From contig OZ024742.1 in NCBI GenBank assembly GCA_964016885.1, positions 120,342,001-120,406,000 on the forward strand: a stretch of 64,000 nucleotides of DNA. The letters are read 5' to 3'. The translations under genes were made by a program, and so were the position numbers. The notes under the pieces are model-generated. The model made no database searches, had not been told where the DNA came from, and was given only the letters and a program-made list of their open reading frames with translations. Of this stretch, positions 1-64,000 are shown piece after piece. How positions within the stretch are numbered: position 1 is the first letter of the stretch; every line of letters starts with the position of its first letter. This DNA is from Eledone cirrhosa (taxonomy: Eukaryota).

Positions 1-480
1 TTTTTCTCCATGCACAGTAAGGTACAACAATTACATCTCCTGAGGTTCAACCTCTTCAGATCAGTTGTCATAACTCCATTCCATGTCTTCTTTGGCCTCC
101 CTTTTCCAAAGGTTCCATCCACTTGGAGTACTTGGCACTCTTTAATAATCTGTCATCCTCACATGCATCACATTCCCATATCAGTGTAGTCCTTTCTTAT
201 GCAAATGCAAATTAAACCCAATTCCTCTCATAACCAGTTTTACTTTCAGCTTTCCAACCTTTGCAAATCATTTACATTGAAGACTCATGTTTTCTTATTA
301 TGCAGCATCAAACTTCATACAATCTGCCCTTCGTTCTGAGAGAGAAACCTTTTCTTGCAAGCAGATATAATAGTTCCCTGAACTTTTTTCTACCCTGTCC
401 TTACTTTCAATGCTTTCAGACACCCATCTTCATTGTTAATTAGGTCTTCTAGGAAACAAAAGCTATGATTTGCTTCTAGT
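1..480 (-). mobile_element. Old degenerate RTE LINE C-terminal fragment
   Basis: The reverse complement of 81-102 reads GRPKKTW, and downstream sequence resembles the KGFSL..KGRLY region of the RTE copies in this window. Many stops. Confidence 0.7.
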
Positions 481-588
481 AAGTATCACAGTAGTGCTCC
501 AAAAAGGAGCAACAAGCATAGTTTGATTGTGCAAAAATCCGCTTTTTTGCTTGATAATTTTCATGTCAAAATACATTTTTTCTGTGGA

Positions 589-2663
589 CATCATCATCAT
601 CATCATCATCATCATCAACGTTTAACGTCCGTGTTCCACGCTTGCATGGGTTTGGACGGGGGTAGTCCCACTTGAGGCAAGAGTGATTGTCTTGCTCGCA
701 TAGGACTGTCTGGCAGGTTTTCTACAGTTGGATGCCCTTCCTAACACCAACCACATTTACAGTGTGGGTCTGGGAGGTTTTTACCGTGTTGCCTACACGG
801 CCACATTACAGCGTGGACTGTGTGTTTTTTTGTCGTGACACCTACACGATCTCACTTGTTTCGGCCTGGATGGCGCGGCACCAACATAACTTTACATAGA
901 ACGGGGTGGTGTGGATGGGGTGGGGGTGGTGGCGGGACGGGGTGTATTTTGCTAGAGATGCCTACTGGCAAGGCGGGTCTTCTCTGTTACTGAGTACCGC
1001 CAAAGGTCTCGGTCCAGTGACATTGTCCTGGAGAGGTGCAAGTGTGTGAGGTCGGAGTTTATCAGCTCATCCCATGTTTTTCTAGGTCTGCCTATTCCAT
1101 GGCTACCGTCTATCTTTATTGCCCTGCACTTTGTTATGCAGCTATCGACTTTCATGCGCATCACGTGTCCATACCAACGCAGCCTTCCCTCGAGCAAACA
1201 ACACCCGATCCCTCTTATCTCCAATTTTTTCCTTAGTTCGTTTATGCCCCGCCGCTCACGCATATTACCGCTACACATCCAGCGGAGCACGCAAGCCCCG
1301 CCCCTCTCCAGTCCGCGCACACCCTCTGCACACAATGCCCAGGTCCCACTACCATGCAACATCGCTGTTCGTATGCAGGCATCGTACAACCTGCCTTTCA
1401 TTTTTAGGGAGAACCCTTTAGCAGCTAATAGTGGTATAAGCTCTCTGAACTTTTTCCAACCAGTTCTGACTCTAGCTACAGTACTTTCAGAGCACCCTCC
1501 CCCACCGCTGATTTTATCGCCCAGGTAACGGAAGCTGTCCACTATTTCTATAGAACCCTCTGCGCAATTGAAAGAGCTAGTATTCTGTGGGCACCCGCTG
1601 CCACTTATTGCACCAGAACACCGGCCACACGCAAAGTCTATGCTCCCAGTTAGCTTACCTGTGATCCCACTACATCCCCTATGCACCCATACCTCGCATT
1701 TAGGACACAAGATGGAGCCCCCACCCACGCCTTTCCTACATACCGAGCACGACCATTTCCCAGAAGGGACCGCCGCCTTGTTTTCCCCCCTACAAACTAG
1801 AACTTTGGTCTTAGCCAGGTTAACCTTAAGTCCTTTTGACTCTAGGCCGTGCCTCCCATGTTTGGAACCTCCCCTCCAGCTCGGTCATTGATTCCGCCAT
1901 GAGCGTCAGGCCGTCTGCGCACAGGAGCCCCCATGGGCAGCCTGTCCTGAACTCCTCTGTTATAGCCTGAAGGGCAATAATAAATAGTAGGGGGCTGAGA
2001 ACAGAGCCCTGATGGACGCCAACTTTTACGCCAAACTCTTCACTATATTCGTTGTCAACTCTAACCTCGCTGACTGTTTCTTTATACATGGCTTGTATAG
2101 CCCTCACAAGCCATTCATCAACGCCTAGTTTTCTAAGAGCCCACCAGATAATGGAGCGGGGGACTCTGTCGAAGGCTTTCTCCAGGTCGACAAAAGCTAA
2201 GTAGAGGGGTTTACCTTTAGCTATGTACTTCTCCTGTAGTTGTCGTACTATGAAAAGAGCGTCTGTGGTGCTTTTGCCTGACACAAACCCGAACTGCATT
2301 TCATCTAGGTCAATTCTCTCTCTGATTAGTTGCGCTACCACTTTCTCCGTGACCTTCATGACCTGGTCGATTAATTTAATGCCTCCATAGTTACTCCCAT
2401 CTAGGGCGTCTCCTTTACCCTTATAACAGTTAACGATGATGCTGCTATGCCAGTCCTTCGGAACAACCCCATTCCGTACGACTTGGTTAACTATGCGGGT
2501 GACCATGGTGTGTCCCACCGTGCCAGATGCCTTCAGCATCTCAGCAACTATTTCCGAAGGCCCAGCCACCTTACCCGTCTTCATATCCCCGATTGCCTTA
2601 CTTATTATACTCCCCTCGACTAACACTGCTGGTGCCTCTATCGGGTCGATATGGGGGAGACTG
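589..2663 (-). mobile_element. 5'-truncated RTE-clade LINE (RT, C-terminus, 3'UTR, (GAT)n tail), A-to-G hypermutated
   Basis: ORFs 1826-2626 (QFGF, FVDLEKAFDRVPR, GVHQGSVLSPLLF) and 952-1728 (CxxC..H..C, RLRWYGHVMRM, GRPRKTW) are joined by one frameshift. The 3'UTR at 617-951 is shared with many other copies. (CAT)n lies at 589-616. Confidence 0.95.
952..2626 (-). pseudogene. RTE reverse transcriptase pseudogene; catalytic YADD reads CADG
   Basis: ORF track translations. Codons at about 1908-1935 read TGG GGG CTC CTG TGC GCA GAC GGC CTG, versus TGG GAA CTC CTG TAT GCA GAT GAC CTC in the copy at about 31680. Confidence 0.92.
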
Positions 2664-3899
2664 TATATATAATTTGAAACTTCTGGATGTGAACTTTCTT
2701 CTCATATACTTTTGATCAAAATCTAACACATATCATGTCAGTTCCCATCAGCCACCCCCAAATTTCCACCCATTTACATTTGTTCCATTTTCGTTTTTGA
2801 CTGCTGAACATTAATGCTAGTACTAGTTCAATGAAACTCAATTTATGTTGAAAATGATAAAGTCTTGAAGAGGACTCCTTTTTGCTTCATTTTGATATAA
2901 AAACTAATGGGGGTAGGTAAGATGATCTTTATGAAATATAAAGGTGAAAATTTTATCAGTAATTTTCACTTAGAAAAGAACATATTTTCTTCAAAATTTT
3001 TATATCATAAGAAAGAAAACTTTCTCGCAAATTCAATATGGCCATTGGTGATACTGACCATGAGAAGACACAAAAGGGCAAAGTTAATAGAAGGGGGAAT
3101 ACCATGGATGCACGTAACTCTATTCCAATGTGGCGATAGTTGAAACGGCACACAAATCTAAGGCTACAAATATCAAGTTTGAGCCAGAATTTCTACAAAC
3201 ATCAAGTTTGAGCCAGAATTTCAAGAAATGGACAAATTAAGTAAATAATTAGTGTATTTTTTCTACGAAAAAATACACTAAAAACCTACAAGTCTTCTAG
3301 AGCCCAAAATTAGTGTACAATCATCATATAGAGAATGATGTTTATTCTCTCTTGCTGCTTTAACATGTGGAGAATAAGGTCAGAATTTCTATTTTTCTTT
3401 TAATAAATATTGGTCAAATTTTGACAATAAAAATATATTGTACAATGAATATTATTTTGTAGATTATTAAAGTCCGGTTTTTTTTTTTTAGTTTGAATAC
3501 TGTCGTGGTTTGTTTACATTTTCTCAAGTACTGTTAATTCAATTTTTTCTATCTTTTCTACTAATGAGTTTGCTTACAGTAATTTATTTTCACATTTTGT
3601 TTGTAACAGGACTGTAAGTAACACTTTTGCTTAACTTTTAAGCCTCTGCAAATGCTGTACTGAATTCGCAACCTAGCATGATATGTAAGTGTCGGATTAT
3701 GGTAAAAAGTATATGAGAAGAAAGTTTACATCCAGAACTTTCAAATGATATAAAATTATCCATTGAAAAAGTGTATTTTGACATGAAAATGATCAAGCAA
3801 ACTGTGCGTGTCACCCCTTCCATGAAGATCTACAGGGATACCTAGTAAAAGAGTAAAAGTTTGATTTAAATATTGTCAAAAATTCATAGTGATACCTAC

Positions 3900-4230
3900 T
3901 TCTAGTGAATCTTCTTACTGTTAACTACTGTACATCTACTGCTGATGAAGTTTATCTTCCTGGTTAGCCTGCTTGTGATCCCACTATATTTCTTGTGTAT
4001 CTATAGTGTACAACAGATATATCATGGATTTTCTACCTATTCCTTTTTACCATACCAAGCATGACCCCATTCTTGACAACAGTAGGATCCTGTCTTCTTC
4101 AATACTAAAAATTTAGCCTTTATTAAGTATATTTTGAGGCCTCTCAATTATAGGTTTTGCTTCCAAGTTTCAAATTTCCCCCCTCTTAATCTTTTGAAAT
4201 GTCTTATGATATATTAGCATTACTATACAT
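3900..4230 (-). mobile_element. Highly degenerate RTE fragment (Zn-finger-like region)
   Basis: Residual similarity to the KGVGRNSI.C..C..W.HK.CSGI.G.L region of the other RTE copies. Confidence 0.5.
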
Positions 4231-4533
4231 AAAAGATATATAAATAAAGTCCAATCAGTGAATATGTTGCTTTTACCTGCCTCAAATTTATGTTCTTGTT
4301 TTATATTTTTACATTAAAAATTTTAGCATTTGATATTTCATTTGTAAGGTTATTTTTCATAGCAAATATCAAACAAAAGTGAACACCTTGTAGAAGAGGC
4401 AAATTATATTGTAGACATACTATACTAGAGTTAAAATAACAAAACAAAACTGTACCTACATTGAAATAAACTGATATTTACCCTGTAGTGTAATAGGTAA
4501 AGTTGTCACTTGATGCAATAGAGACATGGTTAA

Positions 4534-4725
4534 CCCTTTAGCATTTTGTGGTAAAAGCTTCATCTTACATAATTATCTCACATAATATCAACTCTACAAG
4601 ATTTTGATATTATTTATTTTGAGAGCAATACCTTAATGTCAGTATGAGCAGCCAGTTATGGCTAGTTTGAACAAAAAGAGGTGAGAGAATTCTGGCCGGA
4701 TATGACCGGTTTAAATGCTAAAGGG
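4534..4725. mobile_element. piggyBac-type MITE
   Basis: TTAA|CCCTTTAGCATT ... AATGCTAAAGGG|TTAA ends. The internal sequence is shared with copies at 56026 and 61469. Confidence 0.85.
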
Positions 4726-5679
4726 TTAAACTCATGACAATGGATCTTCTCTGTTACAACCATCAATTTATTTTTAATTCTGACATAGACCATATCTACA
4801 GCTTCATAACTATTCAATTATTACATTCTAAAATATACAAATATTCATTAATATGCAAATGCTAGAGAATAAAAGTAAGAGTCCAGCAAGTTGATGTGAC
4901 CCAGCCACAATTCCTGTTGCTAGCCATTTCAATATATTTACACCAATAATATTCCTGGAAGATGTATGAACACAAACATATATTTACACCAATAATATTC
5001 CTGAGAGATGTATGAACATCACAACTTACTCAGCTTTATCTAAAATGTTTATGCCTATGAAAGAAATCAATATTCTCTCCCAGACAGAAGTATAACTTGG
5101 AAAGTGTAATGGTCTATTGAAATGATTTGCAAACTGAATGTTGAGCATATCAGATTGCAAGTTCACATAGTAATATAGACTGTATAATGCATTTGTATAA
5201 AGCACTTTCAATTCTCAATTTACTTTACCTATCTGGAAACAGGTATATATGTCTATTTGAAAATTTTCAACCAAAGATATTGAAGGAAAATTAGAAGACT
5301 TCTGTAATATAAAATAAAAATAAGTTTAAGAGCTATTATGGTTTGTGAATGAACTTGATAAATGTTTAAAGCAAACCCATTTGTTATAAAATAAAAATGA
5401 ATATTAATATTGGAAAGTTTATAGAGATTAGATATTATTGAGGGGCAAATAGTCTTCATTTATTAGATTTAAAGAAAAATATACCATTGAAATAAGTGTA
5501 GAATTAACTTTAATATGAAATTAAATACATTCAGATGTAGGAATAAATAAAGTCTATGGTTTTCTCTTTTAAAATGTATAAAATCAATTCTTAATTAGAT
5601 TTTAATCTCAACCCACTCAGTATTAATTAGAACAGGGTTAAAACATTGTTTACTTGATTTAATTAGAAAACCACTCATA

Positions 5680-8068
5680 CATAGTGCATATGTGTATAGT
5701 GCATAGTGCATATGTATATGCCCTAGCATATAGTGTATGTGTGTGTGAATATATGTACTGGTATATAGTGTATATGTGTGTGAATATATGTACTGATATA
5801 TAGTGTATGTGTGTGAATATATGTACTGGTATATAGTGTATGTGTATGTGTGAATATATGTACTGGTATATAGTGTATGTGAATATATGTACTGGTATAT
5901 AGTGTATGTGAATATATGTACTGGTATATAGTGTATGTGTATGTGAATATATGTACTGGTATATAGTGTATGTGTATGTGAATATATGTACTGGTATATA
6001 GTGTATGTGTGAATATATGTACTGGTATATAGTGTATGTGTATGTGAATATATGTACTGGTATATAGTGTATGTGTGTATGTGAATATATGTACTGGTAC
6101 ATAGTGTATGTGTATGTGAATATATGTACTGGTATATAGTGTATGTGTGAATATATGTACTGGTATATAGTGTATGTGTGTATGTGAATATATATACTGG
6201 TATATAGTGTATGTGTGTATGTGAATATATATACTGGTATATAGTGTATGTGTATGTGAATATATGTACTGGTATATAGTGTATGTGTATGTGAATATAT
6301 GTACTGGTATATAGTGTATGTGTGTATGTGAATATATGTACTGGTATATAGTGTATGTGTGAATATATGTACTGGTATATAGTGTATGTGTGAATGTATG
6401 TACTGGTATATAGTGTATGTATATGTGAATATATGTACTGGTATATAGTGTATGTGTATGTGAATATATGTACTGGTATATAGTGTATGTGAATATATGT
6501 ACTGGTATATAGTGTATGTGTGAATATATGTACTGGTATATAGTTATGTCAATATATGTACTGGTATATAGTGTATGTGAATATATGTACTGGTATATAG
6601 TGTATGTGAATATATGTACTGGTATATAGTGTATGTGTATGTGAATATATGTACTGGTATATAGTGTATGTGTATGTGAATATATGTACTGGTATATAGT
6701 GTATGTGTGAATATATGTACTGGTATATAGTGTATGTGTATGTGAATATATGTACTGGTATATAGTGTATGTGTGTATGTGAATATATGTACTGGTACAT
6801 AGTGTATGTGTATGTGAATATATGTACTGGTATATAGTGTATGTGTGAATATATGTACTGGTATATAGTGTATGTGTGTATGTGAATATATATACTGGTA
6901 TATAGTGTATGTGTGTATGTGAATATATATACTGGTATATAGTGTATGTGTTTGTGAATATATGTACTGGTATATAGTGTATGTGTATGTGAATATATGT
7001 ACTGGTATATAGTGTATGTGTGTATGTGAATATATGTACTGGTATATAGTGTATGTGTGAATATATGTACTGGTATATAGTGTATGTGTGAATGTATGTA
7101 CTGGTATATAGTGTATGTATATGTGAATATATGTACTGGTATATAGTGTATGTGTATGTGAATATATGTACTGGTATATAGTGTATGTGAATATATGTAC
7201 TGGTATATAGTGTATGTGTGAATATATGTACTGGTATATAGTGTATGTGTATGTGAATATATGTACTGGTATATAGTGTATGTGTGTATGTGAATATATG
7301 TACTGGTGTGTATGTGTATGTGAATATATGTACTGGTATATAGTGTATGTGTATGTGAATATATGTACTGGTATATAGTGTATGTGTGTGTGAATATATG
7401 TACTGGTATATAGTGTATGTGTGTGTGTGAATATATGTACTGGTATATAGTGTATGTGTGTGTGTGAATATATGTACTGGTATATAGTGCATGTGTATGT
7501 GAATATATGTACTGGTATATAGTGTATGTGTATGTGTGAATATATGTACTGGTATATAGTGTATGTGTGAATATATGTACTAGTGTATGTGTATGTGAAT
7601 ATATGTACTGGTATATAGTGTATGTGTATGTGAATATATGTACTGGTATATAGTGTATGTGTATGTGAATATATGTACTGGTATATAGTGTATGTGTGAA
7701 TATATGTACTGGTATATAGTGTATGTGTGTATGTGAATATATGTACTGGTGTGTATGTGTATGTGAATATATGTACTGGTATATAGTGTATGTGTGTGTG
7801 AATATATGTACTGGTATATAGTGTATGTGTATGTGAATATATGTACTGGTATATAGTGTATGTGTGTGTGAATATATGTACTGGTATATAGTGTATGTGT
7901 GTGTGAATATATGTACTGGTATATAGTGTATGTGTGTGTGAATATATGTACTGGTATATAGTGTATGTGTATGTGAATATATGTACTGGTATATAGTGTA
8001 TGTGAATATATGTACTGGTATATAGTGCATGTGTATGGATATATGTACACTTGTCCTGGCATATAGTG
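5680..8068. repeat. 2.3-kb minisatellite: core GAATATATGTACTGGTATATAG plus a variable (TG/TA)n linker, units about 28-38 bp
   Basis: Directly visible tandem array of roughly 70 units. It generates the spurious 589/548/185/147-aa H/T/Y/I-rich ORFs on the minus strand. Confidence 0.98.
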
Positions 8069-9003
8069 CATCATCATCATCATCATCATCACCACCATCA
8101 TCACCATCGTCGTCATCATCATTATTATTATCCCCATTCAACCTCCATTTTTCCACACTAGCATGGGTTAGATGAATTGTCCCATTGTGAGACAAGTCAG
8201 ATCAGATGACCATGTCTAGCTCACACAGAACTGTTCTTGGCTTCGTTTCTATGGTCGGATGTCCTTCCTAACGCCAACCACATGTATAGTGTGGACTGGG
8301 TGCTTTTAATTGTGGCAGCAAGATGACCACTTTATAGTGTGGACTGGGCACTTTGTGTGACACCAACACGACAACCACTTTACTGTATGGACAGGACGCT
8401 TTTTGTTGTGTCACCAACCTAACCACTTTACAATGTGAACTGGGGACTGGGGGAGAGGAAGGTGTGTATGTGTTGGATGGGGATTGGAGAGGTAGGTCTA
8501 TGGTAGGACAATTAGATGGTGATGGGTGAAGTGTTAGGACATAAGTGAAGAGTGGAGTGTTAGGATGTGGGTGAGGGATGGGGGTGTTAGGACGTGGGAG
8601 GTGCATGGAAGGGGAAGGAGAGTGGTGCATAGTAGAGACCACTAGATGTATACTTCAACCCATGCACATGGGAAGGCGGGTCTTCTGCAGTATTGCATAA
8701 CACCAGAGATTTCGATCTTATGTCATCACCTTTGAAAGGTGCAATTGTGCAAGGTAACTTTTAATCACCTCATCCTAAGTCTTCTTAGGTTTTCCTCTTC
8801 CATAGCCTCCATTAACTTTGAGTGCCCTGCACCTTTTTATACTACTGTCATCCTTCATACGCATCACATGTCCACACCAATGCATTCTCTTCTCCTGCAC
8901 ACTGCATCTGATCCCTCTTATGCCCAATTTCTCTCTCAGTTCATTTACGCTTTGCCCTTCATGTATATTACTTGCAGCATTGCTGTTCACACACATGCAT
9001 CAT
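8069..9003 (-). mobile_element. RTE 3' fragment (C-terminal coding region, 3'UTR, GAT/GGT tail)
   Basis: ORF 8775-8996 reads NELREKLGIRGIRC..WCGHVMRMKDD..GRGKPKKT. The shared 3'UTR motifs and a (CAT)n tail are present. Confidence 0.88.
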
Positions 9004-9039
9004 CCAATCTACCCCTCATTGGCATAATGGATACACATT

Positions 9040-9890
9040 TATTGACACAGGCTGTGCTAAACATGTGTGGAGGTGAAACCAGTAGGATGAGAGTTGGTCA
9101 TGGTGATGAATGTGAAGTCTTCAGTCTACTTCTGCTTATCATTTTTCTTCAGGCCATGACAAAGTAGTTTGGGACTGGCACTTTATGGGAGCTCCTGTGT
9201 GCAGATGATCTGGATCTGTGGAGGGGTAGAAGGCAAAATTCTAGACATGGGGGAGGTCTAAAATTGAGGAGCATGAAAGTAAGCTTGGTGAAAACTAAGG
9301 TTGGAAGAGGTTTAGAGAGCTTGCACCTCTGCATTTCTCTCTTGGAATAAGTGGTAGGCTGTGTGATGCCTGCATACAAGTGCTAGTGTATGGCAGTGAG
9401 ACACGGATTTTGCCTGTGGAGAACCTGGGAGGGGGACTGGAAAAAAGTGAGGCAAATATGCTTCTCGACCAAGTCAAAAACCAACAGCTTCTCTAGAGCT
9501 GGTACCAGGATGGGATGCATTCAGTACACTCTGAAGGGGAGCTGGTGTTGCACAGGGCTTTTAGCAGTAGAAACCATGCCAAAAAAAGGGTTGTGAGGAC
9601 CCTCTAGTGCTGGTACCACAAAAATTGCACTCAGTACACCCTGTACGGTGGCTGGTCATAGGAAGGGCATCCAGCTGTAGAAACTGTGCCAAACATGGGT
9701 CAAAAGGACTCTTCAGTTGTGTCAAAACCATGACACACGTAAAACTTTGTAAAATGAAGGAACGTATGTATGTGAGACATGGCTCCAAGTCCACCCAGTC
9801 AGTGGCTGCAATGAAGTGCCGGCTTATTATGTAAGAACCCATCCAACCCTTGTTAGCAGAGAAAACATGTTAAATGGTGATAATGATTAC
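9040..9890 (+). mobile_element. Degenerate, internally deleted RTE, head-to-head with the previous copy
   Basis: TGGGAGCTCCTGTGTGCAGATGATCTG (WELLxADDL), GRLCDAC/YGSET remnants, the GGAAGGGCATCCAGCTGTAGAAA UTR motif and a GAT-like tail. Confidence 0.75.
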
Positions 9891-11239
9891 ATTAAAAGAA
9901 ATATGTGTGAGCACACAAACACTAACTGCCATTCCATAGCCACCTTTCAATGTTTGACCAATTTGCTTTACTATAATATGTTTGGGATGTTCAGATAACA
10001 TTCTGATATTTTATTGATCCCTACATGAAAACCAGAAATGTTAACATATATCAACAACATTCTTGTAATGGATCTGTTTAGATTTAGTGAGCCTAATGCA
10101 ATTGGAATTTTGACATTCTAACTTAACTGACAACAAATATCCAATTTTTGCATAATATTCTAATTTTCTGAGACACACCTGTATATTTCAATTAATTGTG
10201 CAAGTAATATTATTGTTATTTCTATTATATATTTATAATAATCAATAATGAAAGAGATGTCATGCAGAGGTTTTTTTTGTTGTTGTTTTTGTTTTATTTT
10301 GCCTTTATTCTTGAAGCATAATTATTCTGATTAAATTGTAAGATCGAAGACTAAAATTAATATTCAGAAAAATAAATAAAATTTCAGTTATACGCAATAG
10401 GAATGGCTAACAAGAGAAAGCACAAGAAAGGAAATTTTGAAGTTGAACATTAAAAGGAAATGTTTGTTGTAAAAAAGAAAATGCAAATATCTAGTAGTAA
10501 AAATATAGTTTTGTTTTTAAAACATATAAAGAGAGTGTACTGACAGTCACAACACTTAATTTGGTATTCAGTAGAAGATTAAACTAACTGAATGCTTCAT
10601 CAATTTTTTTTTTAAATTAAAATCCATTAGTCATTTGAGTAAATATTTGACCAGTGTTGTTCAGATATTCAGATTCTGCTGTTTTAACTCTGTTTTACCT
10701 TTAAGCAAAATTTCTAACTCTAGTTGCCTCAAGTAACCTAAATGAAATAAGGTGACAATATACTCAGATTTAAGTTATTTGATTTCATCTTTCTACAGTC
10801 AGAGTTTAAATTCCAACTAGATTAACTTCACTTCTAAAGTATATGAAATAAGTATCAGTCAGGTACTGAGATTGATTTGGTCAACTACATATTTGATAGT
10901 GGTGCCCCGGAACAGCCCTAATATAATGAACGAAAGCAGTAAAGACTAATTCCTTTATCAGGATACTATTCCTTTTACCTTTTATGTATCACTTTAGCAC
11001 AGAGTTTGCGAGTATGATGAAGCTTAGTTCAGAGAAAGCACTTCTAAATAGGAGGCTAGTTTATTCCAGGTTTTGCCTAGAGGCTAAACGGAGGTCACTC
11101 CTAGCAGACACAAAGTGACTCCTTTACCACTACTGACTGTGGGGAATTGTACCTCTCAACAATAACTAATTACAACTTGAGGAAATAGGCATTTAAGTTG
11201 AATATGTCTTGGCCAAGGACATGGTGTAATACCATTAAT

Positions 11240-11460
11240 GGCATACGAATGGTCAGCCTATTAGCTAGAAGACATGCAACATATTGATTTTGCCTCTGAC
11301 ATAATTCATGGGCATACAAATAGAAAAGCTATTAGCCAGAAGGTACACATCATATTGACTTAACCAATTGTGTCTTAGCTTGTGAGCATGCAAATAGCCA
11401 GCTTATTAGCCAGAAGACACACCATATTGATTTGACTAGCTATGATGTTGTTCATGCAAA
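11240..11460. repeat. Degenerate tandem repeat of about 72 bp, 3 copies
   Basis: Recurrent GCATACAAAT..TATTAGCCAGAAGAC..CATATTGATT motif. Confidence 0.75.
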
Positions 11461-12221
11461 TATCAAAATTTGTAGAACCATCTATTTATCATAAGTAAAA
11501 TAATCCTGAAAATTATTATTATTATTTACTTATTCTGCATCGATTTATATATTTCTTATATACAAAGTTGGTTAGTTGAATAATTACTTAGTAATTGTGA
11601 TTCAGAAAACAATGCCATGGCAATAGTCAATTGATAATGATCTACAGAACTTAATATGTTAAATATCTTGGAGACAATAGTGCTTTATTATCATTTAGAT
11701 TAACTTTCAAGTCATGGCTTACCTATCTATATTTGATTTACAGTTCTAATGTTTAGAACAGAGAAAATGTGATCTTGGTATTTGATATTTACAGCTCTAA
11801 GTTTCTCTGGTGATGTAAACAGTATTATAGTGTCTGTGAGTTCTGAATTCAAAGCATTCAATAGCCATTATGTTATACATTTATGAAAGTCAAGTAATTC
11901 AGGATCCCTCTGTCAGCTAGGCTGACAATGGATTCCACTCTCATTTCATAGTTGAATAGTTAGTTTATCAGTAACTAGAATGCCAGACAATAGTAAAAAC
12001 AAATCACTTCAATTTCTATATGCAAATGTCCGAGTTAAAAAAGGCATCCCACCCACACAGTCATGGAAAATTGGTGGAAAAACAAATGAATATATGTTTG
12101 AAATATTCTGAGACAAAGCTTCAATGTTATATAAAATTGGCTGTTGACTCAGCACAACTCAATTATGATAGATATAATAAATACAACTTTGTTACATCTC
12201 TAGAGTCACTTCAATATATGT

Positions 12222-12375
12222 TTGTTATTTTGCAGCATAGAGTTGAGGCCCTTTACGTTCTGAGTTCAAATTTACCGAGATTAACTTTGCCTCTCATCCT
12301 GACGGGGTCAATAAAATAAAGTACCAGTAATGCACTGGGGTAATTGCTGGCCTTGTGCCCAAAGCAGAAACATTT
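12222..12375 (+). mobile_element. tRNA-derived SINE (short variant, 5'-truncated)
   Basis: Box B-like GAGTTCAAAT, core TTTGCCTyTCATCC..GGGGTCrATAAAATAAAGTACCAG, 3' end GGCCTTGTGCC.AAA..AGAAAC. Confidence 0.85.
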
Positions 12376-12380
12376 TTATA

Positions 12381-15300
12381 CACCACCACCACCGCCACCA
12401 CCATTTTACGTCCGTTCTTCCACGCTAGCATGGGTTAGACGGGTTGTCCTGTTGTGGGCTATGCCAGGTCAGGTGACCATGTCTTGCTTATACGGGAACT
12501 AATTCTGGCTTGATTTCTATAGCTGGATGCCCTTCCTAACACCAACCTATTTACAGTGAGTGCTGGGTGCTTTTTTCCATGGCGCCTACACGTACACTTT
12601 ACAGTGTGCGCTGGGTGCTTTTTTGCTGTGCACCTCCACGACCATTTTGCAGTGGGAGTGTGGGGGGGGGCATATTGTCTATATGCTTCAGCTTCGGCTT
12701 GTACCTGTGGGGGGTCGGGTACTCTGTATTACTGCATGACACCGGAGGTCACGGTCGTGTGTCATCGCCTTTGAGGGGTGTAATTGGGTTAGGTCGGCTT
12801 TTATCATCTCATCCCAGGTCTTCTTGCGTCTCCCCATTCCGCGGTTTCCATCGACTTCTAGTGCTCTGCACCTTTTTATGCAGCTGTCATCCTTCATGTG
12901 CATCACATGTCCATACCAACGCAACTGCCTCTCCTGCACACAGCATTTGATTCCTCTTATGCTCAGTCTCTCTCTCAATTCATCTATGCTTTGCCGTTAG
13001 CGTATATTACTATTACACATCCATCAGAGCATGCTGGTTTCGTTTCTTTCTAATCTACACAAGTCTTCCCCAGACAGCGCCCAGGTCTCACTACCATGTA
13101 ACATTACTGTTCGTATATACGCATCATACAGTCTGCCTTTTATTTTGAGGGAAAAGCCTTTTGCAGCTAGCAGTGGCAGTAGTTCCCTGAACTTCTTCCA
13201 TCCGTTTCTTACCCTAGTTATTGTACTTTCCGAACACCCATCTCCGCTGCTAATTCGGTCACCTAGGTAGCAGAAGCTGTCTACTATTTTTACAGAGCCC
13301 TCCCAGAGTTTGGTGGTACTTGTTTCCTGTGGCTGTTTGCTGCTTGCTGTCCCAGCACAGCAGCTACATGTGAAGCCTACATTCTTAGTCAAGCTTCCTG
13401 AGATCCCGCTACATCTCTTGTATGCATTTCCTACATACTGAGCAAGGCCATTTCCCCGAGGGGATCTGGTTCTGTTTTCTCGTCTACTTATAAGGACCTT
13501 AGTCTTTGTCAGGTTGACTTTGAGACCCTTTCTTTCTAATCCCTGCTTCCAAGTTTGGAATTTCTTCTCTAGTTCTACCATAGATTCAGCTATAAGTGCG
13601 AGGTCATCTGCATACAGGAGTTCCCATGGGCATCCGGTCTTAAACTCCTCTGTTATTGCCTGCAGAACTATGATGAACAGGAGAGGGCTAAGAACAAAGC
13701 CCTGATGGACACTGTACGCTAAATTCCTCGTTATACTCATTGCTAATCCTAACTTTGCTGACTGCTCCCCTATACATGGCTTGTACAGCTTTCACAAGTC
13801 ATTCATTTACTCCTAGTTTTCTAAGAGCCCACGGGGAACTCTGTCAAAGGCTTTCTCGAGAACGACGAATGCTAGGTAGAGCGGCTTACTTTTAGCTAGG
13901 TACTTTTCCTGTAACTGCCTCACAAGGAAGAGGGCATCAGTGGTGCCTCTTCCTGGCACAAACCCAAATTGCATCTCATCTAGTTTCACCCGGTCCCTAA
14001 TCAACTGTGCTATAACTCTCTCTGTTACTTTCATGACCTGGTCCATCAGCTTTATAGCTCTATAGTTTCCTCTATCTAGTGCATCACCTTTACCTTTGTA
14101 GCAGTTGACAATGATGCTATGCACCAATCCTTTGGTATGACAGCTTCTATTATTACCTTGTTAACAATACGTGTGGTTATGGTGTGACCTACCCACCCAG
14201 ATGCCTTCAGCATCTCGGCAGCTATACCCGATGAACCGGTTGCCTTCCCCGTCTTCCTATCTTTGATTGCCTTACTTACTACGCTGCTGCTGACTTGTAC
14301 TGCTGGCCTCTCTATAGCCTCTACTTGGGGTAGGGTCTCTTCTTCCCAATCATTCTCATTTAGAAATCTATCATAATGGCTCTTCCATGCTTCTTTCTTC
14401 TCAGCACTTTATCAAGCTCACCTTTATCATTCCGGATACACTCTCCAATGACATCACAATTCTCTCTGACACACTGCCTCGCAATCTTGAACACCTGTTT
14501 CTGGTCCTCATGTTGCAAAACATGCTTGAATTTTCTATCCTCTGCTTCCCTCCTAGCTAAGTATACTTGTTGCCTAGCTTCCCTCCTGGTCTCTATGTAA
14601 TGTACCCTGCTTGCCCTGTTCTTCCATTCTTTCCATGCCTGTCTCTTGGCCTTAACTGCCTCATCTACCTTATTGTTCCACCACCAAGTCACTCTCCTCC
14701 TGCCTGTGGTCTTACTCCAGCCACAGATCTCATCCGTTGCCTTTAGTAAGTTATTTTTTAGGAACTTCCAGTGTCCTACATTGAATGTCTCTATCTGTTC
14801 TTCTTTACTGGCATAGGCATTGAGTAAAATATCTTTAAATCTGTTACTGGCTGAGGGGTCTTTCGGCTTCCAGATCTTTCTTCTCCAGGTTGGCTTCTGT
14901 TTCCAGGTTCGTCTAGTTCTGATCATGAGGTCGCTGACAACTAAGTTATGTTGGGAGGTATATTCCTCACTAGGGAAGGCTTTTGTGTTTATGACCGTCC
15001 ATCTGTTACGTCCTCTGATGAGGATAAAATCTATCTGACTAGAATGCTCCCCTGATCTATAGGTGATCAGATGGTTGTCGGGTTTTTTGAAGTTTGTGTT
15101 ACATATCAACATGTCATTGGCGTCGCAGAAGCCTGAAGCCTTCTTCATTTCTTGTGCCACCCCCATGGCCTCGCAATGATTAGGAAGTCATTGTCGTTTG
15201 TTAGAGCAGTAGTGTGCATTAGGGACTCGTAAAACCTATCTTTAAGTTCATCTGGCAACCCCGATTGGAGTGCGTAAGCTGATATTATTGTGGTAAATGT

Positions 15301-16595
15301 TTTATTCAGGACTAGTCTGAGTTTAATGATTCTTGGATTCACCCTGTTCACTGAGATTACCTTATCTACCCACTTGTCAGCTAGTAGGATACCTACATAA
15401 CCCATCTCATCGTCATTTCCCACCCAGAAAAATTTGTAGCGCTGCCTTTTGCCTACAAGGACTCTAGCAAACTCTCCTCTCTATCTAGTCTCTTGCACAC
15501 AGCGTACATCAATTTCCTTTCACTCTAGCATCTCTATGATTTCTCCTGCTCTTCCTTTCATTGTGCTTACATTGATGGTTCCAACTCGGAGTTTTGGGCA
15601 TTCGTCAACATTCGTGGGAAAGGGTAAATTTTTGCAGGGGGGTGTGTATGCTTCCTGTCTCTGAATTGAAGCTTCACATGGATGCTTGGTAGCTCGCGGA
15701 TTCATATTCATTTTCCTTTATTAATTCGGGGTTGCTCCATTTATTCTCAGCTCATCCATACATAACGGTAGGAGAATTCAGGGCTAGAAGAACAGTGGTG
15801 GTGGTAATAATGGCAGGGTTTGTTGGGGCTGGGACAGGTGAGGAGAGACGTAGTAGTAGTAATGGCAGAGTTTGTTAGGGTTGGTAATGGGGGGGGGGCA
15901 TGTTGAGGTTTGATTGGTCGAATAGGCTATGGTGGTGTGAGAGGGTGGGCAGGAGGGAAATTGTGAGATAGGTAGCCATCATAGCCTATAGCATATCAGG
16001 GCAAAATAAACCGATACGAGTACCTATATTAGACAAGGCGAAATGTTAGGATTTCGAAGGGAGTAGATGACTTCGTAGAGACAGAGAAATGATAAATACA
16101 ACAATAATAATAATGTAAGAGAGAGGAAGGGGGTAGATGACTTCGTAGAGAGACAGTCATAGTGACAGCATGGGAAAAAAAAAGGGTAAAAAAAAAAATA
16201 AATATGTGTTGTGGAGGCTAGTGAAATGATAAATACAACAATAACTAATAATAGTGTGAGCGGAACATTTGTAATTGGGAAATAGAGGGATACCAGGAAG
16301 ATATATATGGATAGCTGGAACATGGTTTAGCAGCTCTAGTGATTCATTTTAGCCTTTCAGAATCAAGTGTGTCTTATCTCTTGAAGAACCTCAAGATGAG
16401 TGAGGGATGAATGGAAGAGAAAGGGAGGTAATAGGTAGGGGAGACGTGGCTAAGAGAGAGAGGGGGTAGCCATCATAGCCTATAGCATCTCAGGGCGAAA
16501 TAAACCGATACGAGTACCTATATTAGACAAGGCGAAATGTTGGGATTTCGAAGGGAGTAGATGACTTCGTAGAGAGACAGTCATACTGGCCAGCC
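12381..16595 (-). mobile_element. Full-length (about 4.2 kb) RTE LINE, decayed
   Basis: APE endonuclease motifs (RVGTINV, GVGILL-like, SAYA.QSG, SQIDFIL) in ORFs 14360-15711. RT motifs (QFGF, LEKAFDRVPR, WELLYADDL) and RWYGHV in ORFs 12688-14127. (GGT)n tail at 12381-12402. Candidate TSD TTTTTATA at 12373-12380 and 16596-16603. Confidence 0.93.
12688..15711 (-). pseudogene. RTE APE-RT polyprotein pseudogene (multiple frameshifts and stops)
   Basis: Six collinear minus-strand ORF fragments carry APE, RT and C-terminal motifs. Confidence 0.92.
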
Positions 16596-16621
16596 TTTTT
16601 ATATATATATATATGTATATA

Positions 16622-16905
16622 TCCATAGACAATATGCCCCCACACACCCCACTGCAAGGTGGTCGTGGAGGTGCCACGGCAAAAAAGCACCCAGCCCACA
16701 CTGTAAAGTGGACGTGTAGGCGCCACGAAAAAGCACCCAGCACTCACTGTAAATGAGGTTGGTGTTAGGAAGGGCATCCAGTTGTAGAAATCAACCCAAA
16801 TCAGTTCCTGTATGAGCAAGGCATGGTCAGCCGACCAGACACTGCCCACAACAGGACAACCCGTCTAACCCATGCTAGCGTGGAAGAACGGTGATGATGA
16901 TGATG

Positions 16906-16907
<2 letters not shown>
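16622..16907 (+). mobile_element. RTE 3'UTR fragment with (GAT)n tail
   Basis: Reverse complement of 12403-12685, same subfamily. Confidence 0.9.
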
Positions 16908-16970
<63 letters not shown>

Positions 16971-16998
16971 AGAAATATATATATATATATATAAACCC

Positions 16999-17047
16999 AT
17001 GCAAGCGTGGAAGATGGACGTTAAACGATGATGATGATGATTATGAC

Positions 17048-17100
<53 letters not shown>
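16999..17100 (+). mobile_element. Ultra-short RTE 3' end with a long (GAT)n tail
   Basis: TGCAAGCGTGGAAGATGGACGTTAAACGATGAT..., flanked by the direct repeat ATATAAACCCA (16989-16999 and 17100-17110). Confidence 0.8.
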
Positions 17101-17101
<1 letters not shown>

Positions 17102-17672
17102 ATAAACCCACACCTGTAGGGAACAGCTTTTTTTTGAAAAATGTTATACTGAAAACATAACTGTGCTCCAGTTTGATACTATTTATGAAGGATTTTTCAT
17201 ATTTCCTTAATTCTTTATGCTTAGTTTGAACAGTAGTATTCCTAAATCCATATTATGTTTCAAAGCCTTCAAGGCTCCATTTCAGAGTAATTGACTTTCA
17301 AAAAAAAAATGAGGCTGGGAAATAAAACAAGCTAATAATGTTAATTTATAAATATTTACATCATCATCTAAAACTGTCATTACTTTTAAATATTCAAGGA
17401 TCAAATAGAGTGCTACTAAAAAGAAGAAAAAGAGAAAGAAAAAAACATTAATTGCTGGTGGAATAATTAGCATAAATTGAAATATTTTAGTTCCACATCA
17501 CTGAAAACCTCAGTTTTCATAAACAGTTGAAATCCTGATAGACTTGCAACTAATAGATTTTATACTCTTAAATGTGTCTTACTTTTATTACCAGACTTCT
17601 AATAAAAGACAATGCCTATGGTTTCCTATACATTTTTTTAAAAAAAGCTGTTCCCTACAGGTGTGGATTTAT

Positions 17673-17673
<1 letters not shown>
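17101..17673. mobile_element. MITE with about 33-bp TIRs, TA-flanked
   Basis: TATAAACCCACACCTGTAGGGAACAGCTTTTTT matches the reverse complement of AAAAAAGCTGTTCCCTACAGGTGTGGATTTATA with 1 mismatch. The interior is AT-rich and non-coding. Confidence 0.85.
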
Positions 17674-17705
<32 letters not shown>

Positions 17706-17869
17706 GTTTAACATCCATCTTTGAAAAATAATTTAGAATTTGGAGGGATTTTGTAAAATATATGTTCCCATTATTAATCCGATATTTGTAACATAATAAA
17801 GGTTCTGAGAAAAAATTATGATAGAAGGTTTTTAGATGAATATACATACTTAATTACCAAGGATGAGAG

Positions 17870-17978
17870 ACCAAGCAAGAAACAGTTCTGTATGAGCAAG
17901 ATATGGTCTCCTGTTCTGATTTGTCTCACAATGGGACAACTCATATAAACAATGCTAGCATGGAAAAATGGATATTAA

Positions 17979-18010
<32 letters not shown>
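17870..18010 (+). mobile_element. RTE 3'UTR fragment with (GAT)n tail
   Basis: ATGCTAGCATGGAAAAATGGATATTAAATGATGAT terminus. Confidence 0.8.
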
Positions 18011-18012
<2 letters not shown>

Positions 18013-18070
18013 GTTAGTAATATTTACACAAACACACTTTCTCTTTTTATTTATCTCCTGCTTCGTGACT

Positions 18071-18525
18071 CATCATCATCACCGTTTTACATTCATTCTT
18101 CCACGCTGATATGGGTTAGACGGGTTGTCCTGATGTGGGCAATGCTAGATCAGTTGACCATACAGAACTGATTTTGGCTTGATTTCTACAGCTGCCCTTC
18201 CTGACACCAACCTTATTTACAGTGAGTACTGGGTGCTTTTTACTGTGGCGCCTACATGACCACTTTACAGTCTGGACTGGGTACTTTTTTGTCATGACAC
18301 CTACACCACCAATTAACAGTGGGGGGGGGGGCGTACTGTCTATATGCTTCAGCTTGTACCCATAGGAAGTCGGGTCGTCTGTATTACTGCATAACGCTAG
18401 AGGTCTCAGTCCCGTGTCATCGCCTTTGAGAGGTGCAATTGGGCAGGATCAGCTTTTATCACCTCATCCCAGGCCTTCTTGGGTCTCCCCAATTCAAGGC
18501 TTCCATCGACTTTTAGTGCTTTGTC
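18071..18525 (-). mobile_element. RTE 3' fragment
   Basis: Aligns by eye with 12403-12870 (UTR plus the GRPKKAWDE region). Confidence 0.88.
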
Positions 18526-18544
18526 CATATTATTATTATTAGAG

Positions 18545-18745
18545 CAATGGAGTGGGAGAATTGTTAGAGCATTGAACAAGATATTCTACTGTATTTATTC
18601 TTTTTTTTTATGTACTGAGTTCAAATCTCAGGTCAGCTTCGATCAATTTTGTCACTTACTCCTCAGTGGTTGATAAAATATAGACAATTTAATTGACTTT
18701 CCCCTCCTGCCAAAATGACAGGCCATGTGTTAAAATTAGAAACCA
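18545..18745 (+). mobile_element. Old tRNA-derived SINE
   Basis: GAGTTCAAATCTC box B and a degenerate core and tail of the common SINE. Confidence 0.6.
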
Positions 18746-19041
18746 TTTCCCATAACTTCTTTTCAGCTTTCTCAACTCTTTCACTGTTACAGCCAGAACA
18801 ACATAATTCATTTCATTCATTTATCTATTATATAGCTAAATTATTGCTATAATTAATTGTTCCCTTTGCCACACACACACACACACATTTCTGTTTGAAT
18901 ATTAGAATCCTATTTTCTAATGTCATTCAATAAATATTCATTTGAAATAACATATACTCCCATCAAGTATTGTAAGAAAACATCAAATAAAACACATTAA
19001 TTTCTAATATATTATTACCCGGTACACATATAAAATGGTTT

Positions 19042-19240
19042 CTAATTTAAACACAGGGACTGCAATTTGGGAAGGGAGAAATAAATTAAATCAACCCCAG
19101 TACTTGACTGGTACTTTATTTTATCAACCCAGAGATGATGAAAGGCAAAGTTGACCTCAGTGGGGTTCAAACTCAGAATAGAAAGTGCAGGAACAAATAT
19201 AACAAAGCATTTGTCCAATGCTCTAACAATTCTGCCACAT
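19042..19240 (-). mobile_element. tRNA-derived SINE
   Basis: CTGGTACTTTATTTTATCAACCC..GATGAAAGGCAAAGTTGACCTC is the reverse complement of the SINE core. Confidence 0.8.
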
Positions 19241-20029
19241 ATATAATAATAGTTGTGTGTGCATGTATGTGTGTGAGAGAGAGAGCATGTAAGATTTTTA
19301 AATTTAGAGGTATGGCTGCTGGTAAAATAGAAGCATAGTGATATTGGCCACATTCTTTATTTTATGATTTCTCTGGTGGTGGTGGTGGTGGTATTGGTGG
19401 TATTGATTTTTTTGTATGTATAGACACAGTGTTGTTGAAGGGCAACATTTAGAAGCAATTGAATCAACACAGAGATACTTAATCTGTTGACCAACTCTAG
19501 CTGGATTTCAACTCAGTACTGTGGCTTCCTTGTTTTTGTTTGTTTTTCTTTGATTTTGCTAGAGTATTGACCATATATGAGCAACAATGATTTAAGAAGA
19601 AAAAAAGAAAAACATTTATAAACACTCATGTGGATAATTATTACAAAAAGTTACTAAGAAAAATAGTAAGAAGTGCTAGAATGATTTTTATTACTTCGAA
19701 GCTAAAGTAAGATTCTATTTCGAAAGAAGTAGATCATGTATATTGATGCCACCATAATAAATAACAAACGCCTCTATATCATACTGTACTATACCAAAAA
19801 ACAATAACTGCCTCACAAAAGGTGCTACAACATTAAAATAAGAGAAGGGAAATCTATTTGAACAGTATTAGCAATTTAACTGTGGTTGGTAATAGAAGGG
19901 AGAGAACAGGAACATATGCAATACCTTTATGTTAAATCTAATAGTTCCTTGAAAAAAAACAACAAAAATAAGAAAAACCATGCTTTGATAACAATAAACA
20001 AAGATAACTCCAGAGAGGAAATGGCAAGC

Positions 20030-20310
20030 CACTTTGGAGGTGGAATTTGTTTATCCTATTGTTGAATATGGCCTTCAAAATGGTTGAAAATTGATTAAAA
20101 AAATTCTTACGAAATGAAGTTGTGAAACACTTAAAACATTTGAAATATCAAAATATAAAAACTTCATAAAACATGTTCTCCACTCATGAGAATTTCAAAA
20201 CTGCACCATCTAAACATAGCTGCCTTGGCTTACACATGGGGTTTGGATTTTTCCCATTTCTCAGACATAAAATAGGCACTCAGCTTATATTTTGGGTTCA
20301 GACATAGATA
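20030..20310 (+). mobile_element. Fragment of the pogo/Tigger-like MITE family seen at 33794
   Basis: Shared block CATGTTCTCCACTCAT.AGAATTT.AAAACTGCACCATCTAA. Confidence 0.7.
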
Positions 20311-21169
20311 AGTTAATGAAGTTCTGGACAAGCATATGGACTTATAAAACCTCAACAAAAATATTGCCATAAATGAAAACCGAGAAGTTGCAAAAGTCAG
20401 AAGTGTGGAAGAATTTTAAGATTAGTGTGAAGGCAATCAAAGAGGCTTTATGAAAAATGAAAAAAATATTCATCAGTAATGAAAAGGTTTTTAGAATTAC
20501 TAGAAATTAAACTTGCAATGCTGGAATGGTTTCTTAATCATTTGAAACTAAACTGTCTAACACTGCCCTTGTTTCTACAATTCGAGGCTGATTATTTTAA
20601 AGTGTTTATACTTATCTAAAAACCATCCATTACAATTTTATATAAGAACCTTTGTTAAGTTATTCTCCAAAGACGAGCTTAATAATCAGAAAAATTAGTT
20701 TATATGATTAAATCTCCACCAAATTCTTGATTATTTTCAAAATAATTTGAAACTTATAAGCAGTATCTTCTATTACAAATATGACAATGAAAGAATTCAT
20801 TGATATACCATGCCATATGGAATGGAATAGCTTTAGGTTGAATTATTCTTAATTGGAAAATGTGAATTCATTAGAAGTATAGGCCAATCACTTGTTTAAA
20901 CACTTTATACAAGAGTTTTACAGGTATGCTGGCAAAATAAATTATGAAGAACTATAGTGAGATAGGAGTCAAACAGGCACATACTGGCAATACTTGAAAA
21001 AGGAAACAAACAGTTAATACTTAAATACATCAGAAACTTTCTCTGACTACCAGAGAACTTATGTATGAAGATTCTGTGGCTTCATAAGTGAGATAATGCA
21101 TAAATGGTGGACAAAATTGAAAATGTCTAGAGGCAGAAGAAAGTAAACAAGATGCTGGATTTCAATTTG

Positions 21170-21485
21170 AGAAAATTCAATGCTGTTTGTGCAGAGTGGG
21201 TAGCATTCTGGGTCCTTGAGCAAAAACACTTCAATTTACTTCAAGTTACTCCAGACTACTCAGTTGGAAGAATGAGAAGCAGTTGCAACTAGAGGGTTAA
21301 CTCTATGATAGATTTACATACTGAGTCATACCATCTAGGGAATAGTTTTGAACTCTGAACCATACCATCTAGGGAGTAGTCTTCTTCTCTGAGCCCTATC
21401 ATCCAGGGGTAGTCTTGTACTCTGAGCCATACCATCCAATGAACCTAGATAAGCTCTGGCCTGGTAAGTCTCGAGGCTTGTGACA
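21170..21485 (+). mobile_element. Old SINE of a second family with an internal tandem of about 35 bp, 4 copies
   Basis: GTCCTTGAGCAAAAACACTT..ACTCAG core and GATAAGCTCTGGCCTG tail. The unit CTGAGCCATACCATCTAGGGAGTAGTCTT repeats at 21320-21440. Confidence 0.6.
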
Positions 21486-22903
21486 GGTTTTAACTGTTGT
21501 TTTTAACTAAAATACCAATACTGCAAATAACTTTGGCCTCTTTCTTGCCTGCAAATCCAGTTCTGTCCACCAGGACCACAAAGCATACTGACCTTTGAAC
21601 AGTGAATGGTAAATACAGATCTCACTGGCACACACATAGTAAATACTAACAATTAACTGCATATGTATTCATTAATTTGAACCACAGCTCAAGATAGAGG
21701 ACAAAACTGAATACTAATTTACATTGTCTGGTACTTGAGTCTTTCTACCATATCATTGCTTTCACAGACATGGCTTGGATAAAAAAACATTTTCTGATTT
21801 ATAATCTTAATTCTATATAATTACTTTATTTCTACCCTCTTGTCATCTACTCCCAATATCACTTATAATTCCTCCACCAGACACAAAGTATGAACCACAA
21901 TAAAAAATACCTCCTCAGAACACCTGTTCATCTATAATGTATGATATTTGTCTTTGAAGTAAATAACATTTAAAATCTTCCCAAGGTCTATCAGGCAGCA
22001 ATAAATGTTAACAACCATTTAGATATGGTTCAACAGTCATTATAAAAGCTTACTCATCAGAAATTAGTAGATTCTTTTTATTTTCAGCAAAGCATATTTC
22101 TTTAATGAATTAAACATCTAAAAGCTGGTTTTATCACACAAGTATTTATTGGCAATTAAACCAAACGAATTATGTGGTTAAAGAGTGAGAAAATAACATT
22201 TTATTTATTGTTTTGAATATTCAATATGCTCAGCTAATTTATAAATGATAAAACAACATTTTTATACCTCACATATTTCAACAGAAATGACTGATGTTAG
22301 AAGAGTATCTCTAACACTGTAATATTGCACCAAGCTAAGTGTATCTCTTCAAAGATGCTTTGCTCATTTCATATAACTCTCTGGCTTAATAGTTAGTAGG
22401 TATATTTGAAAATAATGAAGTCTTCAAATGACATTTTTTTTCAACAAAAGTAATCCTGGGATAGAGTAATAGTTATAAGCAATGTTGAATTACTTTTGAG
22501 TAATTCCATATTGCTATACTCAAAACCTAAATAAGCAATTTTGTTGATAGTTTGTTGTTAGTTAGAAATATCAAAGGTTTCATTAAATTTTATTCATTAT
22601 TTAGTGATAGTAGCTTTGAAGACTATTGTAAGATCAAAGAATCTAGATAATAAGTACAGAGATCTTGCATGTTATCTCTACATTTGTACAAATAGAATTA
22701 TGATTCAAAATAATTCATGTCGATATCAGAAGGAGGTAAAAACAGGGGTTAAATTCACTTCAGATTGAATGTGTGGAGATAAAAGCTAACGCATAATGTA
22801 AGAAAAGTTTTATACAGGTTTTTATTATATCAGTAAATTGAAATCCTTAATACCTTAGGCTTCAATTAATCAACTTATTTTTGTTTATTCATTTATATAT
22901 ATA

Positions 22904-23887
22904 CTAGCATCAGTACCCAGCGTTGCCTGGGTAGGTAAAATAATATCTGCTTTGATGAAAAGGTGTTGATCTTAGCGACTGCTTTTCGATGACTCATCTA
23001 TGGCCACACACAGGCCATGCGGGGAAGGGTGGTGAAGACCTCTATGACTGAGAAACACGGGTGACTGACGAAGGGGCATGCTGGGGGAGGGAGGTAATGA
23101 CCTCTAACACTAAGCCAAATTTCCTCACGCTACTTGATTGGAAACCGATGAATTCTCAAATACACAACTAAAAGCTCAGACGACGTCAGTGGCCATCGTT
23201 TTGCCTTTGACCATCTATAAGATGTGCAATGATAGGTTCTATCGTAGTATAAAAGTTGAACCAAATAAATTGATTTATGTGTGAGGTGGCCGAAGTTTCA
23301 AATTTGAACGAAATTGGTTGAAAAATGTGGGAGCTAGAGCCGAAAAGGCAGAAATTTGAGCGAAAAGGTGGTATTTTTGAATATTTAAGCGGCTGCCACG
23401 CCATTCCTGAACAAAAAATCCAATATGTAAAGCCATTTTAAGACGTGAAATAATCAGATCTAGGGTAGTGTAAAATTTGAACAAAGTAGGTTGATTAATG
23501 TGGGAGCTAGAGCCGAAAAAGTGGAAATTTGAGTCTAAAAGTGGTATTTTTGAATATTTAAGCGGCTGCCACACCGTCCTTGAACAACAAATGCAAAATA
23601 TAAAGTCCTTACAGGATGTGTAATGATAAATTCTATTTTGCTTTAAAATTTGAACAAAATCGGTGGCAAAATGTGGGAGCTAGAGCCAAAAATCTTATTT
23701 TTCGATACCCAATCGATTTTTATCTGCAGAATGACCCCAGAATAAAAAAAAAGATACGCTGATATATAGAAAACACTCCCCGATGACTAATCTATGAGCC
23801 TGCAAAGTTTCATGAAAATCGGTCGTAAGATGTAGGCCCCTATAGGTAATACACAGACACACACACACAATTATATATATATACAGA
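22904..23887 (-). mobile_element. Non-autonomous Helitron with internal repeats of about 180 bp
   Basis: Minus strand: A|TCTGTATATAT at the 5' end; 3' hairpin ACCCAG-GCAACG-CTGGGT followed by ACTGATGCTAG|T. Internal repeats contain AAATTTGAAC..TGTGGGAGCTAGAGCC three times. Confidence 0.88.
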
Positions 23888-24777
23888 TATATATATATGA
23901 CCTTATTCGATCAAACCTATTCTTTCTCTCTTGAACTTAGATATGGCACAGCTCACCTTCCTTCTCTCTCTCAGAATCACTATCTTGCCCCAATGCTCAC
24001 TTCATCTCATTTCACCTCTCAAAAACTACTTGGCCAGTTCTATCTAGTTGTTTTACATGAGGAACAAATAAGCTAAGATCTATCTATCCTGTTTTATTCA
24101 TTTCTCAGTCAATTTCACATTAAATTACCTGTTGCCAGATTTTGTTATTCTCAGTGTAATGTTATTCATCTACCAAATACACTTCTCAATATCATGTGTA
24201 CAGTGTACAGTGTGCATGTAAAATCTAAATGACTCCCAAGTCTAATTTGGCTTTTAGGGGGCTTACACTTAGTATAGTTTCCTGGTGAATCTGATATAGA
24301 ATCATGGAAATTCACAAGAACAGAGGCATATAGAATTAAGTCCACTATCTACATATTCAAAGAAACAACTACAGTTAATCTGAACTGAAGACCTTTCAAA
24401 CTGCTAATCCAATATCATATCCAGTCAGCTATTACATCTCATCCATGTAAGTATTTGCTTGTACAAAGTTGCAAATTGTTTTCAGTGTGCATATTCATTT
24501 ATCTTTAATCAAGTGTGTGTATATATTATGTCTATATTGATTCATTCTTAAGAAAAGCACAAATGCAACTGCAGTTTCTTCATGCTTCAAGATCACACAG
24601 ATTTGCCTTAGTAAGAGACCATAGGCTGGGGTTGGTTTTATTGACTTTACCCGTTCCCTCAAATTGCTGGCCATGTGCCCAAGTTAGAAACCATTATTAT
24701 TATTATTATTAATATTATTACTCTTGTTAAGTAGTGCATTGGGTGGATTGTTAGACAAAATGCTTTGCATTTCATCC

Positions 24778-24834
<57 letters not shown>

Positions 24835-25419
24835 GATGGCTAAAAATGATGATGGGGAAATAAAAACCAGGGGTTTGATGAGGGGGTATAGAGACAATAA
24901 GATAAAGTGGAGGTCATCAACCCCCATCACCACCACCACAAGGCCAGCCACAGCTTTAGCAGTGAAGATAGCCATAAAGCACTTATTTCTGTTGTTGTTG
25001 TTGTTTTTGTTATCAAAGAATGATGATAATATATCATCAGGATTGCTTCACAATGTTGCTCTTATCATAATAACTAGTTGAGTAGTTCTAACTGAGAATA
25101 CATTTTAGAAAGCTATGAATATAAATATATTAATTACTATTATAATATTCTTTCTTAAAATATCCTGAAATTATTTCATTAAATCAATACCATTTTATCT
25201 TATATTTCAAATTAATGCCATTAATGAAAATTAAACAGAGATATAAAGATTATATAATAAATAACTATAAGCAGACATTCATATATGCATATAAACATAC
25301 ATATACATATAAATATATAAATACACACACATATATACAATATATACATATACACACACACATATATAAAATATATACATATACACACACACACATATAC
25401 AATATATACATATACACAC

Positions 25420-25580
25420 ACCATTTTACGTCCATTCTTCCATGCAAGTATGGGTTAGACGGGAAACTGATTCTGGCTTGATTTCTACAACGGGATGCCC
25501 TTCCTAACACCAACCTCATTTATAATGAATGCTGGGTGCTTTTTTGTCGTGGCACCTCCACGACCACTTTGCAGTGGAAT
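25420..25580 (-). mobile_element. RTE 3'UTR fragment
   Basis: CCATTTTACGTCCATTCTTCCATGC..GGATGCCCTTCCTAACACCAACC. Confidence 0.82.
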
Positions 25581-25599
25581 GATAGGGACTCCCAATCCT

Positions 25600-25723
25600 A
25601 TCATCTCATTTCTACAACTGAGTAAACTGGAGCAATGTGAAATAAAGTGTCTTGCTCAAGGAAACAACACATCACCTTTCGATTGCAAGCCCAATGCTCT
25701 AACCACTAAGCCATGTGCCTTCA
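25600..25723 (-). mobile_element. tRNA-derived SINE of the second family
   Basis: The minus strand starts TGAAGGCACATGGCTTAGTGGTTAGAGC (box A-like), followed by TCCTTGAGCAAGACACTTTATTTCAC. Confidence 0.75.
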
Positions 25724-25728
25724 TAATA

Positions 25729-25809
<81 letters not shown>

Positions 25810-25813
25810 CATA

Positions 25814-26175
25814 CCATCATCACCATTTAACGTCCATTTTTCCACACTAGCATGGGTTAGACAGGTTATCTCATTTGAAGCAAGTTGGGTCCGGTGACCA
25901 TGTCTTGTTCACACAAAACTGTTTCTGGCTTGGTTTCTATGACTGGATGCCCTTCCTAACACCAACTACATTTACAGTGTGGGCTGGGTTCTTTTTGTCG
26001 TGACACCTACATGACCACATTACAGTGTAGGCTGGGTGTTTTTTTTCCGTGTCACCGTCAGGACCATTTTACACTGTGGGCTGGGTTCTTCTTGCAGTAT
26101 CACCATTAGGACCCATTTTACAGTGTGGGCTGGGCACTTTTTGTTGTATTGCCATCAGGACCACTTTACAGTTTG
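25814..26175 (-). mobile_element. RTE 3'UTR fragment with about 5 internal subrepeats
   Basis: Shared terminus, with repeated ACCACwTTACAGTGTGGGCTGGG units. Confidence 0.85.
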
Positions 26176-26250
26176 CACTTGTCCTCTGCAGTCACAGCCC
26201 ATATTTCATTACCCTGCAGCACTTGTATACACACACACATACATACATAT

Positions 26251-26285
<35 letters not shown>

Positions 26286-26632
26286 ATACATTCCACAGAC
26301 GCGTGAATCTCAAGAAGATTCAGCATGACAGTGTGTGTGAATTACAAGTACAACTGTGGAGCAATGTGAAATAAAGTATCTTGCACAAGAACACTATGCA
26401 CTACCCATTTTGAGAATACATATATATATATATATATATATACATATATAGACATTTATATACATATGTAGACATTTATATACATCATCATCATCATCAT
26501 CATCATTTAACGTGATGATGATGATGATATATATACATACATATATACATTTATATAAATATACATATATATATATACATACATACATACATACATATCA
26601 TCATCTAACGTCCACACTACATATATACATTT

Positions 26633-26686
<54 letters not shown>

Positions 26687-27511
26687 TTATGATGACGTGT
26701 GTGTGCGCAACAATAACACTGATTTCACGGTCATCTCCGAATCATATATTTTCTCTATCCTCTGTTGATGTCTGCCGTTATTCCTTTTATTGATTAACTA
26801 ATTATGCTATCCCCACCTGACGATGTCGCCAGAGTCTTATGTAACTGTGTAACATCAATAACACTGTATTTAATGTGTGTAAAAAAAGTAAACAGAAATA
26901 ACAACATAAATGATACAGTGTATGGAAGGAATATATTAGTTTAACATTTGAAATAGCAGGAAGATAGTTTTAACCTTTTAGACACTAGTCCTTCATCAGA
27001 AGAAAGAATGAGAAATTTGAAATATTGAGGGGATGGGCAGGGCGGAATCGGGGGAAAAATGGAGAAAAATGACAGGTCCATGCATGTCGTCATCTCTTAC
27101 ACACACATACATGCCATTTTCTTCTCATATCTCTTATTTGAAGAATTACAAATCTTTAAAATGGTAGAGGATTATAGGCATTTGAAAATTACAAATAAAT
27201 TATTTAGTACATCAAAATATGACATAACATTGACATGACTATTAAATTTATCAACTAAACTCTCTCAGGAAATTAATAAGTAAGTTTCTGTCAGAAACAT
27301 CAAAATTGTAAATATATGAAATTTGTGAAATACTTTTTCTCTCTCTGCATAAACAAATATATTAGACAAAATATTTTTCCCAATTATTTTTCATCACCTG
27401 ACACATAGTTTTGTAAAACTGTTAGTGTAAACTTGAAAATCATAATATCAAAACAAACTAAAAATATTTGAAGATTTTGTCTTTTTGCTTTATACATTAT
27501 AAAGATGTGAG

Positions 27512-27730
27512 ATCATCATCATAACCATTTTACATTTGGTTTCCATGCTGGCTTAGCTGGATTGATTGTAAGTCTGTGTAAATTTTTATTCAGAGTTACT
27601 GCCTTCCTAGACTATGTCTCATTCATACATTCCCTTTTTGACATGGCTTCTATAGCTAGAAACGCTTCCTAACACCATCCACTTTACAGAATATACTGGG
27701 TACCTTTTATCATGGCACCAGCACCAGAAA
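27512..27730 (-). mobile_element. Old RTE 3'UTR fragment
   Basis: CAT tail and CTTCCTAACACC..CACTTTACAG motif. Confidence 0.65.
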
Positions 27731-28369
27731 CATTGTCAAATCAACATGACTAGAGGACACTACCCTGCACTGTCTTTGCTAAATTGCCAAATATTTTACA
27801 GACTGTAGTGGGTGCATTTTAAACTAGAGAAGTTTCCTTGTCTGCTACTCCACATTTTATTGTGGTAGATCACTAGAGAAGTTACCTTGTCTACTGCAAT
27901 GTTAAAGAGTCCTTGTTACTCTAATTCTGCACTCCTTCAAACAAACCGAGTGTGTGTTTAGAATATAAGTGATGGTCAAGGAGTTAAAGAAAAAGTAAAA
28001 CTGAGTGTGTGGGAGTGGAAATAGAGTGATAGTAGGGAAGACAAATGGACAGTGGAACTACATTAAATGTTTATATTTGTTTTGAAATCAAATAATACTG
28101 GAAAGAAATTGTCACCCAGCTCCATTTTTAATGATTTTTTTTTTTTTCTTTAACTCACATAAACATTCTCACTTTACTATTGAATGGCTGACATTTCAAA
28201 ACCAATCTAGTTATAAAATGATTTCACTCATTGGATTGTGGCCATGTTGGGACACTGCCTTGAAGGAAGTTTAGAAAATCATATTGATTCCAATCCTTAT
28301 TTTTACAAGTCTAATACTTAGTTTATTGATTAGTTTATCTCTATTTGTCAAACAACCAAGTTACGAGCC

Positions 28370-28750
28370 ACAAACAAACAAAGAAATGTACAAACATCAC
28401 ACAGATACACACAGAAAAATGTACAAAGAACACACACATACACACAGACAGAGAAATGTACAAACAACACACACATACACAGAGACAGAGAAATGTACAA
28501 ACAACACACACATACACATACACACACAGAGACAGAGAAATGTACAAAGAACACACACATACACACAGACAGAGAAATGTACAAACAACACACACACATA
28601 CACATACACACACACACAGAGACAGAGAAATGTACAAACAACACACACATACACACAGACAGAGAAATGTACAAACAACACACCCATACACACAGACAGA
28701 GAAATGTACAAACAACACAAACAGACATATACAAACAACACAAAGATACA
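28370..28750. repeat. Minisatellite ACAGAGAAATGTACAAACAA plus (CA)n linker, about 10 units
   Basis: Directly visible. It explains six overlapping low-complexity ORFs. Confidence 0.95.
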
Positions 28751-29179
28751 GAGGCATTGAATGCAGAGGATGTACAAAAGCTGGGTGTGTAATGACGAAA
28801 CACAGATAAGTTGAATGAAAAACTATGTGTACTCTCGGGTCACAAATAATGGGGGAGGGGTTAGCAGGAGGGTGGAGTAAGTGGGGGGAGTTGGAATGAG
28901 TGGGGAAGGAATCTGTAATTTATTTAGATTTCTTTTTAAAAAACCAGAATTCTCCGTTTAGTTTACATATTGAGACCCCAACCTCTCCTATTTATTTTAT
29001 AACGTATGAGATTTCTAGTCATGTACTTTTTTTGTCATGTATAATGTTTTTTAATGTATAAAGAAAATTAATTGTCACAGGAATGCTACCACTTAAAATA
29101 AAATTTCGCCTGAGATAGATTAGCAAAATTTAATAAGCATGTGGGAGAGGGGGATTAATAAGCAGAGGGGGGAGGGGCG

Positions 29180-29575
29180 ATTATATGAGACCCGAGAGTA
29201 AGTGAAGTTGAATGTTGCATGCAAAGAGAAACCCGTGTTGGTATGTACATATAATGCATATGGATGACAACAGTTTGGTAAAGAAATGTCAGGAGTTCCA
29301 AGAGGACAAAAGGAACAGAAAAGAAATACCGAGAGAAATGTGGGCAGAAGTGGTGAAGTTGATCTCAGGATGATGCTGAACTTCACAAAGAAGATGTCAA
29401 AGGAACAAATGAAGTGGTTAGATGCAGTTTTTGGAGAGGATCTGTCCAATCTATGCATGGAAAAGTGGATGCAAAAATGATGATGATAATGATGATGATG
29501 ATAATAATAATTGTTTAGGATCTGTCCAATCTATGTATGGAAAAGTGGATACAAAAATGATGATAATAGTAATGA
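29180..29575 (+). mobile_element. Old RTE C-terminus with a duplicated 3' terminus
   Basis: W.vHIMHMDD...KKC remnant. GGATCTGTCCAATCTATGyATGGAAAAGTGGAT plus a GAT tail occurs twice (about 29438 and 29518). Confidence 0.65.
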
Positions 29576-30192
29576 TAACAATCCGACTTTATGGAGATAT
29601 CTATTTTTCATGTGTGAACAATAGTGACGTCAGTTATAAGGTTTCCAATAATTCAATTAATGATTCACTGCATTTCTGATGATGAAAGTGACAAGGGAGC
29701 ATCTGTATCCTGCTGGACTTTGAAGATTACTAGTGTAAAGATACAAATTACCTCCCAGTAATCTGAAATTGATTTCAAATTATCTATGCACTCTTCATAT
29801 TTCCTCCCTCTCTGATTTAACTAAAATTATAAATTCTACTGAATATAACTCATGATAAATTTAATACATAAACCACATGAGACAAAAGTGTAAGCTAGTC
29901 TCCAAATATTATGAAATAAAATATTGGATAAATGTTGGGTTTTTACTCTCTCATCCTCTAACATTTCCCTTATGCCTTATTTTAAAAAGACTTAGATTTT
30001 TAGATTTTGAGCAGCAGAGGTTCCGAATCTGCACAATTTATATATAGATATAACAAATTTAATATAGAAATGGCTTCTACAAGACTAGAACTGTTTCTTT
30101 CGAAGGAAACCATCAGGTATTGAGTACCTTACCTACCGATTGAACCTGGGACTTATATACAGTATATATTTATTTTATTTTTTTCCAGATAA

Positions 30193-30224
<32 letters not shown>

Positions 30225-30707
30225 TTGATTTGAAGTGTATAAATATATATTTTGTTTATATTTGAAAACATTAATATGTTTCCCTTACTAAAAAGTTTGA
30301 ACACTGTGTTTCAGTTTCAATTTATTAAGGATAAAAATGTAACAACAAGTGCAAATAAAATATATTAAAACATTTTAAAGAAAAAATAAGTACTGCAGCT
30401 CTAAATCTCCAAACAATAATTAGTCTCGAGTTCAAAAATAAATTGAAAACTATCTTTAAAAGGAAGAAGCCATAATAAAAATAATTTGGTGCTAGGATAT
30501 CTTGGTGATTGTTATGGATATAGGTATGTATTATATCTATATTTTAGCTTCTTTTGACCATTATATTAATATCAACTACTTCACTCTTCATTACTCTCCC
30601 CCTCTCAAAAGAAATCATCAAGAAAGCTTTCCTCGTGATTTATTTTGAATAAAACAGTTCTAGTCCTGTAGAAGCCATTTCTATATTAAACATGATATAT
30701 ATATATA

Positions 30708-30908
30708 TGTAGGTGTCACGACAAGAAGCACCCAGTACTCACTGTAAATGAGGTTGGTTTTGGGGAGGGATTCCAGCTGTAGAAAACAAGCCAGAATCAG
30801 TTCTGTATGAGAAAGACATGGCCATCTGACCTAGCATTGCCCACAACAGGACAACTCGTCTACACCCACGCTAGCGTGGAAAAATGGACATAAAATGATG
30901 ATGATGAT
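30708..30908 (+). mobile_element. RTE 3'UTR fragment
   Basis: Shared UTR and (GAT)n tail, between TA tracts. Confidence 0.85.
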
Positions 30909-30992
30909 ATATATATACATATATATTGGCAGCATGACCCGCCCAAAGCATAACAATTATATATATATATAATTGTTATATATATATAATTG

Positions 30993-31038
<46 letters not shown>

Positions 31039-31059
31039 GTTATATATATATATATATAT

Positions 31060-31975
31060 ATAGCTGCTGAGACGCTGAAGGCATCTGGGTCTGTAGGCCA
31101 CACTATAACCACACGTATTGTTAACCAGGTAATACTAGAAGGTGTCATACCAAAAGATTGGTGCAGTAGCATCATTGTCAACTGCTGCAAAGGTAAAGGT
31201 GATGCACTAGATAGAGGAAACTATAGAGGTATAAAGCTGATGGACCAGGTCATGAAAGTAACAGAAAGAGTTATAGCACAGTTGATTAGGGACCGGGTGA
31301 AACTAGATGAGATGCAATTTGGGTTTGTACCAGGAAAAAGGCACCACTGATGCCCTCTTCCTTGTGCGGCAGTTACAGGAAAAATACCAAGCTAAAAGTA
31401 AGCCACTCTACCTGGCATTCGTCGATCTCAAGAAAGCCTTTGACAGAGTTCTACGTGCTATAATCTGGTGGGCTCTTAAAAAACTAGGAGTAGATGAATG
31501 GCTTGCGAAAGCTGTACAAGCCATATATAGGGGAGCAGTCAGCAAAGTTAGGATTAGCAATGAGTATAGCGAGGAATTTAGCGTACAGGTTGGTGTCCAC
31601 CAGGGCTGTGTTCTTAGCCCTCTCCTGTTCATCATAGTCCTGCAGGCAAAAACGGAGGAGTTTAAGACCGGATGCCCATGGGAACTCCTGTATGCAGATG
31701 ACCTCGCACTTATAGCTGAATCTATGGTAGAACTAGAGAAAAAATTCCAAACTTGGAAGCAGGGACTAGAAAGAAAGGGTCTCAAAGTCAACCTGACAAA
31801 GACTAAGGTCCTTGTAAGTAGACTAGAAAACAGAACCCATATCCCCTCAGGGAAATGGCCTTGCTCAGTATGTACGAAAGGTGTAGGTAGGAACTCCATT
31901 CTCTTCCCCAAATGCAAACAATGGGTACACAAGAGATGTAGCGGGATCTCAGGAAGCTTAATTAAGAATGTAGGG
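31060..31975 (+). mobile_element. Internal RTE RT fragment lacking both ends
   Basis: ORFs 30973-31350 and 31307-32092 (NYRGIKL, QFGF, FVDLKKAFD, GVHQG, WELLYADDL, HKRCSG) are close to the reverse complement of about 13380-14225. Confidence 0.93.
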
Positions 31976-32442
31976 ATCATAAAGAACAATATCAACATAT
32001 GTGTTACACGGAATTTGAGTTCAATCACAACACATCTTCCACCTTACAATGAAAGGTGTTTGCGTGTGTATGCATGTGTTGTGTTTCAGTAAGAAATTAC
32101 TAAGCAATTTGCATGAACAAGAATAGGCTGTTTGAAACAGAACAATATCAGAACAAACCTTCATAATTCATGCTAGCGTTTGAAAAGAAATATAAAAATC
32201 AATTACAAAGAATCAATATTTGAAACAAAAATAGCACATCCAGCTGAAAACTTACTTAAAAACTGATGAAATTACTTTCATAGTTTACCAACGATATTAA
32301 TTTGTTACTATTGTATTCTTGAGAGAGCACCTTAAAAAAAAATTACAAAGAATACATGAATCCCCTGCATCACAATCAACTAACCCTGACAGTCTAAGTA
32401 GTTATTACTTTATGAAAGAAAGTAATTTTATTATTTCCCTTT

Positions 32443-32891
32443 TGGGGTGGTGGATTGGCAGTATTGGTAGAACGTCAGACAACATGCTTTGTGACATACA
32501 ATAATGACTCTTTATGTACAGGGTTCAAATCTCGCGAAGTTTAGCTTTATTTTTCATCCTTACGGGGTCTATAAAATAAAGTACCAGTAATGCACTGGGG
32601 TCAATTTAATCAACTTTCCCTCCCCCAAATGGTTGGACTTGTGTCTAAATCAGCAACCATTATTTCCCTTCCTGGGCAGTGGATTGGAAGTATCGGTAGA
32701 ACATCGGACAACATACTCTGCAGCATGTAGTTACAGCCCTTTATGTTCTGGGTTCAAATCCCACCGAGGTTAGCTTTGCCTTTCATCCTTTCAGGGTCGG
32801 TAAAATTAAGTACCAGTAATTCACTGAGATTAATTTAAACAAGTTTCCCCTTCCCTGCAAAATTGCTGGCCTTGTACCAACTGTAGAAGCA
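32443..32891 (+). mobile_element. Two tandem full-length SINEs (long variant)
   Basis: Each has GTGGATTGG(C/A)AGTAT.GGTAG (box A-like), GGTTCAAATC (box B) and the core. ATTATTTCCCT occurs at 32430, 32659 and 32892. Confidence 0.9.
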
Positions 32892-33289
32892 ATTATTTCC
32901 CTGTTTGTGTTGCCATCAAAACTGCTGAAAGTTGATTCTTACTTTAGGATAGAAGGAATTTTTATTTGAAAACACGAATGGTATTTTATCAATTAAATGT
33001 TAATATTAGGTTGTATCAAATATATCTTTTAATAGTAACATTTCTGTATCATTGAGAAATTTTGTTTGTGTTCATGTCATTATGCTCATTTTGGAACCAT
33101 GGAATTGTCCAGAACCAAATGTTAAAATATAGAAACATATTTTAAGATCATTTGTCTGGAGATTCTAACATACTGTAATCATATATGATGTATGCTTGGC
33201 ATCAATTTCTTTGTCTACATTACCTGCTTAGATTGTTTAGGTAGGTCAAACTCCGAATTGTTATTTTAGCATAAGATAATTAGTACTTC

Positions 33290-33680
33290 TATACTAGTAA
33301 TACTGATATTGTATGACAGTAGTATAGATACTGATGCTATATAGCTGCAGCACTGATACTGATATTGTACAGCTACAATACTAATACTGATATTGTACAG
33401 CTACAATACTAATACTGATACTGATATTGTATAACTGTAGTATTAATACTGATATTGTATGACTGAAGTATTAATACTGATACTGTATAACTGTTGTATC
33501 AATACTGATACTGTATAACTGTTGTATCAATACTGATACTGTATAGCTGTAGCACTGATACTGATATCATATGACTGTTGTATTAATACTGATATCATAT
33601 GACTGTTATATTATTACTGATATCATATGACTGTTATATTATTACTGATACTGTATGACTTGTATTAATGCTGATAATAC
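33290..33680. repeat. Degenerate 28/34-bp minisatellite (ATACTGATATTGTATGACTGTwGTATTA)
   Basis: About 13 tandem units are visible. Confidence 0.9.
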
Positions 33681-33793
33681 AGGGCTGCAAGACCATACAG
33701 CCAACATGAACAGCAAACTTATGCAAGCAGGAAATATTTGTTCATTTGTGCTTTCCCTGAATCTTCCAAGTTTGCACTTTGGACTTTGTGTTA

Positions 33794-34315
33794 CCATATA
33801 CACTTGTATATAGGCCAAGAAATATATGACAAAAAAAATCAATGGTAAAATGAGGGTTGGCTTACGTTCAAGGTCAATATTTTGCTGATTTTCACCAACT
33901 TCAAATTCTACGTAAATAAGGTGCTAAAATAGTTTTGCTTTGGAGGTGAATATTACAAATATTGCACTGGTTTCACTCTGGAGATGAAATTTGTTGTATC
34001 TATTGCTTCTTTTTAATGTGTTTAAATAAATATAGCCTTAAAGACAGTCAGAAACTGGTGAAAAATCAGTATGTAATGAAGTTGTGAAACAAAAACTATA
34101 CTCTAAATGACACTTAAAACATTTTAAATATCAAATTATCAGAAGTTCATAAACATGTTCTCCACTCATTAGAATTTTAAAACTGCACCATCTAACCATA
34201 ATGTGTTGATTAATTGGCTTGGCTTATACACACGGTTTGGATTTTTGACCATTTCTCAGGAATAAAATAGAGGGTTGGCTTATATTCAGATCAGCTTATA
34301 TTTGAGTATATACAG
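33794..34315. mobile_element. pogo/Tigger-like MITE
   Basis: TA|CCATATACACTTGTATATAGGCC ... GCTTATATTTGAGTATATACAG|TA ends resemble CCGTATATACTCG-type TIRs after CpG decay. Confidence 0.7.
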
Positions 34316-36819
34316 TAAATTCTGAAGTTTGTCAGTTGTTGTTGGATTAGTTCCCTTCCTTAATGTCTGTTCAAATGTACCTCTGCTTGCAAGCAAACTC
34401 ATCTATGATGCTGTCATATCAGAGCGCCTCTTGGAATGGTGTACATGGTGAGATGGACAACTGAAAAGATGGATTAGTGTGATCAAGTCAATTCTTCAAC
34501 TGAATACTGGTCCTCACATATATGATGTTTGCTATTATTGGAACTGCAGCTGATAGATAATCCACGGTTCAGACTTCTGTGATTGCCAAGTGTTATTGGT
34601 TGATTGGTTTGGTTGGTTTCTGTTCATAATTCTGTGGAATCAGTGACCAGAGCCAGCTCAACTCATTTTAGATGAATCTCAACACACACACAATTTAGAT
34701 ATAATGATTTATAGACAATAAACATTCCGTTCTTGGAGATTGAATATTGTCCTTAACAGAAAAAATTCACAAGTGATAAAGTGTTTACCTAATTCCACCC
34801 CCACCCCTGCTCCACTGACAAACCATTTGATTTAAATCTCTTGTTAACATGAACATTTATTTATTCTAGGGATTTGAGCATAGCAATCACTCATCAATTT
34901 TCAGGAATGGAGAATGAGCAAGGTGCTTAGTACAAACTTTCCTAAGAAAAAATAGAAATTCATAACTCTTCAGCTAAGAGGTCCTTTTGTTTCCCCCCTT
35001 CAACCCTTGAACAAGTATCAAGATGTTAAACTACAACACACCTAATAAAATGTTTGTTTGTTTAGTCTTCTGAAGCATAGAATAAGTTGCAATTCAAGTT
35101 AATGCCAGCGATTTAGTAACAAAGACAGAGAAGCATGTGAAATTATATTAAAATGGTTTGTATGGCCATTTTTGTATTGTTCATCCTCCGACATCAATAA
35201 ATGTGTAAATATACTGTGTAAATGGATTATAATATATATAATACTAAGAAAGGATAAAATTAAATTTTAAAATAGGAAAGATATATCTAATGCTAAGTAT
35301 AACTGAAACAATGTCAAAAGTAACAAGGAAATAATATCTCTTGTTTTCTTGATATTGAACAAGAAAAGAAGTACTTAAAATGAATAAGTAAGAATTTCAA
35401 AAAAATTAAAATAATATATAGCTCTAGGTTCAGTTAGTTTCTCAAATCAAGAAACTATCTTATTTGGTTAAAACTAAATTCTAGATTTAGATTTTTTTTT
35501 TTTTTAATGACAACTGAAGGCAAAATAGTAAAATTTGCTTGCACAAAATCTGAAAAACAACATTATGTATTGAATTTTATAAAGCCACATGATAACAATG
35601 TTTGAATGCTAACAGCTAAATATTAAATCATTTGAAAGTGAAAGCAATATACCATGCTTGTTTGAAAATATTCAGATACAATAAAAAAAATTATATATAA
35701 ATAAAGGAAATTATAGTCTTAAAACCTCTATGTGCTGTTTAAATTTGAAAATAAAAATTTAATTTCTAGAAGAAAATCACTGATAGAATCTAATTCAAGA
35801 TTTACATTGTTTAAATTACTGATAACTAAGTGATTATCAAATATATTTACAATAAAAATACTCAAAATTAAGCAATTTCTTTCCTCAAACTCCACTCATC
35901 ATGTGACAATTTTATTTTCTTACTTCCATTAGTATCACGGAAAAACAGAGAACAGATGGCTAATGGTTTCATTGTCTTGTAATAGAGAATATCTACTAGA
36001 TTTTGGTTAAATGGTTGCACTTTATACATTGCAATGAATTTCTATCAATTCTAGGCTAATGTTTGAAATGAAGTACAGAACAGTAAATGTCTCTAGATTT
36101 TAAGTTAATGGCTACATTCTCTACAGAACAGTAGTAATATCTTACTATAAATATATGTTCACAATATTTAAACAGTATTTTGCAGATACATAAAGTGAAT
36201 GTAGCAGACAATAAAAGATGAGTGCATAGTGAAAATTGAATCAATGTCTCCTTTGATATAATTACTGCTATACCACAAACCATTTGATAAAACTCATGAC
36301 TATATTTAGTCACTCTGTAATTTTTTTAATATGTTAGTCAAAAGATGAGGGACAATGCCCATGGCCTTTATATGTTCTATGAGACTGGTGATCAATTTGA
36401 ACATATGAAGGTTGATATCTACAGAGAAAATATGGGCCAGGATAAAATTTTAAGTATTGTAGTGCTAGAAAGGAAGGACTAGGTATGTAAAGTATGTAAT
36501 GCAGGATATGGTCAGTATGACACAGTACGGTGATCAGGATAGACAAATGGTGGGGTTGATACATAGCTTAGGTGAATGAACATAGTTTGCAATTATTTAT
36601 TTCAAAGGAGCAGAACTAATTGTAACCCATACTACTGTGGAAAATAGACGTTAAATGATGATGATGATGTAAAGAGAGTTATCAATTCACCAGTGATTGA
36701 AGAGTGTTGGTATGTCTAGCATGGAGAGAGAGGGGGAGAGAGGAAGAGAGAGAGGAGAGAGAGGGGGAGAAAGGAGGAGAGAGGAGAGGAGAAAGAGGAA
36801 GAGAGATAGGATAGATAGG

Positions 36820-36863
<44 letters not shown>

Positions 36864-36974
36864 CATGTGTGTAGAAATGAGTTTGTTAATTCTTTACTAG
36901 AGGACAGATCATTGAGAAAACATTTTTATATTTCTAAATTAACTCCTGCTAATTCAAGAGAGCATTCAACCAAT

Positions 36975-37195
36975 GGTGGTGGGTTGGTAGGAATTGGTAG
37001 AGTGTTGGACAACATGCTTTGTGACATATGGTGACAGCTCTTTATGTTCAGAGTTTAAATCCCGCCGAGGTTAGCTCTGCCTTTCTTCTTTACAGGATTG
37101 ATAAAATAAACTACCAGTAATGCACTGGGGTCGATTTAATCGACTTTCTCCTCCCCCAAAAATTGTTGGCCTTGTGCCTAAATCAGAAACCATTA
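36975..37195 (+). mobile_element. tRNA-derived SINE (long variant)
   Basis: Full head, core and tail similarity to the other copies. Confidence 0.88.
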
Positions 37196-37290
37196 TACAT
37201 TCAATCCTTAACAAGTATAAATGTTTTAAAACAGGTTTGTTAATTCAAATGTTTAGAGTACATTTACTAGTGGACAGATCATTAAGAACA

Positions 37291-37960
37291 CTAGCAGAAA
37301 AACCACCCTTTGGGTGGTTTTCTGCTAGCATGTGTAGTGTGTATATTATATATTATACGCAAGTATATATACATGTAGATATGATACATCAAATAAAATC
37401 ATAATTGACAATATACACAGAAATTGAAGAGAGACTGCGTTACACTCTCTTATGTAATCAGTAAAGTAATCCATGATACATTAAAAAAGATGATATATAT
37501 AAACTGCATTAGGAGAAAATTAGTGACAGAAATATATAAATATTTATTTAAGCGATCACTAACCGGAAGTGTTGACATTTGCAAATTTTAAAGAAGTGAA
37601 TCTTAAAATAAGCAACAAAATTATTTATATTTAATCAAGAATAACGAAATTTAGTAGATAAATTATGTAATATTCATTCATTATTTATTTAAAGTATCGG
37701 TAGAGGGTCGGACGCCATGCTTTCCAGCATAGTTATGTCCTTTTGCGATCTGAGTTCAAACCCCCGCCAAGGTTGACTTTGCCTTTCATCCTTACGGGGG
37801 TCGATAAAATAAAGTACCAGTAATGCACTGGGTAATTGCTGGCCTTGTGCCTAAAGTAGAAACAATTATTTATTTAAAGTAATGTAACTTATTTTACAAA
37901 CGGGATAAAAAAATATATTCTGGACGCAGTCCCACACTCCTTACTTTATTATAGTTTAGA
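37291..37960 (-). mobile_element. Non-autonomous Helitron (family 2) with a nested SINE at about 37697-37864
   Basis: Reverse complement of 42815-43346, with TC...CTAG ends at an AT site. The SINE TSD ATTATTTATTTAAAGTA lies at 37680-37696 and 37865-37881. Confidence 0.88.
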
Positions 37961-38234
37961 TTGGTAGTAAACTAACGACTTTAATGTTTAATCTGATGCA
38001 GTCATTGAGCTGGTTTATACTTTTCAAGAATGTCTTATTAATGTTGTTTAACTGAATAGACAATTTTACACATTCTTAACAACTAGTTCAATAAATAAAT
38101 TACTGATGTGTTAACAGTGTTTTGTTTCAATCCAATTATGTACTACAAAATATATCTATAGATTTGAGTTAAATCTCTAACAGACTACTCAACCATAAGG
38201 TAGAAGTTGTTCTTGTCATCAATGAAGCGAAACC

Positions 38235-38636
38235 TACAGGCAGTAGGCACCTCCTAACCAAAAATACACCCCCCATCCCAATACCCCTACCCCCACCACC
38301 ATCTACACCACCCCTTTCTCTGTAAAGTTATGTTGTTACCACAACATCCAGTCCTAAATAAATGAGGTCGTGTAGGTATCACAACAAAAAAAAAACACAC
38401 AGTCCACGCTGTAATGTAGCCATGTAGGTAACACGGTAAAAACCTCCCAGTCCACACTGTAAACGTGGTTGGTGTTGGGAAGGGCATCCAGCTGTAGAAA
38501 ACCCGCCAGACAGTCCTATATGAGCGAGACGACCAATCTTGCCTCACGTGGGACAATTCCCGTCTAAACCCATGCTAGCGTGGAAGATGGACGTTAAGCG
38601 ATGATGATGATGATGATGATGATGCTGCTGCTGCTG
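38235..38636 (+). mobile_element. RTE 3' end (same subfamily as the 589-2663 copy)
   Basis: UTR collinear with the reverse complement of 617-975, ending in a (GAT)n(GCT)n tail. Confidence 0.9.
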
Positions 38637-39817
38637 AATGAAGGGAAATTAAAACTAAAGTATTATACAATTTGTTTTAGGAAAACAATGACAGTTTCCA
38701 TGACCATGTTCTCAAATAATTTTGTAAATAATCAATAATTTGGGGGGGGAAGATCTGCCCACTAGCACAGACATTATTAACATTTGAATTAACAAATCTT
38801 TATTTAGATATTTTCTGCTAAATCATTACAGGGTGTTTGTTAAGTATTAAAAACAATCTACATTTCTTCATTTCAGAACATTAGCAGGCAGAAGAGCATT
38901 AACCATTAAATACAATATGCCAAAATATGCAATTTATATGGAAGAAATGCAACTGTAATCTGTATTATGAAATAGAAAAGGCAATACAAATGTAAATGAA
39001 GCATCTGTAATTGATATTTCGTTACAATTTACAAGTGATAATCACTTCTTACATTGGCACAAAGCCATTAATGTATAATAGACAGGTATAGTTCATTGAA
39101 TTTTATTACACAAGTCATGTGGAATGTAAAGTTTATTCACTTGACAGGATTTGAAACTAAAGGGATGAATCTAAAATATCATAAAACGTTTAGTCTGATG
39201 GCATACCATTTTTGCCATTCCAGCTTCCACCCACCCTCATACAACCTGGATACTATTTACTATAAATTTGAAAATTATCAATAATGCAGTTTTGATTTAT
39301 TTATACTTGCCATGATCCAATTTTGGTCACCACAGAATAGTAGTTAAACCTCTGTATATGTAATATGATTGTGTATGTGCACATGCTTGCATGTATGAGT
39401 ATGTAGGTATGTACATGTGTCAGTGCATGTGTGAGTATGAATGTGCACATGCTTGCATGTATCATCATTTGCTTTTAGATCAGCTGACTCACCAATCATC
39501 AAAAACTGCACCCTCAAATATGATCTGGCTAGTCATAGCAAAGAATAATTTCTGACAATGTAGACATTAAGGCTTTTAGCATCCTATTGACAATATCCTT
39601 TAGTGAAAACTTTTTCTCAGCTTTCCTAATAGCTGTGTACGCACTTACTGCTTCGGTTCATTCTGCTGTTTCATATTGCTGCCATTTCATTTACGCTGTT
39701 CTATTCATTAAACATGCCATACCACTGCATATGTGCCATCTGTTCCTTTTGTCAATGACTTGCATCAATAAACACACATATACACATGCACTCACCTACA
39801 CATGCTCACACACACAC

Positions 39818-39853
<36 letters not shown>

Positions 39854-40700
39854 ACACACACACACACACACACGGTATCTCAGTTCTCACCAACCATTCT
39901 TGCTATCAGCATAATGTTAGTGAAATACAAAGTAAATCGAGCATGAAACGAAGGAATAAAGCAAGGAGAAAGGCAGCAATGGAGAATGGTAATTAGAAGC
40001 TAGGCCTGGGGGACCAGAATACTGAATTGCACAACAAGGAAGAAAACAGAACGAGTTGACTAAAAATGTTAAAGGGAAAATGTGATGTTTGCACAGTTTA
40101 GGATTTAGATGTGACATTTATTTATGAAAGAAAACCAGTGAAGACCAATGCTGCCCATGACCAAAACTGAGATAAATAAAACCCAAAATGAAAAGCTCTA
40201 TTAGAATAAATGATCTTTCTCTTATAGGATTATCTATTGAATTGAGAAGGATTGAATGGAGAACTCAATGGAAAAGAGAAAATAAGTTAGAGAAAGATAG
40301 AGGGATAAAGAGGAAGGTAAAAGAGATTAGATAGAGGATAAAGATAAGGAAAAGAAGGCTAGTAAAGAGTATTGTGTTACAATAGATGTACAAAGCAGAA
40401 ATTAGTGTTTCTAATGCTATGCTGGCTTGAAACATTCTATTCGGATTGATTTCAATGCCACATTAAAATAAGTGTTGTTTCGTTCCAGCTTATTTTAATC
40501 TCTTCTAGAGATCCCATCTTGAATTAGCAGAGCTGTTGTTGTTGTTTGGTAGTCTTGTGGAACAAATCTAAAGTACAGATAGAGTTTTTCAAATAATAGT
40601 TAGTGATGTACAGATTCTTCAGCAAACGCAGTATGCTTTGGTTTAGTCTCAGAACAATTCTTATGTGCAATTTGGTTTTTGTGAGTTACAGAGTAATAAT

Positions 40701-40887
40701 TGTTTCTACTATTGGCACAAGGCCAGAAATTACCCAGTGCATTGCTGGTACTTTATTTTATCGACCCCGTAAGGATGAAAGGCAAAGTTAACCTCGGCGG
40801 GATTTGAACTCAGAATGGCAAGGGCCGTAACTCTATGTGTCAAAGCATGGCGTCCGACCCTCAACCGATACTGCCAATCCACCGCCC
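40701..40887 (-). mobile_element. Young SINE (short variant)
   Basis: 18-bp TSD GAGTTACAGAGTAATAAT at 40683-40700 and 40888-40905. Confidence 0.92.
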
Positions 40888-41259
40888 GAGTTACAGAGTA
40901 ATAATAATTTAAAGTGTGTTATAGTTGGTTATCTAGCCTGCTTTAAAAGATGTATATATGTACTTACTGCAGCAGTGATAAATGATAAATTAAACCATTC
41001 AGAGGTAATCATGGTGAATTAAACCAGTCAGTATATGAGAAACAATTAAGAATTGATGAAATATCCAAAATACTGCCATCTCTCTTATATAATTTTTTTA
41101 CTCATATAGTAATGAGTTCTTACATGCTCTTTGCTTAACATACTTGTTAACAGAATAATCTATTCACTGTCTACATCATGCAAAATAGCTATGTCATCTA
41201 CAAACGTCTGTTATTTTTAGAGCCAGTAGTTCCTAAACTGGTTACTAGAGAGGACATTC

Positions 41260-41465
41260 TGGTTGACAGAGCATCGGACAACATGCTTTGCAGCATCGAG
41301 TTACGGCCCTTTACTTTCTGAGTTCAAATCTCACTACGGTTAGTTTTGCCTTTCATCCTTACAGGGTCGATAAAATAAAGTACCAGTAACTAACTGGGGT
41401 CAATCTAATTGACTTTCCCCTCCCCCAAAATTGCTGGCCTTGTGCCTAAATCAGAGACGATTATT
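41260..41465 (+). mobile_element. SINE (long variant)
   Basis: Box B, core and tail are present. Confidence 0.87.
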
Positions 41466-42609
41466 AGGAAAAGTTTCCTTTTAACAAAGATGCTGCTAGG
41501 TTCATTGACACCTTTTTGAAATGTCTTCCTCTATCATTATTTGAAGTGTTGAGTAACCCCCTCTTCCAATGTAATAGAGTAGAAGACACTACAATCGAGG
41601 TGTAAAACAAAAACTAAGAATCAGTGGGTTGAAAATATTTGAGCATATGCTTTTGAAATATTTTAAAGTAAGACAAATGGATCTAAATTCAATTTTGAGG
41701 GAACATACAATTTTTGTGTGTCAGTGTTTTATCCCAGTGTTTTGATAATATTTTATAAAGATAAATCCATATTCCCAAACACAAAGAATACCTGCTTGTT
41801 TTAGATAATAATTCACATAGTAGATGTCACAAAAGCTTTACTTCTACACAGAATTTTCTTTCTATAAATTACACTTGCTTTTGTAATAGTTGCCAACAGT
41901 CCAGGGAACAATATATACAATGAGTAATGAGAGCCCTGTTTTTGAATTATCTCACAATTTCAATTTATGACCAGTAATAGTTTTAACCCTTCAGTATATA
42001 TTCGCTTTAACTTACCATAAATGTTGATTAATGACAATAACTGAGTCAACTTGAGGTAGACTATTTTCCTTTTATTCATTGCAATAACATTTGCTTGCTT
42101 TTTATTTTTATCTTCTATTTTTGTTTTCACTTGTGCAGGAACAATGGTTTCTACTTTACTGCAGTGATCTTTAACATATTCCTTTACTTTCCAAAACACT
42201 TAACATCTCTCGTTCACTCCTCTTTCAACAGTTGAACAACAGTTTTCTATTTTTTACATTGCTTTAGAACAGAATTAAGCTAGTGATTTATCTTCATCTT
42301 TAGCTTTTAAATTAATTGGTTGAGATGATTCACACCTTTCATTTGAAATATCTTTATATTCTAACATAAATAAAACCAAACATATTCTATAGGGCTTAAA
42401 TGAAATTAAAGGATGAGCTGCAGGGTAATATACTTATTTATTATATAATAAATTGTAAACAATAATGTTACAGGTTTCCAACAGACCAAACACAAATTCA
42501 ATGCATTTTGATAATGAGTGTCTAACTAGAAGCTAGGAGCTGTGTTCATAAAATGATGGATTTTCAGTTTATTTGGTGATGTTTGTATCCTATACCAATA
42601 TAAATCACA

Positions 42610-42750
42610 CGCACACAGCTTCTGTACAGTTTCTGTCAACAAAATTCTATTCACAAGGTATTGAACAACAAGTGCTGTGCAGTGTGTTTAAACACAGCAC
42701 CACATAATTGTGAAGCTAAAACTTTAAGCACATGGCCATACCTCCTGTGC
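42610..42750 (-). mobile_element. Old SINE of a third family
   Basis: Reverse-complement similarity to 62238-62385 (GGC.CAGG..TGGC..TGTG head; CCTTG.GA.T.GAA.TT.GT.GACAGAAA.TG tail). Confidence 0.55.
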
Positions 42751-42814
42751 CCAAAGTAATAACAGGATCTTGCCAAGAATGATACAAGCAAACCTTTGAG
42801 TTAATACACAATAA

Positions 42815-43346
42815 TCTAAACTATAATAAAGGAAGGTCTGCGGCACTGCGTACGGTTTATTTTTTTATCCTGTTAGTAAAATAAGTTGGATTACTTTGAA
42901 TAAATAATGAATGAATATTACATAATTTATCTACTAAATTTCGTAAACAAAAATAATTTTGTAAAAATAAATAATTTAAAGTTGACTTCTTTTCAAAGTT
43001 GCACTTCCAGTATATCGTTGCCACCACCACCACCACTTCAACTACCATATATATAGAAAGAGAGAGTGTGTGATGTCAACACTTCCGGTGGCGATCACTT
43101 AAATAAACATACTAATTTTCTGTCACTAATTTTCTCCTAATGCAGTTTATATATAATATCGTCTTTTTTTAATGTATCATGGATTACGTTACTGATTACA
43201 TAAGATTCGTTCAATTTCAGTTTATATTGTCAATTACGATTTTATTTGATGTATCATATCTACATGTATATATAGTTGCGTATAATATCAATATACACAC
43301 TACACGTGCTAGCAGAAAACCACCCGAAGGGTGGTTTTTCTGCTAG
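42815..43346 (+). mobile_element. Non-autonomous Helitron (family 2)
   Basis: A|TCTAAACTATAATAAAG 5' end; 3' end CTAGCAGAAAACCACCC-GAA-GGGTGGTTTTTCTGCTAG|T. Confidence 0.88.
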
Positions 43347-43910
43347 TCATAATAATAATCTTTATCAAAGGCACAAAGCCAGAAATGGGGGGGGGGGGCA
43401 ATCAATTAAATCTAGTCCCAGTACTTGATTGGTAAATTTGACATAAGCAGGATTTTAATTTGAAACATAGTGAGCCAGAACACATACTGCTAGACAGTTT
43501 GTCCAATGATCTAATGATTCTATCTATCCTCCTACTTTCTAAATAATAATAATAATGCTTTCTTTATTTATTTTAATAATAATAATTTCTAACATAAGTA
43601 TGTAACAAGTCATGGGAGAAGGTTATAGCAAAAATATTTAACCCTGCAACTAGACTGATACTATTTTACCAACTCTAGAGGATGAAAGACAAGCTTGATT
43701 CTGTATTTAATCACAGAACATACAAGGTCATAAAATACTGCTATTAGTGATGTTCAAACTTGCACTACATGTAAATAAGCAGTCACCAAAAATAGTTTTT
43801 ATACCTCAACATTTGGACTTAAGAAGATGAGTGCTTATAAACTGTAATGGCAATGAAATACATTCATAACTCTTACCCCAATGTTAAGGTAGCTGCAACA
43901 TGATCCCAGC

Positions 43911-44354
43911 TCAACCTTTTACATACTAAACCATCTGAAAGCACCCAATGGTTCTATGTTACTAGGCTATTCATTTTAAATGCCTTACATCAGAATTTTA
44001 TTTAAGAAACTATGTTAAGCTATGCTCCAAACACGAGCTTAATAATAAAAAAGTTAGTTATATTTCTAAATCCTTCTAATTTCCTAATTATTTTTTTTAA
44101 AAAATCTCAAATTAATAAGCAATACTTTCCATTAAAAATATAATTGTTTCTACTTTTGGCACAAGGCCAGTAATTACCCAGTGCATTACTGGTACTTTAT
44201 TTTATCGACCCCGTAAGGATGAAAGGCAAAGTTTACCTCGGTGGGATTTAAACTCAGGCGATAAAGGACTGTAACTCTATGCTGCAAAGCATGGTGTCCA
44301 ACTCTCTACCGATACTGCCAATCCACCACCATTAAAAATATAATAAAAGGTTAA
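43911..44354. mobile_element. Older TTAA-type MITE interrupted by a SINE (44145-44328, minus)
   Basis: TCAACCTTTT...AAAAGGTTAA ends. The SINE TSD CCATTAAAAATATAAT lies at 44129-44144 and 44329-44344. Related sequence occurs at about 20600-20790. Confidence 0.6.
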
Positions 44355-44415
44355 AATACTCATAGCGAGAGAAAAAGTGTTTACTATATTATTATTATTA
44401 GTAGTATTATTATTA

Positions 44416-45102
44416 AGGGTGGTGGATTGGCAGTATCGATAGAGAGTCCATGCTTTGCAGCATAGAGTTACGGCCCTTTATGATCTGAGTTCAAATCTCG
44501 CTGAGGTTAACTTTGCCTTTCATCCTTTCGGGGTCGATAAAATAAAGTACCAGTCACGCACTGGGGTCGATTTAATCAACTTTCCCCTCCCCCAAAATTG
44601 CTGGCCTTGTGCCTATATAAGAAACCATTATTAAAAACTATGACAATAATTGCTTCTACTTTTAGAACAAGGCCAGCAATTTGAAAGGAAGGGGAAAGTC
44701 GATTAAATTGGACCCAGTGTGTTAACTATTCTTTACTTTATCAACTCTGTAAGGATGAAAGGCAAAGCTAACCTCGGTGGGATTTGAACTCAGAATGTAA
44801 AAGGACATAACTATATGCTGCAAAGCATGTCCTCCGATGCTCCACCGAAACTGCCAATCCACTGCCCGAAGAGCTATAATAATAATGGTTTTTGATTTAG
44901 GCACAGGGCCAGCAATTTTGAGGGAGGGGAAAGGTGATTAAATTAACCCCAGCATGTTACTTATCCTTTACTTTATTGACCCCCTTAAGGATCAAAGGCA
45001 AAGCTAACCTCAGTAGGATTTGAATTCAGAACAATGAGACATAACTCTATGCCACAAAGCATGTTGTCCGACGCTCTACCGATACTGCCAATCCACTGCC
45101 CT
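44416..45102. mobile_element. Cluster of three long-variant SINEs (plus 44416-44632; minus 44645-44867; minus 44886-45102)
   Basis: Each shows head, core and tail. AAGAGCTATAATAATAA is repeated at 44869-44885 and 45103-45119. Confidence 0.9.
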
Positions 45103-46156
45103 AAGAGCTATAATAATAAAAAATAAATAGAAGATATTTTTTTCTTTTCCTTTTTTCATGCTTGTTGTTCATGTATTATGAGAATAAGATCTGAAAGTAA
45201 CTGAATACCTTGGTGAAACCAAAAACATAGTAAGTGTGTAGTCTTGTTTCAAATTAAGTAAGAAAACTGGGAAAGGCAAACATTAACTTTGACTAATTAA
45301 AATCCTTTTACTGACACAAGTGAAATAAAATAATTTTTTTTATTGATTTACAACCTGAAAATGCTAATAAAGAAAAACCCATTACATGAAAACACAAAAC
45401 ACTGTATTTAATAAATGACTGATAAGTTTCAGGAAGCCGGTGCAATGTGATAGAAATAAATAAAGGGCAAACAATGACAAATAAAACAAAAAGTAGTGGT
45501 ATTGTTTTTTGACCCAGTATATTTGAAGATAATATTTTAGAGTTATTACGTTCTTTTCAAATGTAAAAACAAAAAACAGTTTAAAACAAAATGAATGATT
45601 GATGTGTTCTTCCCTAACTGGTTTAAGTGTCCAGAATATACATGCATGGAACAGGTATAGTAGCCACTCTACACTGTGCATTTCTAATCTAATATCCATT
45701 TGTAGCTTTTGCATGTAAATATTGTTGATTTTAATATGATCAAACAAACATCATGTTCACATGTTACCAAAATATCAACATAAATAAAGATTAAGTTACC
45801 AGCCAAATCTAACTAAAAGCACTCATTCCCCTTCCTTTTCAAAAAGACAAGCATCCAAGTTAATGTAGTCCTAAATACCTTAAACAAAGCCAGATAGCCA
45901 CAGTTGTCTTTAATAAGTCAGCTCAATCAGAGATGACCTAAATTTAAATAATGACACTACAGTTTCAATCTAAAAGAACTTTCAGAATGATATATTGACA
46001 ACAAATTTTCAACTTTAAACTTACAAGGTTTTTTTTTAATTAATTAGGGGGTAATGGCATTCTTTACAATCATAGAAACAAAATTTATTCCTAGCATTAA
46101 AAAATCAAAACACTTTAAAGAAACAGATCCTGTTTTCAAGATAACATCAAGAAATA

Positions 46157-46345
46157 CCCAGCCCACACTGTAAAGTGGTTGTGTGGAAGTCACGGCAAAA
46201 AGCACCCAGCGCACACTGTAAATGTGGTTGACATTAGCAAGAGCATCCAGCAAGAGAAAACCAGCCAAAAACAGTCCTATATGAGTGAGACACGGTCACC
46301 CATCTAACCCATGCTCGTGTGCAAAATAAACGTTGAACAATGATG
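46157..46345 (+). mobile_element. RTE 3'UTR fragment
   Basis: CCCAGCCCACACTGTAAAGTGG subrepeats and the shared terminus. Confidence 0.8.
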
Positions 46346-47152
46346 AATTCATATTAGTGGCTTTTTCTATTGGTTTGGGAGTGAAACTGTGCCCATGGCT
46401 TTTGCAAGAACTCTGAGACCAAGCTAGACAACTGCAAGAAGGGAATTCCAAAAAGCCAACATTCTGGAGAGGAATGACTAAGCCTAGTGGTTGGTAGGTA
46501 AGGAAATTCGATAGAAAAACAGCATGATCAGAGTGATGGAATTGCAATAAAAATTGGTAAGAGAGAGCAGGTGATGAATAGCAATAGAGATGGGAGTTGA
46601 TGAATGAGAGAGATAGAAATCACAGGAGAAAGGAAGATGGTTAGTGGCAAAGGTGTTAACTATGGTTAAATCTGCTGCAGAGAAAGTCAGATTGCAAGTG
46701 CAACAGCAGGAAAATGAGCTCAGGAAGTACAGTCATCATCTCAAAAAAACTTAAGAGACATTTTAGGGAGCTCAGATGGAAAGACACCAAGATAGAGAAA
46801 AATGCACAAGAAAATTGAAGATACCTGTTAATGAAAATAAAACATAAAAACATATACCGATAACCAGAAACACAGGCAAAAACAGGTTAACAACTCAAGT
46901 GCAAAATAAAAGAACAAGAAATTTTAGCAAAAAAACTTTTAATGAAATGAAATTGAAATATCTTTGTTCGTGTAGTGAAATAAATTCTTTGGATACTAGA
47001 GCAGAGAGATTTTCAATTAGTTGTACCATTATTTTATTACATGTTTTATACATATCAAAATGAAATAAAGGAAAAGAAGAATAGGAGAAATGAGGCAAAC
47101 ATTTGTAGTAAAATTTGCTAATGAGAGTCAAGAATTGGGGTTCTGAAATAAT

Positions 47153-47330
47153 TGTTTCTACGTTAGGCACAAGGCCAGCAATTACCCAGTGCATTACTTT
47201 ATTTTATCGACCCCGTAAGGATGAAAGGCAAAGTTAACCTCGGCGGGATTTGAACTCAGAATGGCAAGGGCCATAACTCTATACGTCAAAGCATGGCGTC
47301 CGACCCTCTACCAATACTGCCAATCCAACC
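47153..47330 (-). mobile_element. Young SINE (short variant) inside the Helitron
   Basis: 20-bp TSD AATTGGGGTTCTGAAATAAT at 47133-47152 and 47331-47350. Confidence 0.92.
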
Positions 47331-49058
47331 AATTGGGGTTCTGAAATAATGTGCTGCAACAAGATTAAAAAATAAAACTGACAGAAAAAAAAAAAATAGA
47401 AGACTTAAGCCAAAGTGTCGCAACAAGATTAAAAGATGAAACTGAAGAACAAAGATATGAATGGTGAGCAAGTGAAAGAATAAGAGCAAGTGAAAGAATA
47501 AGAGCCACTGAAAGAATACAAAATGAAATATAATGTTATAGAATAACCAGGAGATATCGTAATGTTAAGAACATGAGGTAAGTATGGCATGACAGAATGT
47601 AATACATAAATCATTTAACATTTTATGAAACAAATACTGAGTATCATTCCTGTGGAGAATTTAATGCAATATGTTAGTTTTATTAAGAAAAACACTTTCT
47701 TGCTGAGAAAATTTCACAGATCTTGCTGATCGCTTTACAAATGTTTCAAATAGTAAAGAAGCATGTTGGGCATATGGTTATATCACCATCTTTATATCAG
47801 AAATCATCTCACAACATGAAAGAACATTATCATTATTCAATGGAAGATCTGGGTGATCTTATAATGATATGCAACCCATCGTGGCCAGAAATAAAAAGAT
47901 GACCTATTTTTTATGCAAAGTATTTCAAATTATCTTGATTTAGTCGCTTGAATACTCAAATTCATATTAAGTTTACTACCTGAAGATATAGTTACACAAT
48001 TCTCTTTTGAATTTGTCCAAGCATTGTAAAAAAATTAGATTAATGCACCATGTGGTAAAGCAAATTCCAATGTATCATGTATAGAAAACAATATATGATT
48101 AAAAAGATTTCATAAATATTTCAGAAATGACACAACATCTAAGGTAGACAGATACACTCTTTACAAAAACCATTGTACTAAGTATGTCAAGATAGTAATC
48201 ATCAAGTTGACAACTAAAATGTTACACCATGCAACAACATTTCACATAAAAATAAAACTGCCACATCAATAATGAAATTTTCTCATCCATAAACTCGTCA
48301 TCGTCGTCGTCATCATCGTCGTCGTTTAACATCCATCTTCCACGCTAGCATTCAGTAAATTATATCTTCAAGCACAAGGTTACATATGACTGGGTACAAA
48401 TTTATATACAAGAACATAAGGTTTTTATTCATGATCATGTAGTATATAAATGGCTATGTCAGTCCTCCAGAAGTAATGTGGACATTGTATGTAGCACATA
48501 AATGGCTGTCAGTTCTCCAGAAGTATTGTGGACATTGATGGAAGTCATATACTGGGATTAATCTCTAAGTGCATCCTTGAATGTCAACAATCAGTTTACT
48601 TTCAAGGGGTTAAAAGTGAGGCATTTGAAAATGGCTAAAACAGAAACACTCTCCACATGGAATGGTTCAAAATAAATGAAACTGTACCCCTACTCTCAAA
48701 TTCATTACCATTATGACTTTAACAATTGAACATCATAAAAACATAATACATGGAGGAGACAAAATAATCCCTAGAATGTAAGAAATACATCCAAAAGGAA
48801 ACAGATTTTAATTCAGGTTATCATTATTGTGTGTAAAAGAAGTCACAAGCTTTGAAGACATTTGCACTCATAACGATGCTATTCACAACATTCACAAAGC
48901 AGTAACTGAAAGCTAAGTAATGATGAGGATTGGCTGAGAAGTAGTCAAAGACATAATGCCTCTCCAAACTGGAAAATGGCGAAGAATGGCTGTGATATAT
49001 ATGAGAAGCAGTAAAAAACTGAATACCTCTCCAACTGGGAAAATGTGGTTGTGATATA

Positions 49059-50358
49059 CAGGGTGTGGACGATATTTGTTCGCAATTTTCAACTGCTAAT
49101 TTTATGCAATTTTTTTTTTACTTCCGTTGTCACTCTTGTCTTCATAAAAACAGTGACTATATTTCAATTATTTATTTTCAGAATAATTGATTATGAACCT
49201 CCAAATTTGTGGAAGAGACACGGAGTTCTTCTTGGAATCCGCGGCGGGAGGACAAATAAGGAAATTTCAGACTTTCTCAGCGTCAGCAGCAGAATGGTGG
49301 AAAAGGTCAGAAAGGAATTGGAAGATTCAGGATTCGACTACGAAGCAACATCAGTGAGGAAAACCCATGATCGATGATCTGACGCCTTCAGAACGCCCGA
49401 GTTCGTCGCTGAAGTTCAGGATATGATCAACAATGAACCTAGCAAGTCGATGCGTGCCATTGCAAGGGAGAAAGGCGTGGATGAAAAGCTCATTAGGCTG
49501 GTGGTACATGAAGACATTCGCTACGTTTCATACAAGATGAGGAAAGGACAATTTCTGTCAAAGGCAATGCAAGAAAAGCGACTGAAGCACGCAAAGAAGC
49601 TGATCAACAAGTTGAAACACCCACTGGAGCCATACATGCTGTGGTTTTTCGCCGACAAGAAAAAAATTCTGCCAAGACCAGAAGATCAACTCCCAGAACA
49701 ACAGGTGGCGCGCTGTCTCATCCAAAGACGTGCCACAGAGTCATGCAGACAAAGTTTCCAGCGACAACATTGGTGTTAGGTGTCGTCAGCAGTCAAGGTG
49801 ACATCATGCCACCTCACTTCTTCCCTGAGGGCCTCAAGCTGAACACCGATGGCTACATCCGCGTTCTGAGCGAGGTAGTAAAGCCCTGGATCGACCAGGT
49901 AGCTGCAGGTAGGCCGTACGTGTGGCAGCAAGACTCAGCACCCTGCCATACCAGCCGAAAGACCCAAGCCTGGCTGTCATAGAACTTCGTCAACCACACT
50001 TCACCTGACATCTGGCCTCCCAGCTCGCCTGACTGCAACCCCCTCGACTTCTTTGTGTGGGGCGCAGTGGAACGAGACACCAACAGATCTAGCTGCAATA
50101 TGAAAGACCATTTTAAGGCCAGGATCACAAGTGCTTTTAGGGGCCTAAGTCGGGGGACAGTGACGAAGGCCTGTAGCCGGTTCCGAGACCGCCTTGAGGC
50201 CGTCATCAAAGCCATTGGCGAGTTTATCGAGTGAGATCGAAAGAACAAGTCGTGAAGACAAACTGACCTAAGTTTGATAAATATATCTTAAAAAATAAAA
50301 CTACTGTGTTATTTTTTCCTAGACAGTAATCTTGTGAACAAATATCGTCTGCACCCTG
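49059..50358 (+). mobile_element. Tc1/mariner superfamily DD37D (maT) transposon, 1300 bp
   Basis: TA TSDs. 27-bp TIR CAGGGTGTGGACGATATTTGTTCGCAA versus CAGGGTGCAGACGATATTTGTTCACAA. Transposase motifs WFFAD, WQQDSAPCH and WPPSSPDCNPLDF, with 37 residues between the 2nd and 3rd D. Confidence 0.95.
49183..50234 (+). pseudogene. maT transposase pseudogene
   Basis: Stops at 49375-49377 and 49980-49982, and frameshifting around the A-run near 49660. The C-terminus reads CSRFRDRLEAVIKAIGEFIE*. The start position is uncertain. Confidence 0.9.
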
Positions 50359-51039
50359 TATATGAGAAGCAGTAAAAGATAGAATAACTTTCCAACCAGG
50401 AAAATTGTTTGTCATATATGTGTTCTAAATAAACTGAGTGATCTACAATCACCATTCCAACATATTGAGCAACACATTAGTCAAGATTTCATAGCAGAAA
50501 GCTCACAGCACTATTTATGATCTAAGCTGCTATGACTGAGGATTAGCTGAATGAACACTAATTGTTAATAATGACATTAATGGAGTTCATGGAGAATGGT
50601 GGTGATATTAATGTTAAAATACTGCTGATAATTATATCAAATTACAAAGTTTAAATGAACTGCAGCCTTGTGCATTTGACAGAAACATAGAAAGCTAAGA
50701 GGTTAATGATGCAAAGGTTAAGATAATAAATACCTGTACAACATGCTTATAGAATAGTGCAACATATGAGGCCAGAATGTGCTATCCTATGCAACAACTG
50801 GCATTACTGCTGATTTGATAAAGAATTAGTTCCCAATTGGCTCTGTCTCTCTATAGCCATTCTTGAAACATCATTATCAATTATACAAATTACTTCAGAA
50901 GATTCTCTCTCAAAGAAAAAAAAATGATATTCTAATGATAATAGATGAAGCCTCTGTGAATGAAAACCATAAGGAACAATAAGTCCTTCTTCTGTGCAGA
51001 GATTTATGTCAGACAGCATGTAGAGTAGCAAGAGACTTC

Positions 51040-51425
51040 AACATGAACATAATAGAGAACTACACCAAACATGGAACCACGTGGTACTCCAGCATGAACA
51101 TAATAGAGAACTACACCAAACATGGGACCACATGGTACTGCAACATTGAACTAGTAGTTGCTCGAATTCTGCAGTTCTGACCCAACATGGAACCACATGG
51201 TGATGCAGTATTCAACCAGTAGTTGCTGAAACTCTACAGTTGTCACCTAACATGGAACCACATGGTGATGTAGTATTCAACCAGTGGTTGCTGAAACTCT
51301 GCAGTTCTGACCCAACATGGAACCACATGGTGATGCAGTATTCAACAACTGGTTGCTGAAACTCTACAGTAGTCACCCAACATGGAACCACATGGTGCTG
51401 TAGTATTCAACCAGTGGTTGCTGCA
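51040..51425. repeat. Tandem repeat of about 65 bp (CCAACATGGAACCACATGGTGATGCAGTATTCAACCAGTGGTTGCTGAAACTCT..), about 6-7 units
   Basis: Directly visible. The last unit continues into helicase-like FNQWLLQI. Confidence 0.9.
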
Positions 51426-51572
51426 GATAGAAAATAGAACTATATGTATTGATGGCAGTTTGGATATGAACATTGTTGAAATAGCACAAGAAATGGTGTT
51501 GAATGAGGATATTGCAGAGACTGTAGATGGGAATTTGATGGCTGTGACAAACAACATGGATTATATTGTATA

Positions 51573-52164
51573 CTAGCAGTAGTACCCAGCATTGCACGGG
51601 ATAAGGTATTGTGAAATATATAACCGCCTTAGCTAAGTTTAGTATTGCCACAACCACGGCTGGCAAAGAAGTAAGGGTCTGGTGGTACGTAAGTAAGCAA
51701 CACTGTGGCTTAAAACGTGAGGAAGAAGTTGTATGCACTTACCAACTGTTTGGGAAATGAGTGTGAGATTTGTCTTGAGCAAGGGTGGCAGAATAACTGG
51801 AGGCAGCAGACAGCCAGACATACAGACAGATATTATAAAGGCGCGTTCTGGACGCAGAGCGAATTGTAGGAAGTGACGTAATGCAGACAGCCAGACATAC
51901 AGACAGATATTATAAGGGTGCGACGTTATATGTATGTATCTATCTAAAAAGATAAAGACTAAGAATTATAGAGAGAGATCGCTAAATCGCCTAATGCGGT
52001 CCCTAGGGCATTGAAAATTTGAATTTTTTTTTGCTCAGAACACTCCCTGAAACATAAGTATTACATGTGTAAAGTTTGAAAACAGTCGGTTGGGTGCTTC
52101 TCTAGTTTTAGGGATTCAAACTCACACACACACAGACAGACATCCTCAGTTTTATATATATAGA
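51573..52164 (-). mobile_element. Non-autonomous Helitron (ends similar to the 22904 element)
   Basis: Minus strand: A|TCTATATATATAAAACTGAGG 5' end; 3' CCCGTGCAATGCTGGGTACTACTGCTAG|T. Confidence 0.85.
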
Positions 52165-52724
52165 TGTATTCGTGAGTGAATAATAATAATTGTTTCTACT
52201 TTTGGCACAAGGCCAGCAATTATCCCAGTACATTACTGGTACTTTATGTTATCGACCCCCCGTAAGGATGGAAGGCAAAGTGAACCTCGGCGGGATTTGA
52301 ACTCAGACCATAAAGGGGCGCAACTCTATGCTGCAAAGCATGGCATCTGACCCTCTACCAATACTGCCAATCCACCACCTTTGAATAATAATAATAATAT
52401 AATATCATAATATTATTAATATTCAGTCTGTTTACAAGTAAACAGCCTCATAAAACACTATGTGGTAGATGACGATGTCATCTTTTTGTTCCAGTGGTAG
52501 CCGAGAGAAAATAATCGACAATTGACAATTGTTTCAGAGTGTCTTGCTCCTTGTCAAGATTGTGTACTCTCCTCGCTGGAACAAAAGAATGACGTTGTCA
52601 TCTACCACGTGGTGTTTTATGAAGCTGCTTCTTGTAAACTAACCGAATATTAATAATATTATGATATTATTTTAATATTATGATATTATTTTAATATTAT
52701 GATATTATTCACTCATGAATACAT
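52165..52724. mobile_element. Foldback/MITE-like element with long inverted arms and a nested SINE (about 52190-52380, minus)
   Basis: TGTATTCGTGAGTGAA..ATAATATCATAATATTATTAATATTC..GGTAGATGAC..TTTTGTTCCAG is mirrored at about 52575-52724. Confidence 0.8.
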
Positions 52725-55459
52725 TTAGGTATCCACGATGTTAAGAGCGAAAACAAATTTTGTATTTTATATTGTATATGTTTTCAAGAAAATTGTCCCA
52801 ACACTAAAAAATACTTTGTAACTAAATAACAGTTTTGTTTTGTGCCTTGCTAAGTGAAATTATGGAATATAAGAAAGTAGATTCAATTGCAGTTGGAGAT
52901 TAGTAAACCATAAATTATTCCACAGAATCTTTAAAGCAACTGACTTTTTCAGGATGACCACATCAGGGGTCCAAGCTAAATTATACTTATTACAATTAAC
53001 CTCAATCCTAGAAGAGACCTGCTGTGTAGACGTGGATTTATCACTGTAAAAAATTATCACAGGCAACAGAAAGGGAGATAATATATATCAATACAAAGCA
53101 TGAATTTAACCCCAAGAAACACAAGGAAGCAAATCTCTAAATTAATCATTTGATACAAGTGGAGTATATATACTAAAGTCTGTATTTAGTCATAGCCAAT
53201 TGTAAGACTAATAGATATTTTAAGTTACTAATTACTAATACAAACAGTTAGAGTGTGTTATTACATTCTAAGGTGTCTATGCAAAACATGCGCTTATAGA
53301 ACATTGAGATTAAATGAGTTTCATGTCTCAAGATATAGTATGAGATTGATTTGTTATACTCCCCAAACTACATTATATGAAGAGAAGGGTAATTTAATGT
53401 AAACTTGAATGAATTTATAACCATATTCTAATATTTTGTAAATATTACAATAAACTACAACCTGTACCATATTGTGCAACAATGTAACTTTTGCTGTAAA
53501 CATCATTTTGTAATATATAGATATTGATATAAATGGAAACTATTGAATTATGGATTGTTATGAATAATACATGAAGATGTAGCTGTATCATATTGCAATC
53601 TGTATTATAATATGAAGTGTAAATATTGCTATATATTATAACATGTATACTACTATGAAGTGTAAATATGATCTCTAATATATTATGAAACAAAATGTTT
53701 TTGAAAAATGTAACATATACCATATTGTATGATGTTGTAAATATTGTACAATACAACATATACTTCCTTATGATATATTATAAAGATTATTGTAAAGACA
53801 TATTGTCAATATAAAAATTGATTTACAAGCTGCACATTAGAGTTTTGTAAATATATTAGTGATTATCAGTAAAGGACAGATAATTTCATTTATTGTAATG
53901 CCCTTACATTACATTGTAATTTCATCATATAAAGGAAAAACAATACAAATAAACATTCACACTTTAAAAACAATCTATCAATAACAAGGACTTAACAAAA
54001 TATTGATTTCATATGCCATCATTTTTAACAGCATGGGTACACTAGAATAATACAGAAGCTCAAGAAAAAGTAACACAAGTTCCACTGTGTTGAATTCAAC
54101 TGTATTGAATTCTGCACTTAGTACAATATATATTTCTTTCCTCAGGCAGAAAATAAGTACCACTCCCACTTCATGGATGAATAGTGATTACAAAGCTATC
54201 TCTAAAAATATTCATTCTAATACACACCCACCATTTAACCAAAAGAAAACAGATGTTAAAACATTCAGCAGAGAATTAATAACTACTACAGAAAAGAACA
54301 AACTAAAACTGGAAGTAACGTTTCATTGTTGTCCAATTTTTGCTGATATAAACCAATTAAAGTAATTATATTTAAAACAAACATATGTTGTTGGCTATGA
54401 AAAGATATCTTTAAAACTTGACCAATAATCAAAAAGCAAAGTCAGCATAAAATAATGAAAGGGGGGAGGATTACATAAGACATGCGAGAGACATTGAATG
54501 ATGTCAAAGGTCAGAAGGAAGATATCGTGTAACATGTAAAAGATATCTAACCTAGCCTATAATCAGACAGACATTGGTGAAAAATAGACCAAGACAACTA
54601 CTAGAGAGATAAGAATATATAAACTCAACATCAAAAATCAATCAATTAATAAAGACAACTATAATAATAAATCAGTCACAACCAAAGCATTTATTTTGTC
54701 AAGCTATTACACATAACAGAATTAAATTCTACACACTGACATATATAATCTATTAAAGGGTGAAGGAATTACAGCTTCAAGACCATGTTTATAATATACA
54801 AAGATGGATGTAAAAGGAAAACAGCTATTAAAAGCAAATAAACACTAAAAATAAAAAGATGAAGACAAACTAGAAAGGCAAGAAAAAAATTGTTTAAGTG
54901 ATGTCTAAACTGGTATCTTAGAAAATCTACTACCTAAGTTAAAGAGAAGATAGCTATATAAAAATAAACCATTTGATTTTACATCAAAATAGAAGATAAA
55001 AACAATATAATAAAGTTCATTATATTTTTGTCCTGAAAATCTCAGCTATAACAAAACGATAGTTTGTTTTTTGTTGGCTTTTTTTTTTTTATAGTTCATG
55101 ACAAAAGGAAAAAGTATTAAAATAATAATAATAAAGAAATGCACACTTAAATATTCTATGAAGTGAAATGGCTGTAGAAACAGCTATTCCAAAGAATCAA
55201 TAATTGTGTAAATGAAATAGTTTGATGGTTAAATTAAATGCTTCTCTCATACAAACTGATATTGTTTAGCTACTTTTAACAACAACACCAAGATGAAGAG
55301 AAAAAAGAAAGAAAAAAGAAAGAAAAAAGAAAAAGAAGGAGTACAACAACAACAATAATAAAGAAAAATGTGAAGAATTAATTTCCAAATAAGTATGTGT
55401 AGTGTTATGATTAGATTCATTTTTCTCATTGTTAAGGTTTGGAATTATTAGCATATCAG

Positions 55460-56015
55460 AGTTTCCCTGAGCCTCAGCCTCACAAATGCCACTGCGAATC
55501 CACTGTGGATTCTTTCAGCCCCCACTGTTATGCCATTATAGTGCTGGCCATCTCCCATGCCATACTGCTCTTAGCAAGATTAAAAGCATGGCCTGGATAC
55601 CACAGGCTTCCCTACCCAGCTTGAGCCAGCTGGGCTGGACTGAGGGGGCCATAAAAGGCCAGATGGCATGACAAGCTTCCTGTTTTGCAGTGGTAGGCCC
55701 TTCATCTAGGATTCCACATGTTGTTAGACCTTCTCCTGTGGTAACCTGGTGCATTCAGCTACCAGCCCAGGCATTGCTGCTCACCAGGCCAAACTGTCAA
55801 AGTATCGGCTGCTCTCTGATAGGTTTGTGGTTGAGCCTGTGACTGGAGAATTTTGGCGTTCATGGCCTCGAAACCACATCCCTACATACTGCTATCAGGG
55901 CAGAGTTAGCTACCCGCAAGAGTGAGCCCCGCGAGTTGTAGTGGCAATTCCAGTATGTCCCCCTCGCCATCTTCTGGGGCAATGTCTTCTTTCTGTCTAC
56001 CAAGACAAGGCAGAC
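55460..56015 (+). mobile_element. 3' fragment of a CRE-like non-LTR retrotransposon (Zn knuckle plus restriction-like endonuclease)
   Basis: GC-rich island that translates across frameshifts as CHCESTVD..H / LCHYSAGHL.CH / EPAGLD*GGHKRPDGMT...GRP.I*DST / AKLSKY..L..EPV / LAI.WGN. From memory this matches the EPxGLxRxDGKRPDG...WD.T...QRGNA pattern. Confidence 0.75.
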
Positions 56016-56025
56016 TAACCCTTAA

Positions 56026-56243
56026 CCCTTGAGCATTTACATTACTCTATATTTACTATTGTATCTTAACGGTAAAGGCTTTACCTCGCATAATTATCTC
56101 ACATAATATCGAATCTATGAAATTTTGTTATTTATTTTGAGAACAATACCTTAATGCCAGTATGAGCAGCCGGTTTCGGCTGGTTTAAATAGAAAGAGGT
56201 GAGAGAATTCTGGCCGGATACAGCCAGTTTAAATGCTAAAGGG
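56026..56243. mobile_element. piggyBac-type MITE
   Basis: TTAA|CCCTTGAGCATTTA...TAAATGCTAAAGGG|TTAA. Confidence 0.87.
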
Positions 56244-57019
56244 TTAAACACTGAGGTAATAAATACAGATCCCTCTCTCTCTCACACACACACACACAGA
56301 CGGAGACAGTAAACATCAGCATATATTCTATGAAATCTGAAAGGATTCAATTCTCCAGTGAAACTCTACTAAAACATCAAATTTCTAAATGTGAAAATAT
56401 AATCAGTCAAACTAAAATAGAAAAAATATATAATAAATAACAACTTTAATAAAGAAAGTCAAATCTGAAAATGAAATATATTCAAATTGTGAAGTGTTGC
56501 ACTAGTAGTGACAATAAAAGAATCTGTCAGTACACAAAAGGGAGAGTGAAAAATGAGTGTTGGAAGTTATAAGGTGTATGATCAGGAAAAACAGAGAACC
56601 CTAGAAACAAGGAGAAAGAAACAATGACATTTTTAATAATATATTCTACTGCAGACACTGAATACTAATTATCAAAAACAGACATCAATTATTTGTTGAG
56701 GAAAGTGACAAATGATGTTGATGTCAAAATGACTACTAAAGTGAAATACTAAAATTAATGTTTACATGTGATTGTGTGTGTATATGGTACAAGTTTTGGT
56801 GAGAGTGTGTGTGTGTGTGTGTGCATACATACACAAACTCTCTAATTACACCAATCCAACAATACATACAACCTGGTCCTCTCCAATCATCGCCTCCCCA
56901 GTAATTAGATAAGCAATCCTGATAATGTGTGAGCACCATCAAACTGTACTTACAAACTAGTTACGATCATCACCCATCTCTTCAATTATTCTCTCTCTCA
57001 CTCCTCTAATTTATGAAGA

Positions 57020-57200
57020 GGTTACCTTAAAAAGACATCACTGGCCCTACTGACTAATCAACCTATAGCGCTCTCACTTCCAACATTTCAAAGGTGATAG
57101 AAGCAATTGTAAACCACTACAAATTTTGTCACCTTCAGTCTCAATGATGATCAATATGGTTTACATCAATCAAAATTACTCACAAATTTGATCACTTGGT
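57020..57200 (+). mobile_element. CR1/L2/Jockey-type RT fragment
   Basis: QPI.LTS.ISKVIEAIV...LNDDQYGL remnant. Confidence 0.55.
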
Positions 57201-57459
57201 ATTTATGTTATCAACTTGAGAAGATTGAAAAGTAAAAAGAGCATCTGTGATATTTAAACTTAGAATATATGCTCTGTAAAGTGATTAATGATGGGGAGGG
57301 TATCTAGCTGTCAAAGCCATGTCAAAATCAGAACTTATTTGAGTGAAATGTTGGCTCCCTGGCCAGTTTTGAAGGACAGGGTCTCCAATCAAATACTGAC
57401 TTGGTTTGTGACATGTCCAACATATGCAAACATGGAAAAACAGACATGAAAATATGCTG

Positions 57460-57600
57460 ATTGACAACAAATAACAGTGTAACTTTCAGGAAGCAAGCTA
57501 TCTCTAAATCATTATGCTCTACATTTAAGGCAACAATTACAGCATGTCTTTTCCTTTGCTGAGTTAGCTTGATGTTTGTCATCATTTATCTTGAAAAAAG
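57460..57600 (-). mobile_element. Remnant of a second maT-like transposase N-terminus
   Basis: ORF 57328-57585 KRHAVIVALNVEHNDLEIACFLKV parallels KRHGVLLGIRGGRTNKEISDFLSV of the 49-kb element. Confidence 0.7.
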
Positions 57601-58399
57601 TAATGATAATCAGAACATGTTAGAAAAAAGTTAGATTTCTTAAAAGACGTATCCTTTAAAAACTAATCAACCCTATAGAAACTCCTTCATTAGCTCCCAA
57701 ATATGTTGGGTTCTTAGGCAAGAAATATAACTCTGCTGGCTCCAGTTTGCTTGATTAATAAAAATAGGTGCCACTACTTTATAGTTAAGTTAGTGATCAC
57801 ATATTTAATGCATGAAAAATACTAAATTTTAACTAAAAATACAAGTATGCAGTGTAGACAAAACATTAGTTAATGACTAATAATATTTTAATTATTTTGG
57901 CATGTATGAGAGACAACCCAGAACATGTTTCAGGCTTAATATAGCCTCATTTAGCCTCATCAGCAAAGCACAAACTTCACCATACTAACTGAAGTATAAA
58001 AAAACTAGAATTGTTCAGAGGATAACTCAAGAAACATGAAAAAAAATACTTGGTAATGTGGATAGATAAATTAATTGGCTATTATTTATATTTACTTATG
58101 TCTAAATCAGGTGGTGAACTATAGTAAAATAGCTTTTAATTTTACTTGAAAAATAAGCTGATTCTGGCATACATGAAATAGACAATAACATGCAGAGAAA
58201 AATGTACATTAAATTGATTTTTATGATGATGAGGAGGAGTAGTAGTAGTATAATGATGATGATAAGGATGAGGGTGATGTTCAAATGTTATCACTTTTCT
58301 ACAATTAAGCTGACTACAATGGATCTGCATACAATTGTTAACCATTTAAAGTCCTAGGATTACTAAGGAAGGCTGAGAATCATTAGAGCAAGATGTCAA

Positions 58400-58620
58400 G
58401 AGAGACCTTGAACCCACCACATACACGTGACATTTGGGAGGGGGGGGGGCTTGGGTTTACTATATATTTATCTGGCATGAGAGAGAAACCTAGGACTCAA
58501 CACATGCCCATGACAGGTGGGAAAGACCTTGGACTCAACACATACATGTGTGATATATGAGAGAGAGCCCTGAACCCACTACATACACATGTAACATGGA
58601 AGAGACTTTAGACACATGCA
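58400..58620. repeat. Degenerate 40-50-bp tandem repeat, 4-5 copies
   Basis: GAGACCTTG(A/G)AC(C/T)CA.CACATACA..TG units. Confidence 0.7.
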
Positions 58621-61468
58621 AAAGACACAATATTAACAAACTAATAATACACTGTAGAGTTGTTTTCAGAGGAATACCAATAACAATGCACTTTGTTAGT
58701 TGAGGGTTGATATGGTACCATGAAATTAAGTCTGTGATTGCTGATGCAGAGTAGATGAAGAAGATAATAAGGTATAGGTGGTCATAGTAATGACATTTAA
58801 TGGTTTAGAACAGTGGTCACAAGTTCAAACCTTCCAATAATCAATACTCTTACAAAGTATGTGGATATTAAATGATACTGAAACACTCAACACACAGAGA
58901 AACAAATGAAACAGAAAGTAAAATAAATAACCTACAAAAAATGTATATAAAAAAAGGATATATCAAAGGGAAGCCAACAGATTTTTGTTTCTATTTTTGT
59001 TTTTTAATGGAGCTAAGTAGCATATGTTTATATGTTAACCAATTTAACCTGTTCAGTACTATATTTCTAATGAAAGACATTGCCTATAATTTTCAAATCA
59101 TTTCGAAAATATTCACCTGGGATTTGGGGCATAACTTAAAAGGTTCTTACAGAAAATTATGATGGAAGATCTTAAAATAAATATAAACATTTTCAAATAA
59201 ACAGGTTTGTATTGTAGAACCAAGGGCCATTTCGGGTGGCTTTATATCAAAAAGGTTAAGAGTGGTGGAGATGAATTTGGCAACAGAATTGTGACCAAGA
59301 TGCTTTATTCTTTCAAGCTTTACCGTTTTAGACTTCAAATTATACCAGAGTCCATTTAGGTGGACAGCTTTCTGGAGGACATAGCAGTGGGATAAAATGA
59401 GTATCTTCTAGAGAAAGTAGTGCTACTTTATCAACCTTACAAAAGGATTTCTGAATGAGACATAATTTCAACATAACAATGTAAGATATTTTGATTTTTT
59501 TATATATATATTCACAAGGTGGGGTGAAAAATGAGATTATGTGATCATCGTGCCATACTGAAGGATATTAAACATGAAAAAGAAGTGAAGCTGTAACCTG
59601 GAAACAAAATAGGCTCTAGACAAGTCAAGTCAGCAGCTCAATCATTTCACAATGGCAAAAAAATATATATAAAATTAATAAAACAATCAAATCACTAGAC
59701 AGCATAAAAGAAATATACTAAAATATCAATAAACGTGGTATGTAAATTCTATTCAGTATAGATTAAAAGTTTAAAATAGAATGATTTAAATGATCAATAA
59801 AATAAGTTCATTTATGAACTCAGCTTATTGATTATTTAAATCATAAAATTCAGTAAAAAAAAAAGGTGGCTGAAAGAGAAAGTTTCTAAGTAGTTATATA
59901 TAAATGTTCGTTCTTCTTTATAAATTATTGGTAATAGGTTTCTAAAGTGATGGATATACTCATATACCAGATTCCAAAGTATTAAGAAACCCATTTTCCA
60001 AAGTAGCTGCCTGAATATAGAAATCAGTAATTATGAAGACAGCACACAAGACTACTAAACAAGATAAATTGGAATATAACCGAATTTACAAGAATGTTCT
60101 AAATTAAAGGAAAGCATCTCTGAGTTTCAACAGATCCAAAGATAACCTACTTTGAATATTATTAAAGCAGTTATGGAAAGAGAGAGAAAACAAGAAAAGA
60201 AATGAAAGGGTGGTAAAGAAAGGAATAGAGTATGGGTGTGTTTCTTTTTTACAGATACAATTCCAAAGAAATCTTAAAAGAGTTGATAAGTTACCAAGCA
60301 TTCTCTGAAAATGATAAATGCCTTTTACATAAGGTAATAAAAAATTTAAACTTAAACAAATAATAAAAAATATAGATACATTTTTACCCCCAAGAAAGAA
60401 ACAATGTTTTAAAATCTATATTTAAGAGAGAAAAAAGAATAGCAGTGAATAAATAAAACCTAACTGGTGTAGTCTATCTTGAAGTTATCATTCTGTTTCA
60501 GTATACAGTATAGATCAATAATAAAGTGGTCATGAGCAATTGAAAACACTTGCTGCAACTTCTGTCTATATTACGTTACTGAGTAATGAAAGCTACTTCT
60601 ATTGTTAAAGCCTAACAGAGAATATTACTCAGAGACACTGCCTGAAGTTATAAAAATCTTATGTCTAAGAATCATTCAAAAGAGGTAAATTCTACAAAAA
60701 GAAAAATTCAATATGAAGAGAAAGAATGAGTGACTATTTCAGTTACAAAACTTATTCTTTATTGCTAGTTGTAAAATGAATAGAAATCCATTAGCTTACT
60801 TTTATTGTGATATGAATTCATACTAATGTGACTAGTGTAAAAATACAAACAAAAAAACTTCATCTTGTTTCAAACACAAAGTTATTAACATTTCAGTTAC
60901 AAAACTCTTTTCTGTTTTTTTTTTGTTTTTTTACTTCACAAACTGAGGAAGAGAAACATTCTTATATCCTTCTTAGTAAAATAGTAGGAATTAAAAGAGT
61001 TAACATTTGCTTTGGCTCTTCTATGGCTCTTCCATAAAAAGATGAAATTACTACAAAATAGCTGAATGAAAATACTTTAAAAAAGAATTCTTTACTGTTT
61101 ATTAGCTTAAGAAAAATACTGATTGAATGGATGGATTTGGTACCAGCACAATATTGGACAAGCTTTTGTACTCCATACAATGTTTAATGCTGCGGTGTCA
61201 TCAATTCTAGTTAGTACTTCAATTACCCATTGCTGGGGAAATATGTGCTAGCCTATTTGACAATCTATCAAAATTATGGCCAGGCTAGTATTTTAGGACA
61301 TTAGCTCTCAATACTGAACATGCAGTTTTAACCTCTTCAAACTAATGCTGTTGAAATAAATCTAATGCCTTAGAAGCAATTGTTTATGCAGAAATCAATA
61401 GGAAAATATAGAAAAAGGCTTCAACAACACAGGTTGAGAGAGGTGGGGTTGGGGCACTACCAGCTTAA

Positions 61469-61855
61469 CCCTGTGGCATTTAAACCGGCTGTATCCGGCC
61501 AGAATTATCTCTTCTCTTTTTATCCAAACCAGCTGTAGCTGGCCATTAATACTGATGTTAAGGTATTGCTCTCAAAATAAATAATATCAAAATCTCATAG
61601 ATTCGATATTATGTGAAATAATTATGTGAGGTAAAGCCTTTACCACAAAAATTCAATAGTATATATCGAGTAATCATCATCATCATCATCATCATCATTT
61701 AACGTCCCTGTTCCACGCTTGCATGGGTTTGGATGGGGGTTTTCCCACTTGAGGCAAGAGTGGTTGTCTTGCTCGCATAGGACTGTCTGGCGGGTTTTCT
61801 ACAGCTGGATGCCCTTCCTAACACCAACCACATTTACAGTGTAAATGGTAATGGG
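61469..61855. mobile_element. piggyBac-type MITE (opposite orientation) interrupted by an RTE 3' end (about 61674-61840, minus)
   Basis: TTAA|CCCTGTGGCATTTAAACC left end; the residual right end GTAAATGGTAATGGG follows the RTE piece. Confidence 0.82.
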
Positions 61856-62237
61856 TTATTTAGCAGACCTCAACTTCAGGTAGCCCAGCAGTTTGAAAAT
61901 TAATTCATTATGGACTACAGTTTTTATATGAGAACTCGTTAACATTTTGAGAATGTCTTCTTTTTTTTTATCTCCCTCTATCCCCTCCCCCCACCTAGTG
62001 CTTCAGGTTTTACATATGTAAAATGATACAAGTCCATAACTAACACTAATTGTTTAAAACTGAAGTAAACATTTGTCAGCCAAAATTAAAGAACAATATT
62101 GTAATTCTCGTGTTGCAATGAAAATCCTTGGCTTTCCTATAAAACCACACATTCCGTCTATTAAACTATTACTTACAAATCTTACAGCTTTCAATAGCTC
62201 ATCAATTCATTGAACTCAGGCAAATTATATTTACATA

Positions 62238-62385
62238 GGTGCAAGCATGGCTGTGTTTACTTCGCAATTGTGTTTACTTTCAGGATCAGTTCCACTGTCT
62301 GGCACCTTAGGCAACTGTCTTCTACCACAGTCTTGGATTGACCAAGGCCTTGCGAGTGAAACTTGGTAAACAGAAATTGCAGTAG
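62238..62385 (+). mobile_element. Old SINE of the third family (CORE-like GCACCTTAGGCAA)
   Basis: tRNA-like head followed by GGCACCTTAGGCAACTGTCTTCTAC. Confidence 0.55.
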
Positions 62386-62393
62386 CCTTTGAT

Positions 62394-62429
<36 letters not shown>

Positions 62430-63306
62430 CAGTATTTTTAAGCGTTGGTCAATCAATGATAAACGTTGATTGCCAAATAAATTAACTATGGAGATATAAA
62501 AGATACAGAAGCGAAAACCAACCAAACAGTGTGTTCTGTTATTATTTCTGGCAATATTATTACAACAATATGACCCTCTCCAAGTATAACAAAAATAGAG
62601 AGAGAGAGAGAGGGGGGGTAGAGGGGGGAGAGGGGGGAGAGAGAGAGCACTGGAAGGTAATATTCGCAGTGGTAGAGCACTCAGTCCATGGGACGAGTTT
62701 GGTAGATGTAACACAACAGTTAGTTCACCATACCGAGAACAATTGTTTCACCTTAGCTAGCTAAGGTGTTAATACTTATATATATATATATATTTCCGTG
62801 TATGCAAATCAAGGTCCTCTGACTGATCTCTCACAAAGACACTGTCCGTCCTACCCATGCACCCATGTTAGGGTAGAAAATGGAAATTAAATGATAATGA
62901 TATTTGTTCCTTTGTTTGTGTTTATGCCATGCAACAACAAAAAGGTATTGATAAAATAAATACTGAGTGACAAAATCCCTCCAAGGCGGCACCACAGCAT
63001 GGCTGCAGTTTAATGACTGAAACAAGTAAAAGAATAGCAATAACAATATCAATCGACTACAGCAATATCACAGATGGCGTTAGTTGTATCAGATATAAGA
63101 TGTCACTTAATACAGAATAGCTGTTCTTTTATTGCCCCCAAAACCTTACAAACAATTACGTGTATTTGAAACCAATCATGTCGACTTTTCCAAATGGTTG
63201 TGGTTTGAGGTTAGCATCATAATTTAGAGAGAAAAAAAATGAATAATGAAACAAAAATGAAAAAAAAAGGTCTAAAGAATGAATTAAAATGAAATTAATA
63301 ACTTAC

Positions 63307-63336
63307 CTGGAAGCAAATTTCATTAACCAATAAAAT
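63307..63336 (-). other. Candidate 30-nt microexon of an unidentified minus-strand host gene
   Basis: ttttaatcttttcag|ATTTTATTGGTTAATGAAATTTGCTTCCAG|gtaagt. The length is a multiple of 3 and two frames are open. Confidence 0.35.
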
Positions 63337-63489
63337 CTGAAAAGATTAAAATATACATATATATATTTTTATATAAAATATAATACAACATACATATATA
63401 TATATATATACATATACATATACAAGTGGAAGCTTAGTAAAATCGAAGCTTTGGCTGTGGGCAAGCAAAGTATGATACATTGATACATA

Positions 63490-63710
63490 TCATCATAAAC
63501 CTATTACATCTGCTTTTCATGTTGGCATGAGTTGGATGGGTTGTCACTGTGCAAGAGGAGATAGGTCAAGGTGGGGAAAACTGTGTTTCATTTGGGGTTT
63601 GATTTCTACAGCTGGATGCCTTTCTTAATGCCAACTATTTTACAGAGTGTACTGGATGTATTTTGTTGTGGCACAATCAGAACCACTTTGAAGAGTGTAT
63701 CGGTTGCACA
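63490..63710 (-). mobile_element. Old RTE 3'UTR fragment
   Basis: TTTCTACAGCTGGATGCCTTTCTTAATGCCAAC motif. Confidence 0.7.
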
Positions 63711-64000
63711 CCAACATTCTATGGCTTTTGTACCAGAATTTTTATTTTAAAACATGACCGATAAATTTATACTTTGTAAGTCACATGTTAAGAAAGCCAT
63801 AGAATTATGAAACACATGTACATAATATATTTGCACGCACACACACACACACACACACACATTCACATAGGTAGGTAGATAGATAGATAGATAGATACTA
63901 CATAGGCACACATACGTGTTGGTTGCATCAAATTACAATCCATTAATTTCTTGCTTTGAGGAAGTAGTTTACATCATACAGATAAGATAGTCAGCCATTA

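What the first reader, a model, noticed from the sequence alone, without database searches (positions are those of the whole stretch)
850..2600. RTE copy with clustered sense-strand A-to-G hypermutation: possible ADAR-edited RNA written into the genome
Seen: against sister copies at 12381-16595, 31060-31975 and 38235-38636, this copy differs at many conserved positions, overwhelmingly by A-to-G on the RTE sense (minus) strand. Examples: WELLYADDL>WGLLCADGL (GAR>GGG, TAY>TGC, GAC>GGC), GRNS>GGGS (AGG AAC>GGG GGC), HKRC>HRGC (AAG AGA>AGG GGA), GSETW>GSGTW, RLERNE>GLERGG, EKKF>EGRF, NYRG>NYGG, SKV>SEV, IKD>IGD. Synonymous GTA>GTG and CTA>CTG changes and 3'UTR changes (TACCACA>TGCCGCG) follow the same pattern; about 20 or more codons are affected by eye. 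The changes fall in patches (about 860-930, 1180-1350, 1590-1770, 1850-1935), while stretches such as 1380-1550 look untouched. Known: this is the opposite direction to CpG decay and to APOBEC (G-to-A) editing, it matches ADAR A-to-I hyper-editing read as G by a reverse transcriptase, and coleoid cephalopods edit RNA very extensively. Inference: an edited transcript was retrotransposed and arrived dead, with its catalytic YADD destroyed. That would imply an ADAR-based LINE restriction leaving heritable genomic scars. Caveat: the coding comparators are a different subfamily.
Basis: partly seen in the sequence, partly recalled or inferred. Interest (0 to 1): 0.9.

Follow-up and report, generated by a model that had tools for sequence, protein, structure and literature searches.

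The report
ADAR-edited retrotransposon RNA fossilised in DNA
A young jumping-gene copy carries 80 A-to-G changes on one strand, and six other copies in this genome show the same on either strand, likely because RNA-edited double-stranded transcripts were copied back into inherited DNA.

Summary
Real. The 5'-truncated LINE copy at 589-2664 (-) differs from 29 near-identical sisters at 91 sites; 80 are sense-strand A>G, clustered, none A>C or A>T. One patch with 19 changes is an exact 136-nt contig in 2 of 3 runs of one sample; two other patches were not recovered. Targeted searches found four more tailed A>G copies (up to 265 of 268 differences) and, unexpectedly, two tail-less fragments with T>C only, i.e. 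A>G on the antisense strand. Five of these show the textbook ADAR context; the window copy shows it only weakly. Best reading: ADAR hyper-edited sense/antisense duplexes, and either strand was reverse-transcribed into germline DNA. Corrections: the 3'UTR example is subfamily sequence; truncation alone had killed the copy; edited copies are rare (2 of 4066 at YADD), so restriction is not shown; cephalopod identity was not tested. This scan noted similar sense-strand scars before in other genomes (L1, ERV LTR, retrocopy). The antisense fossils appear new.

The parts
589..2664 (-). 5'-truncated young non-LTR (RTE-type) retrotransposon copy carrying 80 sense-strand A>G changes
   Evidence: Pfam RVT_1 and PHD
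589..616 (-). (GAT)n 3' tail, as in the sisters
617..951 (-).
1188..1363 (-). dense patch, 24 A>G; 1218-1353 (19 of them) is an exact contig in runs X1 and X2
1585..1726 (-). dense patch, 20 A>G, over the PHD-like zinc finger; no long exact contig listed
1786..1947 (-). dense patch, 19 A>G, with one inserted G near 1852 that shifts the frame; no exact contig over 1887-1929
1910..1921 (-). reverse-transcriptase catalytic motif, YADD in the sisters, CADG here
2032..2590 (-). lightly edited 5' part, 12 A>G
2666..2740 (-). 5' flank: target repeat, matches 3677-3752 inverted; no A>G-only pattern seen by eye
546..588 (-). 3' flank: continuation of the target repeat, matches 3759-3801 inverted; about 5-7 target bases lost, no target-site duplication

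Best explanation
The copy is a truncated LINE insertion with 80 clustered sense-strand A>G changes, likely templated by an RNA that ADAR had hyper-edited while it was paired with antisense RNA of the same young family. Shown: spectrum, clustering, confinement to the element, 5' truncation and (GAT)n tail, six further one-strand hypermutated copies on other contigs or chromosomes, edits on either strand. Inferred: thousands of >99%-identical copies in both orientations give long near-perfect sense/antisense duplexes (in trans, or as inverted copies in one host transcript). ADAR turns 15-55% of A into inosine. The element's reverse transcriptase reads I as G during target-primed insertion, supplied in trans or made before editing, because the edited RNA no longer encodes YADD. 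Sense strands insert by their tail. Antisense strands have no tail and likely enter as internal fragments primed at TA tracts. Inheritance through the germline is inferred from presence in the assembly at flank-like read depth.
For: 80 of 91 A>G with no A>C or A>T. Among 239 aligned segments, seven stand out against their nearest kin: window 80 of 88, L061 265 of 268, L104 71 of 79, L105 69 of 71, L033 26 of 34 A>G; L128 67 of 75 and L129 57 of 59 T>C. Pooled neighbour rates on the edited strand of five other copies: 5' T 198/348, A 193/412, C 73/353, G 31/321; 3' G 200/408 against 0.27-0.30 for the rest. This matches the ADAR preference stated in PMC4365171 (passage) and holds for the two T>C fragments only when read on the antisense strand. 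Window edits fall on high-rate triplets (p=0.0016) and share 39 sites with L061 (23.9 expected; p=0.005 after triplet control). Exact 136-nt contig with 19 edits at depth 6.7 and 8.9, flanks 5-9; word shares 0.43/0.42/0.27 fit 0.40 with and 0.26 without that contig. All five A>G copies have the tail, both T>C copies lack it. Neighbouring older copies show balanced A>G and T>C. No long internal inverted repeat in the RNA.
Against: In the window copy alone no single neighbour test is significant (5' G 12/124, p=0.08; 3' G 28/160, p=0.23), and the overlap with L061 fades to p=0.06 once region is also controlled. Two dense patches were not recovered as exact contigs in any of 4 runs (the tool warns that holes prove nothing). 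Run type is not on record and the supporting runs are one sample. The duplex partner and source locus were not found. No RNA evidence of editing was obtained. Only two antisense cases; two further T>C patterns found 0.
Confidence: 0.85

Rival explanations
1. Adenines were deaminated in DNA, for example by ADAR acting on the DNA strand of an RNA:cDNA hybrid or an R-loop, at or after insertion.
For: Would give one-strand changes confined to the element with ADAR context, and would explain T>C copies without an antisense template. ADAR activity on hybrids is recalled, not from a call.
Against: Sense RNA should dominate, so tailed T>C copies should be the common class; none was found (both T>C hits are tail-less; 0 hits), while all five A>G copies are tailed. 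36-55% of A over 0.6-2.3 kb would have to escape inosine repair.
Confidence: 0.07
2. The reverse transcriptase misincorporated C opposite A in bursts (low dTTP or an error-prone enzyme), with no deaminase involved.
For: The window copy's own context bias is weak and 12 edits follow a G.
Against: Other copies have strong ADAR context (L061 5' G 17/184, p=2e-21); no accompanying other errors (A>C, A>T absent); sharp unedited 3' ends (1, 0 and 0 of 78 A in the last 240 nt of three copies).
Confidence: 0.04
3. Assembly or RNA-polishing artefact.
For: Two dense patches have no exact contig in the runs laid; the six other copies were not checked against reads.
Against: One patch with 19 changes is an exact contig in two runs that also hold the unique flanks at the same depth. 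Seven separate loci, each one-stranded, on different contigs.
Confidence: 0.02
4. An existing copy was overwritten in place from an edited host pre-mRNA (RNA-templated gene conversion).
For: Older inverted RTE copies lie near some edited copies (31060-31958 in the window; within 4 kb in L128 and L129). In L128/L129 the fragments could be edited parts of host transcripts.
Against: Those neighbours are only 72-73% alike and show no skew; flanks show no A>G-only pattern; L061 has no inverted partner in 10 kb.
Confidence: 0.02

Closest known systems
APOBEC 'DNA editing' footprints in endogenous retroviruses (Knisbacher and Levanon, PMC4866542; passages of text and one supplement)
   Same: One-strand clustered hypermutation of a retroelement intermediate, fixed in the genome and read against unedited sisters.
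   Different: G>A on cDNA in LTR elements of vertebrates. That screen covered LTR elements, called other cluster types negligible and found invertebrates at noise. Here A>G, non-LTR, ADAR context, both RNA strands.
ADAR hyper-editing of avian retroviruses RAV-1 and ALV and of HTLV-2/STLV-3 in culture (review PMC8586724, one passage; primary papers not seen)
   Same: Edited RNA is reverse-transcribed, so A>G clusters appear in DNA copies.
   Different: Exogenous viruses, not an endogenous LINE family with thousands of copies; the passage mentions no antisense-strand fossils.
Hyper-edited repeat RNA in transcriptomes (PMC4365171, passages; squid and octopus repeats PMC9068888, passages)
   Same: Dense A>G clusters with 5' G depletion and 3' G enrichment in repeat-derived dsRNA; PMC9068888 suggests an unexplored anti-transposon role in cephalopods.
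   Different: Those edits are in RNA only; here they are in DNA.
ADAR1 restriction of human L1 (PMC5224506, passages)
   Same: ADAR acting on a LINE life cycle.
   Different: There the effect was editing-independent and no edits were seen in over 2.5 kb of L1 RNA; here the deaminase footprint is in inserted copies.
Octopus RTE elements with signs of recent activity (PMC9115989, passages)
   Same: RTE-type LINE with endonuclease and reverse transcriptase, recently active.
   Different: Identity with that family and the host taxon were not tested; the passages seen report no hypermutated genomic copies.

Membership tests
ADAR hyper-editing footprint | A>G dominance on one strand | tested here: met
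   80 of 91 A>G, 2 T>C
ADAR hyper-editing footprint | Clustering of edits | tested here: met
   33 adjacent pairs against 10 expected, 0 of 20000 shuffles
ADAR hyper-editing footprint | 5' G depleted, 3' G enriched (window copy) | tested here: inconclusive
   right direction, single tests not significant; triplet-score test p=0.0016
ADAR hyper-editing footprint | 5' G depleted, 3' G enriched (five other copies pooled) | tested here: met
   5' T 0.57, A 0.47, C 0.21, G 0.10; 3' G 0.49
ADAR hyper-editing footprint | Long double-stranded RNA substrate | tested here: inconclusive
   no long internal inverted repeat; both strands found edited in separate copies, which is indirect
ADAR hyper-editing footprint | Dependence on ADAR catalysis; inosine in the RNA | not testable with these tools
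   needs knockdown or inosine mapping; no RNA holder listed
RTE-clade non-LTR retrotransposon | APE endonuclease plus reverse transcriptase | tested here: met
   sister L007: Exo_endo_phos E=1.3e-10, RVT_1 E=1.5e-32; its frames are broken, so a single ORF was not shown
RTE-clade non-LTR retrotransposon | Short tandem-repeat 3' tail | tested here: met
   (GAT)n in the window copy and in 28 of 29 sisters, one masked
RTE-clade non-LTR retrotransposon | Placement in the RTE clade by RT phylogeny | not tested
Target-primed insertion | 5' truncation and intact tail | tested here: met
   sisters run on upstream of 2664
Target-primed insertion | Target-site duplication | tested here: not met
   about 5-7 bases lost against the paralogous target at 3677-3801
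APOBEC DNA editing of retroelements | Sense-strand G>A clusters | tested here: not met
   1 G>A of 91
TA-specific duplex-DNA hypermutation (scan note e1-9889545) | A>G and T>C together in one copy, at TA steps | tested here: not met
   each copy is one-stranded; 22 of 80 window edits follow T

The most novel reading that the evidence does not exclude
Both strands of ADAR-hyper-edited LINE duplex RNA are written into the germline: sense strands by tail-primed insertion in trans, antisense strands as tail-less fragments captured at TA tracts. The genome thus keeps a datable fossil record of germline dsRNA and ADAR activity, and edited patches can occasionally be passed on by daughter copies.
Probability: 0.55. 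Interest if true: 0.85.

Novelty: new variant of a known kind. Interest (0 to 1): 0.74.

Why it matters
It shows a route by which RNA edits become heritable DNA, in a non-LTR element, and parallels APOBEC scars with a different enzyme and substrate. The copies are single-molecule snapshots of ADAR action over up to 2.3 kb in cells that pass on DNA. Antisense-edited inserts imply that long LINE duplexes exist there and that RNAs with no coding role or tail can be reverse-transcribed into the genome. It makes an open proposal (ADAR as a transposon defence in heavily editing animals) testable by genome screening alone, and the first count says the visible effect is small.

Tried and rejected
mis-designed pattern, 0 hits; the G at that site is the state of an older subfamily (2252 copies); 30 of them decay by G>A/C>T, so 4 of the 80 window sites coincide with older-subfamily G, but the 29 close sisters have A there. 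T>C patterns, 0 hits; 101 copies of several subfamilies with Tyr>Cys at YADD; 50 were examined (30 loci plus 20 fetched; the window copy and L061 already known) and none was a clear new case. L158 (A>G 56, G>A 39, distant kin) and L156 (72-73% to its best kin) were not counted. 20 further copies were unedited. In-place pairing with nearby inverted copies: neighbours unskewed. Strict protection of the 3'UTR: rejected, because L104 is edited close to its tail. No RNA holder listed. Exact-match laying left 1887-1929 without cover in all 4 runs. The joint 570-2664 may be an empty allele or a paralogue of the target repeat; undecided. No host gene among 20 further window ORFs scanned with Pfam (only RVT_1 in another RTE copy). 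Literature: ten searches listed no title or abstract start describing A>G-hypermutated genomic LINE copies. Carmi et al. 2011 (Nat Commun) and Kim et al. 1996 were not held, and a scan note cites a mammalian precedent that I could not trace, so absence from print is not established. One supplement of PMC4866542 could not be searched.

Full report
The element. Window 589-2664 (minus strand) is a 5'-truncated non-LTR retrotransposon ending in (GAT)n. A sister copy carries Exo_endo_phos, RVT_1 and PHD domains. A search of the own genome had 5790 candidates, scored 40, and returned 42 matches, the whole-length ones 94-95% identical; 29 sisters were used. They differ from their column majority at 0-15 of 2020 sites, so the family is very young. 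The flanks match one target repeat that also lies, uninterrupted and inverted, at 3677-3801; about 5-7 target bases are lost and there is no duplication.

The observation. Of 91 substitutions 80 are A>G on the sense strand, with no A>C or A>T; one G is inserted near 1852. In the sisters A>G makes up 14 of 121 differences. Four of the 11 other differences are shared with a small sister lineage and one with a single sister, so the copy is as young as they are. Edits cluster strongly (33 adjacent pairs against 10; 0 of 20000 shuffles) in 1188-1363, 1585-1726 and 1786-1947. They hit 60 codons, 45 non-synonymously, and turn YADD into CADG.

Is it in DNA? Three runs of one sample held 0.43, 0.42 and 0.27 of the sampled words of 1180-1950. 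Edit-free words predict 0.26, and adding the 1218-1353 patch predicts 0.40. Runs X1 and X2 contain a 136-nt contig identical to 1218-1353, with 19 edits, at depth 6.7 and 8.9; unique flanks lie at 5-9. The run type is not on record; cover of non-repeat flanks and 1.4 Gb of contigs suggests DNA. Against this, exact laying gave no long edited contig for the other two patches and no cover at 1887-1929 in any of 4 runs; the tool says contigs drop rare variants. Read support is therefore partial.

Other copies. A search with an edited stretch found L060/L061 (266 of 271 A>G over 2.6 kb) and L033. Patterns with two fixed G found L097/L104 and L101/L105. A control with two fixed C found two fragments with T>C only; two more T>C patterns found none. 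Scored against nearest kin among 239 segments, mostly gathered by edit-seeking searches, seven stand out: A>G 80/88, 265/268, 71/79, 69/71, 26/34; T>C 67/75, 57/59. Two doubtful old segments were not counted. At the YADD motif 2 of 4066 young copies carry the double change. With a per-site rate near 0.5 this suggests roughly 1 copy in 1000 (inference).

Context. On the edited strand, five other copies pooled give 5' T 198/348, A 193/412, C 73/353, G 31/321 and 3' G 200/408. This is the ADAR preference stated in PMC4365171 (passage). The T>C fragments obey it on the antisense strand. The window copy leans the same way but no single test is significant; its edits do sit on high-rate triplets (p=0.0016). 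It shares 39 sites with L061 (23.9 expected; p=0.005 with triplet control, 0.06 with region added). Its weaker bias is unexplained.

Anatomy by strand. All five A>G copies end in the tail. Both T>C copies are 0.6-0.7 kb internal fragments with no tail, edited end to end and set in TA-type microsatellite. Unedited tail-less pieces were about 3 of 120 rows, duplicates not removed. TA tracts follow the tail in 35 of 76 young copies. Nearby older copies are unskewed and flanks show no A>G-only pattern. The RNA has no long internal inverted repeat. Three copies spare the last 240 nt (1, 0, 0 of 78 A), but L104 is edited close to its tail.

Mechanism. Shown: one-strand A>G clusters confined to the element, on either strand, with ADAR context overall. 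Inferred: near-identical copies in both orientations yield long duplexes; ADAR deaminates them; reverse transcriptase reads inosine as G. Two heavily edited copies lost YADD, so the protein came in trans or before editing. Antisense strands likely entered by priming without a tail. DNA-level deamination predicts tailed T>C copies, which were not found; polymerase error does not predict the context; artefact is limited by the exact contig. Restriction is not shown: scarred copies are rare, truncation kills most copies anyway, and loss of edited RNA leaves no genomic trace.

Prior knowledge. APOBEC scars in LTR elements are established, with other cluster types negligible and invertebrates at noise (PMC4866542; passages; one of its supplements searched, one not). 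ADAR hypermutation of retroviruses is cited in a review (PMC8586724; passages). ADAR1 limits L1 without editing it (PMC5224506; passages). Cephalopod repeat editing as defence is called unexplored (PMC9068888; passages). Active octopus RTEs: PMC9115989 (passages). Passages of PMC2873906, PMC3197674, PMC4189041, PMC5974252 and PMC8072771 gave no precedent. Ten searches listed none either, but Carmi et al. 2011 was not available and a scan note cites a mammalian precedent. This scan recorded sense-strand cases in other genomes, unchecked by me; none on this DNA. The host taxon was not tested.

Verdict. A real feature and a new variant of a known kind (deaminase scars in retroelements), with the antisense fossils as the new part. 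Interest 0.74.

Noticed in passing
L096 (G000:C1 near 352866650) and L098 (G000:C3 near 118957600), L007 positions 3010-3076: Two insertions with different 5' ends share the same six A>G within 18 nt plus four other private states that most kin lack. Could be daughters of a lightly edited source copy, or a converted patch from another subfamily.
   Followed up: partly
L002 1-880 and 1141-3535; L017; L020: Young copies lie tail to tail in inverted orientation a few hundred bases apart (up to 99% alike), ready-made hairpin sources if transcribed through.
   Followed up: no
L128 3060-6360: The antisense-edited fragment sits among three tandem copies of a 400-800 bp unit, each ending in a G-rich TA microsatellite; the unit is not edited. 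Flanks on the edited strand hold G and no C.
   Followed up: partly
window 546-588 + 2666-2740 and 3677-3801: Inverted pair of a high-copy repeat about 1 kb apart, perhaps terminal repeats of a DNA transposon; the LINE inserted into one arm. A joint 570-2664 in three runs may be the empty allele or a paralogue.
   Followed up: partly
L034-L039, G000:C28:65449307-65473209: Six near-identical truncated copies in a tandem array over about 22 kb.
   Followed up: no
runs X4-X20: Runs of many other organisms hold 6-22% of the words of this stretch, about the unedited share at best; the family may be shared by relatives or moved horizontally.
   Followed up: no
L007 positions 2232, 2250, 2814: Sites with a disfavoured 5' G are edited in two or three independent copies, hinting at structure-driven hot spots.
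   Followed up: no
window 5595-8201: Long overlapping open frames on the minus strand with no Pfam match; probably a low-complexity repeat.
   Followed up: no
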